DNA of 64,000 nucleotides. Source: Candidatus Latescibacterota bacterium. Lineage in GTDB: Bacteria > Latescibacterota > UBA2968 > UBA8231. Location: positions 896,001-960,000 of the forward strand of contig CBDCSU010000004.1 in the NCBI GenBank assembly GCA_965221775.1, given 5' to 3'. The translations under genes and the position numbers were made by a program. This document shows, piece after piece, positions 1-64,000 of the stretch; position 1 is the first letter of the stretch, and every line of letters begins with the position of its first letter. The notes beneath the pieces are model-generated. The model searched no databases. It was not told the DNA's origin and was given only the letters and a program-made list of their open reading frames with translations.

Positions 1-1
1 C

Positions 2-943
<942 letters not shown>

Positions 944-1073
944 GCACCTCCAGATTGGAGTAGCCGGGCCGCCGGAAGAGCCCTGCACCGAGGGCTCCCC
1001 CCATCCCGTCCTGCGCCGGGTCCTGGCGCGGCTGGGTCACTGTCGATCTCGACGGGATCGTCGCGCCCCGTCC

Positions 1074-1910
1074 CTACCCCGGATCCGGGTCCCCGGGCGG
1101 CGCCAGCCAGCCGTCGGCCTCGCCTTCCTCCTCCGACTCGAAGTCCACCCCCGGCCCGGCCTCGCGCCCGCGGTCGCAGTAGGACCGGTACGGACAGTAT
1201 CGGCAGACGCCGATGTCCCCGGTCCGGGGGAATCCCTCCTCCCCCTTCTCCAGCCGCTCCTCGATCTCCGCCGCCGCCGCCTCGATCCGCTGCCGCGCCT
1301 GCTCGTGCTGCCCGGCGTCGTAGTGCAGCACCACCGGCTCCTCGGGCAGAGCGCTCTGCCAGTAGACGAAGCGGACCCCCTCCGCGGCCACCGGCCCCGG
1401 CGCCAGGGAGCCGGCCCCCTCGAGGGCGACGAAGCGGTACACGGCCGTCTGCCAGCTGCGCTCGAGGTGCTCCCGGCTCGACGGGGCCCCGGTCTTCCAG
1501 TCGACGATGTCGAGGCGCACGCCGCCGGAACCGCCGCTGACCTCTAGGCGGTCGAAGCGAGCCACCAGGGACTGGCCGCCTGTCAGCACCACCTCCAGCT
1601 CCAGCTCCGTGTGGACGCGGAGGCTGGGCCCCCCGGGCGGCGGCGGCGGGTGCCGCCGGAAACGCTGCCACCAGGCGGTCAGCTCCTCGTCGCCTGAGGC
1701 GTGGGCGATCTCGTCGGCGGGCAGGCCGAGGGCGTCCTGCTGCACGAGGAGGTGGAACCGCTCCCCGCGGCGGCGGGAACGCTCCCACTCCTGCTCGGAG
1801 CCGGTGAGCGGCGCCGGCCACTCGAGGCGGCGCACGAAGCGCAGGTAGAACCGGCGCGGGCAGCGCTCGAAGGTGGAGAGGGCGCTCTGGCTCAGGGGCG
1901 GCGGGTTCAT
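1074..1910 (-). CDS. Stand-alone PD-(D/E)xK nuclease, RecB/AddB/Cas4-like, with 4-Cys (iron-staple) signature, 278 aa
   Basis: Starts MNPPPLSQSALSTFERCPRRFYL; RFDRL, IVDWKTG and WQTAVY nuclease motifs; C-terminal CRYCPYRSYC; ATG overlaps the helicase stop (ATGA, 1907-1910). Confidence 0.88.
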   Translation of the reverse strand: MNPPPLSQSALSTFERCPRRFYLRFVRRLEWPAPLTGSEQEWERSRRRGERFHLLVQQDALGLPADEIAHASGDEELTAWWQRFRRHPPPPPGGPSLRVHTELELEVVLTGGQSLVARFDRLEVSGGSGGVRLDIVDWKTGAPSSREHLERSWQTAVYRFVALEGAGSLAPGPVAAEGVRFVYWQSALPEEPVVLHYDAGQHEQARQRIEAAAAEIEERLEKGEEGFPRTGDIGVCRYCPYRSYCDRGREAGPGVDFESEEEGEADGWLAPPGDPDPG

Positions 1911-4138
1911 GCGGGGTCTCCCCGCTGCTTGTCGAGGAGCGCCCCCAGGCGCGCGAAGAGGAGGGACTCCGGCGCCGCGCGGGTGCGCTGGCCGCTGGGG
2001 ATGGTGCGGCTGTAGCTGACCGACAGGAAGCGCCGCGCCCGGGTGATGGCGACGTAGAGCAGGCGCAGCCGCTCGCAGATGTACTCCAGCTGGCCGGTGG
2101 GCGCCACGGAGGGCCTCGGGCCGGCCTCCAGGAGCGCCGTCAGGCGGGCCCTCGCCATCTCCGCCGGGTTGCCCCCGAGGTGGGGCTCGTGGCCGCGGAA
2201 GTAGTCCTCCGGGGTGCCGGGGAACTCGATGCCGTCGACGCCCACGAGGTAGACGAGGTCCCACTCCATGCCCTTGGCCTTGTGCATCGTCGTCAGGGTG
2301 AGCTGTCCGGGCCGGGGCTCGTACGCCGCCTCCTCCTCGCCCGCCAGGATCTCGCGCGCCGCCTCGGGCCGCTGCAGATCGGCGGCCAGCTCGGGGAGGC
2401 GCCAGCCGGGGTGCTGGTCGGCCCGCCGGCGCAGGTGCCCGGCCACGCGCTGCGCCCGCGCCAGGTCGTCGCCCTCGAAGAGCTCGGCGGCCACGGCCAG
2501 GGCCAGCTGGTCCACGGGGAAGCGCCCCGCCTCCAGCCAGCGGCGGGCCCGGCGGGCCAGCGCGCCGAGGGGCTGCAGGTCCCCCTGCAGGCGCGCCACC
2601 GGCGGGAAGGCGTCGGCCACCTCCACCCCCGGCGCCGGGTAGAGGAGGCTCTCCGGGCGGTAGCAGCTGCGCACCAGGGGCCGGAGGTCCTCGGCCTCCT
2701 CGCCCGCGGTGATGCGGAAGACCCCCTCGAGGGCGGCCGGCGAGAGCGGGCCGGCGACGAAGGTGAGGACCCGGGCGAGGCTCTCGATCACCGCCCGCGA
2801 GCGGCGCGTGGTGGTGAGGCGCTCGTCGAAGGAGACGCCCATCTCGCGCAGGACCTCGGCCATCTCGAAGCCGAGCCGGTTGGTGGGCACGAGGACGGCG
2901 AGGGTGCCGTCCGGCCGCGACCGGGTGAAGCCGAGGGCCCGCCGGGCCACGTACTCCAGCTCCTCGGCGCGGTCCTCGAAGGGGCGCAGGGCGATGGCGC
3001 TGTCGCCGTCGTCCGGGTTCGGCTGCGGGTCCCCGGCCCCGGACGGGTCCATGCGCTGGCGGCGGAAGGCCTCGCTGCGCACCTCGAGGACCGGGTATTC
3101 CTCGCAGGTCCAGGCCACCAGGCCGTTGGCCAGCTCCATGATCCTCGGCGAGCAGCGGCCCGAGACCGCCATCTCCACGGTGCGCACCTCCCGGCGCTCG
3201 AGGAAACGGCGCAGGAACCGGGGATCGGCGGAGGTGAAGGTGCTGGTGATCGACTGGTTCGGGTCGCCCACGCGGATCCAGTGGCCGGAGCGCGCGGTCA
3301 GCCTCCCGAGGAGCTCCTCCTGGAGGGGGACGCTGTCCTGGGCCTCGTCCTCGAGCACCACGGGCCAGCGCCCGGCGAGGCGCTCGGCCACGTCCTCGTG
3401 GGAGGCGAGGAGGTCGACGGCGAGGCGCACCATGTCGTTGAAGTCGATGCCGCCCCAGCTCTCGACGAGGAGCTGGTAGCGGGAGTACAGCTCGGCGCCG
3501 ATGCGCAGGAGCCGCAGGGGCAGGTCGTCGCCCTCCTCGCCGCGGTCCCCGGCGCCGGCGAGCCGCCCGAGGAGCGCGTCGGCGTCGAGGCGGTGGTTCT
3601 TGGCGGCGGCGATCACCGTGCGCCCCAGGTCGAGGCCGATGCGCGCCCATCTCTCCTCCCAGCCCGCGTCGGGCCGCCCCTCTCCGGGGGCCAGGGGCTC
3701 CCAGCGGTGGCGGTTCTCCACGCTCCACTCGCGCAGGGCGCGGTCGACGAGCTCCACCTGGGAGCGCTCGTCCAGAACCCGCAGGTCGGAGTCGGTGCCG
3801 GCGTGGCCCGGCCAGGTCTGGACGATGCCGAAGGCGAGGCTGTGGAGGGTGCGCACCTCGTACCCCGCGGGGACCAGCCGGCGGCTGGCGAGGGCCCGGG
3901 CGATGCGTCCCCGCAGGGCGTCGGCGGCGGCGGCCTGGTAGGTGACCACCAGCACCCGGCCGGTCTCGGGCAGGGGTCCCGCGCCCCGTCCCCGGCGCTC
4001 CAGCAGCTCCGCGGCGAGATGGGCGATGGTGGTGGTCTTGCCGCTGCCGGGGACCGCCGCCACCCCCATGAGGCCGCCCTCGTACTCGAGGATCTGCTTC
4101 TGGCCCTCCCGGGGGCGGAAGACTTCGGGGGCGTTCAC
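1907..4138 (-). CDS. UvrD/Rep/PcrA-family (SF1A) ATP-dependent DNA helicase, 743 aa
   Basis: Walker A AVPGSGKTTT, TLHSLA, Walker B VLEDEAQDS, VGDPNQSI, TMHKAKGMEWDLVYL, ERLRLLYVAITRARRFL. Confidence 0.92.
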   Translation of the reverse strand: MNAPEVFRPREGQKQILEYEGGLMGVAAVPGSGKTTTIAHLAAELLERRGRGAGPLPETGRVLVVTYQAAAADALRGRIARALASRRLVPAGYEVRTLHSLAFGIVQTWPGHAGTDSDLRVLDERSQVELVDRALREWSVENRHRWEPLAPGEGRPDAGWEERWARIGLDLGRTVIAAAKNHRLDADALLGRLAGAGDRGEEGDDLPLRLLRIGAELYSRYQLLVESWGGIDFNDMVRLAVDLLASHEDVAERLAGRWPVVLEDEAQDSVPLQEELLGRLTARSGHWIRVGDPNQSITSTFTSADPRFLRRFLERREVRTVEMAVSGRCSPRIMELANGLVAWTCEEYPVLEVRSEAFRRQRMDPSGAGDPQPNPDDGDSAIALRPFEDRAEELEYVARRALGFTRSRPDGTLAVLVPTNRLGFEMAEVLREMGVSFDERLTTTRRSRAVIESLARVLTFVAGPLSPAALEGVFRITAGEEAEDLRPLVRSCYRPESLLYPAPGVEVADAFPPVARLQGDLQPLGALARRARRWLEAGRFPVDQLALAVAAELFEGDDLARAQRVAGHLRRRADQHPGWRLPELAADLQRPEAAREILAGEEEAAYEPRPGQLTLTTMHKAKGMEWDLVYLVGVDGIEFPGTPEDYFRGHEPHLGGNPAEMARARLTALLEAGPRPSVAPTGQLEYICERLRLLYVAITRARRFLSVSYSRTIPSGQRTRAAPESLLFARLGALLDKQRGDPA

Positions 4139-6242
4139 GCCGCCGGCTCCACCGGTCCGGCGATCCTCGCCGCCGCCCGCAGCAGGGGACTATCCTCCTC
4201 GGGGGGCCCGCCGGCCTCGGTCTCGCTCCAGCACAGGTACACGGCGTCGCCGGCGCGGCTGCACAACCCCCGCACCAGGCGGCCGAGGGTGCGGTTGCGG
4301 GTCTCGTGGTCGACGGCCTCGGTCCAGCGGGCGTCCCGGGACCAGCGGCGGGACAGGACGTGGGGGTTGGTCAGCGGCTGGTGCGGCGGCTCCCACCAGC
4401 TGATCGATCCGGCGTCGAGCCAGAACTGGCAGCGGTCGAAGCGCTCCTCCAGCAGGTAGGTGTAGACCGGCGCCACCACGAGGACGGCGTCGGCCGGCGG
4501 CGGCGCCCCCGGCGGGTGGGAGGCGGCCACCACCCCTCCTCCACCATGCGCGCGTAGCCCTCGGCCGTGCCCCCGGGGTCGGGGCCGGCGCCGAGGGAGG
4601 GGGCCGAGCGCCGGAACCAGGAGGCCGAGGAGATCAGGCGCGCGTACATCGCCGCCCGCCCCGGGTCGAGATCGGGCCGCGACAGGACCTCTCCGAAGAG
4701 CTGCCGGAGGAAGAGATCGAGAGGCTGAGGCTCGCCCTGCCGGCGCGCCTGCAGCCAGCGGCGCAGGGTCTCGAACGCTTCCAGGGCCCCCGGCGGCAGC
4801 CGCTCCCGTAGCCGCGGGTCCCCCTCCCCCAGGTCGCGCAGGGCGCCGGAGCCGGCGTCGTACGCCGCCCGCGTCAGCAGCTTGGCGCGCACCGGGTCCA
4901 GGCTCATCGCCGCCTGCAGCGCCTCGGCGACGTCGCTGGCGTGGGGGGCCGGCTCCCAGCCCGGGTAGGCCAGCGCCGCCAGGGCCAGGGCGGCGCGCGT
5001 CTCGGGCTCCTCGCGCAGGCTCTCGAAGCGGCGGACCACGGCGCAGGGGATCCCGGCCTCACGGAGGGCCTCGCTCACCAGGAACCGCAGGACGCCGTCG
5101 GCGTGGGGGGCGACGACGGCGATCTCCCCCGGTTCGGCGGCGCCCGCTTCCACGAGGCGCACGACTTCGGCGGCGACTGCGCCCACCATCTGGCCGCGGT
5201 GGCGCGCCGAGAGCAGACGCAGGGCCCCGGCGGCGGCTTGGTCGGGGGTCTCGCCGGGGGCCCGGGGCGGCTCGAAGCCGGCGGACAGCTCCCGCCCGAG
5301 GGTGACTGTCGGCCGCACCGGCTCGTCGGGGACCCGCAGGCGCCGGCCGCAGGCCTCCCGCAGGGACCAGGCGCCCTCGGGATCGACCCCGAGGAAGACG
5401 CGGAACCCCCCGTCCCGGCGGGCCACCAGCCAGGCGGAGTCGACCGCCTCCAGGCGCCGGCGGATGAAGTCCTGGGCCAGCGGCACCGTCTCCTCCACCG
5501 CCTCCACCAGCAGGTGCCGGAAGCGCCCCTCGAGGTAGCGGCGGAACTCGTCGGAGGGCAGCAGCTGCCGGCGGAAGAGATGGAGGACGAGGGAGACGTC
5601 GACCAGGTTGTGCTCCAGGCAGTGGGCGCGGTAGGCCTCGATGCAGTCCTGGGCCTGGTCGAACCAGACCTCCCGGCCCTCCTTGTGGGCCGTCCACGAG
5701 TCCCGCAGCCGGGGGCCGACCTCGGCGATGTCGTAGCCGTTGACGCCGGCCTTGTTGAGGTTGTCGAGCAGCTGCGAGAGCAGTCTCTGGGGCCGCAGCG
5801 ACAGGCCGTCGAAGGCGCCCTCGGCGAGGCGGGGGTCGACGATCTGCTTCATCACGTACTGGGCGGTCTCGTAGGTGAGCAGGACCGGCGGGTCGAGGGG
5901 CGATCGGAAGCCGGCCTCGAGGGCGATCCGCGGCCAGAACAGGCGCACCATGCGCGCCGCCAGGCCGTAGAAGGTGTGGATCTCGGGGGAGACCGCCGCC
6001 CGTCCGGAGACCGGTCCGCCGGGGGGCTCGGGGCGCCGGCGGGGGCGCTGCGGCACCAGGACCAGCAGCTCGTCGCCGCTCACCCCCTGATCGAGGAGCG
6101 CGGCCATCCGCTCGCGGACCAGGGCGCCGGCGGCGGCCGGCCCCTGGGGCAGATCGATCCACACCGAGCCGGCCGCCGGAGCGGCGATGGCCGCGGCCAC
6201 CTCCCCGGTCCAGGAGCCCGCCGGCGTCCCCGGCGCCGTCAC
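4135..6242 (-). CDS. Degenerate, probably ATPase-dead UvrD-like helicase partner (about 702 aa if repaired), interrupted by an apparent 1-bp deletion at about 4533-4536
   Basis: Two consecutive ORFs (4371..6257 and 4135..4533) join as ...RMVEEG-VVAASH... if one G is added to a G4 run; remnant SF1 motifs (LLVLVP, IHTFYGLA, LLVEAVEET, EIAVVAP, RGLCSRAGDAVYLCWS) but no Walker A lysine; GTGA overlaps at both ends. Confidence 0.7.
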
Positions 6243-8113
6243 CGCGCCCGGGCCCATTCCCGGGCTCTCGCCTTCAGCGCCTCCGCCTCACGAGCCCGGC
6301 CCATCCGCGACAGGACCTGCGCCGCCAGCCGGTACGGTCCGGTGCGCACGGGGTCGATCTCCAGGGCTCGAAGGGCATACCTGAGGGACTCTTCCAACTC
6401 GTTCATACGAAACAACATGAGACTCACGTTGTAATTCATCGACTGAGATCCCGGGGCGGCCTCGGCGGCGCGCCGGTAAGCCGCCTCGGCCATCTCTCGC
6501 TCCGCCGCCGCCCGGTGGCGTTCCCCCGACATGAACCAGCCGTTGGCCACCAGCTTGCGCACCCACGGGTCCGGCGAGTCGAGGAGGGCGGGATCCGCCC
6601 CTTCCAGCCAGACCGCGGGATCGGCGGAGGTGTCCGGGCCGCTGCCGCCGCGGCCGCGGACGGCGAGATAGCTCAGGCCCCGGGGCTCGAACCGGAACCC
6701 CTCGGGCGGGCGCCGCGCCACCAGGAAGTGCACGGGCCTTTCGGAGTTCATCCAGGCCCGCTCCCGGCGCCGGCGCCGCGGCGCCCCCTCCCGGCCGCCG
6801 GCGGCGGTGGGATCGCCGCGGCCGAGGCGGTTGGCGATGGTCACGTCCGGGCGCACGCCCTCCACCCGCTGCAGGTAGTCCACCAGGAAGCTGGCGTCGT
6901 CCCCCTCGGTGACCAGCACCGCCCGGGGAGGCAGCTCCTCGAGCAGCCGGCGCCCGTAGAGGTCCGGGAACCAGGCGCCGCTGCGGTCGGCCTCCCCGAG
7001 GTTGGCGGCGAGGGGGACGGCGGCGCAGGCGAGGGCCGCCGCCGGCGCCAGGTTGCGGAGCCGGCCCCGCAGCCGCCGCACCAGGTCGTCGAGGCCGAAG
7101 CCGGCCAGGGCGGCGGCGCACAGCACCGCCAGCAGGAAGAACACGTCCAGCCCCTGGGGGTTGCGGTGGTAGCCCAGGGCGGTGACCAGGTTGAGAACCG
7201 CCGCCGCCAGCAGCACCCGCGCCAGGACCGGGTCGCGGCGCCAGGCCGCCACCGCCCCCCAGGCGAGGAGGGGCAGGAACAGGGGCGTCCACTCCCCCGC
7301 CAGCTGCTCCCCCAGGCGCCGGGCGTTGATCGCCGCGGCCCCCCAGGGCAGGCTGAAGAAGGAGCCGCGGTAGGTGGCGCCGGTGAGGTGCTCCCACAGC
7401 GCCGGCAGCGAGTCCAGGGGGCCCCAGTGGAAACCGGCGCCGAGGCCGTTGCGCACCGGCAGGTAGATCCACGCGCTCACCCCGGCCAGCCCGCCGGGGA
7501 CCAACCAGGCCGCCTCGCGCAGCCGCTCCCGCGGGCCCCGCCGCACGGAGGCATGGTCGGCCCCCAGGGCGGCGAGCAGCACCGGCGGCACCAGCAGCAC
7601 CGCCTGCAGGTGACAGGTGGCGGCGAGGCCGGCGGCGTAGCCGGTCAGCAGCAGCCAGCGGGGGCGGTCGGCGGGAGGGCGGGACCGCGCCCTGAGCCCG
7701 GCGCCGAGGAGGACCACCGCGGCCAGGACGAAGAGGCCGTAGACCTCGGCGATCACCGCCTGGCTCCAGTAGGTCCGGCTCCAGGCCAGGGCCAGCCCCG
7801 CCGCCGCGGCCGCCGCCCAGCCGCAGCCGCGCGCCTGCAGGAGGAGGGCCAGGGAGCCGGCGGCGGCCGCCGCCAGCAGGCAGGTGGCGGCGTTCACCGC
7901 CCGCGCCGGCGAGGCCCCCGGATCGAGCCAGGAGAGCACCTTCGCCAGGAGCACGTACAGGGGATACCCGGTCGGGTGCGGCGTCCCCAGGCCCCAGACG
8001 GCGCCGATCAGTTCCCCCGAGCCCTCGACGTAGACCGAGGGGCAGAGGGTCAGCAGGTAGCTGATGGCGGCGAGGCCGAAGACGGCGGCGGCGGCCAGGC
8101 GGGTCCGGTCCAC
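6239..8113 (-). CDS. DUF2723 / TMEM260-like GT-C membrane glycosyltransferase with C-terminal TPR
   Basis: LLTLCPSVYVEGSGELIGAVWGLGTPHPTGYPLY, WSQAVIAEVYGL, multiple TM helices, EGDDASF..DYLQRVEGVRPDV, TPR-like tail (AEAAYRRAAEAAP...RALEIDP). Confidence 0.85.
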   Translation of the reverse strand: MDRTRLAAAAVFGLAAISYLLTLCPSVYVEGSGELIGAVWGLGTPHPTGYPLYVLLAKVLSWLDPGASPARAVNAATCLLAAAAAGSLALLLQARGCGWAAAAAAGLALAWSRTYWSQAVIAEVYGLFVLAAVVLLGAGLRARSRPPADRPRWLLLTGYAAGLAATCHLQAVLLVPPVLLAALGADHASVRRGPRERLREAAWLVPGGLAGVSAWIYLPVRNGLGAGFHWGPLDSLPALWEHLTGATYRGSFFSLPWGAAAINARRLGEQLAGEWTPLFLPLLAWGAVAAWRRDPVLARVLLAAAVLNLVTALGYHRNPQGLDVFFLLAVLCAAALAGFGLDDLVRRLRGRLRNLAPAAALACAAVPLAANLGEADRSGAWFPDLYGRRLLEELPPRAVLVTEGDDASFLVDYLQRVEGVRPDVTIANRLGRGDPTAAGGREGAPRRRRRERAWMNSERPVHFLVARRPPEGFRFEPRGLSYLAVRGRGGSGPDTSADPAVWLEGADPALLDSPDPWVRKLVANGWFMSGERHRAAAEREMAEAAYRRAAEAAPGSQSMNYNVSLMLFRMNELEESLRYALRALEIDPVRTGPYRLAAQVLSRMGRAREAEALKARAREWARAR

Positions 8114-8115
8114 GG

Positions 8116-10617
8116 CTACCCGGCCAGCACCGCCAGCAGCCGCATGCGCTCCAGGCACTGCGCCCACAGGGCCGTCTCCCGGGCGAGGCCGTAGAGCACG
8201 ACGACGGCCGCCACCTGCACGGCCGCGTGCACCGGCGGCATGGCGCCCCGGACCTCCAGCCCCTCCGCCGGCGGCGGCCAGCGCCAGCGCCGAGCCCGCC
8301 ACAGGGCGGCTATCCAGAGGAGGGCGGCCCCGGCGGAGATACCCGTCCCCCACGCCAGCGAGGCCGGCCGGTAGCGGAAGGAGACAAGGCGGTCCGCGGC
8401 CGTCACCGGCACCGCCCGGAAGGCGTGGTTCGCCTTCAGGATCTCCCGCTGCTGCCCGTCGACCCGCGCCTCCCACCCCGGCGCGTAGCTGTCCGCCAGC
8501 ACCAGGAACCCGTCCCGCCCGGGCAGCTCCACGTCGACCGCCGTCGACTCGTAGCGGGTGATGCGGGCCGGAGCGTACCCGGCTCCCGGACCCGGGGTTG
8601 TCCCCGGAGGCCGGTCGAGGAGGACCTGCCGCCCCGCATCGAACCCGGGGGAGCGCAGCCGCGCCAGGCGCCGGCGGGGGTCGGGCTCGACCACGGCCTC
8701 GGCCGCGACCCAGGCCCTGGGCAGGGCCGCCCGGTTGCGGTAGACCCGCTCCTGCCCCGCGTGCAGCAACTCCAGATCCGGCCACGACAGGGCCCGGTGG
8801 CTGACCACGTACCCGGCGTTGGCCAGGTCCAGCCGGGCGGGATAGGCCCTGACCAGCTCCCAGTGTCGGCGCGGGTGCAGGGGGCTCCACCCCGGCAGGG
8901 TGTTGGCCAGGCCGAAGAGACCCGCCGAGTACATGCGCAGGGTCCCGGGGTAGCGCTCGTACGAGGAGAGGTCGTGGACCCAGCCGCCGTGCCAGTCGTA
9001 GGGCGAGTTGCGCTCCGCCACGAGGCTCGCCACGCGCACCAGCCCCGGCACCGGTACCCCCGGAGCGGCCCCGGGACGCCAGCGGCCGGCGTCGGCCAGG
9101 ATCGCCGCCGCCGCCGGCGGAACGCGCTCGTAGACCTCCGGCGGCAGGACCCCGTTGAAGGGCCGTCCGAAGTCGTGCAGCTCCACCAGGCAGAGGGCGG
9201 CCATGGCCCCGGCCAGGGCCCGCGGGCCGAGGCGGCGCCGGACCGGTCCGCAGGTGAGCACGGCCATGGCGAGCAGGACCGGGCCCAGGCGCCACAGGTC
9301 GGCGGCCAGGTCGGCGCGGTAGCGCTCGACCAGCAGCTCCCTGCCCGGGGGGAGGGCCGCCTCGCCCCAGAGGACGGAGCGGTTGACCAGGGCCGCGAGC
9401 CCGGCGGCGAGGGCGAGGAGGACGCAGACCCGCACCCAGGAGGTCCGCAACGGCCGGCCGGCGGCGAGGCGGTGGACCCCGAGGCCGGCGAGGACGGCAC
9501 CGCCGAAGGCCCACCACAGCAGGAAGCGGGTGGGGATGCGCAACTGCCGCAGGAAGGGGACCTCGTGAAGGGCGTGGAACAGCCCCGAGTAGTGGCCCAG
9601 GGAGAGGACCAGGCCGAGGACGGCGAGGAGGGCGAAGAAGCCCCGTGCCGGGGACTCCGCCTCGCGCGCGCCGATCAGCGCCAGCACCACAGCGGCGGCG
9701 CCGATGTAGGGGCAGAGCTGGATGAAGAAGCCCGCCTCCCGGCCCCAGTAGGACCCCGTCGCCGAGTTGCCGAAGAAGTCCGGGAGCAGCAGGCAGATCA
9801 GACGCTCCGGGGGCAGGGACATGTTGACGAACTGCTCGTACCCGAGGCCGCCGCCGCGGCCGGACTCGGCGGCCAGCTCCCACGTCGGCAGCAGCTGCAC
9901 CGCCGCCATCGCCGCCCCGGGCACGGCCAGCAGCGCCGCCCAGGCCGCCTGCCGGCGCCCCAGCTGCCAGGCGCGCAGCGCCCCGTAGGCGGCGGCCGCC
10001 GCGGCGCCGTAGAGGGCCGCCTGCGGGTGGCCGGCCAGCAGCTGCAGGGCCGCCGCGCCCCCGGCCAGGACGACGCGCACCGGCCGCCCGCGGGCCAGAC
10101 CGGTCTCCAGGAGCCAGAACAGCACCGGCAGCAGGGCCGCGGCGGCGACGAAGTTCGGCGACATGGCGCGCACCACGAGGTAGCCGCCGAGGCCGTAGGT
10201 CAGCCCCCCGGTGAGCGCCGCCAGGCGGCCGCAGCCGAGGGCGCGCAGGAAGCCCCAGGTGGCGGCGGCGGCGAGCCACAGGTGGCCGAGGACCGACCAG
10301 GTCACGGCCGCCGCCGGCGGCAGCGGGGCCAGCAGCCAGTTGGGCGGGTACAGGGCCCCCACCTGGCCCTCGGCGAAGAGCGGGAACCCGCAGCTGACGG
10401 CCGGCTCCCACAGCGGCAGCCGGCCTTCGGCGAGGGCCTCGTGCAGGAAGTGGCGCCAGGGGACGTTCTGCACCATCACGTCCTGCACGAAGAACACGCC
10501 GCCCTGCAGGACGCCGGGGAAGAGGCAGGCCACGGCCAGGGCGAGACCCGCCAGGCAGGCGGGGCCGGCGAGCCGGTCAGCGGGGATGGGAAGGGTCCGA
10601 GAGGCCATGTGGCGCAT
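8116..10617 (-). CDS. YfhO-family GT-C polytopic membrane protein
   Basis: N-terminal D..VQNVPWRHF...GRLPLWEP...GFPLFAE..GALYPPN, LAGHPQ, QLLPTWEL, LRIPTRF; C-terminal LVLADSYAPGWEARVDG...ANHAFRAVPV...FRYRP typical of YfhO; start may be 10608. Confidence 0.82.
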   Translation of the reverse strand: MRHMASRTLPIPADRLAGPACLAGLALAVACLFPGVLQGGVFFVQDVMVQNVPWRHFLHEALAEGRLPLWEPAVSCGFPLFAEGQVGALYPPNWLLAPLPPAAAVTWSVLGHLWLAAAATWGFLRALGCGRLAALTGGLTYGLGGYLVVRAMSPNFVAAAALLPVLFWLLETGLARGRPVRVVLAGGAAALQLLAGHPQAALYGAAAAAAYGALRAWQLGRRQAAWAALLAVPGAAMAAVQLLPTWELAAESGRGGGLGYEQFVNMSLPPERLICLLLPDFFGNSATGSYWGREAGFFIQLCPYIGAAAVVLALIGAREAESPARGFFALLAVLGLVLSLGHYSGLFHALHEVPFLRQLRIPTRFLLWWAFGGAVLAGLGVHRLAAGRPLRTSWVRVCVLLALAAGLAALVNRSVLWGEAALPPGRELLVERYRADLAADLWRLGPVLLAMAVLTCGPVRRRLGPRALAGAMAALCLVELHDFGRPFNGVLPPEVYERVPPAAAAILADAGRWRPGAAPGVPVPGLVRVASLVAERNSPYDWHGGWVHDLSSYERYPGTLRMYSAGLFGLANTLPGWSPLHPRRHWELVRAYPARLDLANAGYVVSHRALSWPDLELLHAGQERVYRNRAALPRAWVAAEAVVEPDPRRRLARLRSPGFDAGRQVLLDRPPGTTPGPGAGYAPARITRYESTAVDVELPGRDGFLVLADSYAPGWEARVDGQQREILKANHAFRAVPVTAADRLVSFRYRPASLAWGTGISAGAALLWIAALWRARRWRWPPPAEGLEVRGAMPPVHAAVQVAAVVVLYGLARETALWAQCLERMRLLAVLAG

Positions 10618-10656
10618 CGCTCTTGCGAGGCTCGCCGCGTCGTGGAGGGGCCTCCC

Positions 10657-10685
10657 AAGCTATCTCCGGGGGCCGCAGAGGTCAA
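10657..10685 (-). promoter_or_regulatory. Sigma-70-like promoter for the YfhO-DUF2723-helicase operon
   Basis: Minus strand TTGACC-N17-TAGCTT. Confidence 0.55.
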
Positions 10686-10693
10686 TCGGAGAT

Positions 10694-10722
10694 TTGCCGT
10701 AACCTCAAGTCCGGCCTACATT
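10694..10722 (+). promoter_or_regulatory. Sigma-70-like promoter for the heptose operon
   Basis: TTGCCG-N17-TACATT, back-to-back with the divergent promoter. Confidence 0.55.
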
Positions 10723-10767
10723 TGGAGCCTTTCGGAAGAACCCCCTGGATCCCCCGGAAGCCGGAAC

Positions 10768-11910
10768 ATGGAGAGAATCCTGGTCACCGGAGGCGCCGGC
10801 TTCATCGGCTCCCACACCGTCGACCTGCTCCTCGAGCGCGGCTACGAGGTCCGCGTCTTCGACGCCCTGCAGGAACGCGTCCATCCCAAGGGCTGGCCGG
10901 ACTACCTGCCGGCCGAGGTCGACCGGGTCCGCGGCGACGTGCGCGACGCCGGCGCTCTCCGGCGGGCCCTGGAGGGCGTCGACGGCGTCATCCACCTGGC
11001 GGCCTACCAGGACTACATGCCCGACTTCAGCACCTACTTCGCCGTCAACACGGTGGGCACGGCGCTGCTCTTCGAGATCGCCGTCTCCCGGCGCCTGCCG
11101 CTGCGCAAGGTCGTGCTGGCCTCCTCCCAGGCCGTGTACGGGGAGGGGAGCTACCGCTGCGCCCGGTGCGGGACGGTCCACCCCCCGGCCCGGTCGCGGG
11201 ACCAGCTTTCCCGGGGCGACTGGGAGGTCCGCTGCCCCTCCTGCGGCGGCCCCGCCGAGCCCCTGACCCTGACCGAGGACCTGCCCCTCCACCCGCACAC
11301 GGCGTACGGCATCTCCAAGTACTCCCTGGAGATGGCGGCCCTGAACCTGGGCCGGCGCTACGGCATCCCGGTGACCAACATGCGCTACTCCATCGTCCAG
11401 GGGCCGCGCAACTCCTTCTACAACGCCTACAGCGGCGTCGCCCGGATCTTCACCCTGCAGCTGCTCCACGACCAGGCCCCGGTGATCTATGAGGACGGCC
11501 GCCAGCGGCGGGACTACGTCCACGTGGAGGACGTGGCCCGCGCCAACCTGCTCGCCCTCGAGGACGACCGCACCGACTTCACCAACCTGAACGTCCCCGG
11601 CCGGGGGGCCACCACCGTGGTCGAGGTGGCGCGGATGCTGTCCGCCATCTGCGGCAAGGAGGGCCTCGAGCCCGAGATCACCGGCGAGTACCGCCTGGGC
11701 GACGCCCGCCACACGGTCTCCTCGGGGGAGCGCATCGGCGGCCTCGGGTGGCGCCCGGGAGCCGCGCCCGAGGAGTTCCTGCGCGATTACGTGGAATGGG
11801 TGCGCGAACAGCCGGACTTGGGCGAGTTCTACGCGCGCAGCCGCAGGAACATGCGCGCCGCCGGCGTCATCAACCGGTCCTCGCCCCCCGGGGCGGAGCA
11901 GGCGGCGTGA
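10768..11910 (+). CDS. NAD-dependent nucleotide-sugar epimerase/dehydratase (extended SDR) with CxxC..CxxC insert
   Basis: ILVTGGAGFIGSH, HLAA, ASSQAVYGEG, YGISK, YEDGRQRRDYVHVEDVARAN. Confidence 0.9.
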   Translation: MERILVTGGAGFIGSHTVDLLLERGYEVRVFDALQERVHPKGWPDYLPAEVDRVRGDVRDAGALRRALEGVDGVIHLAAYQDYMPDFSTYFAVNTVGTALLFEIAVSRRLPLRKVVLASSQAVYGEGSYRCARCGTVHPPARSRDQLSRGDWEVRCPSCGGPAEPLTLTEDLPLHPHTAYGISKYSLEMAALNLGRRYGIPVTNMRYSIVQGPRNSFYNAYSGVARIFTLQLLHDQAPVIYEDGRQRRDYVHVEDVARANLLALEDDRTDFTNLNVPGRGATTVVEVARMLSAICGKEGLEPEITGEYRLGDARHTVSSGERIGGLGWRPGAAPEEFLRDYVEWVREQPDLGEFYARSRRNMRAAGVINRSSPPGAEQAA

Positions 11911-12899
11911 TCACCACGCGGGCGCCCCTGAGGATCCCCCTCGGCGGGGGCGGCACCGACCTGCCCTCCTACGCCGGCCGCCACGGCGGCTTCATCCTCT
12001 CCGCCGCCATCGACAAGTACGTATACATCCAGCTCAACGCCCTCCAGGTGGAGGACTTCGTGCGCGTCAAGTACTCCCGCACCGAGCGCGTCGACGATGT
12101 CGCCGACCTGGAGCACCCGCTGCTGCGCGAGTCCCTCCTGCACCTCGGCATCGACGGCGGCCTCGAGATCGGCGCCATGGCCGACGTGCCGGGGCGCACC
12201 GGCCTGGGCTCCTCCGGGGCGTTCACCGTGGCCCTCCTGGCGGCCCTGCGCCAGTTCGCGGGGCGGCCGCTGCCGCGGGCCCACCTGGCCGACGAGGCCC
12301 ACCACGTGGAGACGGCGCGCGCCGGCCAGCCGGCGGGCAAGCACGACCACTACCTGGCCGCCTTCGGGGGCCTCACCTGCCTCGACATCGGCACCGGGGG
12401 CCGCGTGTCGGTGAGCGGCCCCCGCGTCTCCGGCCAGACCCTGGGCCAGCTTCGGGACCGCCTCGTCCTGCTCTACACCGGCATCCAGCGCGAGAGCTTC
12501 GACATCCTCTCCCAGCAGGAGGAGGAGACGCGCGCCGGCAAGGCCTCCGTCGTCGACGGCCTGCACGAGATCAAGGCCCTCGGCCTGCGCATCCGCGACG
12601 CCCTGGAGGTCGGCGACCTCGACCGCTTCGGCGAGCTGCTGCACACCCACTGGGAGACCAAGAAGAGGCGCTCGACGAAGATGTCGAACCCCGAGATCGA
12701 CCGCTGGTACGACGAGGCGAGGCGCGCCGGCGCCCTCGGGGGCAAGCTGATGGGGGCCGGCGGCGGCGGCTTCCTGATGTTCTATACTCCCCCCGGGGCC
12801 CGCGAGGCCCTGCGGCGGCGGATGCGGGAGGAGGGCCTGCGCGAGATGGGCTTCCGCTTCGACACCGAAGGCGCCAAGGTGCTGACCAACACCGGGTGA
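11907..12899 (+). CDS. hddA: GHMP kinase, D-glycero-alpha-D-manno-heptose-7-phosphate kinase (HddA-like)
   Basis: RAPLRIPLGGGGTDLPSY, SAAIDKYVY, ADVPGRTGLGSSGAF, GKHDHY, GGKLMGAGGGGF. Confidence 0.8.
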   Translation: MITTRAPLRIPLGGGGTDLPSYAGRHGGFILSAAIDKYVYIQLNALQVEDFVRVKYSRTERVDDVADLEHPLLRESLLHLGIDGGLEIGAMADVPGRTGLGSSGAFTVALLAALRQFAGRPLPRAHLADEAHHVETARAGQPAGKHDHYLAAFGGLTCLDIGTGGRVSVSGPRVSGQTLGQLRDRLVLLYTGIQRESFDILSQQEEETRAGKASVVDGLHEIKALGLRIRDALEVGDLDRFGELLHTHWETKKRRSTKMSNPEIDRWYDEARRAGALGGKLMGAGGGGFLMFYTPPGAREALRRRMREEGLREMGFRFDTEGAKVLTNTG

Positions 12900-12900
12900 C

Positions 12901-13500
12901 ATGAGCAACAGGGACTACATCGACGCCTACCTCGCCCGCATGGGCGCCATCCTCGACGACCTGCCGCGGCCGCAGATCGACGCCGCCATCGACCTCCTCT
13001 TCGAGGCCTGGGGCTCGGGGAAGGCGGTCTACCTGGCCGGCAACGGCGGCTCCGCGTCGACGGCGAGCCACTTCGCCTGCGACCTCGCCAAGTGGACCTT
13101 GTGCGAGGGCAAGCCGCGCTTCCGGGTCCTGGCCCTGACCGACAACATGCCCCTCTTCAGCGCCCTGATGAACGACGAGGGCCCGGACTCGGTCTACGCC
13201 GGGCAGGTCGAGGCCTGGATCGGCGAAGGCGACGTGCTCGTCCTGATCAGCGTCCACGGCGGCTCCGGCGAGGGCAACGCCGGCGCCTGGTCGGGGAATC
13301 TGCTGAAGGCCCTGCAGGTCGCCAGGGACCGCGGCGCCCGGACCCTGGGCTTGAGCGGCTTCGACGGCGGCGCCCTGAAGCGGCTCGCCGACGTCTGCAT
13401 CGTCGTGCCCGTCGACTCCACGCCGCAGGTGGAGTCCTTCCACCTCGCCCTGCAGCACCTCATCTGTGACCGCCTGCGGCAGCGCATCGCCGCCGCCTGA
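12901..13500 (+). CDS. gmhA: Sedoheptulose-7-phosphate isomerase (SIS domain)
   Basis: GNGGSASTASHFACD, ALTDN..SALMND, GDVLVLISVHG, GLSGFDGG, QVESFHL..QH. Confidence 0.82.
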   Translation: MSNRDYIDAYLARMGAILDDLPRPQIDAAIDLLFEAWGSGKAVYLAGNGGSASTASHFACDLAKWTLCEGKPRFRVLALTDNMPLFSALMNDEGPDSVYAGQVEAWIGEGDVLVLISVHGGSGEGNAGAWSGNLLKALQVARDRGARTLGLSGFDGGALKRLADVCIVVPVDSTPQVESFHLALQHLICDRLRQRIAAA

Positions 13501-13513
13501 CCACGGAGGCAGC

Positions 13514-14179
13514 ATGGAGCTCTTCATCGACAGCGCCGACCTGGAGGAGGTCCGCCAGGCCGCCGCCCTGGGGGTGATCTCCGGGTGCACGACCAACCCC
13601 AAGCTGGCCGCCGCCGCCGAGCCCGGCAGCATGCGCCGGCGCGTGCAGGAGATCCTCGCCTGCGTCGACGGCCCGGTGAGCGTGGAGGTGGTGGCCGAGA
13701 GCGTCGACGGCATGCTCGACGAGGCCGCGGAGTACGCCGCCTGGGACGCGCGCGTCGTCGTCAAGATCCCCATGTCGATGGAGGGCCTGCGGGCGGTGCA
13801 CGTCCTCGAGCGCGAGCGCGACGTCCGGGTCAACGTGACCTGCATGATGAACTCCAGCCAGGCGGCCCTGGCGATGATGGCGGGAGCCAGCTACGTGAGC
13901 CTCTTCATCGGCCGCATCACCGACCTCGGCAACGACGCCGACGCCGCCATCGCCGAGACCGCCCGGTTCATCGAGCACGGCCGCTTCAAGGCGCGCATCA
14001 TCGCCGGCAGCATGCGCTCGGTGGGCGACATCCAGCGCTCCTTCCTCGCCGGCGCCCACATCGTCACCACCCCCTACCGGTTCCTGCCGGCCATGGTCCA
14101 CCACCCGCGCACGGTGGAGACGATCGACGAGTTCAAGGCCGCCTGGGACGAGGCCCGCGGGCGGGGCGGCCTCGAGTGA
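13514..14179 (+). CDS. tal: Transaldolase (short TalC/Fsa type)
   Basis: LFIDSAD, GCTTNP, VSVEV, VVKIP (Schiff-base Lys), VNVT, SLFIGR (Phe as in transaldolases), HPRT. Confidence 0.85.
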   Translation: MELFIDSADLEEVRQAAALGVISGCTTNPKLAAAAEPGSMRRRVQEILACVDGPVSVEVVAESVDGMLDEAAEYAAWDARVVVKIPMSMEGLRAVHVLERERDVRVNVTCMMNSSQAALAMMAGASYVSLFIGRITDLGNDADAAIAETARFIEHGRFKARIIAGSMRSVGDIQRSFLAGAHIVTTPYRFLPAMVHHPRTVETIDEFKAAWDEARGRGGLE

Positions 14180-15027
14180 CGGAGACGGCCCTCGATCTCG
14201 GGGGCGTCGAGGTCCGGCCGCTGCTCGGCGGGCGCATGCGCCTCGACGGCGGCGCCATGTTCGGCGTCGTGCCCCGGCCCCTGTGGGAGCGCGCCTGCCC
14301 CCCCGACGGCCGCCACCGCATCGACAACCCCTGCCGCTGCCTGCTGGTGCGCTGCCGCGGCGCCCTGGTCCTGGTCGACACCGGCTGCGGCGACCGCTTC
14401 GACGAGCGCTCGCGCGAGATCTTCGCCGTCGACCCGGAGGTCACCCTCCCGGGAGCGCTGCGCGAGGCCGGCGTCGCCCCGGGCGAGATCACCCACGTGG
14501 TGCTCACCCACCTGCACTTCGACCACGCCGCCGGCGCCCTGGTCCTGCGCGGCGGCGGCCTCCAGCCCGTCTTCCCCGGGGCCGTGCACGTGGTTCAGCG
14601 CGGCGAGTGGGAGGACGCCCGCGAGGGCGTCTCCATCATGCGCTCCAGCTATGCGCCCGACGACCTGGAGGCCCTGGCCGGCCTGCGCTGGCAGCTCACC
14701 GAGGGCGACGGCCCGGTCCTGCCGCAAGTCTCGGTGCAGGCCACGGGAGGCCACACCGGTCACCACCAGGCCGTCTGGGTGCACGGGTACGACCGCAGCC
14801 TCGTCTTCCCCGGCGACGTGCTGCCGTCGCGCCACCACCTGAGCCCGTACTGGATCATGGCCTACGACATGTTCCCCCACGATACCCTCGTGGTGAAGCA
14901 GGCCCTGGCGCGGCAGGTGCACGAGGAGGGCTGCGTCATCGCCTGGGACCACGACCCCGAGGGCCCTTTCAGCCGCCTGGTCCGAGGCGAACGGGGCGAG
15001 TACCGCGCCGCGGCCCCGGAGGGCTGA
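14176..15027 (+). CDS. MBL-fold metallo-hydrolase (YtnP-like)
   Basis: RLDGGAMFGVVPRPLW, LVDTG, THLHFDH, GGHTGHH, MAYD, WDHD. Confidence 0.85.
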   Translation: MTETALDLGGVEVRPLLGGRMRLDGGAMFGVVPRPLWERACPPDGRHRIDNPCRCLLVRCRGALVLVDTGCGDRFDERSREIFAVDPEVTLPGALREAGVAPGEITHVVLTHLHFDHAAGALVLRGGGLQPVFPGAVHVVQRGEWEDAREGVSIMRSSYAPDDLEALAGLRWQLTEGDGPVLPQVSVQATGGHTGHHQAVWVHGYDRSLVFPGDVLPSRHHLSPYWIMAYDMFPHDTLVVKQALARQVHEEGCVIAWDHDPEGPFSRLVRGERGEYRAAAPEG

Positions 15028-15081
15028 GGCGTCCGGCGCGCCGATAGCGGCCTGCCGCGGCACCGACTATACTGCTGCTCC

Positions 15082-15318
15082 ATGTCTCTCGAAGTCATCG
15101 AGTTGTCCGACAAGCACCGCCGCCTCCTCGACCGCCTGGGCGAGCTGATCCCCGATCTGGACCCGCAGCGGCCGCAGAGCCTGCAGCGCATCTTCGGCCT
15201 GGGCCTGATCGCCCTCACCATGCAGATCACCAGCAAGGCGCGTCAGGGCGAGAAGGAGGAGCTGGCCGAGGAACTGGGCACCCTCGCCCGCGACATGGTG
15301 GAGGAGGAGCAGTGGTAG
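15082..15318 (+). CDS. Small hypothetical helical protein, 78 aa
   Basis: Typical GC3 codon bias; TATACT -10 box 8 nt upstream of ATG; overlaps the next gene start. Confidence 0.65.
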   Translation: MSLEVIELSDKHRRLLDRLGELIPDLDPQRPQSLQRIFGLGLIALTMQITSKARQGEKEELAEELGTLARDMVEEEQW

Positions 15319-16088
15319 GCGGCTCCCCCGGCCTGTTCTGCCTCGAGGGGCGGACGGCCCTGGTCACCGGGGGCAGCAAGGGCCTGGGCGAGGCGATGGC
15401 CGCCGCCTTGTCCGGCGCCGGCGCCGACGTGGCCATCACCAGCCGCCACCTCGACGAGGCCCGGGCCGCCGCCGAGGCGATCGCCGCCGGCAGCGGCCGC
15501 GGGGTGGTCCCCCTCCAGGCCGATGCCGCCGACCGCGGCCAGGCCGAGGGCTCGGTGAGACAGGTCGTCGAGCGCTTCGGCCATCTCGACATCCTCGTGA
15601 ACAACGCCGGCGTCAACCTGCGGGCCCCGATCCTGGAGATGGAGGACGAGGCCTGGGAGACCGTCCTCGGCATCAACCTCACCGGGCCCTTCTACTACTG
15701 CCGCGCCGCCGGCCGGCACATGGTCGAGCGCGGCTACGGCCGGGTCATCAACATCGGCTCGACCTTGTCCTCCATCTCCATCCCCCACCGCACGCCGTAC
15801 GCCTCGAGCAAGGGCGGCATCCTGCAACTCACGCGCACCCTGGCCCTGGAGTGGGCGGGGACGGGGGTGACGGCCAACTGCATCTGTCCCGGACCCTTCG
15901 CCACGCCCATCAACAAGCCCCTTCTCGACGATCCCGAGGCGGCGCGGGCGATGCAGGACAAGGTCCCCCTGGGCCGCTGGGGCGATCCCGCCGAGCTGGC
16001 CACGGCGGTCCTCTACTTCGCCTCCCCCGCCTCCTCCTTCACCACCGGGGCGGCCCTCGTCGTCGACGGAGGCTACACCGCCCAGTGA
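15312..16088 (+). CDS. SDR oxidoreductase (gluconate-5-dehydrogenase/KduD-like)
   Basis: ALVTGGSKGLG, LVNNAG, YASSKGG, NCICPGPF, LVVDGGYTAQ. Confidence 0.9.
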   Translation: MVGGSPGLFCLEGRTALVTGGSKGLGEAMAAALSGAGADVAITSRHLDEARAAAEAIAAGSGRGVVPLQADAADRGQAEGSVRQVVERFGHLDILVNNAGVNLRAPILEMEDEAWETVLGINLTGPFYYCRAAGRHMVERGYGRVINIGSTLSSISIPHRTPYASSKGGILQLTRTLALEWAGTGVTANCICPGPFATPINKPLLDDPEAARAMQDKVPLGRWGDPAELATAVLYFASPASSFTTGAALVVDGGYTAQ

Positions 16089-16201
16089 GGTTGCCATGCA
16101 GGGGCCGGGCGCTATATTTCGCAGCCCACCCCTGGCATCGGCCAGCGGCCCGGACCCGGCGGCCGCCGTTTCACGACTCCTGACACCGCACCCAAGACCC
16201 C

Positions 16202-17023
16202 GTGGCCCAACCTGAGATCGTCGTCAGCGATTTGCGGTCGCCGTACGGGATCGCCTTCGACGCCGACGACGTCCTCTTCGTCTCCGAGTCCGCCGCCAAC
16301 CGCATCCTCCGCATCGAGGGCGGCCAGGCCCAGCTCTTCGCCCAGACCGGCCCGCGGCCGCTCGGCATCGCCTTCGACGACTCGGGCGATCTCTTCGTCG
16401 CCGAGAGCGGGCGCCATCACCTGATCCTCATCTCCCCGGACGAAGCGCTGGAGATCTACGCCCACAGCTGCAGGGGCCGGCGCTTCATCAGCCCCCGGCA
16501 GCTCTGCTTCGAGCCCACCGGCGACATCCTCTTCAGCGACCCGGGGCACGGCGAGGACGGCGGCGGCTCGGTGTACCGCGCCGATCTCGACGGCGAGGTG
16601 ACCGAGGTCATCAGCGGGCTGTCGTCTCCGGCGGGGATGGTGCTCTCGGAAGACGCGGCCGTCCTCTATGTCTCCGAGCGCGGCAGCCGGCGCATCCTCT
16701 CCCTGGAGATGGACGACGAGGGCCGGCCCCGGAGCCAGCAGGTGTTCTTCGAGTTCGGCGAGGACCCCGGCGCCGAGGACCTGCTCTTCGACGCCCGCGG
16801 GCAGCTCTACGCGAGCGCCCCCGGCGCCGGCATCGTGGTCATCGATCCGGAGGGCCGCCGCCAGGGCCTCATCGAGGTCCCCGGAGGCGAGGTGGCGGCC
16901 ATGACCTTCGGCGGCCTCGAGTACGACCGGCTCTTCGTCGCCGAGTCGAAGACGGGTTGCGTGTACGGCCTGGCCCTGGAAGTGGCGGGCCAGCGCCCCT
17001 TCGCCGGACCCCGTTCGATCTGA
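16202..17023 (+). CDS. SMP-30/gluconolactonase/LRE family beta-propeller
   Basis: Repeated P.GIAFD..G.LFVAE blades, FGGLEYDRLFV; upstream TTGCCA-N16-TATATT. Confidence 0.8.
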   Translation: MAQPEIVVSDLRSPYGIAFDADDVLFVSESAANRILRIEGGQAQLFAQTGPRPLGIAFDDSGDLFVAESGRHHLILISPDEALEIYAHSCRGRRFISPRQLCFEPTGDILFSDPGHGEDGGGSVYRADLDGEVTEVISGLSSPAGMVLSEDAAVLYVSERGSRRILSLEMDDEGRPRSQQVFFEFGEDPGAEDLLFDARGQLYASAPGAGIVVIDPEGRRQGLIEVPGGEVAAMTFGGLEYDRLFVAESKTGCVYGLALEVAGQRPFAGPRSI

Positions 17024-17033
17024 GCCCCCGGCG

Positions 17034-17818
17034 CTACCGCCGCCGCATCCGCCCCCAGACCACCCCGAAGACCGACCGAAGCTCCCCGGCGCGAGCCTGC
17101 GCATCCGGATGGCCAGGCCGACCCAGCGGTCGGCCACGTGCAGCCGGCGCTGCCGCTCCATGGCGCGCAGGACCTCGGCCGCCGCCTCTTCGGAGCTCTT
17201 CGACGGCACCTGTCCGAAGCGCTTCATGGGGGTCCGGGAGACCTCGTGGAACCCCGAGTGCACGAGGCCGGGCTCGACGACGGTGACCGAGACCCCCGTG
17301 CCGTGCAGCTCGTGGGCCAGGCTCTCGCCGAGACCGGTGACGGCGAACTTCGTCGCCCCGTACACGGCGTGGTCCGGCGACGGCAGCTCGCCGAGGACGC
17401 TGGAGACGAAGACCAACTGACCCCGCCTTCGGCGCAGCATCGACGGCAGCACCCGGTGGGTCGTGTGGATCACCCCCATCAGGTTGGTCTCGACCACGGC
17501 CCGGTGGTCGGCGAGGGGGACCTCCTCGAAGGGGCCGTACGCCCCCCGGCCGGCGTTGTTCACCAGCACCTCGATCTCCCCCAGCCCGGCCTCGACGCGC
17601 TCGCAGAGGCCGGCCACCGCCTCGGCGTCGGATACGTCGCAGGGCAGGACCAGCGGCCGCGCGCCGGTCAGGGCCGCCGTCTCCTCCAGGGGGCCGGGGC
17701 GGCGCCCCACCAGCGCCAGACGGGCCCCTCTCGAGGCCAGGGCCACGGCCAGGGCGCGGCCGATGCCGCCGCCGGCCCCGGTGACCACCACCACGGCGTC
17801 GCGGTAGTCGCGGCCCAC
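17034..17818 (-). CDS. SDR oxidoreductase, with an apparent 1-bp deletion near the C-terminus (about 17078)
   Basis: VVVTGAGGGIG, LVNNAG, YGATKFAV, VVEPG; as sequenced it reads through antisense across the lactonase gene, whereas adding one base gives ...FRSVFGVVWGRMRRR-stop at 17034. Confidence 0.75.
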
Positions 17819-17876
17819 GGGGTCAGCTCCGGGCGGACGCCGGGAAGGAGCCGTGCCCACTTTCCCGGGGGTGGTT

Positions 17877-18070
17877 TATTCCCGATATGGGAATAGACCG
17901 CGAGAGGCTCGTTGTCAAACAGGGAATATGCATTATCTTGTTTTCTGAATTGAATTTAGGACAATTCTCCAGGAATGACGCGACGCTCATTTTCTCGAAA
18001 AGGCAATTCGCATGGATTTACCTGGATGGTAAGAGTCGGATACATAACTCGTTGTTCTGCAACGAATTGA
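17877..18070. promoter_or_regulatory. AT-rich upstream region with palindromes (candidate enhancer-binding-protein sites) and IHF-like sites
   Basis: TATTCCC-N5-GGGAATA (17877-17895), AATGA-N8-TCATT (17974-17991), TAACTCGTTGTTCTGCAACGAATTG (about 18046-18069) resembling WATCAANNNNTTR on both strands. Confidence 0.5.
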
Positions 18071-18097
18071 CAGTGGATATCGGATGGCCGCCCTTCC

Positions 18098-18113
18098 TGG
18101 CACGGCCCTTGCA
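18098..18113 (+). promoter_or_regulatory. Sigma-54 (RpoN) -24/-12 promoter of groESL
   Basis: TGGCACGGCCCTTGCA is an exact match to TGGCAC-N5-TTGCW, about 70 nt upstream of groES. Confidence 0.8.
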
Positions 18114-18185
18114 CATTGAACCGGCGCCGATGTCCCATTCCCCGGAGGTCGATTGCGGCCTCCCCTTCCCGAAAAGGAGCGCATC

Positions 18186-20125
<1,940 letters not shown>

Positions 20126-20177
20126 ACGCATCCGGGGCGGCCCCGGGCCGCCGCCGGTCTACAAGCGGACGAAGGCA

Positions 20178-20218
20178 GAGAGGGCGGGCGCCGAGAGGCT
20201 CCCGCCCTCTCCTCTTTT
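20178..20218 (+). terminator. Intrinsic terminator after groEL
   Basis: 11-bp stem GAGAGGGCGGG/CCCGCCCTCTC followed by CTCTTTT. Confidence 0.65.
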
Positions 20219-20305
20219 CGCCCCCGCCCTTGAGCGCGGCCCCTGCCTGCATACCGTTCTGCCGCGGCACGAATCCCACCCACCCGCGACAGGACACGAA
20301 TCCCC

Positions 20306-21433
20306 ATGACCAGCGCCACCTCCGCCTCCATCTACGAGCGCCTGGGCCTGCGCACCTTCATCAACGCCCGGGGCACGATCACCACCCTCGGCGGATCGAT
20401 CATGCCGCCCGAGGTCGTGGCCGCCATGGCCGAGGCCTCCCTGAGCTTCGTCCGCCTGGAGGAACTGCACGACCGGGTGGGCGAGCGCATCGCCGGCCTC
20501 ACCGGGGCCGAGGCCGCCTTCGTCTGCGCCGGCGCCGCCAGCGGCATGCTGCTGGCCGGCGCCGCCTGCCTCACCGGCACCGACCCCGAGGCGATCGCCT
20601 CCCTGCCCGACACCGGCGGCCGCCCCAACCGCTTCGTCATCAGCCTCGTGGACAGCCACTTCTACGTGCACCAGGGGTTCCGGGTCTGCGGCGGCGAGCT
20701 GGTCCGGGTCGGGTCCCGGGAGTCGGTCTCGGCGGCCGACTACGAGGCCGCCCTCGACGAGCCCACCGCCGCCGTCGTGTTCTTCCTCGGAAGCCAGCCC
20801 CTGGAGCAGCTGCACGAGATCGTCCCCATCGCCCGCCGGCGCGGCGTTCCGGTCATCGTCGACGCCGCGGCGCAGCTGCCGCCGCGCTCGAACCTGACCG
20901 ATCTGACCACCGGGATCGGCGCCGACCTGGCCGTCTACAGCGGCGGCAAGGGCCTCTTCGGGCCGCAGTCGAGCGGGCTGATCCTCGGCCGCGCCGACCT
21001 CGTGAAGGCGGCCTCCATGAACAGCAATCCGCACTCGGGGGTGGGACGGGGGATGAAGGTCGGCAAGGAGGAGGTGGTGGGCCTGCTGCGGGCGGTGGAG
21101 CTCTTCCTGGAGGCCGACGAGGAGGGCGTGATTGCCGAGTGGGAGCGGCGCTGCCGGGTGGTGGCGGCGGCGGCCGAGGGGATCGACGGGGTCGAGGCGG
21201 AGTACGACCCGCCCTTCAGGAACCGCTTTCCGCCCGCCAGCCCCATCGTGCGCCTGCGCTTCGCCGATCGCGCCCCGGTTCGCGGCCAGGCGGTGATCGC
21301 CGCCCTCGAGCAGGGCGAGCCGTCGATCCTCGTGGGCGGCTCGGAGGACTCGATCTCCGTGGCGCCGCAGACGCTCCAGGAAGGCGAGGCCGAGATCATC
21401 GCCGGGCGCCTGCGCGCCCTCCTGTCGGCCTGA
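20306..21433 (+). CDS. SelA-like / DgaE-family PLP-dependent enzyme
   Basis: IYERLGLRTFINARGTITTLGGS, IVDAAAQLPP, YSGGKGLFGPQSSG (PLP Lys), GRGMKVGKEE. Confidence 0.82.
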   Translation: MTSATSASIYERLGLRTFINARGTITTLGGSIMPPEVVAAMAEASLSFVRLEELHDRVGERIAGLTGAEAAFVCAGAASGMLLAGAACLTGTDPEAIASLPDTGGRPNRFVISLVDSHFYVHQGFRVCGGELVRVGSRESVSAADYEAALDEPTAAVVFFLGSQPLEQLHEIVPIARRRGVPVIVDAAAQLPPRSNLTDLTTGIGADLAVYSGGKGLFGPQSSGLILGRADLVKAASMNSNPHSGVGRGMKVGKEEVVGLLRAVELFLEADEEGVIAEWERRCRVVAAAAEGIDGVEAEYDPPFRNRFPPASPIVRLRFADRAPVRGQAVIAALEQGEPSILVGGSEDSISVAPQTLQEGEAEIIAGRLRALLSA

Positions 21434-21469
21434 GAGCGAGCCCCGGGCGGCCCCGCCGGGAGGCAGGGC

Positions 21470-22480
21470 TTACACGCGCACGCGGCGCCCGCGCTTGACC
21501 GACTCGATCTCGCGCAGGCACAGGCGCAGGCTGTCGCGGGCGCTCACCCCCGACAGCTCCCCGGAGTCCTCGCCGGCGGCGACGGCCCGCACCGCCTCCT
21601 GCAGCTCGCCGACGAAGCCGTCCTTGCGCGCCAGCCGCGGCCGGCGGCTCCTGCCGTCGGCGGTGAGCAGCACCGGGGGCTGTCCCCAGGAGCTGTTGTA
21701 CTTGAGGGCGGCCCTCTCGAAGAACACGTCGTAGCCATGCTCGAAGGGGCAGCCCTGCTGGGACAGCCAGCCGCCGCTGGCGGTCACCTGGGGCCCGCCC
21801 TCGAAGTGGTAGTGGGTGTCGATGTGCTCGACCACGCCGCCCTTGCGGATCACCCCCGCCGAGGTCACCGCCTCGGGCATGCCGAAGAGGAACTGCACGA
21901 AGTCGGCGTCGTGGATGTGCAGGTCGATCGCCGGTCCGCCGGTGCGGTCCAGGTCCTTCGGGTCCCACCAGTCGGGCATGGAGATGACGCGCTTGAAGTC
22001 CGCCGCCAGCACGCGGCCGTGCTCGCCGCCCTCCATCAGCGTCCTGATCAGCCGGAACTCCGGGAAGTACCGCAGGACGTGGGCCACCATCAGCCGCAGG
22101 CCGCGCTTCCGGGCCGCGGCCACCATGCGGTCCGCCTGGCGCAGGTCCAGGGCGATCGGCTTCTCCAGGAAGACGTGCTTGCCCGCCGCCAGGGCGGCCA
22201 GGGTCCACTCGTAGTGCATCGTCGTGGGCAGGCAGATGTCGACCAGATCGACGCTCTCGTCGTCCAGCAGGTCCTCGATGCGGTCGTACGCGGCCACCCG
22301 CCCCAGGTCGTGCACGCCGCCGCCGTCGCCGAAGTTCCCCTGCACGCCGCGCCAGTCGCCCTTCCGCTTCTTCGGGTCCCGGGTGCAGATGGCGGTCACC
22401 TTCGCCCCTTTGACCCGGGCGATCGCCTTGTAGTGGGTGGTGCCCATGAAACCGATGCCGACGATACCGATGCGTACCAT
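21470..22480 (-). CDS. Gfo/Idh/MocA family oxidoreductase
   Basis: IGIVGIGFMG, DICLPT..H, KHVFLEKP, DLHIHD; upstream TTGACA-N18-TATCGT. Confidence 0.9.
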   Translation of the reverse strand: MVRIGIVGIGFMGTTHYKAIARVKGAKVTAICTRDPKKRKGDWRGVQGNFGDGGGVHDLGRVAAYDRIEDLLDDESVDLVDICLPTTMHYEWTLAALAAGKHVFLEKPIALDLRQADRMVAAARKRGLRLMVAHVLRYFPEFRLIRTLMEGGEHGRVLAADFKRVISMPDWWDPKDLDRTGGPAIDLHIHDADFVQFLFGMPEAVTSAGVIRKGGVVEHIDTHYHFEGGPQVTASGGWLSQQGCPFEHGYDVFFERAALKYNSSWGQPPVLLTADGRSRRPRLARKDGFVGELQEAVRAVAAGEDSGELSGVSARDSLRLCLREIESVKRGRRVRV

Positions 22481-22544
22481 GGAGTCTCTCCCGTTGGGGC
22501 GGCTACGATAGCCGGGCCCCGGAAAATGTGTCAAGGCACCCGCC

Positions 22545-25500
22545 TCAGCGGGGCACGACGGCGATCTTCAGGCGCCGCACGCGGTCCTCGTGCTCCACGT
22601 GCACGAGGTAGATGCCGGCGGCGACCCTGGCTCCGGAAGGGTTGAGGCCGGTCCAGTTGAGCCCCCCGTCGCCGTCCTCCTCGCGGCCCTTCCAGACAAG
22701 CTCCCCCGCGAAGGTGAAGACCCGCACCTCCGACTCCCGGGGCAGGCCCGCGAGGGTCAGCTCGCCGGCGGCGGGATCGAAGGGGTTGGGATAGGCTTGG
22801 ACCTCCTCGAGGCGGTCGACGGCGACGCGCACCAGGGTCCGCACCCGCAGCGGCCGCCCGAGGCCGTCCCGCAGCCCCCACACCTCGACCTCCCAGGCAC
22901 GGCCCCGGGCCAGGAGACGGGTCCCCCGGGGCAGGACCAGCCGCACCGTGCGGTCGTCCTCCCCCGCCTCGATCCTGTCGATCACGAGGCGGCCGTCGAC
23001 CACGGCCCGGGCCTCCCCCGGCGGCGAGAGGGGCCCGTCGAAGCGCAGCCGGATCGTCGCGGGATCCGCCAGGACCGCCTCCACCAGCCGCGCCGCGGGG
23101 TCCACCGGAGCCAGGCGCAGGGAGGCCGTCCGCGGCCCCCGGAGGCCCACGAGCCCACCCCGCGCCGAACGCACCCCCGCGGCTTCGAGCTGCACCGTGC
23201 CGCTGTCGGGCAGGGCCCGGTCGAGGAAGAGGATCAGCCGCCTGGCGCCCTGGTCGAGCACCCCCTGCCGCGGCCGGGCGGCCTCGGGGATCAGCCGCCA
23301 GCGGTGGACCTGGGCCGCCTCCGGGGCCATGGGCTGGTCGAACCGGACCTCCAGCTGGCGGGGGGCGGCGTGCAGGACGCCGACGATGACCGGACCCTCC
23401 CGGGGTTCGGCGGCCAGCACCCGGGAGCTCTCGCCGCGGCGGCCCTCCGAGTCGATGGCCGCCACCTGGTACGCATAGGACCGGCCGGGAGCGAGTCCGG
23501 AATCGACGTGGGCGAAGCGGCGCGGCCCGGCTGCGACCCTGGCGACGACGGAATCGTCCCGGGTCGCCTCGTAGCCGGAGGCTCCGGGCACCTCCTCCCA
23601 CCTCAGCTCCACGCGGTCTCGCGCCAGGGACAGGGCCTGCCACCCGGGAGGCGCCCCGAGCCGGCCGGGAGCCGCCGTCCACGAGAGGCCGCGGATGGCC
23701 CCGTCGAGAGCGTTGAAGTACAGCTCGCTGCCGCCGTCGCCGTCGGCGTCTCCCGCCGCCGGCCGCCAGGTCGCCCCCGCCTCGGCGTGCCACACCACCT
23801 CGAAGCCGCCGGCGCCGTCGGCGCGGAACACGTACAGGTGGGGCACCAGGGAGGCGATCCACTCCACCTGCCCGTCGCCGTCGAGGTCGGCCACGGCGAT
23901 CCCCGCCCCCTGGGAGGAAGCGGCCAGCACCTCCCCTTCCCACTCCTTGCGGTAGTCGTCGTCGCCGGCGGCCCCGTACACCGACAGCCGCCAGCGGCGG
24001 CCCTCCACGTCGAAGGGATCGCGGCGCAGCCGGCCGACGACGAACTCGGCCTCCCCGTCCCCGTCGAGGTCGGCGCCGCCGCCCACCAGCCGGCCGTCGA
24101 CGAACTCCTCCTCCTCCAGCGACCGCCAGGTCCGGCGGTAGGCGTCGTCGGCCCCGGCCTCGAAGACCAGCAAGTCGCCGTCGCTGTCCCCGGCCAGCAG
24201 CTCCCCGCGCCCGTCGCCGTCGAGGTCCGCCGCCACCTGTCGCGGGCCGAACTCGTTGCCCCCCGGGGTGTCGTTCACCAGCGCCGCGGTCTCGGCGTAG
24301 TCGTCGTCGCCGCGGCCCTCGAAGACCCGGAACAGCTCGGCCGTGGCCGAGCGCAGGAACATCTCCGGGCGGCCGTCGGCGTCGGCGTCGAGGACCTCCC
24401 CGCCCCAGACGTCGCGGACGGCCCAGGCCCTGCGGGCCGGGTACTGGCCGGGCGCCCGCTGCTCGAAGAGACGGACCCTGCGGGCGTCGACGGCCATGAG
24501 CTCCGAAAGGCCGTCGCCGTCGAGGTCGTGACGGCCCCAGGGGATGAACCGGCTCGCCGTCGAGTGCGCGGGCGCCGACTCGCCCCACTCGAAGAAGGAG
24601 GTGGGGGCATAGGTCCCGTCCCCGGCGTGGACCATGGCCACCACCTCGCGGCGGCCGTCGTCGTCGAAGTCGGTGAGCCCGGGCATCAGGTAGCCCCCGG
24701 GCAGGCCGGGGCCGGAGCGGGGATTGGAGCGGTCCACCGCCCCGGGCCGCACGATCAGGCTGTCGCGGACCTGTACGCCCTGCCCGTCGGTGGAGAGGCG
24801 CACCTCGTAGGCGCCGGGGGGCACGTCGGAGGGCAGGGTGAGGGTCTGATCGAGGCGGCCGGGCGGCGCCGGGAGCCGCAGGACCCGTTCCCCGGCGGAA
24901 CGCAGCTCGAGAGCACCCGCCGACGGACGATCGGTGCTCCAGGAGACCAGGTCGCGCCACCGGGGCCCCTGGAGGGCTCGCACCAGGGACCAGCGCAGGA
25001 CCTGCGCCCCCGCCGCCGCCAGGCGCACCGCCACCCGCCGGGAGTGCTCCCGCGGCCCCTCCCGCACCGTGGCCCGAAGGGTATAGGTCCCCGGGGCCAG
25101 GTCGGCCGTCGACCAGCGCACGGCCGAGTCGCGGGGGCCCTCCCAGATGCGGGCGTCCACGGGGTGCCACCGGTCGGGGCTCTCGCCGGACCCCCATTCC
25201 AGGCGCAGCTCCAGGCCCGGGGCGCCGGCCACCTCCAGCTCCACCGCGGCGGCGGGATGGCCGACCGGCCGCGGCGGCGACGGGGCCCGGAATCCGACGG
25301 CCAGGGGCGGCTCGGTGCCGGCCGGGGGGATCTGCAGCAGGCCGTGGCCGGTGGCCGCGTCCCACCCGGGCTCCGAGCCCGCGTCGCGGGCGGCCCCGGC
25401 GAGGACGCCGAGGACCTGCAGCGGCGTGTACCCGGGGTGGCGGGCCAGGACCAGGGCGGCGGCCCCCGCCACGTGGGGAGCGGCCATGGAGGTGCCCGAC

Positions 25501-26729
25501 AGGGCGCTGTACCCGCCCCCCGGACCGGTGCTGTGAATCGCCACCCCGGGGGCGGCCAGGTCGATGCTCGCGCCGAAGTTGGAGAACGCCGCGGCGGCGC
25601 CGTCGCGGCCGGCGGCGGCGACGGCGATCGTGCCCGGCAGCCGCGCCGGGTAGAACACCTCGGAGGAGGCCTCGTTGCCGGCGGCGGCCACCACCACCAC
25701 CCCCCGCCCGAGGGCGAAGCGGACGGCGTCGTCGATCAGCGGCGAGTAGGCCGGATCTCCGAAGCTCAGGTTGAGCACGTCGGCCCCGCTGCGCACCGCG
25801 TAGACGATGGCCGCGGCGATGTCGTCGTCCTGCAGGTACCCGGCCTCGCCGATGACCAGGCCCGCCCTCAGAGGCATCACCCGGGCACCGGGGGCCACGC
25901 CGGCGATGCCCTCGCCGTTGCCGGCGGCGGCGGCGGCGACCCCGGCCACGTGGGTCCCGTGCCCGGAGTCGTCGGCCGGGTCGGGGTCGCGCTCGAGGTA
26001 GTCGCCGGTGCCCGGCAGCCCCGGGGCGTCGGTGAAGTCCCAGCCGGCCACGTCGTCGACATAGCCGTTGCCGTCGTCGTCGAGGCCCGGCTCCCCCAGG
26101 GCCTCGGCGGGGTTGCGCCAGATCCGGTCCCGCAGGTCCGGGTGGCCGGCGTCGATCCCCGAGTCGACGACGGCGATCAGCACCCCCTCGGCCGAGCCCG
26201 GATCGCCGGCGCGCCAGCCGATCGCCTCGAGCCCCCACTGCTCGTCGAGGAGGGGGTCGTCGGTGCCGAAGTCGGCGGTCCTGCGCAGGTAGTTGGGCTG
26301 CGCCGCGTCGACGGCGGAGACCCGGCCGTAACGCTCGGCGAGGTCGGAGGCGGGAAGGCTGCTGTCGAAGCGCAGTACCGACCATCGGGTGAGGGCGGCC
26401 TCCTCCGGCGCCGGGGCGGCCCTGCGGGCCGCGGCGGGAGGCAGGGGCAGCAGCGGCGTCCGCGAACGCAGGCCGAGGGCCTCGTTCAGGGAGTCGAGCT
26501 GCGCCGCCGGCCCGGGCCCGAGAGGCCGCGCCGCGGCGGCGCGCCAGCGGACCAGCACCTCGCCGGGGGTGAGCGCCGGCGCCGGCGACGCGGAGGCGGA
26601 GAGCGGCAGGGACGTGAGAGCGAGGACCGCCAGGGCGGCGCGGCGGGCGGCGGCGCCCGCCGGGGCGGCGGGTCTGCAGGGGGGGCCGCCGGCGGCGCGA
26701 GGCCGGCGGAGGCCGCGCGGCACCTCCAC
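22545..26729 (-). CDS. Secreted S8 subtilase with FG-GAP/VCBS repeats, Fn3/Ig-like domains and a FlgD/T9SS-like C-terminal domain (about 1390 aa)
   Basis: Signal peptide; catalytic IAVVDSG, HGTHVAG, SGTSMAAPHVAG; several DLDGDG..E repeats; C-terminal AYPNPFDP...VFTFAGELVW...VAAGIYLV; start approximate. Confidence 0.87.
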   Translation of the reverse strand: MEVPRGLRRPRAAGGPPCRPAAPAGAAARRAALAVLALTSLPLSASASPAPALTPGEVLVRWRAAAARPLGPGPAAQLDSLNEALGLRSRTPLLPLPPAAARRAAPAPEEAALTRWSVLRFDSSLPASDLAERYGRVSAVDAAQPNYLRRTADFGTDDPLLDEQWGLEAIGWRAGDPGSAEGVLIAVVDSGIDAGHPDLRDRIWRNPAEALGEPGLDDDGNGYVDDVAGWDFTDAPGLPGTGDYLERDPDPADDSGHGTHVAGVAAAAAGNGEGIAGVAPGARVMPLRAGLVIGEAGYLQDDDIAAAIVYAVRSGADVLNLSFGDPAYSPLIDDAVRFALGRGVVVVAAAGNEASSEVFYPARLPGTIAVAAAGRDGAAAAFSNFGASIDLAAPGVAIHSTGPGGGYSALSGTSMAAPHVAGAAALVLARHPGYTPLQVLGVLAGAARDAGSEPGWDAATGHGLLQIPPAGTEPPLAVGFRAPSPPRPVGHPAAAVELEVAGAPGLELRLEWGSGESPDRWHPVDARIWEGPRDSAVRWSTADLAPGTYTLRATVREGPREHSRRVAVRLAAAGAQVLRWSLVRALQGPRWRDLVSWSTDRPSAGALELRSAGERVLRLPAPPGRLDQTLTLPSDVPPGAYEVRLSTDGQGVQVRDSLIVRPGAVDRSNPRSGPGLPGGYLMPGLTDFDDDGRREVVAMVHAGDGTYAPTSFFEWGESAPAHSTASRFIPWGRHDLDGDGLSELMAVDARRVRLFEQRAPGQYPARRAWAVRDVWGGEVLDADADGRPEMFLRSATAELFRVFEGRGDDDYAETAALVNDTPGGNEFGPRQVAADLDGDGRGELLAGDSDGDLLVFEAGADDAYRRTWRSLEEEEFVDGRLVGGGADLDGDGEAEFVVGRLRRDPFDVEGRRWRLSVYGAAGDDDYRKEWEGEVLAASSQGAGIAVADLDGDGQVEWIASLVPHLYVFRADGAGGFEVVWHAEAGATWRPAAGDADGDGGSELYFNALDGAIRGLSWTAAPGRLGAPPGWQALSLARDRVELRWEEVPGASGYEATRDDSVVARVAAGPRRFAHVDSGLAPGRSYAYQVAAIDSEGRRGESSRVLAAEPREGPVIVGVLHAAPRQLEVRFDQPMAPEAAQVHRWRLIPEAARPRQGVLDQGARRLILFLDRALPDSGTVQLEAAGVRSARGGLVGLRGPRTASLRLAPVDPAARLVEAVLADPATIRLRFDGPLSPPGEARAVVDGRLVIDRIEAGEDDRTVRLVLPRGTRLLARGRAWEVEVWGLRDGLGRPLRVRTLVRVAVDRLEEVQAYPNPFDPAAGELTLAGLPRESEVRVFTFAGELVWKGREEDGDGGLNWTGLNPSGARVAAGIYLVHVEHEDRVRRLKIAVVPR

Positions 26730-26734
26730 GGCCC

Positions 26735-27274
26735 CTAGTCGATCAACCGGAGGAACTCCGCCCGGGTCTGGCCGTGGTCGCGGAAGGCGCCGAGCATGCA
26801 GGAGGTCGCCATGCGCGAGTTCTGCTTCTCCACGCCGCGCATCATCATGCACAGGTGGCTGGCCTCGATGACGACGCCGGCCCCGCGGGGCTCGACGAGT
26901 TCCATGACCGACTCGGCGATCTGGGCCGTCAGGTTCTCCTGGATCTGCAGGCGGCGGGCGAAGAGGTCGACGAGGCGCGCCACCTTGGAGACGCCGATGA
27001 TCCTCCCCTTGGGCAGATACCCCACGTGACAGCGGCCGAAGAAGGGCAGCAGGTGGTGCTCGCACAGGGAGTAGACCTCGATGTCGCGGATGATGACCAT
27101 GTCGTCCCGGGGGCTCGCGAACACCGCCGAGCCGACGACCTCGGCCGGACTCCCGGCGTACCCGCTGGTGAGAAACTCGAAGGCCCGGGCGGCCCTCCGG
27201 GGCGTGCCGGCGAGTCCCGGGCGGTCCGGGTCCTCACCCACTGCCTCGATCAACCGCCGGTAGTGTTCCTCCAT
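26735..27274 (-). CDS. folE: GTP cyclohydrolase I
   Basis: [53 protein letters not shown]. Confidence 0.95.
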
Positions 27275-27402
27275 CTTCCCCTCCCGCTCCCGCGGCCAGG
27301 CCGGGCGCCGCGTTGACCGGCCAGGCGGCGGCCGTATCTTCGCTGTTCAAGCGCGCCGGCGAGCCCGGCGTCACCCGATGCCCAGCAACTCGGAGCCCGG
27401 TC

Positions 27403-27735
27403 ATGACAACATTCGATCTGACGGCCCGGACCTGCAAGCCCTGCGAAGGCGGGGTTCCGCCGATGACGGAGGCGGAGATCCAGGCCCTGCTGCCGAAGGT
27501 GGAGGGCTGGTCCGTGTCCGACGGACACCTGGAGCGCAGCTTCCGCTTCGGCAACTACTACCAGACGATCTCCTTCGTGAACGCCGTGGCCTGGGTGTCC
27601 AACCAGGAGAACCACCACCCGGTGATGGACGTCGGCTTCCGTCAGTGCACGGTGAAGTTCTGGACCCACGCCATCGACGGGCTCTCCGAGAACGACTTCA
27701 TCTGCGCCGCCAAGATCAGCCGGCTCACGGACTGA
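27403..27735 (+). CDS. phhB: Pterin-4a-carbinolamine dehydratase
   Basis: CKPCEGGVPP, ENHHP, WTHAIDGLSENDFICAAKI; upstream TTGACC-N16-TATCTT. Confidence 0.9.
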   Translation: MTTFDLTARTCKPCEGGVPPMTEAEIQALLPKVEGWSVSDGHLERSFRFGNYYQTISFVNAVAWVSNQENHHPVMDVGFRQCTVKFWTHAIDGLSENDFICAAKISRLTD

Positions 27736-27757
27736 GGCCGCCCGAACCGCCGGCTCC

Positions 27758-28444
27758 TTGCAGCTCTCCGAGATCTTCACCAGCCTCCAGGGCGAGGGGC
27801 GCTACGCCGGCCACCCCAGCCTCTTCGTCCGCACCTCGGGCTGCAACCTGCGCTGCGCCTGGTGCGACACCCCCTACACCTCCTGGCACAGCGACGGCCG
27901 CCTCGTGGACGTGGAGAGCGTCCTCGCCGAGACCGAGGTCTGGCGCGACGTGGAGCACGCCGTCGTCACCGGCGGCGAGCCGATGCTGCAGCCCGACCTG
28001 CCGCGCCTGGTGGAGGGGTTGAGCGAGCGCGGCCACCTGGTCACCATCGAGACCGCGGCGACGCGCTTCATCGACGGGCTGCGCCCCCACCTCTTCAGCC
28101 TCTCGCCGAAGCTGGCCAACAGCCGGCCCGGCGCCGGGCACCCCGCCGAACGGCGCCTCCACGACGGCAACAACCGCCACGACCTGATCCCGCGCTTCCT
28201 CGACGCCGGGTGCCAAGTGCAGGTGAAGTACGTCGTCCAGGGACCCGCGGACCTTCCGGAGATCCTCGAGCACGTGGAGCGCTGGCGGATCCCGCGCAAC
28301 CTCGTCTATCTCATGCCGGAAGGCGTGAGCCGCGAGGTCCTGTCGGAGCGCAGCCGGGTGGTGGCCGGCATCTGCCGCGACGAGGGCTTCCGCTTCACCG
28401 GCCGCATGCACATCGAGCTGTGGGGCCACACCCGGGGCACGTGA
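27758..28444 (+). CDS. queE: 7-carboxy-7-deazaguanine synthase (radical SAM)
   Basis: EIFTSLQGEG, FVRTSGCNLRCAWCDTPY, VTGGEPMLQ, SLSPKL, RMHIELWG; TTG start. Confidence 0.88.
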   Translation: MQLSEIFTSLQGEGRYAGHPSLFVRTSGCNLRCAWCDTPYTSWHSDGRLVDVESVLAETEVWRDVEHAVVTGGEPMLQPDLPRLVEGLSERGHLVTIETAATRFIDGLRPHLFSLSPKLANSRPGAGHPAERRLHDGNNRHDLIPRFLDAGCQVQVKYVVQGPADLPEILEHVERWRIPRNLVYLMPEGVSREVLSERSRVVAGICRDEGFRFTGRMHIELWGHTRGT

Positions 28445-28514
28445 TCCGGACGGGGACCGGGCCTCCGTGCGGCGGCGAGTCGCGCCTCCCCGGCCGGTCG
28501 CCTTTCTTTCGGTC

Positions 28515-29663
28515 ATGACCCGTCCCTACGGCGTTCTCCTCGTCAGCTTCAGCCGCCACAGCCACCAGACCAGCTTCGTCCCCCTCTACCAGGCCCACCC
28601 GCGGACCCGGATCGTCGCCGTCGCCGACGACGACGGCGAGATCGACGAGCCCCTCCGCCAGGTCAACCGCCGCTGGGCGCGGGAACTCGGCGTCCCCTAC
28701 CTGCCCACGGTCGAGGACGGCCTGCGGCGCGGCGACGTCGACATCGTCAGCATCGCCCACGAGATCGAGCGCCGGTCGGACTTCGCCGTGCGCGCCGCCG
28801 GCGCCGGCAAGCACCTCTGGATCGACAAGTTCATGGGCGCCACCGTCGACGAGTGCGACGCCGTGGTCGACGCCGTGGCCGCCGCCGGGGTGCGCGCCCT
28901 CGTGCCCAGCTTCCACTACGGCTCCCTCGTGAGCCACGCCCTCCAGGCCCTGCGCGACGATCCGGTGGGGGAGCTGCTCGGCGTCCACGTGGACGCCATG
29001 TTCTCCAAGGGGTGGCCGCGCCCGATCGCCGACGAGGAGCGCCGCCCCTTCCGCCCCGCGGGACGGTGGAAGTTCGACGAGGTCAAGCGCGAGTTGCTCA
29101 CCGTGGGCTCCTACGCCGTCGGCCTCGTGCAGGCCTGCCTCGACCAGCCCGTGGCCCGGGTCGCGGGCCACGGGGGCGCCTTCTTCTTCCCCGAGCACGC
29201 CCGCACCGGCACCGAGGACTTCGGCACCCTCGCCATGAGCGACGCCGCCGGCCGCTGCGCCACGATCTGCGGCGGCCGCATCGGCGTGGCCACCCATCCC
29301 GCCGGGGGCCCTTTGCGGGCCGTCCTCGTCGGCTCCCGGGGGACCGTCAGCATCGACGCCAAGAGGCCCGCGGCGCAGGCCTTCCTGCGGCCCGAGATCG
29401 TCGCCACCCGCTACGAGCCGAACCCCGAGGACTGGATGCAGTGGGCCAGCGGCCCCCCCGTCCTGCAGCCTTCCCTGGCCCCCGATACGGCGGGTCTGGC
29501 CGCCGGCCTGGAGGAGCTGGTGAGCGCCCTCGACGAGGACCGCGAGCCGTCGTACCCCGTCTCCCGGGCCCGCGACAACATGGAGATCCTGCTGGCCGGG
29601 TACCGGTCGATCTGCGAGGGCGGCGCCGTCGTCGACCTGCCGCTGGCCAGGGGGAAAGCCTGA
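28515..29663 (+). CDS. Divergent Gfo/Idh/MocA family oxidoreductase
   Basis: VAVADD, DVDIVSI, GKHLWIDKF (EKP-equivalent), EDFG, ARDNMEILLAGYRS. Confidence 0.75.
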   Translation: MTRPYGVLLVSFSRHSHQTSFVPLYQAHPRTRIVAVADDDGEIDEPLRQVNRRWARELGVPYLPTVEDGLRRGDVDIVSIAHEIERRSDFAVRAAGAGKHLWIDKFMGATVDECDAVVDAVAAAGVRALVPSFHYGSLVSHALQALRDDPVGELLGVHVDAMFSKGWPRPIADEERRPFRPAGRWKFDEVKRELLTVGSYAVGLVQACLDQPVARVAGHGGAFFFPEHARTGTEDFGTLAMSDAAGRCATICGGRIGVATHPAGGPLRAVLVGSRGTVSIDAKRPAAQAFLRPEIVATRYEPNPEDWMQWASGPPVLQPSLAPDTAGLAAGLEELVSALDEDREPSYPVSRARDNMEILLAGYRSICEGGAVVDLPLARGKA

Positions 29664-30502
29664 TGGCGGACGGACTGGTCGTCGTCTGCGGCCCCGACCG
29701 GGCGCCGGCGCTGGAATCGATCGCCGCGAGTCACGGGCTGGCGGGATGGGTCGGAATCGGCCGCCCGGGGCGCCCGGCGATCGAGGCGCCCCGCTTCGGG
29801 TCGATTGCCGAGGGCCTGGAGCGGGCCTCCGCCGTGGCCGTGCTGACGCCCTGCCGCGGCCTGGCCGGCGACCTCGAGATCTGCCGGCGGCGGGGGATCC
29901 CGGTGGTCCTCGCCGGTCCCGCTACGGCCCGGGCCGACGACCAGGAGCACTCGCCGGGGCGCTGGCGGCACACCCCGGCCTGGGCCGGCGTGGAGGCTCG
30001 AAGGGGGAGCCCCGACTTCGGCCGGCCCGTGTACCTCCGCCTGCACACCGGCGGCGGGGCCGCCGGCCTGGCCGGTGCCTGGTGGGCCCTGCTCGAAGCC
30101 CTGGAGTGCGCCCTGGAGTTGCTGGACAGTCCCATCGCCCGCATGTGGGTCGCCGCGGCGGCGCGCGGCGGACGCTGGCACGCCACGGTCACCCTCGCCG
30201 TCGAGGGCGGCGCCTCGGCGCAGCTCGTCGCCGCGCCGGCGCCCGACCCGGGAGAGGACATCATGCTTCTGGGCACCGGCGGCCTGGTCCACGTCGACGG
30301 CAACAGCGCCGCCGCCGTGGTGCGCGGCGCCGGGGGAGAGCGCCGCCTGGCCATCCCCTCGGCCTGGCCCGACGCCCGATGGATCGGCGCCGCTCTCGAA
30401 GGTCAGCGCCACACCCCGATCGACCGGGGGACCCGCGCCGCCCTGCACGCCGCCCTGCGCCGCGCCGCCGGCGGCGGGACCCTGGAGCCGGTCAGGCTCT
30501 GA
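29663..30502 (+). CDS. Hypothetical protein, possibly a degenerate Gfo/Idh/MocA fold
   Basis: ATG overlaps the upstream stop; RRGIPVVLAGP, FGRPVYLRL and MLLGTGGLV resemble eroded Gfo elements. Confidence 0.5.
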   Translation: MADGLVVVCGPDRAPALESIAASHGLAGWVGIGRPGRPAIEAPRFGSIAEGLERASAVAVLTPCRGLAGDLEICRRRGIPVVLAGPATARADDQEHSPGRWRHTPAWAGVEARRGSPDFGRPVYLRLHTGGGAAGLAGAWWALLEALECALELLDSPIARMWVAAAARGGRWHATVTLAVEGGASAQLVAAPAPDPGEDIMLLGTGGLVHVDGNSAAAVVRGAGGERRLAIPSAWPDARWIGAALEGQRHTPIDRGTRAALHAALRRAAGGGTLEPVRL

Positions 30503-33500
30503 CGGTCCGCAGCTGCTCGATCTCGACGCCCACCTGGTCCCGCACTTGGCGCGCCGAGGCCTCCTTGACGTGCTCGAAGCCGCGGATGCGGTCGGGCGCC
30601 TCGGCGACGCTCAGGACCTTCTCCAGGGGCGCGCCGCTCCGCAGGGATTCCAGTAGTTCCTCCAGCACCGCCTCGTACCAGGGGATCAGCTCGCGCTCGA
30701 GGCGGCGGCAGGATGTCCGCCGGAAGGGGTCGAGAGCCGTCCCCCGGAGCCCGCGGAAGCGGTAGAGCAGGCCCATGAGCGGCCGGATCCACGGGCCGAG
30801 GCGGATCTTGCCGACGCCGAAGGGCCGCAGCGTCGGCGGGTGCAGGTGGCGGGAGACGCGCACCGGGCCGTCGAAGAGATCCTCGATGCGCCCCGAGCTC
30901 TCCCCCTCGGCGATCAGACGGGCGACCTCGTACTCGTCCTTGTAGGTCATGAGCTTGTGCAGGCTCCGGGCCGCGGCCAGGGTCAGCCTCTCCTCCCCCT
31001 CCGCCGCCCCGGCGGCTCTCTCGGCCTCGCGCACCCTTTCCAGGGCCTCGACGTAGCGGCGGGCCCAGGCGCTGTCCTGCCAGTCCACGAGGTGGGCGAG
31101 GCGGTGGCTCACGGTGCGCTCGCCCTCGGCGGACAGCCCGAGGGACTCGAGGGCCCTGTCGTGCTCGGCCAGCCCGGGGGGATCGGGGTTCAGCCGCTCG
31201 CGGCTGCGGGCGACCACGGAGGCGGCGTCGGGGCGCGGGCTGCCCACGGCGGCGCGCACCCGGTCCGGGTCGGCCACCGCCAGCCGGCCCCAGCGGAAGG
31301 CCTGCAGGTTGTCCTCCACCGCCTTGCCGTTGAGGCCGATCACCGCCTCCAGCGATTCCGCGCGCAGGGGCAGCTGCCCCGACTGGTACGCGGCGCCGAG
31401 GAGGATCACGTTGGCGAAGAGGATGTCGCCGAAGAGGCCCTCGGCGAGCCAGCAGGTGTCCAGGTAGACGTTGTCCGACTCACGGGTGCAGGCGTCGATC
31501 GTCTCCGCCAGGCCCTCGGGGTCGGGGAGGCGCCGCTCGGGGTTGCGGTTCAGCTCGGCCGTGGGCAGCCGCGTCGTGCTCACCACCGCCGTCGTGCGGC
31601 CGGGGTCGGCGTAGCGCAGGTTGGACGGCTCGGCGGCCCTCAGCAGGTCGAAGCCGATGTAGACGTCGGCGCTGCCCGGGAGCAGGCGGTGGAAGGCCGG
31701 CTGCCGGGAGCGGCCGAGCTGGATCGGCGCCTCCACGGGACCGCCCTTCTGGGCCAGGCCCGTGTTGTTGGAGAGGTACACCCGCAGCCCGTCGAGCAGC
31801 GCCGCCCAGGCGATGAGATGGGAGACGGTGACCACCCCGGTGCCGCCGCGGCCGACGGTGTGCAGGGTGAGGACCTCCCCCTCCTGCAGCTGCCGCCGTT
31901 TCGGCTCGGGGATCTCGCCGAGGACCGGCGGGCGGCGCCGCCGCAGGCGGGCATCCCCCTTCGCCTGCACCGTCAGGAAGGAGGGGCACTCGCCGTCGAG
32001 GCAGAGCTCGTCCTGCATGCAGCTGGCCTGCTGCACCTGCCGCTTGTCGCCGAGCTCGGTGTCGACGCTGTAGAGGGCGGCGCAGCCCTCGGACTGGCGC
32101 AGGCAGTCGCCGCAGCCCTCGCAGATCTCCTCGTCGATGAAGACGTAGCGGTCGGGCGCGCCTCCCTGCCGGCGGCGGCGGCGCCCCTTCTCGGTGGCGC
32201 ACTCCTTGTCGAGGATCATCACCGTCGTTCCGGGAGCCTCGCGGAAGTGGGCGATCGCCTCGGCCTGGCGGCGGAGGGGGAAGAGGCGCACCCGCGGGTC
32301 GCCGGCGACGGCCCCGTACCCGGCGGTCAGCTCGCCGACGATGCCGACCTCCCGCACGCCGAGGGCGAGCAACTCCCCGGCGACCTCGGCCACGGAGCGG
32401 GCGCCGCCGGGCTGCTGGCCGCCGGTGAGCGCCACGACGCCGTTGAAGAGCAGCAGGAAGGTGATGTTCACGTCCCCCTGCACGCAGCTCTGCACGGCCC
32501 CCCGGCCGGAGTGGAAGTAGCTGCCGTCGCCGAGGTACTGGAAGATGTGGCGGTTGTCGTTGAAGGCCGCCGTGCCCGAGTAGATCGAGCCGCCGGCGCC
32601 CATGGTGGGGATGTAGAGGACGCCCTCGTCGTAGGCCTCCATGGCGCGGATCGAGCTGCAGCCGATGGCGCCGCCCGGCTTCTCCCCTTCGAGGGCGCGG
32701 AAGCTGTTGTACGGGCAGCCCCCGCAGGACATGGGGGCGACCTTGGGGACCACCGGCAGGCGGCGCTCCTCGATGGCCCGCACGTGCTCCAGGGCCGGCG
32801 GCGGCGACGGCTGGCCGAGGAGGGGGGAGAGGAGGCCGGCCAGGTGCTCGGGGTCGACCTCGCCCCAGGACGGCACGAGTGGCTGCCCCGCCCCGTCACG
32901 CTCGCCGAGGACCTCGCGCACACCGGTCCCCCACAAGGCGGCCTTGACACCCTCCTCCACGAAGGGCCCCGGTTCCTCCACCACCAGGACCCGCTCGACG
33001 CCGCTGTCGCGGGCGAAGCGGCGCACGGCTTCCCGGTCCAGGGGCCAGAGGACGGACAACTGCAGGGTGGGGGCCCGCGTGCCGAGCAGCTCCAGGGCCT
33101 GGGCCACGTCGACGAAGCTCTTGCCCGTGGCGACGATGCCGAGAGGGCCGCCCGCCTCCGGCCAGTGGATGCGGTTCAGCTCGTTGAGGCGCACGTAGGC
33201 CTCGGCCAGGGGCGCCTTGCGCTCCACCAGCTCGCGCTGCATGGGCAGCGCCCCCAGAGCCATGACGATGGGGTGGAAGCGCTTGGCGTAACCGGGGTCC
33301 GGCAGGCGCGGATCGAAGCGGGCGGCGCCGGCGCGGACCGTGCTCGCGCCGTCGCAGACCGGGGTGACGAGCTTGAGGGCGGTGACCATGCCGAGCCAGC
33401 GGCTCAGGGCGATGGCGTGGGCGCCGAGGCGCAGGACGTCCTCCACGTCGGCGGGGTAGAAGGTGGGCACCCAGCTCGAGCGCAGGGACCAGTCGCTGGC

Positions 33501-33950
33501 CCCTGGGGAGACGGAACTCTTGGAGCGGTGGTCCTCGCCGCACAGCAGGACCATGGAGCCGCGGCCCGAGGAGCCGGTGAGGTTGGCGAGCCAGGTCTCG
33601 TCCGGGATCCACATGGTGCCGTGGGCCTTGCCGTACCAGAAGGCGTCGACGTCGCCGGAGGGCGCGTACTGGCTGCCGAGCATGGCCGAGGCCGCGGTCT
33701 TCTCGTTGATGCCGAACTGATGGACGGTGCGGCCCAGCTCGTTGAGCCGGTCGAGCTGCTCGACCACGGCCAGGTCGAGGCCGCCGAGGGGCGAGCCCTC
33801 GTAGCCGCTGATCCAGGTCCGGTTGACCGAGCCGCCCGCTTCGCGGTCGTGTCGCTGCTTGTCCAGGAGCAGCCGGACGATCGCCTCGACACCGGTGAGG
33901 AAGACGGGGCCGTCCCGTTTCTGGAACTTGTCGGAGAGCGCCGGAGGCAA
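30492..33950 (-). CDS. Fused indolepyruvate:ferredoxin oxidoreductase-family protein
   Basis: FLTGVEAIVR, SGYEGSPLGGLD, INEKTAA, CGGCPY, GDGSYFHSG (TPP), CEGCGDC ferredoxin, GRGGTGVVT, TGLAQKGG, YKDEYEVARL, IRGFEHVK; start uncertain (TTG 33950). Confidence 0.87.
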   Translation of the reverse strand: MPPALSDKFQKRDGPVFLTGVEAIVRLLLDKQRHDREAGGSVNRTWISGYEGSPLGGLDLAVVEQLDRLNELGRTVHQFGINEKTAASAMLGSQYAPSGDVDAFWYGKAHGTMWIPDETWLANLTGSSGRGSMVLLCGEDHRSKSSVSPGASDWSLRSSWVPTFYPADVEDVLRLGAHAIALSRWLGMVTALKLVTPVCDGASTVRAGAARFDPRLPDPGYAKRFHPIVMALGALPMQRELVERKAPLAEAYVRLNELNRIHWPEAGGPLGIVATGKSFVDVAQALELLGTRAPTLQLSVLWPLDREAVRRFARDSGVERVLVVEEPGPFVEEGVKAALWGTGVREVLGERDGAGQPLVPSWGEVDPEHLAGLLSPLLGQPSPPPALEHVRAIEERRLPVVPKVAPMSCGGCPYNSFRALEGEKPGGAIGCSSIRAMEAYDEGVLYIPTMGAGGSIYSGTAAFNDNRHIFQYLGDGSYFHSGRGAVQSCVQGDVNITFLLLFNGVVALTGGQQPGGARSVAEVAGELLALGVREVGIVGELTAGYGAVAGDPRVRLFPLRRQAEAIAHFREAPGTTVMILDKECATEKGRRRRRQGGAPDRYVFIDEEICEGCGDCLRQSEGCAALYSVDTELGDKRQVQQASCMQDELCLDGECPSFLTVQAKGDARLRRRRPPVLGEIPEPKRRQLQEGEVLTLHTVGRGGTGVVTVSHLIAWAALLDGLRVYLSNNTGLAQKGGPVEAPIQLGRSRQPAFHRLLPGSADVYIGFDLLRAAEPSNLRYADPGRTTAVVSTTRLPTAELNRNPERRLPDPEGLAETIDACTRESDNVYLDTCWLAEGLFGDILFANVILLGAAYQSGQLPLRAESLEAVIGLNGKAVEDNLQAFRWGRLAVADPDRVRAAVGSPRPDAASVVARSRERLNPDPPGLAEHDRALESLGLSAEGERTVSHRLAHLVDWQDSAWARRYVEALERVREAERAAGAAEGEERLTLAAARSLHKLMTYKDEYEVARLIAEGESSGRIEDLFDGPVRVSRHLHPPTLRPFGVGKIRLGPWIRPLMGLLYRFRGLRGTALDPFRRTSCRRLERELIPWYEAVLEELLESLRSGAPLEKVLSVAEAPDRIRGFEHVKEASARQVRDQVGVEIEQLRTVRA

Positions 33951-34193
33951 TTGTCGAATCCGGGCTATGTTGCGGTTTTTACAAGGGTTGAGTGGCCCGG
34001 AACATAGGCCCGGCCGGGCTCCGCGGCAACCCGGTTCCGCCCGGCCGCGAGGCCGGCGCGGCGGCCCTGCCGGCGCCCGTTCCCCGGGCCGGGAAAACGC
34101 CGCCCGGCGGTTGCCCGGCCGTCGGCGGCGCCCGTACATTGGCCCGTTCCCTTCGCGTCAGCCCCCGCCCTCCCCGCCCAGGAACCTCCCCCC

Positions 34194-34490
34194 ATGGCCG
34201 AGACGATCGACGAGTTGACCATCCACTACGAGGAAGACGGCAAGGTCCTGCGCAAGCAGGTCGACAAGGAGGTCCTGAGCAAGGGCTCCTGGACGACGAT
34301 CATGTTCCTCTACCAGGACCTCGACCGCAGGACCGGCGAGTACGGCCAGCAGAAGGTCTCCATCCGGCGCTACCAGAAGCGCGAGGGGACCTACCAGCAG
34401 CGCAGCAAGTTCGAGATCTCGAGCCCGGCCCAGGCCCGCGCCGTGCGCGACCGCATCGAGGGCTGGTTCGGCGACGGGGAGCCGGCGTGA
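34194..34490 (+). CDS. Hypothetical protein, 98 aa
   Basis: Strong coding bias and globular composition (KEVLSKGSWTTIMFLYQD...IRRYQKR...KFEISS); upstream TTGCCC-N18-TACATT; GTGA overlap with the next gene. Confidence 0.75.
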   Translation: MAETIDELTIHYEEDGKVLRKQVDKEVLSKGSWTTIMFLYQDLDRRTGEYGQQKVSIRRYQKREGTYQQRSKFEISSPAQARAVRDRIEGWFGDGEPA

Positions 34491-35545
34491 GCGACACCTA
34501 CCGGGCCGTCCTGGCGGGACTGACCGGCATCGGCGCCGGCCGCGGCCGGGAGAGCTCCGACACCGTGTACCGGCCCATGCCCGGGTCTCACGCCGGCGCC
34601 TACCACGCCCACCCGCAGACCGATCTGGTGGCCGTCTGCGACCTCCGGCAGGAGGCGATCGACGGGTTCCTGTCCGACTGGGGCGACGTCTGGCCCGAGG
34701 TGCGTACCTACACCGACTTCGCCGACATGATCGCCCGGGAGGAGGCCGATCTCGTCAGCATCGCCACCTCCGACCACGCCCACGCCGACCTGTGCGTGCA
34801 GGCCGCCGAGGCCGGCGCCCGGGCGATCCTGTGCGAGAAGCCGATCGCCACCACCCTCGCCGACGCCGACCGCATGATCGCCGCCTGCGAGGCCCACGGC
34901 GTGCCCCTGTCGGTGGAGCACACGCGGCGGTGGGACCCCCGCCATCTCGCCGCCCGGCGCATCCTGCGCAGCGGCGATCTGGGCCCGGTGCGCACGATCT
35001 CGGCGGAGCTGTTCAGCCGCCGCGCCATGCTCTTCCGCAACGGCACCCACCTGATCGACCTGATCCCCTTCTTCGCCGGGAAGGACGTGCGCTGGCTGGT
35101 GGCCGATCTCGAGGAGGGCTTCGAAGACTACTCCGAGTACTCCGGCGACGGCGGCCGCGACCCGGACCTGGAGCCCTGCGTCTCGGCCTACCTGCGGTGC
35201 GCCGACGACGTGCGCGTCTTCGTCAACATCTACAAGGCGGCGTTCCCGGGATCGCAGGTGACGATCACCTGCGAGGAGGGCCGCATCGAGGTGAGCGACC
35301 GCGGCGGCCGGGTGATCCGCGGCGGCTCCCACTTCGACTGGACGGCCTCCGAGATCCGGGTGGACAGCTTTCGCTACGAACGCCAGCTGGCGGCGGTCCA
35401 CGAGCTGATCGAGAAGCTCGAGAACCCCGAGACCGAGCTGGTCTCCAGCGGCCGCGAGGCCCGCAAGACCCTGGAGATCATCCTGGCCATGCTCGCCAGC
35501 CACACCTCCGGCAACCGCCGCGTCGACCTGCCCCTGGCTTCCTGA
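34487..35545 (+). CDS. Gfo/Idh/MocA family oxidoreductase
   Basis: LVAVCD, DLVSIATSDHAH, ILCEKPIA, NGTHLID. Confidence 0.88.
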   Translation: MSDTYRAVLAGLTGIGAGRGRESSDTVYRPMPGSHAGAYHAHPQTDLVAVCDLRQEAIDGFLSDWGDVWPEVRTYTDFADMIAREEADLVSIATSDHAHADLCVQAAEAGARAILCEKPIATTLADADRMIAACEAHGVPLSVEHTRRWDPRHLAARRILRSGDLGPVRTISAELFSRRAMLFRNGTHLIDLIPFFAGKDVRWLVADLEEGFEDYSEYSGDGGRDPDLEPCVSAYLRCADDVRVFVNIYKAAFPGSQVTITCEEGRIEVSDRGGRVIRGGSHFDWTASEIRVDSFRYERQLAAVHELIEKLENPETELVSSGREARKTLEIILAMLASHTSGNRRVDLPLAS

Positions 35546-35582
35546 GCCGCCCGGCGCCGGTACGGCGCCCTTCCCTTCCAGC

Positions 35583-36728
35583 TTATGTCGTGGAGACGTC
35601 CACGGGCACGCTGTGCCAGCCCGTGCGGCCGTCGTAGAGGTCCCGGCCCTCGTCCTTCTGCGGTTGGACGTCGCCGGCCGAGTCGGTGGCCCGCGCCAGG
35701 ATCTCGTAGCGGCCGCTGGCGGGCAGGCTCCAGGGGTGGGACCAGGTGCACCACACGTTCGGCTCGCTGCGCGAGGTGAGGGTGGCCTCCTCCCAGGTGG
35801 CGCCGCCGTCGGGGCTGACCTCCACGAGCTCGACGGTGCGCTCGCCGGCCATGGCGATGCCGTGGACGACGTACTCCGCGCCCACCGACCCCCTCAGGGT
35901 CTGGTAGACGTAGGTGACGCCGCCGTTGGCCGGGTCCTTCTCGTCGTCCCACAGGGAGACCGGGGCGTCGATCCTCGAGTTCACCGTGGCCACGGCGGCG
36001 TCGGACCACTTGAAGCTCTTGTTCTCCGGGCGCCTCTCCCAGTAGCCGAGGTACTCCTCGTCGATCAGCTCGATGCGGGTGATCCACTTGGGCATCTTCT
36101 GGCCGTAGTGGCCGGGATTGATCAGCCGCACCGGGTAGCCGTGCTTCGACGGCAGGGTCTCGCCGTTCATCTCCCAGGCGAGCAGCACCTCCTCGCGCAG
36201 GGCGCGGTCCAGCGGTATCGAGGTGGTGTACCCGTCGACGCTGGTGAACTTCACGCGGATCGCCTCCTCGCGGACCCCGACCTGGTCGAGGAGGTTGCGG
36301 AAGGGCGTGCCCCCCCACTCGGCGTTGCCCACCAGCGGCCCCCCGATCCAGTTGCCGATGCACTGCATGGTCATCACCTGCCGCTGCAGGGGCATGGCGG
36401 TGACCGCCTCGTAGCGCAGCCCCTGCTCCGGACGCTCCACCAGCCCGTCGACGGCGAGAGACCACTCCCCCGCCTGGAGGCCCGGGTCGTAGTTCTGGCC
36501 CTTGATCGACTGCAGGTAGAACCGGTCGTTGGAGATGATCGGCGCCGCCGGAAGCTCCCCGGGCAGGCCGTCCCCCGGCACCTCCACCGGCATCGGCGCC
36601 GGCGCCGTGGGCGTCTCGAGGAAGGTCACCTTGGAGCGGTCGCACCCGAGGGCGGGCACCACCGCCGAAACCGCCGCCAGCCCGCCGGCGCGCAGGAACC
36701 GCCGTCTCGTCTGCCTTGGATTCATCAT
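35583..36728 (-). CDS. Sulfite-oxidase-family molybdopterin oxidoreductase, Tat-exported lipoprotein
   Basis: TRRRFL Tat motif followed by ALGC lipobox; TMQCIGN (Mo-Cys), DGYTTSIPL, MNGETLPSKHGYPVRLINPGHYGQKMPKWI; C-terminal dimerisation domain (VEVSPDGGATW, ARATD..G..Q). Confidence 0.88.
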   Translation of the reverse strand: MMNPRQTRRRFLRAGGLAAVSAVVPALGCDRSKVTFLETPTAPAPMPVEVPGDGLPGELPAAPIISNDRFYLQSIKGQNYDPGLQAGEWSLAVDGLVERPEQGLRYEAVTAMPLQRQVMTMQCIGNWIGGPLVGNAEWGGTPFRNLLDQVGVREEAIRVKFTSVDGYTTSIPLDRALREEVLLAWEMNGETLPSKHGYPVRLINPGHYGQKMPKWITRIELIDEEYLGYWERRPENKSFKWSDAAVATVNSRIDAPVSLWDDEKDPANGGVTYVYQTLRGSVGAEYVVHGIAMAGERTVELVEVSPDGGATWEEATLTSRSEPNVWCTWSHPWSLPASGRYEILARATDSAGDVQPQKDEGRDLYDGRTGWHSVPVDVSTT

Positions 36729-36748
36729 TCTCGTCTCTCCTTCGATTC

Positions 36749-37588
36749 TCAGCCGACGGACAGGCCGAGCCCCCAGGATGCGCCGGCGCCGATGTTCTCG
36801 CCGGCGACGGTGCGCTCGTGGAGCAGATCGAGCCACACGCCCTCGATCAGGCGCACCGCCACGTTGCCGCCGACCTTGGTGAAGTCCCCTTCGGAGACCT
36901 GGGTGGAGGCCCCGACGACGCCGAGGTCCGTTCCGGGCCCCGAGGTGCGGGTCTCCGTCCCCCCCGCCAGGAGCTTGACGAACAGCCACGGACGGGGCGT
37001 GACCCCGGCCTCGCCGCTCCAGGACAGCTGGTTGGAGAACGGCCCTCGCCGCACCCGGTAGCCGGCCTCCAGCCCGACGTAGGCCGGCAGCGGATACAGG
37101 GAGCGCGCCAGGAGGAGCCGGGCCTCGGCGTCGTAGTCCCCCGTGCCCACGGGCGGGTCTCCGCCCTCGTCGTAGCCGACGGGTGCCTTCACCCCCACCA
37201 TGGGCGATACCACCACGGGATGGTCGAGGACCTGGTACTTCAGCCACACCTCCAGGTCTCCCGTGGCCGTCCGCTCGCGGCGCACCAGGCGGTTCTCGCT
37301 GGTGAGCCGGCCGGCGCCGAACTGGGAGACCACGGTGAGCCGGGGCAGCAGGCCGTACTCCACGTAGAGAAAGGACTGGACGCTGTCGAAGCGCTCCCCG
37401 TCCATGCCCATCCCCGCCCGCCGGCCCATGTCGTTGTAGACCTCCTCGGCACCGTAGAGGATCCCGGAAGCCTTGGCATAGTAGCCCCCGGCCGGCTGGG
37501 CCCAGGCGCCGGCGGCGGCCGGTGCCGGCGGCGCGGCGGCCCAGGCGATCCACGTCCCCATGGCGGCAACGGCCAGTGTCGATCTCAT
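36749..37588 (-). CDS. Secreted protein, probable outer-membrane beta-barrel
   Basis: Signal peptide ending AAA-GAWAQPAG, YVEYGL, alternating amphipathic strands, C-terminal WGLGLSVG. Confidence 0.65.
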   Translation of the reverse strand: MRSTLAVAAMGTWIAWAAAPPAPAAAGAWAQPAGGYYAKASGILYGAEEVYNDMGRRAGMGMDGERFDSVQSFLYVEYGLLPRLTVVSQFGAGRLTSENRLVRRERTATGDLEVWLKYQVLDHPVVVSPMVGVKAPVGYDEGGDPPVGTGDYDAEARLLLARSLYPLPAYVGLEAGYRVRRGPFSNQLSWSGEAGVTPRPWLFVKLLAGGTETRTSGPGTDLGVVGASTQVSEGDFTKVGGNVAVRLIEGVWLDLLHERTVAGENIGAGASWGLGLSVG

Positions 37589-38745
37589 CAGCCCCCTCCT
37601 CTCCCTCCGGCGACGGAGTCGTACAACGACAGCAGCTTGCCGGACTCCCTCTCCCAGTTGCACTCCGACTCAATCATTTCACGCCCGGCGCGGCCCATGC
37701 GTTCCGCCTCCCGCGGGTCGTCGAGCAGCCGCGCGATCGCCCTTGCGTGGTCCCCGGGATCGCCGGGGTCGGCGAGGACCCCCCACTCGCCTCGATCCCG
37801 CAGGCTCTCGATCGACGGCAGGGCGCTGGCCACCACGGGCAGACCGCAGGCAAGATACTCGAAGAGCTTGGTCGGCGAGAAGGGGGTCAGGGTCGCCGCC
37901 GACCGCTGGCCGGGGATCAGCCCGACGCGGTGGCCGCCGATGAAGGCGCCGAGCTCGTCGTACGGCAGCCGCTCGGTGCGGCAGTCCACGTGGTCCGTCA
38001 GGTCATACTCCCGCAGCAGGGTCCGGAACTCGGCCTCGGTGGCGCGGGTCTGGAAGGGGCCGAGGGCGCTCAGCCTCACCCGCGGGTGGCTGCGCCGCAC
38101 CCGGCGCATGATCTCCAGAAGAAACTGCGCTCCCCGTTCGCGGGACAGGGACCCCACGTGCACGAGGTCGGCTCTCGGCGCCGGTGCCCCCGGCGCCCGC
38201 GGGCGGAACCACTCCAGACGCGGGTAGTTGCCGGCGGCGACGAAGGGGCGCCTCCCGAACCGGGCGCCCTGCTCCTCGACGACGCCGACGACGCCGTCCA
38301 GGCGGCGCGCCAGCAGCCGCTCGACGGCGTCGACGGCGAGGGACAGGGACCCGCGCACCCGGCGGGGAACCCAGGTCCGCGTGAAGGCCGCCGCCGGGAA
38401 GTCCTCATGGACGTCGTAGATCACGCGCCGGCCGAGGGCCTTCAGCAGGCATCCCAGGGGCAGCAACTCGGGGTCGTGGAGATGGTGGATGTCGGCGCCG
38501 AGGCGCAGCGCCGCGGCCAGCAGGCGAGCCTGCAGCGCCGACCTGCGCCGGGGGGTGGCCGGGACCGGCAGGGGCAGGACCCGCACGCCCCGGTGCTCCC
38601 CGGCCCAGGCGGCGGGTCCGGGCCCGACGACGGTCACCTGGTACCCCGCCTCGGCGAGGCTCACAGCCTCCTTGTAGAAGATGCGCTGGTCGAAGGGATG
38701 GTGGACGCTGGTGAGCACGCAGACCCGCCGTCGGGAGGAGGTCAC
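37588..38745 (-). CDS. Glycosyltransferase family 4 (GT-B)
   Basis: TSVHHPFDQRIFYKEA.SL, HLHDPELL, IYDVHED, PTKLFEYLACGLPVVAS. Confidence 0.9.
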   Translation of the reverse strand: MTSSRRRVCVLTSVHHPFDQRIFYKEAVSLAEAGYQVTVVGPGPAAWAGEHRGVRVLPLPVPATPRRRSALQARLLAAALRLGADIHHLHDPELLPLGCLLKALGRRVIYDVHEDFPAAAFTRTWVPRRVRGSLSLAVDAVERLLARRLDGVVGVVEEQGARFGRRPFVAAGNYPRLEWFRPRAPGAPAPRADLVHVGSLSRERGAQFLLEIMRRVRRSHPRVRLSALGPFQTRATEAEFRTLLREYDLTDHVDCRTERLPYDELGAFIGGHRVGLIPGQRSAATLTPFSPTKLFEYLACGLPVVASALPSIESLRDRGEWGVLADPGDPGDHARAIARLLDDPREAERMGRAGREMIESECNWERESGKLLSLYDSVAGGRGGG

Positions 38746-39431
38746 GGTCGCAGGATCTCCCGGGACCGTGGTCCGCAGTTGAAGAGCAGGTCCAGTCCGC
38801 ACATGCCGGGCTCGAAGCCCGGGAAGCACTGCGGGTACCGCGGATGCTCGAAGCAGGCGTGGCGCACCTCCACCCCCGCCTCCCGCATCACCGCCTCGTC
38901 CAGGTACGAGCGCGAGCCCCCGTCCCCCGCCAGGTAGACGTCGCAGGCGCAGGCCGCCGCCATGTCGGCGATCCGCCGGGTCCCTTCCGCCCGCGAGCCC
39001 AGCTGCGAGGAGAGCCGCACCTCGGTGCCGATGTCGAGCCGGTCCATCAGCCATCGGAACAGATCCAGGTTCCAGTCCAGCAGGCGCCGGTGGGAGCGCC
39101 CGTAGATCTCCTCCAGGGCCCCCTCGTGCTCCTCGAAGTGGGGGGCGCGGCCGTAGTTCCAGCGCAGGCTCTCCATGTGCTTGCGCGGCCATCTGCTCCC
39201 TTCTTCCACGACGACGTCACGGACCCTCTGGCCGGCCCGGCCGCGCGTCAGGACCGGTACCGTCAGCCACTGCCACCCGTCCGCGGTGCGGATGCGGTTG
39301 CGGTTGGTGTACCCGTGCGTGGAGTACTGCACGTCGTCGGCGAGGACGAAGACGTCGGCCCGGGCGGCCCGGTCCAGCACCCCGAGCCACGGCAGGTAGT
39401 TGGGCTGGTGGGCGGCCAGGACCCGGGCCAT
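38742..39431 (-). CDS. WbqC family protein (putative N-glycyltransferase for amino sugars)
   Basis: HQPNYLPWLG, DDVQY, NRNRIRT..G.QWLTVPV, YPQ..PGFEP.M..LDLLFNCG. Confidence 0.88.
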   Translation of the reverse strand: MARVLAAHQPNYLPWLGVLDRAARADVFVLADDVQYSTHGYTNRNRIRTADGWQWLTVPVLTRGRAGQRVRDVVVEEGSRWPRKHMESLRWNYGRAPHFEEHEGALEEIYGRSHRRLLDWNLDLFRWLMDRLDIGTEVRLSSQLGSRAEGTRRIADMAAACACDVYLAGDGGSRSYLDEAVMREAGVEVRHACFEHPRYPQCFPGFEPGMCGLDLLFNCGPRSREILRP

Positions 39432-40582
39432 CAGCGGACCCCGTGAGTATCGAGGGCCTCGCCGAGAGCCTGGACGACCGCGTCCACCTGCTCCGGCGCA
39501 AGCCCGTTGTAGAGCGGCAGGGTGAGGGTCCGGCGCAGGACCTCCTCGGCCACCGGACAGTCCCCCTCGCCCGTTCCGAGACGATCCCGGGCCGACGGCT
39601 GCAGGTGGCAGGGCGGCCAGTAGAGACTGCCCACGGGCACGTCCCGCTCGCCCAGAGCGGCGGCCACCCGTTCGCGGTCCTCGCCGAGGGTGACGGGGTA
39701 CTTGTACCAGGCGTGCCGCCCGGCGGGCGGGTCGGCCGCGGGGAACCGCGCGACCTCCCGGCCCAGGGCGTCCACCCCCTCGTCGTAGCGCCGGGCCAGG
39801 AGGTCCCGCTCCTGCAGGGTCGGCTCCAGGCGGGCGAGCTGGCGCAGCCCGAGGGCGGTGCTCAGCTCCGGCAGCCGGTAGTTGGCCCCCGGTCGCACCA
39901 GCAGCCGGTCGGGCCCGATGCCGTGGCAGCGGAAGCTGCGGGCGAACTCCGCCAGGCCGTCGTCGCCGGTGGTCAGCATCCCCCCCTCGCCGGTGGTCAT
40001 CACCTTGGTCGGGAAGAACGAAAACGAACCGGCCGTGCCCAGGCTCCCCGCCGGCCGGCCGCCGAGGCGGGCGCCGTGGGCGTGGGCCGCGTCCTCGAGC
40101 AGGGGCAGGCCGCGGTCGGCGCAGAAGGCGGCGATCTCGGCCGCGTCGGGAACGATGAGGCCGCCCACGTGCACCACCACCACGGCGCGGGTGCGCGGGC
40201 CCACGTGAGGACGGATCTGCTCCAGGCCGCTGGACAGGGAGCCCGGATCGATGTCGGCGAGGATGGGCGTGGCGCCGGCGAGGATCGCCGCGTGGACCGT
40301 GGCCATGAAGGTGTTGGTGGTCATCACCACCTCGCCGCCGGCCACCTCCCAGAACCGCAGGGCCACCTCCAGGGGCGCGGTGCCCGAGCTCATGCCCACG
40401 GCGTGGCGGACCCCGGCGGCGCGGGCGAACTCCTCCTCGAAGCGCTCGAGGTACGGCCCCTGGGTGAGCACGCCGCTGCGCAGGATCGCCTCGAAGTCGC
40501 GCAGGAGCGCGGGCAGGTCCTCCTCGGGCAGGTGAGGGCGCGCCTTGCGCAGGGGGGCCGGCATCCGCGGACGAGGGCTCAC
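39431..40582 (-). CDS. DegT/DnrJ/EryC1/StrS sugar aminotransferase
   Basis: [38 protein letters not shown]. Confidence 0.92.
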
Positions 40583-40794
40583 GCGGGACCGGTCCGCCGC
40601 CGCGGATCGCGGCTCCGGGGGCCGAGTCGGGACCCGGGCTTCGGGAGGGGTCCGGCCGCGAGCCCCGGGCGCCGTCGCGCCGTCCCGGGGACCCGAACGT
40701 CGGTACGGGCCGCGGCACGGGCGGGCCGGGACCGGACCGCCCTTCCCACCGGTACGGCGGCGAGCCGGGGCTCCACCAGGGGCCCCGACATCGG

Positions 40795-40823
40795 TTGTCG
40801 GTTCCCGAAACCGGGGTTATACT
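40795..40823 (+). promoter_or_regulatory. Sigma-70-like promoter of ispG (possibly leaderless transcript)
   Basis: TTGTCG-N17-TATACT with the ATG only 7 nt downstream and no SD. Confidence 0.55.
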
Positions 40824-40830
40824 CGCTCCC

Positions 40831-41967
40831 ATGGGCCAGCGTCCGAGAAACCCCACCCGTTCGGTGCGCATCGGCGACCTGCACATCGGCGCCGGGCACC
40901 CCGTGGCCGTGCAGAGCATGGCGGCCACGCGCACCCAGGACATCGACGCCACTCTCCGGCAGGTGCGGCTGCTGGAGGCGGCGGGGGCGGATGTCATCCG
41001 CATCGCCGTGGACAGCCGCAAGGACACCGAGGCCCTGGCCGAGATCGCCCGGTCCGCCACCCGGCCTCTGTCCGTCGACCTGCAGGAGAACTACCGGCTG
41101 GCCGAGGTCGTGGCCCCCCACGTGCAGAAGATCCGCTACAACCCGGGTCATCTCTACCATCACGAGCGACGACGCCCGGAGCGCGACAAGGTTGCGTACC
41201 TGGCCGAGGTGGCCGCCGCCAACGACTGCGCCATGCGAGTCGGCGTGAACTGCGGCTCCGTCGATCCGGCCAAGGTCGACCAGTTTCCGGCGGACGACTC
41301 GATCGGCCCCATGCTCGCCTCCGCCCTCGAGCACTGCGAGATGCTCGACTCCATCGGCTTCGAGCGCTACTGCGTCTCCCTCAAGGACTCCGACCCCAAC
41401 AAGGTCATCGACGCCAACCGCCGCTTCGCCGAACAGCGTCCCGACGTCCCCCTCCACCTCGGCGTCACCGAGGCGGGCATGCCTCCCGACGGCGTCATCA
41501 AGACCCGCATCGCCTTCGAGCAACTGCTCTCCGACGGCATCGGCGACACCATCCGCGTCTCCCTCACCCTGCCCTTCGACGACAAGGGCGAGGAGATCGC
41601 CACGGGCCGCGGCATCCTCGAGGACATCGAGGCCGGCCGCTTCCGGTCGGTGCCCCGGTACCGCCCCGAGGGCATGAACATCATCTCCTGCCCCTCCTGC
41701 TCGCGGGTCGAGAACGAGGCCTTCATCGAGCTGGCCCAGAAGGTCCGGGAAGTCACCGAGTACGCGAAGATGCACTCCATCACCATCGCCGTCATGGGGT
41801 GCCGCGTGAACGGTCCGGGAGAGACCGACGACGCCGACCTCGGCCTGTGGTGCGCGCCGACCTTCGTCAACCTGAAGCGCGGCCCCGAACTGGTGGGCCG
41901 GTTCGGCTACGACGAGGTCCTCGAGCGGCTGCGGGAACAGGTCGACGACGTGATCACGTCGCGCTGA
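40831..41967 (+). CDS. ispG: (E)-4-hydroxy-3-methylbut-2-enyl-diphosphate synthase
   Basis: [62 protein letters not shown]. Confidence 0.93.
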
Positions 41968-41977
41968 AGGCCCCGGG

Positions 41978-42880
41978 TCAACCGACCCCCCACTTCGACA
42001 GCTCCGCCCCCAGCGCCTCTCTCCCCTCGTCGTCGAGATCGACCCTCGGCGGCCTCACCCGGCCGCCGCACAGGCCCGCGGCGTCGAGGCCGGCCTTGAG
42101 CAGCGCCTCCCCGTAGCGGCCGCGCAGCCTCTCCAGCGGCGCCAGCCGGCGCTGGATCTCCACCATCGCCCCCCAGTCCCGCTGCCGCGCCAGGCGCTCC
42201 AGCTCCAGCTCCGGCCCGGGCAGGAAGTTGATGAAGCCCGCGGTGAACCCCTCGATCCCCGCCTGGTAGCGCAGGTGCAGGACCCCCGGGTCGTGGCGCT
42301 TGTTGCCGACCCAGACGAAGCGGTCGCCTAGGCGCTGGATCGCGCGGAAGAGAGGATGATCGTCGATGCAGGGGTCCTTGACGCCGATCACGGCGTCGAT
42401 GGCGGCGAGGCGCTCGAAGAACTCCGCGCTCCAGCCCTGGGTGTTGTACGGGAACAGCCACAGGCCGGGGACGCGCTCGGAGACCAGCCGCAGGTGGTCG
42501 AGGACACCGGTCATGTCGTCGGGGACGCGGTTGCGCTCGAAGGGCGGCATGGCCAAGCAGACGCGGGCCCCGGCCGCCTGGTAGCGGCGGGCCAGCTCCA
42601 CGGCGGCGGCGCTGTTGCCCGGCAGGGTGGGGGTCACCAGAGCGGCGCCGCCGACGGTCTCCAGGGCGACCTCGCCCAGGCGCCCCAGTTCCTCGGCGCT
42701 CAGGGCGTCGATCTCCCCCGTGCCGCCGCCGACGTTGATGACGCGCACGCCCTGGTCGACGAGGAACCGCAGGTTGCCGGCGAAACCCTCCCAGTCGACG
42801 CTCAGCAGGTCGCCGGCGCGGAACGGCGTGACCGCGTAGGCATGCACCGTCTTCAGCTGTTGGCGCAGTTCCTGCGTCAC
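41978..42880 (-). CDS. Dihydrodipicolinate-synthase-family lyase (KdgD/NAL-like)
   Basis: AVTPF, GGGTGE, PYN, IGVKD (Schiff-base Lys), VRPP; RBS AAGGAG; upstream TTGACC-N17-TATTAT. Confidence 0.82.
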   Translation of the reverse strand: MTQELRQQLKTVHAYAVTPFRAGDLLSVDWEGFAGNLRFLVDQGVRVINVGGGTGEIDALSAEELGRLGEVALETVGGAALVTPTLPGNSAAAVELARRYQAAGARVCLAMPPFERNRVPDDMTGVLDHLRLVSERVPGLWLFPYNTQGWSAEFFERLAAIDAVIGVKDPCIDDHPLFRAIQRLGDRFVWVGNKRHDPGVLHLRYQAGIEGFTAGFINFLPGPELELERLARQRDWGAMVEIQRRLAPLERLRGRYGEALLKAGLDAAGLCGGRVRPPRVDLDDEGREALGAELSKWGVG

Positions 42881-43017
42881 CGTCCACTCCTTCTGCAGCT
42901 CTGTGTGGGAAAGACCGCCCCGTGGGCCTCGCGGATCCGGCCGACCGTCGCTTCGGGCGGAGGTTTTTCGCATAATAGGCGCCCCTTCCAGGACGGTCAA
43001 CGAAAGGCAGAGGAGAG

Positions 43018-43755
43018 ATGATCACGGGAGAAGTGAGACTGTGGAAACTGACTCGCAAGCAGATCCGCGAGCGCCTGGCGGCGGGTGAGATCGAGGCCGC
43101 CATCCTGCCCACGGGCAGCACCGAGCAGCACAACGAGCACCTCGAGATCGAGCACGACACGGCCAGCGCCGTCCACGTGGCGCACCAGGCGGCCCTCGGC
43201 CTCTTTCCCAAGGTGGTGGTGGCCACGCCCATCGCCGTGGGCATCTCCGAGCACTGGATGGAGTGGCCGGGCACCCTGACCCTGCGGCCCGAGACGTTCT
43301 ACGCCGTCGCCTACGACACCTGCGAGAGCCTCGCCCGCCACGGCGTCAAGCGCGTGCTGATCTGCAACGGCCACGCCGGCAACGGCCCGCTGCGCGACCA
43401 GGTCGCCGGCTTCAGCGACAAGCTCGGCATCGACGTGCAGTTCCACAGCTACTGGGAGGCGTACTCCCGGGAGTTCGTGGAGCAGCACATGGAGTCGGGC
43501 GACTGTCCGGCCCACGCCGCCGAGTTCGAGACCTCCTTCGCCCTCGCCGCCTTCCCCGGCAACGTCCACTGGGAGGGCGTCGACTACGACGCCGAGAGCT
43601 TCGACATCCAGCGCGAGGGCTACCGCGACCGCGACGCCCCCTACCACTACGCCGCCCGCGACTTGGCCACCCCCCACAAGGGCCGGGTCATGATCGACGC
43701 CGCCGTCGAGTGGGTGGCCGGACGGATGACGGAGATGATGGAGGGCTCGAGATGA
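43018..43755 (+). CDS. Creatininase-family amidohydrolase
   Basis: PTGSTEQHNEHL..HD, GISEHWM..PGTL, NGHAGN, HAAEFETS. Confidence 0.88.
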   Translation: MITGEVRLWKLTRKQIRERLAAGEIEAAILPTGSTEQHNEHLEIEHDTASAVHVAHQAALGLFPKVVVATPIAVGISEHWMEWPGTLTLRPETFYAVAYDTCESLARHGVKRVLICNGHAGNGPLRDQVAGFSDKLGIDVQFHSYWEAYSREFVEQHMESGDCPAHAAEFETSFALAAFPGNVHWEGVDYDAESFDIQREGYRDRDAPYHYAARDLATPHKGRVMIDAAVEWVAGRMTEMMEGSR

Positions 43756-44495
43756 TGAGGAACCCGGTCCGCGAGGAGCTGGCCGCCGGACGGCCCTCGG
43801 TGGGCTCCTGGCTCAACCTGGCCTCGCCCCTGGCGGCGGAGGTCATGGCCGGCGCCGGCTTCCCGTGGCTGTGCGTCGACGCCGAGCACGCCGCCTACGA
43901 CATGGAGTCGATCGCCCACTCCCTGCGTGCCATCGAGTCGCGCGGGGCCTTCCCCCTGGTGCGCGCCTGGGACCACGACCCGGTCACCGCCGGCCGGCTC
44001 CTCGACGCCGGCGCCCGGGGGATCTGCTTCCCCCACGTGAGCAACCCGGAGCAGGCCGAGTCCCTGGCCCGGGCGATGCGCTACCCGCCGCGGGGCACGC
44101 GCTCCTCGGGCACCGGCCGCTGCGTCACCCTCGACCCGGCCTACCGGTCGCTGGCCGACGACGACGTGCTCTGCATCCCCCAGATCGAGGACCCCGAGGG
44201 CATCGACAAGGCCGAGGCGATCGCCCGCGTCGAGGGCGTCGACATCGGCTTCCTGGGGCCGAGCGACCTCGCCCTGGCCATGGGGGTGGAACCGGGCTGC
44301 GACGAGCACGAGGCCGCCCTGCAGCGCTTCCGCGAGGGCTGCGCCCGCGCCGGCACCCCCTCCGGCATCCCCGCGGCGGACGGGGCCGCGGCGAGGCGGC
44401 GGATCGCCGAGGGCTTCCTGTTCATCGACCTGGCCAACGACTTCCGCTTCCTGCAGCAGGCGGCGGAGTCGGAGCTGGAAGCCGCCCGAGGCTGA
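43752..44495 (+). CDS. HpcH/HpaI (GarL-like) aldolase
   Basis: DAEH, LLDAGA.GI.FPHV, RYPPRGTRS, QIED, FLGPSDL. Confidence 0.88.
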   Translation: MMRNPVREELAAGRPSVGSWLNLASPLAAEVMAGAGFPWLCVDAEHAAYDMESIAHSLRAIESRGAFPLVRAWDHDPVTAGRLLDAGARGICFPHVSNPEQAESLARAMRYPPRGTRSSGTGRCVTLDPAYRSLADDDVLCIPQIEDPEGIDKAEAIARVEGVDIGFLGPSDLALAMGVEPGCDEHEAALQRFREGCARAGTPSGIPAADGAAARRRIAEGFLFIDLANDFRFLQQAAESELEAARG

Positions 44496-44734
44496 GCCCC
44501 GGGGGCGCCGATCCAGCGCCAGAGCCGACCATCGGCCCTGGCCGAAGCGGGTGGTGGATTGCGCGCGAGCGGTCTCGTCGGTGCGCCCCCGGCTGGCCTC
44601 ACCCACGCGCTCGAAGCTCGCGGCAGCGGCCGGCCGGAGACCAGGGCGTCCTCAGGGTGCGCGCCCAGGCGCAGGCACCGCGGTACGAGAACCCCTTGCA
44701 CCCGCGGCTGACGTCGGTGGAGCTGGCTGTAGAG

Positions 44735-45661
44735 ATGACGGTCCTCAACTTCGGCTCCCTCAACATCGACCACGTGTACCACGTCGATCACGTGGCGCGG
44801 CCGGGGGAGACCCTGGCCGGCCGCGGCTACAGCGTCTTCGCCGGCGGCAAGGGGGCGAACCAGTCGGCGGCCCTGGCCCTGGCCGGGGCGCCGGTGGCCC
44901 ACGCCGGCCGCGTCGGGCGGGACGGCCGCTGGCTGCTCGAAGGGTTGGCGGCGCTCGGCGTCGACGTGGGCCGCGTCGTCGTGGACGACGACGAACCGAC
45001 CGGCCACGCCGTGATCCAGGTCGAGGAGGAGAGCGGGGAGAACGCCATCGTCCTCTTCCCGGGGTGCAACCGGCGCATCTCACCGGACCAGGTCCGGACC
45101 TGCCTGGACTCTTTCGGTTCCGGGGACATTTTGTTGTTGCAGAATGAGATAAACGACGTACCGAAGATCCTCGTCGAAGCGGAGGGCCGGGGCCTGGGGA
45201 CGTGTCTGAACCCGGCCCCGTACGGACCGGAGGTGGCCGGCTTTCCCCTGGACCGGGTCGATCTGCTGATCGTCAACCGCACCGAGGCGGCCGGTCTGGC
45301 CGGGGACCCGGCCGGCGCGGACGAGACCGCGGCCGAGCAGCTCCTGGACGGCGTGCGGGCGCGGGTGCCGGCCGGCACCGAGATCCTGCTGACCCTGGGC
45401 GCCGCGGGCGCCGTCCTCGACGGACCCGCGGGCAGGCTCTCCCATCCCGCCCTGTCGGCCGGCGCCGCGGTAGACACCACCGGCGCCGGCGACACCTTCA
45501 TCGGCTACTTCCTGGCCGCCCGCCTGGACGGCGGCGGCGACGAGACCTGCCTGCGCCGCGCCGCCGCCGCCGCCGCCCTCTGCGTCACCCGGCCGGGGGC
45601 CCGCGACGCCATCCCGCACCGGGACGAGGTCGACTCTTTCCTCGAGGGAGTACCATCGTGA
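44735..45661 (+). CDS. rbsK: Ribokinase (PfkB family)
   Basis: NFGSLNID, GGKGANQS, TGHAVIQV..GENAI, LLQNE, DTTGAGDTF. Confidence 0.8.
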   Translation: MTVLNFGSLNIDHVYHVDHVARPGETLAGRGYSVFAGGKGANQSAALALAGAPVAHAGRVGRDGRWLLEGLAALGVDVGRVVVDDDEPTGHAVIQVEEESGENAIVLFPGCNRRISPDQVRTCLDSFGSGDILLLQNEINDVPKILVEAEGRGLGTCLNPAPYGPEVAGFPLDRVDLLIVNRTEAAGLAGDPAGADETAAEQLLDGVRARVPAGTEILLTLGAAGAVLDGPAGRLSHPALSAGAAVDTTGAGDTFIGYFLAARLDGGGDETCLRRAAAAAALCVTRPGARDAIPHRDEVDSFLEGVPS

Positions 45662-46782
45662 AGATCACCCGCCTGGAGGTGACCCCCATCCGGCCCCGGG
45701 GCCTGCTGCTGCGGGTGCACACCGACGAGGGCCTGGTCGGCTGCGGCTCGCCGATGAACTACGAGCACGGACGCACCGTCGAGCGCGCCCTGATGGACAT
45801 GGCCGACTACCTCGTCGGCCGCGACCCGCGCCGCATCGAGGACCACTGGCAGGCGCTGTTCCGCTCGTCCTACAGCCGCCAGATGCCGATCCTGCTCGCC
45901 GCCCTCAGCGGTCTCGACATGGCCTGCCTCGACATCCTCGGCAAGTCCCTCGACGCGCCCGTCTGGAGGCTGCTGGGCGGCCCCGTCCGCGATCGAATCC
46001 GGGTCTACTCCGCCGTCGCCGGCCCCTCTCCCGGGGAGTACGCCGCCAACGCCCGGTCGGTCGTGGCGAAGGGGTTCACGGCGGTCAAGATGACCCCCTT
46101 CCCGGATCCCGTGCGCTACATCGACACGCCGGCCCTGGTGGATGACGTCGTCGCACGGGTCGCCGCGGTGAGGGAGGCGGTGGGGTCCGGCGTCGACGTG
46201 GCCATCGACTTCCACCGCGCCGTGAGCCCGGCCATGGCCCGGATCCTGGTGAAGGAGCTGGAGCCCCTGCGGCCGATGTTCATCGAGGAGCCCACCCACC
46301 CGGAGAACGTGGACGCCCTCCTGGAGATCACCCGCTCCACATCGATCCCGATCGCCACCGGCGAGCGCAACACCACCCGCTGGGGCTTCCGGGAGATCTG
46401 CGAGAAGAAGGCCGCCGCCGTCCTGCAGCCCGACATCCGCCACTGCGGCGGCATCCTCGAGATGCGCCGGATCGCCGCCTACGCCGAGGTCCACTACATC
46501 GCCCTGGCCCCCCACTCGGCCGCCGACGCCGTCGGCGTGGCCGCCTCCCTGCAGGCCATGGCCGCCACCCCCAACTTCCTGATCCAGGAGTTCGGCGGCG
46601 GCACCGGCGAGGGGCTGTTCACCGAGCCGCTGCGCTTCGAGGACGGATTCGTGGCCCTGCCCGAGGGACCCGGTCTCGGGATCGAGATCGACCCGGAGGG
46701 CCTGGAGGCGCACCGGCTCACCGACTGGCCGCTGCGCGTCATGCGCCGGTCGGCCGAGGATGGTTCGGTGTCGGACTTCTAG
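45658..46782 (+). CDS. Galactonate-dehydratase-like mandelate racemase/MLE enzyme
   Basis: SGLDMACLDILGK, LLGGPVRDRI, IDFH, FIEEP, ATGER, LQPD..HCGG, APH, QE. Confidence 0.85.
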   Translation: MKITRLEVTPIRPRGLLLRVHTDEGLVGCGSPMNYEHGRTVERALMDMADYLVGRDPRRIEDHWQALFRSSYSRQMPILLAALSGLDMACLDILGKSLDAPVWRLLGGPVRDRIRVYSAVAGPSPGEYAANARSVVAKGFTAVKMTPFPDPVRYIDTPALVDDVVARVAAVREAVGSGVDVAIDFHRAVSPAMARILVKELEPLRPMFIEEPTHPENVDALLEITRSTSIPIATGERNTTRWGFREICEKKAAAVLQPDIRHCGGILEMRRIAAYAEVHYIALAPHSAADAVGVAASLQAMAATPNFLIQEFGGGTGEGLFTEPLRFEDGFVALPEGPGLGIEIDPEGLEAHRLTDWPLRVMRRSAEDGSVSDF

Positions 46783-46804
46783 TCGGGTCCGCCAGGACCG
46801 AAGG

Positions 46805-46879
46805 TGGTGAGCCGGGTGGGGATCGAACCCACGACCAATGGCTTAAAAGGCCACTGCTCTACCACTGAGCTACCGGCCC
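46805..46879 (-). tRNA. tRNA-Lys (anticodon TTT)
   Basis: GGGCCGGTAGCTCAGTGGTAGAGCAGTGGCCTTTTAAGCCATTGGTCGTGGGTTCGATCCCCACCCGGCTCACCA forms a cloverleaf with encoded CCA. Confidence 0.95.
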
Positions 46880-46912
46880 TGCCGATGAAGGTGAGCCTCG
46901 GCTGAAACCGGG

Positions 46913-48199
46913 TCAACGCTCCCGGCGGTCGCGGACCGGGCCCGCCTCGGCCCGGGCGAAGAGCCGGGCCCACTCCTTCGATCCGTCGTCCGGGGTGATC
47001 TCCAGGCGCGTGCCCTCCATCTGGGCGGGGCCGTTTCCGGAGCCGAACCAGGAGTATCCCTGGGCCGGGCTCGCCATGTGCAGACAGCTGCCGTCGGGCC
47101 ACACGACGGTGCTCAGCAGCCGGGGTCTGGGCCGCTCGTAGGGCCGGCCCTCGCGCGCGAAGGGTTCGATCTCCGAGTCGGGGACGCGGAAGCGCTCGAC
47201 GGCCTCCTCGTCGACCTCGACGCCGAGGCCGGGGCCTTCCGGGACCTTGTGGAAACCGCCCACGACCTCGATCGGCTTCTTCAGGAGGTGGTGGCTGTAG
47301 AGGTTGAGGCAGGTGATCGCCGGCCAGGTGGCGTGGCTGAGGACGGCTCCCAGGTGGGCGGCCCAGGTCGTCATCAGGCCGTTGCCGACCAGCTGCAGCC
47401 AGAACGGCATCTGGGCCTCGGCGGACAGCTCTCCCTGGCGCAGGACCGCGCTCTTGCCGCCCGAGACCACGAAGCCGTCGCAGACCTCCTCGCGGACGCA
47501 GGTGATGTACGGAGGCCCCCCGAAGTGCATGGCCACCGGCCGCGAGGTGGCGCGGCGGATCTGGCGGTTGCCGAGCAGGTCGCCCTGCGGGATCGGGCTC
47601 TCGAACATGGCCACGTTCCCGAAGGGCTCGAGGCGGCCGATGATGGGGATCGCGGCGGCCGCGTTCTGCCAGGTGGCGTTCGGGTCGAGGTCGAGCTTGA
47701 AGTGAGGGGGAACGACCCGGGAGATCGCTTCCACCTGGGCGACGATGTCCCACCAGGGGCGCGGCTTGTTCTTGAAGCTGGTATAGCCCGCGGCCACGGC
47801 GTCGGCGGCCTCGGCCGCCCAGTCCTCGGGAGAGGCGTCGATCGACCACCAGCTGATCGGCACCCAGTCGCGCTGGATGGTGCCGAGGAGCCGGTGCACG
47901 GGGACCTCCAGGGCCTTGCCCATCAGGTCGAAGACCGCCATCTGCAGGCCGCTGCCGAGACCGTCGTCGTTCATCACCTCGGCGGCGGGCCTCCCCTTGA
48001 CGCGTTCCACGGCGTCGTCGGAGACCCGGGCCCAGGTGTAGTGCACCACCGTCTCGCCCCAGCCCACGTGGCCGCTGTCGGAGGTGACCTTGCACAGCTC
48101 CAGGACCGACCAGTTGTAGACCTCGCGGGCCGTGATCCTCTGCTGGCGCTCGGTGAAAGGCACGTCCACCGTGATCCGCTCGACATCGACGATCTTCAT
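46913..48199 (-). CDS. Mandelate racemase/MLE (enolase superfamily) enzyme with C-terminal extension
   Basis: GWGE, QMAVFDLMGKALEVPVHRLLG, FKNK, LDPN, FESP, PEGPGLGVEVDE. Confidence 0.82.
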   Translation of the reverse strand: MKIVDVERITVDVPFTERQQRITAREVYNWSVLELCKVTSDSGHVGWGETVVHYTWARVSDDAVERVKGRPAAEVMNDDGLGSGLQMAVFDLMGKALEVPVHRLLGTIQRDWVPISWWSIDASPEDWAAEAADAVAAGYTSFKNKPRPWWDIVAQVEAISRVVPPHFKLDLDPNATWQNAAAAIPIIGRLEPFGNVAMFESPIPQGDLLGNRQIRRATSRPVAMHFGGPPYITCVREEVCDGFVVSGGKSAVLRQGELSAEAQMPFWLQLVGNGLMTTWAAHLGAVLSHATWPAITCLNLYSHHLLKKPIEVVGGFHKVPEGPGLGVEVDEEAVERFRVPDSEIEPFAREGRPYERPRPRLLSTVVWPDGSCLHMASPAQGYSWFGSGNGPAQMEGTRLEITPDDGSKEWARLFARAEAGPVRDRRER

Positions 48200-49266
48200 G
48201 ATCCCACCTCCACGCGGCCGCCGCTCCGGGCCGCGGCATAAGCCGCCTCGACGAAGCGCATCGCCCGCAGGGCGTCGTCGCCGCCGGTGACGAAGGCGCC
48301 GCCCATGCGCGCCGCGGCGGCGAAGCGGCGCACGAACTCCCACCCCAGGCCGCCGCCGTACCCGGTCCCCTCCGGCGGCTCGAGGGTGACCACCTCGGGA
48401 CCGGGCCCCTCGCTGCGCGGTCCCTCGCTGTGGATGTAGAGGGTGTTCTGCCGGCCCACGAAGTCGAAGTGGGGCCAGACGATCTCGCCGAGGTCGCCGC
48501 GCAGGGTGATGCCGATGTCCCCGTAGCGCTGGCGCAGCACGTAGCCGGCGTGGAGGTTGCCCACGGCTCCCCCCTGGAGGGTGAAGGAGAGGGCGGCCAT
48601 GTCCTCCACGTCGATCTCGCGGTTGAAGGTGGCGGTGAAGCCGGAGACCGAGCCGAACTCCTGGCCCGTCAGGTAGCGGACCAGGTCGATGTGGTGGATG
48701 GCCAGCCAATGCAGAATGCCGCCGCCGGCCACCTGCTTGCGGAACAGCCAGTGGCCGGGGTTGCGCTGGCGCACCGAGCTGGTGACCATGCGCGCCTCGA
48801 TCGACTGGACCCGCCCGATGGCCTGCTCCTCCACCACGAGGCGGCGGATGCGGCGCGCCGCCGGCTGCAGGCGGTTGAGGAACCCGGGGGCCCAGATCGT
48901 CCCGCCCCGGGCGGCGGCCTCGTTGAGCCGCTCGACGTCAGCGCTGCCGCGCCCGGCGGGCTTCTCGACGATGCACGGAAGCCCCCCGGCCAGCAGCTTC
49001 GAGCCGATCTCGGCGGCCTGGTCGTTGCGCACCGACACCAGCGCCGCGTCGGGCCGGAGGGAGGGATGGAGGAGGTCCTCCGGCGAGACGGCCTCGGCCT
49101 CCTGCGGGACCTCCGGGCGGGCGACGCCGGGATCGTCCACGTCGCAGACCAGCAGCCGCCCGGCCTCGGGCAGGGTGTGAAGGGTCTCCAGCCAGCCCCG
49201 GCTGTGGGGCGCGGTCAGGCCGACCAGGGCCAGGGTCAGGGGGCGGCCGGCTTCGGACTCGGTCAT
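48196..49266 (-). CDS. Gfo/Idh/MocA family oxidoreductase
   Basis: IVEKPAG, GGGILHWLAIHHIDL, VEDMA. Confidence 0.87.
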   Translation of the reverse strand: MTESEAGRPLTLALVGLTAPHSRGWLETLHTLPEAGRLLVCDVDDPGVARPEVPQEAEAVSPEDLLHPSLRPDAALVSVRNDQAAEIGSKLLAGGLPCIVEKPAGRGSADVERLNEAAARGGTIWAPGFLNRLQPAARRIRRLVVEEQAIGRVQSIEARMVTSSVRQRNPGHWLFRKQVAGGGILHWLAIHHIDLVRYLTGQEFGSVSGFTATFNREIDVEDMAALSFTLQGGAVGNLHAGYVLRQRYGDIGITLRGDLGEIVWPHFDFVGRQNTLYIHSEGPRSEGPGPEVVTLEPPEGTGYGGGLGWEFVRRFAAAARMGGAFVTGGDDALRAMRFVEAAYAAARSGGRVEVGS

Positions 49267-50252
49267 CGGGGGCTCTCCATGGCCACGGGGCGGCCTTCGC
49301 GGGAGGAACGGTAGATCGCCTCCAACAGGGCCACCGTGCGCCGGCCCTCCCGGCCGTCGACGCGCACCGGGGTGCCCTTCTCCAGGCAGGAGACGACGTC
49401 CTCGACGATGTTGTGCAGCGGGTTGTCCACCGAGGCCATTTTCTCCTCCAGGCCGTCGCCGAAGCAGCGCGCCTCGCCGCTGAGCACGGCGTCGATGAGG
49501 ACGCCGCCCTCGGTGCCGTGGACCTCGGCGCTGAAGTAGGCGCTCTCGGGAAAGGTGGTGGTGCCGACGATGCCGCCGCGGGCGCCGTTGGCGTAGCGCA
49601 GGATCGCCATGCCCACGTCCTCGGTCTCGATGTCGTGATTGAGGACCGCCGCCTCGCCGTAGACCTGCTCGGGATCGCCCATGAACCACACCAGCAGGTC
49701 GATGAGGTGCGATCCCTGGTTGGCCAGGGAGCCGCCGCCGTCCATCCGCCAGGTGCCGCGCCAGCCGCCGCCGTGGGCGAAGTAGTCGTCGGAGCGGTAC
49801 CACTTGAAGCGCACCTCGCCGAGCAGGGGCCGCCCGAGCCAGCCCTCGCGGAGGGCCGCGGCGACGCGGAAGTTGGTGTCCACGTAGCGGCTCTGGTAGT
49901 CGACGGCCAGCTGCACGCCGGCGGCGTCGGCCGCCGCGATGAGGCGGTCGCAGGCCTCGGTGGAGACATCCATCGGCTTGGTGGTGACCACGTGCTTGCC
50001 GGCCTCGGCGCAGCGCACCCCCAGCTCGCCGTGGAGGCCGCTCGGTGTCATGACCATGACCGCGTCCACGTCGCCGCGGCCGAGGACGTCGTCGAGATCG
50101 GTGACGGCGTCGCAGGACAGCTCCTCGCCGACCTCGCGGGCCAGCTCTTCGCGGAGGTCGCAGACGCAGCGCAGCTCGGCGCCCGCCGTCTCGTGGATCA
50201 GGCGGGCGCGGCCGCGCCCCATGCCGAGGCCGACGACGGCGAAGCCCGGCAT
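49263..50252 (-). CDS. Gfo/Idh/MocA family oxidoreductase
   Basis: AVVGLGMG, TPSGLH, KHVVTTKP, WRGTWRMDGGGSLANQGSHLIDLL. Confidence 0.9.
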   Translation of the reverse strand: MPGFAVVGLGMGRGRARLIHETAGAELRCVCDLREELAREVGEELSCDAVTDLDDVLGRGDVDAVMVMTPSGLHGELGVRCAEAGKHVVTTKPMDVSTEACDRLIAAADAAGVQLAVDYQSRYVDTNFRVAAALREGWLGRPLLGEVRFKWYRSDDYFAHGGGWRGTWRMDGGGSLANQGSHLIDLLVWFMGDPEQVYGEAAVLNHDIETEDVGMAILRYANGARGGIVGTTTFPESAYFSAEVHGTEGGVLIDAVLSGEARCFGDGLEEKMASVDNPLHNIVEDVVSCLEKGTPVRVDGREGRRTVALLEAIYRSSREGRPVAMESPR

Positions 50253-51124
50253 CAGAGGACTCCGCCCTTGAAGAACCGGGCCACGTGGTCGCGGCCGCGG
50301 ATCAGCCCCTCCTGCTGCAGCAGGGGCGTGTCCCAGAAGTGGTGGTCCTCCAGCTCGACGCTGAGGACGCCGTCGTAGCCGATCTCCTGCAGGCGGCGCA
50401 CCACGACCTGCCAGTCCACCACGCCTTCGCCGGGGATCGTGTAGCGCCACCAGCCCTCGCCGAAGCCGTAGGTGCGCGAGTAGCTCTCGCCGAGGATGCC
50501 GCTCTCGTAGAGCTTCTCGGGCAGGATCTCCGTGTCCTTCAGGTGCACGTGGTGGACGCGGTCGCTGAACTCGTGGAGCAGGCGCAGGTGGTCGATCCGC
50601 AGGCGGACGAAGTGGGAGGGGTCGTAGCAGATCCCCAGGTTGGGGGACGGTACGGCCGCGAAGATGCGGCGCAGGCTCTCCGGGGTGCAGCCCAGGTTGC
50701 CGTACCAGGGAGCGCCCCCGGGCCACGGCTCGATGGCGATCTTCACCCCCACCTTCTCGGCGTGCTTCACCACCTTGGGGTAGACCTTCTCGAAGATCTC
50801 GAAGGTCTCGGCCCGGCTCTGCGTCGGCTCCGCCGGCGCCAGTACCGTGAAGCACGTCGTGCCGCCGTGGCGGGCGATGGCGGTCAGGTCCCTCTTGAGG
50901 GCGTTCAGGGCCTTGCGGCGCTGCGCCGCGTCGTTGGACAGCAGGCCCCCGCCGCGGACGTCGCAGGTGCCGATGGTCAGGTTCAGCTCCTCGCAGGTCC
51001 TCGCCATCTGCGCCGTCAGGGGCGGCGTGTCGACGGCGTCGAAGCCGTTCTCGGCGAGCCACTTGCAGTAGCCGTCGAAGCCGAGGTCCCGGGCGAATCC
51101 CGGCAGTCGCGTCCCGATCTTCAT
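50252..51124 (-). CDS. Sugar-phosphate isomerase/epimerase (xylose-isomerase-like TIM barrel)
   Basis: IAIEPW, YDPSHF, HVHLKD, IPGEG.VDW, YDGVLSVELED. Confidence 0.87.
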   Translation of the reverse strand: MKIGTRLPGFARDLGFDGYCKWLAENGFDAVDTPPLTAQMARTCEELNLTIGTCDVRGGGLLSNDAAQRRKALNALKRDLTAIARHGGTTCFTVLAPAEPTQSRAETFEIFEKVYPKVVKHAEKVGVKIAIEPWPGGAPWYGNLGCTPESLRRIFAAVPSPNLGICYDPSHFVRLRIDHLRLLHEFSDRVHHVHLKDTEILPEKLYESGILGESYSRTYGFGEGWWRYTIPGEGVVDWQVVVRRLQEIGYDGVLSVELEDHHFWDTPLLQQEGLIRGRDHVARFFKGGVL

Positions 51125-51299
51125 TCCTCTCCTCCCCCCTTGAAGCGGCAGGCAACGGTGAGAGACGGCGGCAAACGTGTCAAGCGGTCTCGCCGCCGCA
51201 AGGGAGGGCTCATATCCTTGTTCACGAGCCCCCTCGCGCCGGCCGGCGCATGCACGGGCGACGCCACCTTCCCCGAGAATCGAAAGGACCGACCCCGCC

Positions 51300-52070
51300 A
51301 TGAATCTCGTCACCAGCGGTGACCGGGATCGCCGCGTCTTCGTCGGCGACCTGTCGCGCAAGGAGTTCCGCCAGCGCCTGGAAGCCGGCACCCTGGAGGC
51401 GGCGATCGTCCCCACCGCCGCCACCGAGCAGCACAACGAGCACATCGAGATGATCCACGACAGCCTGCACGCCACCTGGATGGCCGAGCAGGCCGCCCTG
51501 CGGCTCTACCCGCGGGCGGTGGTCACCTCGCCCGTCTGCGTCGGCGTTTCCGAGCACTGGATGGCCCACCGCGGCACCCTGACGGTGCGCCCCGAGATCT
51601 TCTGCGAGTACGTCTTCGACATCTGCCACTCCATGACCCGCGCCGGCGTGCGCAACGTGCTCATCCTCAACGGCCACGGCGGCAACGTGAAACCCCTGAT
51701 GCGCCGCATCGACGAGTACCGCGACCGCCTCGGCGCCGAGGTGAACCTGAGGTTCCAGTCGTACTGGGACGTGTACGACCCCGCCCTCGTGAGCGCCACC
51801 ATGGACCACCAGCGCCTGCCGGGGCACGCCGACGAGTTCGAGACCTCCACCATGCTCGTGCTGGCGCCCGAGCGCGTTCACGCCGACGACATCGAGGACG
51901 AGGCTTCGAGGGTTGCGAGCCGCGAGAAGGGAGAGAAGCTGCTGGAGCCCGCCGTGGCCGGGGTGGCCCGCGTCCTGGAACGGATGATCGCCGGCGAGGA
52001 GGTGGACCAGCCGCCGGTGACCTTCCGCGCCGGCGGCCGCACCCACATGATCACCAACGAGCCGGTCTGA
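51300..52070 (+). CDS. Creatininase-family amidohydrolase (second paralogue)
   Basis: PTAATEQHNEHI..HD, GVSEHWM..GTL, NGHGGN, HADEFETS. Confidence 0.88.
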   Translation: MNLVTSGDRDRRVFVGDLSRKEFRQRLEAGTLEAAIVPTAATEQHNEHIEMIHDSLHATWMAEQAALRLYPRAVVTSPVCVGVSEHWMAHRGTLTVRPEIFCEYVFDICHSMTRAGVRNVLILNGHGGNVKPLMRRIDEYRDRLGAEVNLRFQSYWDVYDPALVSATMDHQRLPGHADEFETSTMLVLAPERVHADDIEDEASRVASREKGEKLLEPAVAGVARVLERMIAGEEVDQPPVTFRAGGRTHMITNEPV

Positions 52071-52082
52071 CCTGCGGCGGCC

Positions 52083-53120
52083 TCAGGGCCGCAGCACGAC
52101 CCCGAGAGCGCCCTGGGGGCGCTCCACCAGCTCGTCGACGGCGGCCGCGATCTGGTCGAGCCCGAAGCGGTGGGTGATCAGCGGTTCCACCCGCAGCCGG
52201 CCGTCGGCCATGGCCCGCAGGCACTCGGCCAGGTTGCGCCGCGTCGGCCACTCGACGAAGACCGGCGGATAGGCGCCGCCGTGCTCGTACTCCTCGTCGT
52301 GGTAGCCGGGGCCGGTGCGCGCGGCGCTGCGCACGTCGACGTTGCCCAGGGCGGCGGCGAAGCCGTGGCTGACGCGGGCCCCGCCGACGATGACGATGCG
52401 GCCCATGCGGTGGGTGTCCGGGGCGCGCTTGAGGGTGGCGGCGATGCGCTCGAAGGCGCCGGTGCCGTCGCCGCCGAAGGCGATGACGCCGAAGTCGATG
52501 CCGTAGCCGCCCGTGAACTCCGCCGCCAGGCCCTCCAGGTCGTCCTCCTCGCCGGAGACCGCCTCGAGGCCCAGCTCCCGCGCCAGCCGCCGGCGCAGCT
52601 CGAAGCGGTCCGCGCCCATCATGTGACACCCGGAGAGCTGTCCGAAGCGGGCCGTGAGCTGGCCCACCAGGCCGAGACCCATCACCAGGCCGTTCTCGCC
52701 GAAGACCGGGGCCGCGCGGCGGATGGCGTGCAGGGCGGTGGCCGCCAGGTGGGCGAAGGCGGCGGCCTCGAAGCTCACATCCCCGGGGATCGGCACGCTG
52801 AGATGGACGGGCACGTGGCAGCGGTCGGCGTGCAGGGCGTAGCCGCCTCCCATGCAGGCGATCCGGTCCCCCGCGGCGTACCCCTCCACCCCTTCCCCGA
52901 CCGCGGTGACGATCCCGGCGTTGGCGTACCCGAAGGGCCTGGGCGGCTGCTCCGGCCGCGGTTCCCGCCGCGTCGCCGGCACCCGGCCGACCTCCGAGCC
53001 CGGGCTGATCAGGGAGGCCCGCACCTCCACCTCGACCCGTCCGGCGGGCGGCGCCCCCAGCTCCTCCTCGATCAGCACGCCCTGGCCGAGCCCGTCGATG
53101 CAGGCGACTCTGCGGTTCAT
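52083..53120 (-). CDS. MDR / zinc-binding dehydrogenase family protein
   Basis: ASLISPGSE, GYANAG.V.AVGEGV, MGLGLVGQL, RTGPGYHD..YE, LITHRF. Confidence 0.82.
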   Translation of the reverse strand: MNRRVACIDGLGQGVLIEEELGAPPAGRVEVEVRASLISPGSEVGRVPATRREPRPEQPPRPFGYANAGIVTAVGEGVEGYAAGDRIACMGGGYALHADRCHVPVHLSVPIPGDVSFEAAAFAHLAATALHAIRRAAPVFGENGLVMGLGLVGQLTARFGQLSGCHMMGADRFELRRRLARELGLEAVSGEEDDLEGLAAEFTGGYGIDFGVIAFGGDGTGAFERIAATLKRAPDTHRMGRIVIVGGARVSHGFAAALGNVDVRSAARTGPGYHDEEYEHGGAYPPVFVEWPTRRNLAECLRAMADGRLRVEPLITHRFGLDQIAAAVDELVERPQGALGVVLRP

Positions 53121-53124
53121 GGGG

Positions 53125-53895
53125 TCAGATGTTCGACTTGGACTGCCCGCCATCGACGTTGAGGCAGGCTCCCGTCACCCAGCTCGCCCGCCCGGAGGCC
53201 AGGAAGACCACGACGTCGGCGACCTCCTCCGGCGTGCCGAAGCGGCCGAAGGGGATGTTCTCCTCCACGAAGCGGCCGATCCCCTCGGGGTCCGCCTTCT
53301 GGCGGCGCTCCCAGCTGCCCCCCGGGAAGACGATCGACCCCGGGGCGACGCTGTTGACGCGCACCCCCTTGGGCGCCGCCTCGCGGGCGAGGTTGGCCGT
53401 CATGCTGATCATCGCCGCCTTGGCGGCGTTGTAGCTCACCGGCCCGCCGGTCTCCCGCCCGAAGATGGAGGAGACGTTGACGATGCTGCCCCCGCCCTGC
53501 TCCAGAGCGGCGAAGGCGGCCCGGGAGACGCGCACGGCGGAGAAGAAGCTCAGGTTGAAGACGTGGAGCCACTCGTCGTCGGTGATCTCGGCGAAGGGGG
53601 TCCACACCGACCCGCCGACGTTGTTCACCAGGACGTCGACGCCATCGAAGCGGGCCACGGCGGTGTCGACGAACCCCCCGGCGTCCTCGGTGCGCGCCAT
53701 GTCGCCGACGTAGTGGGCCACGTCCGCGGCGCCGGCCGCGGCCACCGCCTCGGCCGCGGCCGTCAGGGTCTCCTCGGTGCGGCCGCTGAGGCAGAGCCTG
53801 GCCCCCTCGGCGGCGAAGGCGAGGGCGATGCGGTGGCCGATGCCCCGGCTGGCGCCGCTCACCAGCACCGACTTGCCCTCGAGTCCCAGATCCAT
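53125..53895 (-). CDS. SDR oxidoreductase
   Basis: VSGASRGIG, LVNNVG, YNAAKAA, NSVAPGSI, LNVDGGQS. Confidence 0.9.
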   Translation of the reverse strand: MDLGLEGKSVLVSGASRGIGHRIALAFAAEGARLCLSGRTEETLTAAAEAVAAAGAADVAHYVGDMARTEDAGGFVDTAVARFDGVDVLVNNVGGSVWTPFAEITDDEWLHVFNLSFFSAVRVSRAAFAALEQGGGSIVNVSSIFGRETGGPVSYNAAKAAMISMTANLAREAAPKGVRVNSVAPGSIVFPGGSWERRQKADPEGIGRFVEENIPFGRFGTPEEVADVVVFLASGRASWVTGACLNVDGGQSKSNI

Positions 53896-53918
53896 GTTCC
53901 GTCCCTCTCGTGATGGCC

Positions 53919-54914
53919 TCAACCGTGGGGCTGCAGGGCCCCCGGGTTGACCGTGAAGAGCGCCGTCACGTACACGGCGCAGAGTACCAGCAGAACGATC
54001 CCCTTCCAGCGCTCGAAGCGGTGCCCGATCCGCATCAGGCCCAGCATGGTGAAGACGATGACGAGCATGGCGGGGAACATGAAGTGGATCACGTCCTCTT
54101 CGACGACGAGGTCGTTCACCACCGCCGAGGCCCCGGCGATCCAGCAGATGTTGAGGATGTCCGCCCCGAGGATGTTGCCCACCGCCAGGCTCCCCTGCCG
54201 CTTGCGCGCCGCCGCGATGCAGGTGGCGACCTCGGGGATCGACGTCCCCAGGGCGACGACGAGGAGGGCGATGATGACGTCCGAGACGCCCATGGCGACG
54301 GCCAGGACGGGCGCCGCGACGACGATCCCCTCGCTGCTGACGAGCACCCCGGCCAGTCCGATCACGAGCAGCAGCAGCAGGCGCGGCCAGGAGCGGGGAG
54401 GCTCGCTCAGGTCCACCTCCTCCTCGCTCACCGGATGGCCGCGGCGCTCCAGGTAGGCGTACACGAGGTAGGCGAAGAACCCGAGGACCAGGATGCCCCC
54501 CTCCCAGCGCACCAGGTCGCCGTCGGCGGACATCCAGTAGGCCCCGAGATGGGCGGCGATGAGGAAGATGGCGGCCGAGCGCAGGACGATGCGGTCGATC
54601 ATCACCACCACCGGCGAGAACAGGGCGACCATGGGCAGGGCCAGGCCGTCGTCGTAGATCACCGAGCCGACGGCGTTGCCGAGGGCGATCTCGGCGCGGC
54701 CCTCGAGAGCCGCGCGCACCGAGACGGCCAGCTCCGGGGAGGTGGTGCCGAGGCTGACCACGGCGATGCCGATGAGGATCGGCGGCACCCGCAGGCGCCG
54801 GGCCATGTCGGCGGCCCCGTCGACCATCCAGTCGGCGCACTTCACCAGGACGGCGAAGCAGGCCGCCATCAGGACCAGCGCACCCCATACTCCCTGTGAT
54901 GCGAGCCACTCCAT
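53919..54914 (-). CDS. Ca2+/Na+ antiporter (YrbG/CaCA family)
   Basis: Two alpha repeats, SLGTTSPEL...GNAVGS and ALGTSIPE...GNILGADILN; about 10 TM helices. Confidence 0.9.
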   Translation of the reverse strand: MEWLASQGVWGALVLMAACFAVLVKCADWMVDGAADMARRLRVPPILIGIAVVSLGTTSPELAVSVRAALEGRAEIALGNAVGSVIYDDGLALPMVALFSPVVVMIDRIVLRSAAIFLIAAHLGAYWMSADGDLVRWEGGILVLGFFAYLVYAYLERRGHPVSEEEVDLSEPPRSWPRLLLLLVIGLAGVLVSSEGIVVAAPVLAVAMGVSDVIIALLVVALGTSIPEVATCIAAARKRQGSLAVGNILGADILNICWIAGASAVVNDLVVEEDVIHFMFPAMLVIVFTMLGLMRIGHRFERWKGIVLLVLCAVYVTALFTVNPGALQPHG

Positions 54915-54984
54915 TCGACCTCTTTCGGTGGGGGAAGGGGCGCTGAACCTACCCCGCCCCCCACAGGGTGTCAAGAATCCGCAA

Positions 54985-55023
54985 AAGGAATAATTATTAT
55001 TGTCCAAGGCATAATTATTCCAT
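54985..55023. promoter_or_regulatory. Tandem ARG boxes (ArgR operator) upstream of argG
   Basis: AAGGAATAATTATTATTG-N3-AAGGCATAATTATTCCAT: two 18-bp AT-rich near-palindromes with 3-bp spacing. Confidence 0.72.
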
Positions 55024-55071
55024 AGTTTTCCCGCCTGATCCTTCCCCCCGAGACCGGAGTTGCGGCAACCC

Positions 55072-56310
55072 ATGAACCTCCAGGATCTGAACGGAAGCCG
55101 TCTCCTCATGGCGGCCTCCGGCGGCCTCGACAGCTGCACCATCACCCATTGGCTCACCCGGCACGGCGTCGAGGTGGTAGCCTACACGGCCGACCTCGGC
55201 CAGCCCGACGAGGAGGACATGGACGACGTCGGCGAGCGCATGCTCGCCTGCGGCGCCCGGGAGATGATCCTCGCCGACCTGCGGCCCGAGATCGCCGAAG
55301 CCGGGTTCCAGCTGCTGCGCTGCGGCGCCCGCTACGAGGGGGGCTACTGGAACACCACCGGCATCGCCCGCCACGTCGTCGTCGCCGGCATGGTCCCCGA
55401 GATGGAGCGCCGCGGCATCGCCCTGCTCTCCCACGGCGCCACGGGCCGCGGCAACGACCAGGTGCGGTTCGAGCTGGCGGCGCAGATGCTCAGCCCCGGC
55501 CTCCGCGTCTACGCCCCGTGGCGGGACCCCGCCTTCCTCGAGGCCTTCGGCGGCCGCAGGGAGATGATCGAGTACTGCCAGGCCCACGGACTGCCGGTGA
55601 AGGCCACCCTCGAGAAGCCGTACTCCACCGACGCCAACGTCCTCGGCCTGACCCACGAGGCCGGGGAGCTGGAGTCCCTGGAGGCGTCGCCGGCCCTCGT
55701 GGAGCCGGGCATGGGCGTCTTCCCCGCCCGGGCACCGGAGGAGGCGCGCTGCGTCGAGGTCCGCTTCGAGGAGGGACGTCCCGTCGCCCTCGACGGACAG
55801 GCCCTGGAAGGGTTCGAGATGATGCGGGCGGCCAACGAGATCGCCGGCGCCCACGGCGTCGGCATCGGACTGCACGCGGTGGAGAACCGCTTCGTCGGCC
55901 TCAAGTCACGGGGCGTGTACGAGGCCCCCGGCCTCGAGCTGTTGGGCCAGTGCTACGAGTACCTCCTGCAGCTGGTCCTCGACCGGCGCAGCCGCCGCTG
56001 CCACGCCCAGGTGAGCGGGTGGATCGCCGAGCAGGTCTACCAGGGCTACTGGTTCGACACGGCGACGCAGGCCTGCCGCGCCTTCGTCGATCACCTGGCG
56101 CGGCTGGCCACGGGCACGATCCGCGTCAGCCTCTACAAGGGGACGGTGCAGTTCGCCTCGGCCGCCGACGTGCCCCACTCCCTCTACCGCGAGGACGCCG
56201 CCTCCATGGAGGCGGTGGGCGACTTCGACCACCGCGACTCGACCGGTTTCCTCGGCGTCCTCGGCGTCAGCGCCCGCATCCTCAGCCAGGCGGACCAGAT
56301 CGAGCGCTGA
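55072..56310 (+). CDS. argG: Argininosuccinate synthase
   Basis: ASGGLDS, ADLGQ, HGATGRGNDQVRFE, YSTDAN, VENRFVGLKSRGVYEAPG, LYKG. Confidence 0.95.
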   Translation: MNLQDLNGSRLLMAASGGLDSCTITHWLTRHGVEVVAYTADLGQPDEEDMDDVGERMLACGAREMILADLRPEIAEAGFQLLRCGARYEGGYWNTTGIARHVVVAGMVPEMERRGIALLSHGATGRGNDQVRFELAAQMLSPGLRVYAPWRDPAFLEAFGGRREMIEYCQAHGLPVKATLEKPYSTDANVLGLTHEAGELESLEASPALVEPGMGVFPARAPEEARCVEVRFEEGRPVALDGQALEGFEMMRAANEIAGAHGVGIGLHAVENRFVGLKSRGVYEAPGLELLGQCYEYLLQLVLDRRSRRCHAQVSGWIAEQVYQGYWFDTATQACRAFVDHLARLATGTIRVSLYKGTVQFASAADVPHSLYREDAASMEAVGDFDHRDSTGFLGVLGVSARILSQADQIER

Positions 56311-56313
56311 CGG

Positions 56314-57129
56314 TCAGACCGCCTCGGCCACCCAGACCTGCTCGCCGTGGCCGGGGTACGGCCGCCCGTCGAAGCCGCCCCAGAGCGCCACCGGCCGGAA
56401 TCCGGCCGCCTCCAGGAGCCACTCCATCTCGTAGCGGAAGGTGTAGCGCAGCACCAGCTCGCCGCGCTCGGTGCAGGCGACCCCGCCGTCGGCGCCGAGA
56501 CTCTGGAAGTGGAACTCCTGCCGCAGGAGCTGCTCGGCCAGGTCGTACTCCCGCCGGTAGCGGACGCGGACCGTCCTCCCCTCCCGGTCGGTGAACTCCG
56601 TGTCCACGGGAAGCTGGTCGACGGCGGTCTCCGGCGGCGGCCCCCGGCTCACCACGGCCTCCAGGTCGAGGGTGGGATCGAACTGGTTGAGGGCCAGGCG
56701 GCCGCCGGGTTGCAGCAAGTCGTGGAATCCTGCGAGGGCGGCGAACTGGTCGGCAGGCGTGAGCAGGTGCTGGAAGGTGCGGTACGGCAGGCTGACGAGC
56801 CGGAAGGGGCCGGACAGCTCCGGCGGGTCCCGCATGTCCCCCTGGAGCAGGGTGAGGCGCGCGGCGGCTTCGGGGGACAGGGCCGCGGCCCCGGCCCGGG
56901 CGGCGGCCAGCATCTCGGGAGAGACCTCGAGACCGGTGGCCGCGAGGCCGGCGGCGGCCACCGGGAAGAGGGTGCGGCCGGTGCCGCAGCCCGGCTCCAG
57001 GACCGGCCCCCCGCACTCGACGGCGAGGGCCCGGTAGAACTCGACCTCGCCGGGCAGGCCGGTGTCGTAGCGGTCGTAGTGCCGGGCCAGCGGCCCGGAG
57101 TACCCGCCTCCTGCGGCGTCCCCGCTCAG
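56314..57129 (-). CDS. Class I SAM-dependent methyltransferase (start codon unclear)
   Basis: [44 protein letters not shown]; no ATG/GTG/TTG between the mdh stop and motif I; an in-frame CTG overlaps the mdh stop. Confidence 0.8.
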
Positions 57130-58112
57130 AGAAGGTCCTCCACGACGGCGCGCTCCTCTAGGAGCTCGTCCTCGGTGGCCTTGATCCTGCCGCGGGCGAA
57201 CTCGCTCAGCTCCAGGCCCTGCACGACCTCGATGCCTCCGCGGCCGTCGGAGCGCACCGGGAAAGAGAACACCAGGCCCTCGTCGATGCCGTAGCTGCCC
57301 GTGGAGGCAACCGCCGCCGAGAAGAACTCGCCCTCGGGAGTGGCCTGAAGGACGCTGCGCACGTGATCGAGGGCGGCGTTGGCCGCCGAGGCGGCACTCG
57401 ACAGGCCGCGGGCGGCGATCACCTCGGCGCCGCGCTGCTGCACGGTCTGGATGAAATCGCCCTGGAGCCAGCCCACGTGGCCGATGACCTCGGTGCACGG
57501 GCGCCCGCGGACCCTCGCGTTCTCCGCGTCGGGGTACTGGGTGGCGGAGTGGTTCCCCCAGATCGCCACGTTCGTCACCTCGGCCACCGGGACCCCCGCC
57601 TTGATCGCCAGCTGGGCCTGGGCCCGGTTCTGGTCGAGGCGGGTCATGGCGTGGAAGCGCTCCTTCGGGATTCCGCCCCGCACCCCGTGATGCATGGCGA
57701 TGAGGCAGTTCGTATTGGCCGGGTTGCCGACGACGAGGACCCGCACGTCGGAGGCGGCGCGGGCCAGGGCCTGGCCCTGGCCGACGAAGATCGGACCGTT
57801 CTCACGGATCAGGTCGCCGCGCTCCATGCCCTTGCCGCGCGGCTTGGAGCCGATCAGCAGCCCCCAGTTGACCCCGTCGAAGGCCTCCCTGGCATCGTCG
57901 GTGACGCGGATGTCGTCGAGGAGCGGGAAGGCGCAGTCCTGCAGCTCCATCACCACGCCTTCGAGGGCGGGCAGGGCCGGGGTGATCTCGAGCAGGTGCA
58001 GGGCCACGCGCGTGTCGTGGCCGAAGACCTCCCCCGAGGCCAGGCGGGGAAGGATGGCGTATCCGATCTGTCCGGCGGCGCCGGTGACGGCAACGCGTAC
58101 GGTGCGTGGCAT
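57126..58112 (-). CDS. mdh: Malate dehydrogenase (cytosolic/chloroplast type)
   Basis: [74 protein letters not shown]. Confidence 0.96.
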
Positions 58113-58304
58113 GCGGTGCGAGCTCCTGTCGTGGTTGGGGCGCGGCCTTCCGGCGGGCCGGGAACCGCGCCGGGGGGCTGCCGGGAGGGGGGACAGAAAA
58201 TCCGCCCAGTCCCATCCGCAGGCAAGGAGGCGCCCGCCGCTATCGGCTGCCGGGGGCCCTGCCTATACTGTGGCCCAACCCTGGCGAAAGGACGAGACCC
58301 CACC

Positions 58305-59474
58305 ATGGCGCCACCTTCCCTTCTGCTGTGCGGCGGGCACGTGATCGACCCGCGCAACGGCGTCGACGGCCCGGCCGACGTGGCCGTCGTCGACGGCCTG
58401 ATCCATGCCGTGGGACCCGGCCTCGGCTTCGAGGCCGACAAGAGAGTCGACGTGAGCGGCCTCTGCGTCACCCCGGGGCTGATCGACATCCACGTGCACG
58501 TGTACGGCGGCTACGGGGGATGGATGTTCCCCGACCCCCACTCCCTGCCCAACGGCGTGACCACCGTCGTCGACACCGGCGGCTCCGGGTGGCAGGACCT
58601 CGACGACTTCGTGGCCACCATCATCCAACCCGCCTCCACCCGGGTCCTGGCCCTCGTCAACATCGTCGGCGCCGGCATGACGGGCGCCCCCGAGCAGGAT
58701 GTCCGCGAGATGGAGCCCGGGCCCTGCGCCGAGGCCGTGCGCCGCCATGCCGAGCACTGCGTGGGCACCAAGTCCGCCCACTTCGGGGGCCCCGGGTGGG
58801 AGTCGGCGGGCGGCGCCATCGAGGCCGCCCGGCTCTCCGACTCGATCGCCATGATCGACTTCGCCCCCCAGCCGACGCGCAGCTACCGGGAGCTGCTCGA
58901 GCGCATGAGCCCGGGCGACATCCACACCCACCTCTACGCCGCCCACATCCCCCTCCTCGACGACGAGTCCCGGGTCAACGGCTACGTGAGAGAGGCGCGC
59001 GAGCGCGGCGTCCTCTTCGACACCGGCCACGGCAACGGCAGCTTCTGGTTCCGCATCGCCGTGGCCGCCATGGAACAGGGCTTCCCGCCCGACACGATCA
59101 GCACCGACCTGCACAAGGCCAGCCGCATGCTGCCCAACGCCACCATGCCGGTGACCATGTCCAAGTACCTCGCCCTCGGCATGCCGCTGCAGGAGGTGGT
59201 GGACCGCTCCACGCAGAAGGCGGCCGAAGCGATCCGCCGCCCCGAACTGGGCCATCTGACGCCGGGCTCCGAGGCCGACCTGGCCGTCTTCGCCGTGCAC
59301 GAGGGCGATTTCGGGTTCGTCGACTCGGGCCGGGCGCGCATGGACGGCCGCCACAGGCTGGAGTGCGAGCTCACCCTGCGGGCCGGGCGGATCGTGTGGG
59401 ATCTCAACGGCCGCAGCCGCCCCTCCTGGGACGATCTCGGCGACTACCGCAGCTCGGAGCAGGACCACCCCTGA
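58305..59474 (+). CDS. Amidohydrolase/deacetylase, dihydroorotase-like metallo-hydrolase
   Basis: GHVIDP.NG, PGLIDIHVH, GVTTVVDTG, PGDIHTH, FDTGHG.GSF, TISTDLH. Confidence 0.87.
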   Translation: MAPPSLLLCGGHVIDPRNGVDGPADVAVVDGLIHAVGPGLGFEADKRVDVSGLCVTPGLIDIHVHVYGGYGGWMFPDPHSLPNGVTTVVDTGGSGWQDLDDFVATIIQPASTRVLALVNIVGAGMTGAPEQDVREMEPGPCAEAVRRHAEHCVGTKSAHFGGPGWESAGGAIEAARLSDSIAMIDFAPQPTRSYRELLERMSPGDIHTHLYAAHIPLLDDESRVNGYVREARERGVLFDTGHGNGSFWFRIAVAAMEQGFPPDTISTDLHKASRMLPNATMPVTMSKYLALGMPLQEVVDRSTQKAAEAIRRPELGHLTPGSEADLAVFAVHEGDFGFVDSGRARMDGRHRLECELTLRAGRIVWDLNGRSRPSWDDLGDYRSSEQDHP

Positions 59475-59544
59475 CGTGTTGACAGATCGGTGAGGCGGGG
59501 CGAGGTTTGCGTGCTCGCCCGGCCCCGGGCGAGCGGTCCATCGG

Positions 59545-59630
59545 GGGGAGATACCCAAGCGGTCAACGGGGGCAGACTGTAAATCTGCTGGCGTACGCCT
59601 TCGCAGGTTCGAATCCTGCTCTCCCCACCA
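59545..59630 (+). tRNA. tRNA-Tyr (anticodon GTA)
   Basis: GGGGAGATACCCAAGCGGTCAACGGGGGCAGACTGTAAATCTGCTGGCGTACGCCTTCGCAGGTTCGAATCCTGCTCTCCCCACCA; long variable arm; TTGACA upstream at 59479. Confidence 0.95.
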
Positions 59631-59682
59631 CTTCTCCTGCTGCACCCACTCCGAAGACAGCACCCCGCCGGCGGGCGTCGGC

Positions 59683-60867
59683 TCACCTCCGCAGGTGGCC
59701 GCGGATCGCCTCCAGGCGCTCCTGGTGGGCGCCGCGGTCGCGCTGCCACGCCTCCAGCAGGAAAGCCAGCAGGACGAGGAGCACGGCCGCCGAGCCGCCG
59801 GCGGCGGCGGTGAGCAGGGCCCTGCGGGGGGCGCTGCGCGCCCTGGGCGGCGTCGCCGGGTCCAGTACCTGCAGGGTCGGGGTGTCGCGCGCCTCGCGGA
59901 CCTTGGCCTCCTCGAGCTGGGCCCCGAGAAAGAGCAGGACCTCCTCGCGCATCTTCACCTGCAGGGTCAGGGCGGCGTAGTCCTGCATCAGCCCGGGCAG
60001 CTCCTTCAGGGGCGGGCCCAGGGGACGCCCGGAAGCGCCGGGAGCGCCGCCGCCCATCCGGCGCGAGAGGTCGCCCACCAGCGCCCGCAGCTGCCGGTCG
60101 AGCTCCTCCACCCTCATGGCCAGGGCCTGGCGGTCGGCGTGGTCGGGGGCCACCTGCCGCGAGAGGACGCCGAGCTCGACCTGCTTCAGGGAGAGCTCGA
60201 AGGCGAGGCCCTTGGCCACGTCGACGGCGGCGGCGGTCTGCGCCTCGATGTCGACCACCCCGTGGGCGTCCTGGAAGTCGCGCAGGCGCGACGCGTCGGC
60301 GCCCAGCTCCTCGCGCGTGCTGCGCACCCGGCCCTCGAGGAACCCGCGCAGGGAGGACGCCTGCCGCTGCCGGTACTCGCGGTTGAGGCTGTCGAGGAGG
60401 GCGGCCAGGGTGTTGGCCAGGTCCGCCGCCAGCTCCGGCGTTGCCGCCGTCGCCCGCAGGACCAGGCTGCCGTCGTCGCCGAGCTCCGACTCCAGCGCCT
60501 CCGACAGCCACTCGACGGCGGCGTCCCGGTGCGGGGCCGCGTAGACGCGCACCAGCTCGTGGCGGTCGACGGCCAGGCCGAGGAGCCGGCGGCTCTCCAG
60601 CAGGGTGAGGAGCCGCTCCGAGGGGATCGGCAGGCCCACCAGTCCGGCCAGCCCCAGGGGCAGACCGCCGCCCCCCGGCAGCAGGGAGCGGCCGATCCCC
60701 ACGGCCTCCTCCTCCGGGGGCAGCAGGCTGGTGCGCGCCGTCCAGCGCTCGGGCAGAAGCAGACTGACTCCGGCTGCGGCGGCCGTCGCCGCCAGGGTGC
60801 CGGCGATCAGCAGGCGCCGCCACTTCACCAGGACCAGCAAGTAGTCGAGGAGGTTGCGCTGCTCCAT
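59683..60867 (-). CDS. Wzz/GumC-like polysaccharide chain-length regulator
   Basis: LLDYLLVLVKWRR TM1, P.ELAADLAN, coiled-coil, LQVLDPATPP...PRR TM2; no kinase domain. Confidence 0.85.
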   Translation of the reverse strand: MEQRNLLDYLLVLVKWRRLLIAGTLAATAAAAGVSLLLPERWTARTSLLPPEEEAVGIGRSLLPGGGGLPLGLAGLVGLPIPSERLLTLLESRRLLGLAVDRHELVRVYAAPHRDAAVEWLSEALESELGDDGSLVLRATAATPELAADLANTLAALLDSLNREYRQRQASSLRGFLEGRVRSTREELGADASRLRDFQDAHGVVDIEAQTAAAVDVAKGLAFELSLKQVELGVLSRQVAPDHADRQALAMRVEELDRQLRALVGDLSRRMGGGAPGASGRPLGPPLKELPGLMQDYAALTLQVKMREEVLLFLGAQLEEAKVREARDTPTLQVLDPATPPRARSAPRRALLTAAAGGSAAVLLVLLAFLLEAWQRDRGAHQERLEAIRGHLRR

Positions 60868-60869
60868 GC

Positions 60870-62576
60870 TCAGTTGCTCAGGGTCACGAACAGCAGCAGC
60901 ACGGTGGCCACCTGGCTGGCGACCTGGATCCCCTGGGTGAAGAGGAGCCAGTAGTCCCGCGCCGGCTGCTCCTTGACCCAGATCCGGTCCCCCGGCTCGA
61001 TCCGCTCCACGTCCTCCGCGTCCATCCGCTCCCCGGTGCGCGCCTTGATGACCTCCACGTCTCCCGAGGCCTGCCAGCCGAAGCCGCCGGCGCGGGCGAT
61101 GTAGTCGGTGACGGTGTAGCTCTCGACGTAGGGCACGGCCCCCGGAAAGGCCGCCTGCCCGGAGACCAGCACCGTCCTCCGGGAGGCCGGGATGGTGATC
61201 ACGTCCCCCCGGCGGACGAGGATGTTCTGGGACTCGTCGCCCTCCTGGAAGAGAGCCACGAAGTCGACCACCATCTGCCCCTTCTTCTCGCGGCTCTTCA
61301 TGTTGAAGTAGCTCTTCTCCTCCTTGTCCCAGGCCTCGGGGGGGATGGCCAGGATGCGCTGGAACTCCGGGTCGCCCCGGTCGACCTCCTGCAGGCGGCG
61401 CACGACACGGGCCTCCGGCAGGGAGGCCTCCTGGGTGAACCCGCCGGCCCACTCGATGACCTGCACCAGCGGCACCCCCTCCTCCCCGACGATGTAGGGA
61501 CCCGGCCTCGTCACCTCGCCCGTCACGGTGGCGGTGGACTCCTGGAGGTAGCCCTGGCGCATGCGCGCCACCAGCCAGTCCCCGGGCTGCAGGGCCAGGT
61601 CGGCGGCCGGATCGCCGGCCAGGGCCGCTTGCAGATCGACCGGCCGGGCGGCCTGGCGCCGGCCGTCGTCGTGGAACCGGAAGAGGAAGACTCCCTGCGG
61701 ATCGATGTTGGGCGCCGGCCCCATGGACAAGGTCGCCAGGTCGCTGATCCGGTCCCCCTGCACGAACTCGACGATCCTCGGGTTGACCCAGGCCTCCATG
61801 GTGCGCACCGGGTGCTGCCGGGAGGGCACGACGATGATGTCCCCGTCCTCGACGAAGGGGTTGTACCGCGACATACCCGTGAGCTCGTAGAAGTCGAGGT
61901 CGACCCGCCTCGACTCGATCCGGGCGAAGACCTCCAGGTCCCCGGACCGGGCCCAGGCCTGCAGCTGCCGCCGCCGCTCCGGCGTCTGGCCGTGGGTGCG
62001 GATCAGCTGGATGTTGCGCCTGGAGCCGTCGTCGAGGAGGCCCTTCACCTGGCGGAGGACGGCATCGACCCGCAGCACGCCGTTGGCGACGGTGACGCCG
62101 GGCTCCTCCACGAGTCCGGTGACGGTCACCGGGAAGCGCCGCAGGGCGCTCAGCTCGGCCGTGATCCGGCCGTCGATGAAGTTGGCGCGGTAGGCGCTGT
62201 CCAGGGCGGCGCGGACCTCGCGCAGCCGGCGCGCCCCCACCTGGACGCGGCCCATCCGCGGGATGAACAGGCCGCCCTCTGCCAGGACCCGGACCTCCGC
62301 CGGGGCCTCCGCCTCGGGCATGCGGACCAGGAACCGGTCGCCGGGGCCCACGAGATACTCGCCGCTGCGCAGGACCTCCTCGTACGCGTCGATCCCGATC
62401 ACCGGCTCGGGCAGGGGCTCCTCGGGCTCCTCCGGCTCCTCCACCTGCACCTCCGCGCCCTCGCCGGCGGGGATGCGGATCGTCATCGCCTCCTGGCCGG
62501 GGGCCGGCCCCGGGGCGATGGCGAGGGCCGCGAAGGACAGCCACCAGGGAATCCAAGTGCGGTTGCAGCCGTTCAT
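60870..62576 (-). CDS. SLBB-domain polysaccharide export protein (Wza/KpsD-like)
   Basis: Signal peptide, YLVGPGD, EGGLFIPRMG, repeated V.G.V..PG..../AGG SLBB motifs, IEPGDRIWV. Confidence 0.85.
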   Translation of the reverse strand: MNGCNRTWIPWWLSFAALAIAPGPAPGQEAMTIRIPAGEGAEVQVEEPEEPEEPLPEPVIGIDAYEEVLRSGEYLVGPGDRFLVRMPEAEAPAEVRVLAEGGLFIPRMGRVQVGARRLREVRAALDSAYRANFIDGRITAELSALRRFPVTVTGLVEEPGVTVANGVLRVDAVLRQVKGLLDDGSRRNIQLIRTHGQTPERRRQLQAWARSGDLEVFARIESRRVDLDFYELTGMSRYNPFVEDGDIIVVPSRQHPVRTMEAWVNPRIVEFVQGDRISDLATLSMGPAPNIDPQGVFLFRFHDDGRRQAARPVDLQAALAGDPAADLALQPGDWLVARMRQGYLQESTATVTGEVTRPGPYIVGEEGVPLVQVIEWAGGFTQEASLPEARVVRRLQEVDRGDPEFQRILAIPPEAWDKEEKSYFNMKSREKKGQMVVDFVALFQEGDESQNILVRRGDVITIPASRRTVLVSGQAAFPGAVPYVESYTVTDYIARAGGFGWQASGDVEVIKARTGERMDAEDVERIEPGDRIWVKEQPARDYWLLFTQGIQVASQVATVLLLFVTLSN

Positions 62577-62580
62577 GCCG

Positions 62581-63513
62581 TCACTCCTGCCGCTCTTCGG
62601 CCCGCAGGCCTTCCGTGTCCACGGCCAGGCTCAGCGCCCGGGAGCCGACACCCGCCTCCGCCCAGGCCGCCTCCATGGCGGCTCCCACCCCTTCCTGCGC
62701 GCCCTCGGGCACGAAGGCCAGGACCGACGGGCCGGCGCCGCTGAGGGCGGCTCCGAAGGCGCCGGCACCGAGGGCCGCGGAGCGCACCTCCGCCAGCCCC
62801 GGCACCCGGCCGCTGCGGTAGGGCTCGTGGAGTCGCTCGTCCTCCATGCCGGGCCCCAGCAGGTCGAGGCGCCCCGTGGCCAGGGCCGCCGCCACCAGGC
62901 TGGCCCGGGCGGCGGCGTTCACCGCGTCGGCCCGGGGAACGGCGGCCGGCAGGGACCGGCGGGAGTCGGCCGTGGGCAGCTCGAACTCCGGAACGGCCAC
63001 GACCACCGCCAGGCCGCCCGGCGGATCGAAGCGCGTGCACGCGAGGCCGGGACCGGCCCCGGAAACAATGGTGAAGCCCCCCTGCATGCAGGGCGCGACG
63101 TTGTCGGCGTGCCCCTCCGACGCCAGGCCGTAGTCGAGGAGCCAGTGGGCGTCCACGCGGCCGGCGCAGAGCACCTGCCCCGCCGCGGCGCCGGCCACCA
63201 CGGCGGCGGCGCTGCTGCCGAGTCCGCGCGCCAGGGGGATCTCGTTCGCCGAGCGCAGGCGCAGGTCCGGCCCTTCGTAACCCCCGGCCCGGAGGGCGGC
63301 GCGCAGGGCCCTGACGACGGCGTTGTCCTCCCCCGTCGGCAGATCGGCCGCACCCTCTCCCTCGAGGGCGGCGGTGATGGCCGCCGGGCGGCTGCGGGAT
63401 TGCAGCCGTTGCACGGTCAGGTCGAGATACAGCCCCAGGGCCAGGCCGAAGGCGTCGAGCCCCGGCCCGAGGTTGGCGCTGGTGGCCGGCACGCGGATGC
63501 GGATCTCTGACAC
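62581..63513 (-). CDS. thrB: Homoserine kinase
   Basis: VPATSANLGPGLD, IPLARGLGSSAAA, EGHADN, LHEPYR, LSGAGPS. Confidence 0.94.
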   Translation of the reverse strand: MSEIRIRVPATSANLGPGLDAFGLALGLYLDLTVQRLQSRSRPAAITAALEGEGAADLPTGEDNAVVRALRAALRAGGYEGPDLRLRSANEIPLARGLGSSAAAVVAGAAAGQVLCAGRVDAHWLLDYGLASEGHADNVAPCMQGGFTIVSGAGPGLACTRFDPPGGLAVVVAVPEFELPTADSRRSLPAAVPRADAVNAAARASLVAAALATGRLDLLGPGMEDERLHEPYRSGRVPGLAEVRSAALGAGAFGAALSGAGPSVLAFVPEGAQEGVGAAMEAAWAEAGVGSRALSLAVDTEGLRAEERQE

Positions 63514-63523
63514 CCGGTCCCCG

Positions 63524-64000
63524 TCAGGCCGCCTCGGCCCGGGAGCCCACCGCGTCGGCCACCGCCGCGGCGACGGCGTCGGCGACGGCGAAACCGCGCT
63601 CCGTCAGCCGCAGGCGCCGGCCCTCGAGGGTGGCGTGCCCGTGGGCGCGCAGCCCCGGCCACAGGGCCGAGGAGGCGAGCCTGCGGCTCTCCTCCGCCTC
63701 GAGCTCGACGCCGGCGCAGGTCCGCAGCCCGAGCCACAGCCGGTCGCGGCGGCGGAGTTCCTCGTCCGGCGGCTCCTCCCCGGCGCGGGCGCTGCCCCGG
63801 GACTCCATCCGCCGCAGGTAGTCGTCGAAGTCGGAGGTGTTCCAGAACCGCCGGCCGTCGAGGAAGCTGTGGGCCGACACCCCCACGCCGAGGTAGTCGC
63901 CTCCCGTCCAGCCGTCCCAGTTGTGGGCGCAGCGGTGCCCGGGACGCGCGAAGTTGGAGATCTCGTAGTGCTCGTAGCCGGCGGCGGTGAAGCTCTCCAC
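63524..64000 (-). CDS. hemW: HemW/HemN-like radical SAM heme chaperone, C-terminal part (truncated by window edge)
   Basis: GYEHYEISNFARPG..C.HN..W....YLGVG.SAHS, LGLRT..GV, LTERG. Confidence 0.85.
   Translation of the reverse strand: MESFTAAGYEHYEISNFARPGHRCAHNWDGWTGGDYLGVGVSAHSFLDGRRFWNTSDFDDYLRRMESRGSARAGEEPPDEELRRRDRLWLGLRTCAGVELEAEESRRLASSALWPGLRAHGHATLEGRRLRLTERGFAVADAVAAAVADAVGSRAEAA

Follow-up and report, generated by a model that had tools for sequence, protein, structure and literature searches.

A three-gene operon in a 64,000-nucleotide stretch of a Candidatus Latescibacterota genome (the window) is, on balance, best explained as encoding the subunits of one AddAB/AdnAB-like helicase-nuclease, made of three polypeptides with a single nuclease, that would process DNA ends (or forks). 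By the usual teaching, recombinational repair in bacteria begins with RecBCD, AddAB or AdnAB or else with RecQ/RecJ; no description of the present three-gene set emerged from a literature search. The genes, termed g1, g2 and g3 (Table 1), were initially annotated as coupled, and both overlaps were indeed seen, with all three genes on the minus strand: the g1 stop overlaps the g2 start in GTGA at 4138-4135, and the g2 stop overlaps the g3 start in ATGA at 1910-1907. For g1 itself, the sequence makes ATG at 6257 (as in the homologue P0001) a more likely start than GTG at 6242; either would run over the upstream gene's stop codon (6241-6239).

Table 1. Features of the three-gene operon, in window coordinates.
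Feature	Position	Strand	Description	Basis
g1	4135..6257	minus	UvrD-like SF1A motor-like subunit, 707 aa once frameshift is bridged	ORFs and homologues of 690-710 aa
Frameshift site in g1	4532..4536	minus	4 G (4536-4533) where 5 are needed	Sequence, relatives, Logan contigs
g2	1907..4138	minus	SF1A (UvrD-type) helicase, 743 aa, without nuclease domain	Pfam, motifs, model
g3	1074..1910	minus	Stand-alone PD-(D/E)XK nuclease, 278 aa, C-x(n)-C-x2-C-x5-C	PDDEXK_1, conserved residues

The g2 product matched the Pfam UvrD-helicase (PF00580, 2e-34) and UvrD_C (2e-15) models and no nuclease domain, and its motifs GSGKT, DEAQD, GDPNQ, SGR, TxHxAKGxExD and VxxTR were invariant in 33/33 orthologues. These results bear out the initial description of an SF1A helicase with all motifs and without a nuclease domain, and by its sequence g2 is predicted to be an active SF1A helicase. 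Fold comparison (VIA) of its structural model (pLDDT 89.9) gave Z scores of 38 to UvrD, 28.0 to AdnB and 27.7 to AddA, the closest structures being UvrD/Rep/PcrA; together with the Pfam matches, this places g2 in the SF1A UvrD-like superfamily. Against the uvrD, pcrA and rep equivalog models, g2 reached 90-110 bits, with cut-offs of 911-1144, and a far better UvrD-helicase match (2.3e-96) is present at C4:889026, 7 kb before the window.

The g3 product matched PDDEXK_1 (PF12705) at 1e-31 with 111.2 bits, far above the cut-off of 22. The D...(D/E)xK and QxxxY catalytic motifs and the 1+3 cysteines are all present, and residues C17, H53, E102, D120, D137, K139, Q154, Y158, C236, C239 and C245 were invariant in 28/28 orthologues, in agreement with the PD-(D/E)xK nuclease originally described. 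From its sequence, the cysteine pattern is the Fe-S “iron staple” of AddB/AdnA/Cas4 type, and a cluster is predicted. The score against the Cas4 equivalog model TIGR00372 was 25.8 bits (cut-off 65), and none of the genes predicted over about 1-12.9 kb around the trio is a cas gene. As a single sequence, g3 had no match among solved structures; its profile matched weakly a cyanobacterial PD-(D/E)XK protein (4e-4), the AdnB nuclease (1e-3) and AdnA (0.1-0.2). The only two longer proteins returned by the g3 search, P0121 (848 aa) and P0122 (504 aa), were rejected as natural (Rosetta-stone) fusions; both are frameshift artefacts that pass from a g2 frame through an alternative frame into g3.

The g1 product has no Pfam family of its own and bears the name “hypothetical protein” in all records whose names were seen; it gave only a weak Pfam match, to UvrD-helicase, at 18.3 bits (cut-off 23). 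Its model (pLDDT 86.3, pTM 0.87) nevertheless matched UvrD in Foldseek at 9.5e-19, and fold comparison (VIA) gave Z scores of 26-27 to UvrD/Rep/PcrA across residues 12-707, 22.8 to AdnB and 19.5 to AddB. The large partner is thus modelled with the complete four-domain 1A/1B/2A/2B fold of the SF1A UvrD-like superfamily, as anticipated, and its fold lies no nearer that of AddB (Z 19.5) than that of plain UvrD (Z 27). In sequence, g1 and g2 are remote paralogues (hhalign probability 97.6%, E 3e-12). The best 150 of the 627 family representatives at E<=1e-30 were 340-815 aa long, and no g1 of fused length was present among the 120 and 150 best matches of the g1 searches.

The initial annotation had also described g1 as degenerate and devoid of Walker A. 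This holds in the window's clade: GxxGxGK[ST] is absent from the window's g1, which has DLPQGPAAAG there, and from 15 further non-Chloroflexota orthologues. It does not hold for the family, in which 58 of the 76 assessable orthologues keep the motif, including most of those from Chloroflexota.

A complex among the proteins of the trio had been proposed, and for g1 and g3 one was predicted with confidence, at a score of 0.82 compared with 0.00 for the best of three controls. The 0.82 mark was reached by 116/157 solved complexes and by 2/215 mismatched pairs. At least 69% of the contacts were common to the runs, and partner pLDDT was at least 83; P0001 (92% identical) was used in place of the broken g1 of the window, with own alignments. 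The predicted interface consists, on the g3 side, of the cysteine loop and the W31-P32-A33 motif, in which P32 is invariant and W31 and A33 almost so, and, on the g1 side, of the conserved LFGEVLS helix. The score may in part represent the model's memory of AddB/AdnA domain packing. The prediction supports, but stops short of showing, binding of the predicted Fe-S nuclease g3 to g1.

That the three genes would be syntenic in other genomes was confirmed among 64 assessable loci with at least 3.3 kb downstream. Order and strand were conserved; g1, g2 and g3 were contiguous in 25/64 and all present with gaps in 6/64 (31 loci with all three), g1 and g2 alone were present in 19/64 (50 loci with both), and g1 stood alone in 14/64. 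The genes between g1 and g2 in loci with gaps were discounted as unrelated housekeeping genes, and a fifth gene conserved ahead of g1 in Chloroflexota was likewise rejected, because the genes at that place are unrelated to one another (a hydrolase, a methyltransferase, a kinase and, in L030 and L060, a reverse transcriptase); among the Chloroflexota loci, a second PDDEXK_1 gene lay upstream of g1 in L066 only. A full-length g2 orthologue was located elsewhere in 5/5 genomes with g1 alone, and in one of them (G168) a PDDEXK_1 gene directly follows the unlinked g2 orthologue.

Co-occurrence of g1 and g3 extends to whole genomes. In an Anaerolineae-like class, where g1 was present in 46 of 81 genomes, a stand-alone full-length PDDEXK_1 protein (E<=1e-17) was found in 40/46 genomes with g1 and in 1/35 without it (plus one partial), as tallied by hand over the 81 genomes. 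The three genes are syntenic or co-occur in Chloroflexota, Latescibacterota, Gemmatimonadota, Rhodothermota and one Bacillota MAG, and the set is present in at least 568 species genomes, with 627 protein clusters at 50% identity.

Of the 31 complete loci, 12 have recJ next after g3 in the same orientation, namely 11/17 Chloroflexota-labelled loci and 1/14 others. On plasmid pSR56 of Salinibacter ruber M8, the annotated order is likewise hypothetical protein, ATP-dependent helicase, PD-(D/E)XK nuclease, recJ.

Comparison with characterized enzymes places the trio closest to AddAB and AdnAB. Like AddAB (Bacillus subtilis type; PDB 3u44, 4cej), it would combine a putatively active SF1A motor and an SF1-like non-motor partner, with which a putative Fe-S PD-(D/E)XK nuclease (C...CxxCx5C) is predicted to associate, and g1 and g2 align structurally to AdnB, AddA and AddB over ~590-660 residues. 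Unlike AddB, in which the Fe-S nuclease is the C-terminal domain of the SF1-like partner, g1 ends without a nuclease, and the 278-residue g3 is encoded by a gene of its own. Given that the g2 motor also lacks a nuclease, the trio has one nuclease compared with two in AddAB. The NCBIfam AddA and AddB models fell far below their cut-offs (g2 scored 58.7 bits with TIGR02785, whose cut-off is 707.65, and 50.4 bits with TIGR02784, whose cut-off is 860.75), and the genome also contains true AddAB genes.

The trio shares with AdnAB (mycobacteria; PDB 6ppj, 9np6) the presence of two paralogous UvrD-like proteins, only one of which drives translocation in AdnAB, and the g1 of Chloroflexota resembles AdnA in having retained ATP-binding motifs. 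Among the helicase-nucleases, AdnB gave the top Z score to both proteins (22.8 for g1 and 28.0 for g2, rmsd ~4 Å), with AddA within 1 Z for g2. By contrast, both AdnAB subunits are motors with a C-terminal nuclease, whereas neither g1 nor g2 has a fused nuclease, the trio has no second (3'-strand) nuclease, and g1 has lost Walker A in the window's clade. According to passages of PMC13000450, the Fe-S nuclease of AdnAB, which acts on the 5' strand, is carried by AdnA, the subunit that does not drive translocation.

A motor paired with a helicase-like subunit lacking ATPase motifs is found in RecBCD, whose RecC the window's g1 resembles in this respect, and RecBCD likewise has a single active nuclease. 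In RecBCD, that nuclease forms part of the motor polypeptide, RecB, and lacks an Fe-S cluster. No match to the RecC family (Exonuc_V_gamma, PF04257) was found in the genome of the window, at 96.8% completeness.

Further parallels were found in the literature. Excerpts of Hudaiberdiev et al. 2017 (PMC5704561) describe a UvrD-like helicase beside a pfam12705 Cas4-like nuclease in a non-defence setting, “mostly Clostridiales”, with repair suggested, and a monophyletic solo-Cas4 in many Chloroflexi. These unfused operons resemble the trio in having the two genes side by side, and g1 relatives include a Bacillota MAG protein; the excerpts mention neither a third SF1-like partner nor a recJ link. 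In RecQ-RecJ, Sgs1/BLM-Dna2 and the bacterial Dna2-like Bad, as far as the account in PMC7430649 extends, a helicase unwinds the DNA and a 5'-strand nuclease, with or without RecJ, degrades the 5' strand to leave a 3' tail, the logic also proposed below for the trio; the 5'-strand nuclease of Dna2 and Bad carries an Fe-S cluster. The likeness is functional only, as RecQ (SF2) and Dna2/Bad (SF1B) belong to other helicase families and the Dna2/Bad nuclease is fused.

The following model would account for these observations. The g2 protein would be the ATP-driven 3'-to-5' SF1A motor, corresponding to AddA/AdnB/RecB minus the nuclease domain, and its paralogue g1 would be a motor-like scaffold in the position of AddB/AdnA/RecC. 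The Fe-S PD-(D/E)XK nuclease g3, equivalent to the domain fused to the scaffold in AddB/AdnA, would here dock on g1 non-covalently and, if it acts like its counterparts in AddB and AdnA, would cleave the displaced 5' strand. Since the trio has no 3'-strand nuclease, a 3' tail would remain for RecA, without Chi control; RecJ, where co-encoded, would digest the released 5' strand. We infer that g1 pairs with g2, that the strand polarity is as given here, that DNA ends are the substrate for resection and that the role is in recombinational repair; the g1-g2 pairing is suggested by adjacency (50/64 loci) and translational coupling. Judged by gene order, g3 could instead belong to g2, as in a split RecB/AddA, since g2-g3 adjacency persists when g1 is unlinked.

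An anti-correlation with AddAB, AdnAB or RecBCD, which had been put forward as a check on the initial annotation, fails, as canonical AddAB is present in the window's genome and in many relatives. The window's genome contains two AddB+AddA-like pairs, and such pairs were also found in 4/4 genomes examined of a related genus. A partially complementary pattern obtained with a single-protein AddB query (f4, 30/31; genus g13, 1/31) was discarded when a PF12705 scan revealed a second AddB/AddA-type pair in 4/4 g13 genomes. Across the Anaerolineae-like class, AddB-type genes were present in 19/46 genomes with g1 and in 6/35 without it. The system thus coexists with canonical AddAB and is therefore either redundant or doing something else.

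This coexistence is consistent with a non-resection repair module, in which g2 and g3 would be a UvrD-type helicase and a flap/gap nuclease acting on nicks, on stalled forks or in excision tracts, while the paralogue g1 would serve in regulation or targeting, the whole being distinct from and complementary to AddAB. The g2 fold, nearest UvrD/Rep/PcrA (Z 38, compared with 28 for AdnB), and the fact that g2 and g3 remain neighbours where g1 is elsewhere also favour such a module. The recJ link can be accommodated as well, RecJ also acting on gaps in the RecFOR pathway. By contrast, the combination of two SF1 subunits and an Fe-S nuclease is, in the available text of PMC13000450, the hallmark of the end-processing machines AddAB and AdnAB, and g1 and g3 are found together across whole genomes and have a predicted interaction. 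Furthermore, no AddB-type gene was found in 27/46 g1-bearing genomes of the Anaerolineae-like class, so the trio may be the only such machine there. The non-resection module is accordingly regarded as rather unlikely.

A second explanation is anti-phage or anti-plasmid defence, in which the helicase-nuclease would degrade invading linear DNA in the manner of RecBCD or Gabija-like UvrD systems. PADLOC models were matched by g2 (GajB, UvrD-type, 1e-38) and by g3 (Cas4, 3e-7), and UvrD-Cas4 fusions are linked to defence contexts in the excerpted PMC5704561. The single plasmid copy, that on pSR56, is set among recombinase, antitoxin and XRE genes, and a reverse transcriptase or DNA methylase lies near a few loci. 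However, the GajB and Cas4 matches are generic domain matches. In the PADLOC scan of the trio, g1 had no match, g3 matched only Cas4 models, and the sole Gabija match was that of g2 to GajB, which differs from the Gabija arrangement of an OLD-family GajA beside GajB.

The distribution of the genes also points away from defence and agrees with the housekeeping setting, neither mobile nor defence-like, that was recognized initially. Chromosomal g1 behaves as a near-core gene, being present in 65/75 genomes of the window's family and 9/9 of its genus, and its neighbourhood is conserved, with a TMEM260-like glycosyltransferase gene upstream and a convergent MiaB-like gene downstream. In other loci, the neighbours are gyrA, secY, metabolic genes and recJ. 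Matches were found in 1/72,556 plasmid records (pSR56) and in 0/50,697 phage records. A defence function is thus considered improbable.

The initial annotation had presented g1 as a single frame of ~700 aa, which is incorrect for the window: two ORFs are present, 4371..6257 (628 aa, the last ~50 out of frame) and 4135..4533 (132 aa), and the earlier translation had silently read across a 1-base frameshift. Logan contigs of runs X15 and X16 contain one extra C behind position 4532 and are otherwise identical across 4000-5000 (1001 bases). These two runs are from one sample, possibly the source of the window's DNA, and as runs X1 and X2 do not cover the site, the correction is based on that one sample. 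The frame is unbroken in the close homologues P0001 (707 aa, 92% identical), P0003, P0004 and P0064, and a single intact g1 match was found in each of six same-genus genomes. Given that the read contigs carry the missing base and close relatives are intact, the break is an assembly error and the gene is intact. An operon that is dead in the window's genome, with g1 a frameshifted pseudogene, would explain the two ORFs of the window as given but is highly improbable in view of the base present in the read contigs with the surrounding sequence otherwise identical, the location of the frameshift in a homopolymer, the 6-contig assembly in which the AddB-like gene L084 is also split into two overlapping ORFs, the intact g2 and g3, and clear purifying selection on g1 in relatives.

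If the trio is an end-resection enzyme, it would be a natural “exploded” AddAB/AdnAB in which the motor, scaffold and nuclease roles are genetically separable, and it would explain how recombination starts in the 27 g1-bearing Anaerolineae genomes in which no AddAB-type gene was found. More tentatively, and at somewhat less than even confidence, it may constitute a fourth architectural class of double-strand break resection enzyme after RecBCD, AddAB and AdnAB: a Chi-independent, three-polypeptide, single-nuclease machine in which a 5'-strand-only g3 is held by g1 and g2, often teamed with RecJ in one operon, and which would be the main resection enzyme in those Anaerolineae. The scaffold would then be seen moving from an AdnA-like state (ATP site kept, in Chloroflexota and Rhodothermota) to a RecC-like state (ATP site lost, in the window's clade), and living lineages would show how a helicase-like subunit that, like RecC, is inactive can evolve from a paralogue that binds ATP. 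As a cultured carrier, Salinibacter ruber M8 (pSR56) makes the system directly testable. Separately, sequence clusters (Atlas) offered leads to UvrD-like clusters in Bacillota and to a “recombinase family” cluster in Cyanobacteriota.

The minus-strand trio comprises genes for a UvrD-like, motor-like subunit (g1), a UvrD-type SF1A helicase (g2) and a stand-alone PD-(D/E)XK nuclease (g3), and the operon described in the initial annotation is real, although g1 is not one open frame in the window until an assembly frameshift is corrected. The junction sequences are GTGA (g1/g2) and ATGA (g2/g3), and Pfam scanning found no nuclease domain in g2. Long spurious ORFs are frequent in the region because its G+C content is ∼75%, and for the same reason the g3 frame remains open for 884 codons back through g2 (window 1074-3728, minus). 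The database proteins P0121 and P0122, from related assemblies, are chimeric calls of this kind. This open frame is an annotation trap, from which automatic pipelines may report false helicase-nuclease "fusions."

Coordinates of the trio and its neighbors in the window
Feature	Position	Strand	Remarks
g1	ATG start 6257, end 4135	minus	707 aa once frameshift corrected
g2	4138..1907	minus	743 aa; UvrD-helicase 2e-34, UvrD_C 2e-15
g3	1910..1074	minus	278 aa; Pfam PDDEXK_1 1e-31 across entire protein
Radical-SAM/TRAM (MiaB-like) gene, C-terminal part	59..943		convergent, downstream of trio
TMEM260-like/PMT_2-type glycosyltransferase, C-terminal TPR repeats	6239 to about 8100	minus	stop (6241-6239) overlapped by g1 start
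Cell-envelope cluster, remaining spans	8116-10617; about 10770-11910; 11748-12899	minus; plus; plus	cluster upstream of operon: glycosyltransferase, YfhO-like membrane protein, NAD-dependent epimerase, GHMP kinase

In the window, g1 is divided between two ORFs in differing frames (4371..6257 and 4135..4533), and its homologues (696-711 aa) read uninterrupted across the site as '...YARMVEEGVVAA(S/A)H...'. The window sequence at this point is GAGGAGGGGTGGTGG, which on the minus strand has four (4536-4533) of the five G residues required. Logan contigs of the public sequencing runs X15 and X16, which represent one sample, almost identical to the window and perhaps the source of it, span 4000-5000 with zero substitutions and a single difference, an extra C behind plus-strand position 4532; runs X1 and X2 do not cover the site. 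Single full-length intact g1 matches were present in six same-genus genomes, and an AddB-like gene on contig C6 of the same 6-contig assembly (L084 4934-7848) is likewise split, into overlapping ORFs of 581 and 478 aa. From these observations we conclude that the break is a homopolymer consensus error, with read support from one sample, and that the true g1 is unbroken and encodes 707 aa; a frameshifted pseudogene, as the two ORFs taken at face value would imply, was rejected as highly improbable. Indel errors at homopolymers seem to be a feature of this assembly, a caution that applies to any other gene that looks broken in this genome.

The g2 motifs GSGKT, DEAQD, GDPNQ, SGR, TxHxAKGxExD, and VxxTR are invariant in 33/33 orthologues. 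A structure model of g2 (pLDDT 89.9) matched UvrD (Z 38), AdnB (Z 28.0; 638 residues aligned, rmsd 4.1), and AddA (Z 27.7), and the protein scored far below all equivalog cut-offs for uvrD, pcrA, rep, addA, and recB. A canonical UvrD gene lies 7 kb before the window. Residues Cys-17, Arg-19, His-53, Glu-102, Asp-120, Asp-137, Trp-138, Lys-139, Gln-154, Tyr-158, Cys-236, Cys-239, and Cys-245 are invariant in 28/28 g3 orthologues and form what is, by alignment, a complete predicted PD-(D/E)XK/QxxxY active site together with the C...CxxCx5C pattern common to the AddB/AdnA/Cas4-type Fe-S nucleases. Assignment of g3 as Cas4 was rejected (25.8 bits against a curated model cut-off of 65).

By comparison with Pfam UvrD-helicase, g1 was sub-threshold (18.3 bits; cut-off 23). 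A model built on 33 homologues, with the intact 707-aa homologue P0001 (92% identical) as the first row, gave a pLDDT of 86.3 and a pTM of 0.87, and its predicted fold is complete SF1A. Foldseek matched this model to UvrD at 9.5e-19, and VIA Z scores were 26-27 for UvrD/Rep/PcrA, 22.8 for AdnB (617 aligned, rmsd 4.4), 20.3 for AddA, 20.0 for RecB, and 19.5 for AddB. Profile alignment indicates a remote paralogous relationship between g1 and g2 (hhalign 97.6%, E 3e-12, 17% identity). Strongly conserved family-specific motifs of g1 include LSQLLDNLNKAA, GG(F/Y)RVFLG, and QFWLDxGSxxWWExxxQPLT. The Walker A position reads 'LPQGPxAxG' in the window's g1 and its nearest relatives; across 76 assessable loci, GxxGxGK[ST] was kept in 58, lost in 17, and variant in 1. 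Most Chloroflexota orthologues retain the motif, and 15 of the 17 loci lacking it carry no Chloroflexota label. Because Walker A is lost in the window's clade, ATP binding by g1 would be dispensable, as it is in RecC.

Prediction of a g1-g3 complex, using our own alignments and P0001 in place of the window's g1, yielded a score of 0.82 (0.80-0.83 in three runs) to which solved AddB/AdnA structures may have contributed; the highest score among three controls was 0.00. The same mark was reached by 116/157 solved complexes versus 2/215 mismatched pairs. At least 69% of contacts were common to the runs, with a partner pLDDT of at least 83. The predicted interface involves g3 residues 27-34, 51-72, 100-116, 243-250 (Cys loop), and 266-272, the first segment holding a conserved W31-P32-A33 motif (Pro-32 invariant, Trp-31 and Ala-33 nearly so), and g1 residues 55-129 and 511-547, including the conserved 'LFGEVLS' helix. 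This prediction supports binding of g3 to g1, which would parallel the docking of the nuclease domain in AddB and AdnA. In the alignment of g3 orthologues (A2), the C terminus of the Chloroflexota proteins carries an acidic peptide that is conserved (approximately D-F-E-Q-I-A-E-I-E-F) and could be a docking motif. The peptide is not conserved in the window's clade (tail at window 1074 to about 1150), and residues 266-272 of the window's tail contact g1 in the predicted complex.

Relatives of g1 occur at at least 568 places in a one-genome-per-species collection, the best 80 being labeled Gemmatimonadota, Latescibacterota, and mostly Chloroflexota/Anaerolineae. A profile search of 1.84 billion cluster representatives returned 627 matches at E≤1e-30 and 1058 at E≤1e-10; none of the 150 best of the 627 was of nuclease-fusion length (340-815 aa). 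Every name seen for a g1 relative, one in a Bacillota MAG included, was "hypothetical protein." Within the window's phylum, g1 was detected in 68/168 genomes: 65/75 in the window's own family, 2/3 in one other, and 0/89 in the remaining twelve, with 9/9 other genomes of the window's genus positive.

Linkage was counted in the best 80 of the at least 568 loci, 16 of which had <3.3 kb downstream of g1 and were set aside. Among the 64 assessed, g1-g2-g3 were contiguous in 25 and all present with gaps in 6; g3 was not seen in 5 with adjacent g1-g2 or in 14 with a gap between them (3 of the 14 having too little flank past g2), and g1 stood alone in 14. Order and strand were constant, and the gaps were occupied by unrelated housekeeping genes. 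Genomes with g1 alone encoded a full-length g2 orthologue elsewhere (5/5), and in genome G168 a PDDEXK_1 gene lies directly behind the unlinked g2 orthologue, about 190 kb from g1. In a hand tally of match rows for 81 genomes from the class of genome G170 (requested completeness ≥90%), 46 carried g1; a stand-alone full-length PDDEXK_1 protein (E≤1e-17) was found in 40/46 of these, plus one cut by a contig end, and in 1/35 of those without g1, plus one partial.

The initial annotation had expected the trio to be anti-correlated with recBCD, addAB, and adnAB. For AddAB this was not borne out: AddB-type genes (a complete PDDEXK_1 domain within a reading frame of ≥900 aa, or one cut by a contig end; hand tally) were present in 25/81 class genomes, namely 19/46 with g1 versus 6/35 without, and there is thus no avoidance. 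The window's genome has 8 PDDEXK_1 and 6 UvrD-helicase matches, including two AddB-like plus AddA-like pairs on contig C6, and no RecC match; an AddB/AddA-type pair also accompanies the trio in 4/4 single-contig genomes of a related genus. No AddB-type gene was found in 27/46 g1-carrying class genomes, an absence that is provisional in MAGs, and these genomes may have no SF1/PD-(D/E)XK machine besides the trio. In G170, g3 is the sole PDDEXK_1 match.

RecJ is the dedicated 5′-to-3′ ssDNA exonuclease of recombination. A gene with DHH, DHHA1, and RecJ_OB domains lies behind g3 on the same strand in 8/8 Pfam-scanned Chloroflexota loci, and tblastn placed recJ there in 12/80 loci, equivalent to 12/31 with all three genes (11/17 Chloroflexota-labeled loci plus L005). 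The order g1-g2-g3-recJ is also annotated on plasmid pSR56 of cultured Salinibacter ruber M8 (Rhodothermota), as a 717-aa hypothetical protein with GPVGTGKT, a 772-aa ATP-dependent helicase (33% identity with g2), and a 294-aa PD-(D/E)XK nuclease (34% identity with g3), followed by recJ. Its presence on this plasmid shows movement of the cassette between phyla, and this halophile offers an experimental system. On pSR56, which is 56.5 kb long and was typed as non-mobilizable, the neighbors of the cassette (L086, NC_014028.1, 6779-14662) are XRE regulators, a SocA-type antitoxin, and a recombinase. In the window's genome, recJ is away from the trio (C6:99305). Of the contextual evidence, the sharing of an operon with a dedicated recombination exonuclease across three phyla argues most strongly for a role in recombinational DNA processing.

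The proposed mechanism follows that of AdnAB, whose AdnB motor tracks along the 3′ strand and whose 5′ strand is cleaved at the fork by the Fe-S nuclease that motor-like AdnA carries (PMC13000450). On this model, unwinding would be driven by g2, with g1 serving as conduit and scaffold, and g3, seated on g1, would nick the 5′ strand. Because the set has no 3′-strand nuclease, the expected product would be a 3′ tail formed without Chi regulation, and RecJ would finish the 5′ strand where co-encoded. Apart from the motifs that are present and the contact predicted between g1 and g3, we infer this mechanism.

The trio is allied to the AddAB/AdnAB-type helicase-nucleases but is a member of neither family, since tests found neither the defining fusions nor scores reaching the curated model cut-offs. 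The split AddAB/AdnAB-like machine proposed in the initial annotation is the best supported reading and somewhat favored overall. A repair module with a role away from DNA ends is a distinctly less probable alternative. Unfused UvrD plus Cas4-like operons, "mostly Clostridiales" and probably for repair, have been described, as has a solo-Cas4 that is monophyletic and present in many Chloroflexi (Hudaiberdiev et al. 2017, PMC5704561); unlike the trio, these operons are presented in the relevant passages with no mention of a third SF1-like gene or recJ. A defence system is unlikely, and no mobility or defence genes were seen near the trio in the window. No description of the trio was found in the full-text literature searched, in which subscription papers are thinly covered.

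A neighborhood comprising a TMEM260-like glycosyltransferase, sometimes a PTS-EIIA gene, and the trio recurs in loci L004, L005, L014, L017, and L018, in some with a convergent MiaB-like gene past the trio. Glycosyltransferase-trio adjacency is kept in L004, L005, L014, and L017, with PTS-EIIA between in L005, L014, and L017 and not in the window; PMT_2 genes lie behind g2 in L029 and L053. Occasional additional neighbors of g1 in Chloroflexota loci are, on the upstream side, a second PDDEXK_1 nuclease, directly adjacent, in L066 (5932-6954 (+), 6.9e-16), an RVT_1 reverse transcriptase in L030 (5565-6626 (+)) and L060 (5567-6637 (+)), and a DinG-like helicase in L027 (4815-6989 (+)); a DNA methylase that includes an inactive restriction-endonuclease-like domain lies downstream of g1 in L046 (9932-11614 (+)). 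Of 20 public runs holding window 4000-5000, 12 are labeled sponge metagenomes (3 studies) and 2 marine metagenomes (1 study), and from these labels the organism appears to be sponge-associated.
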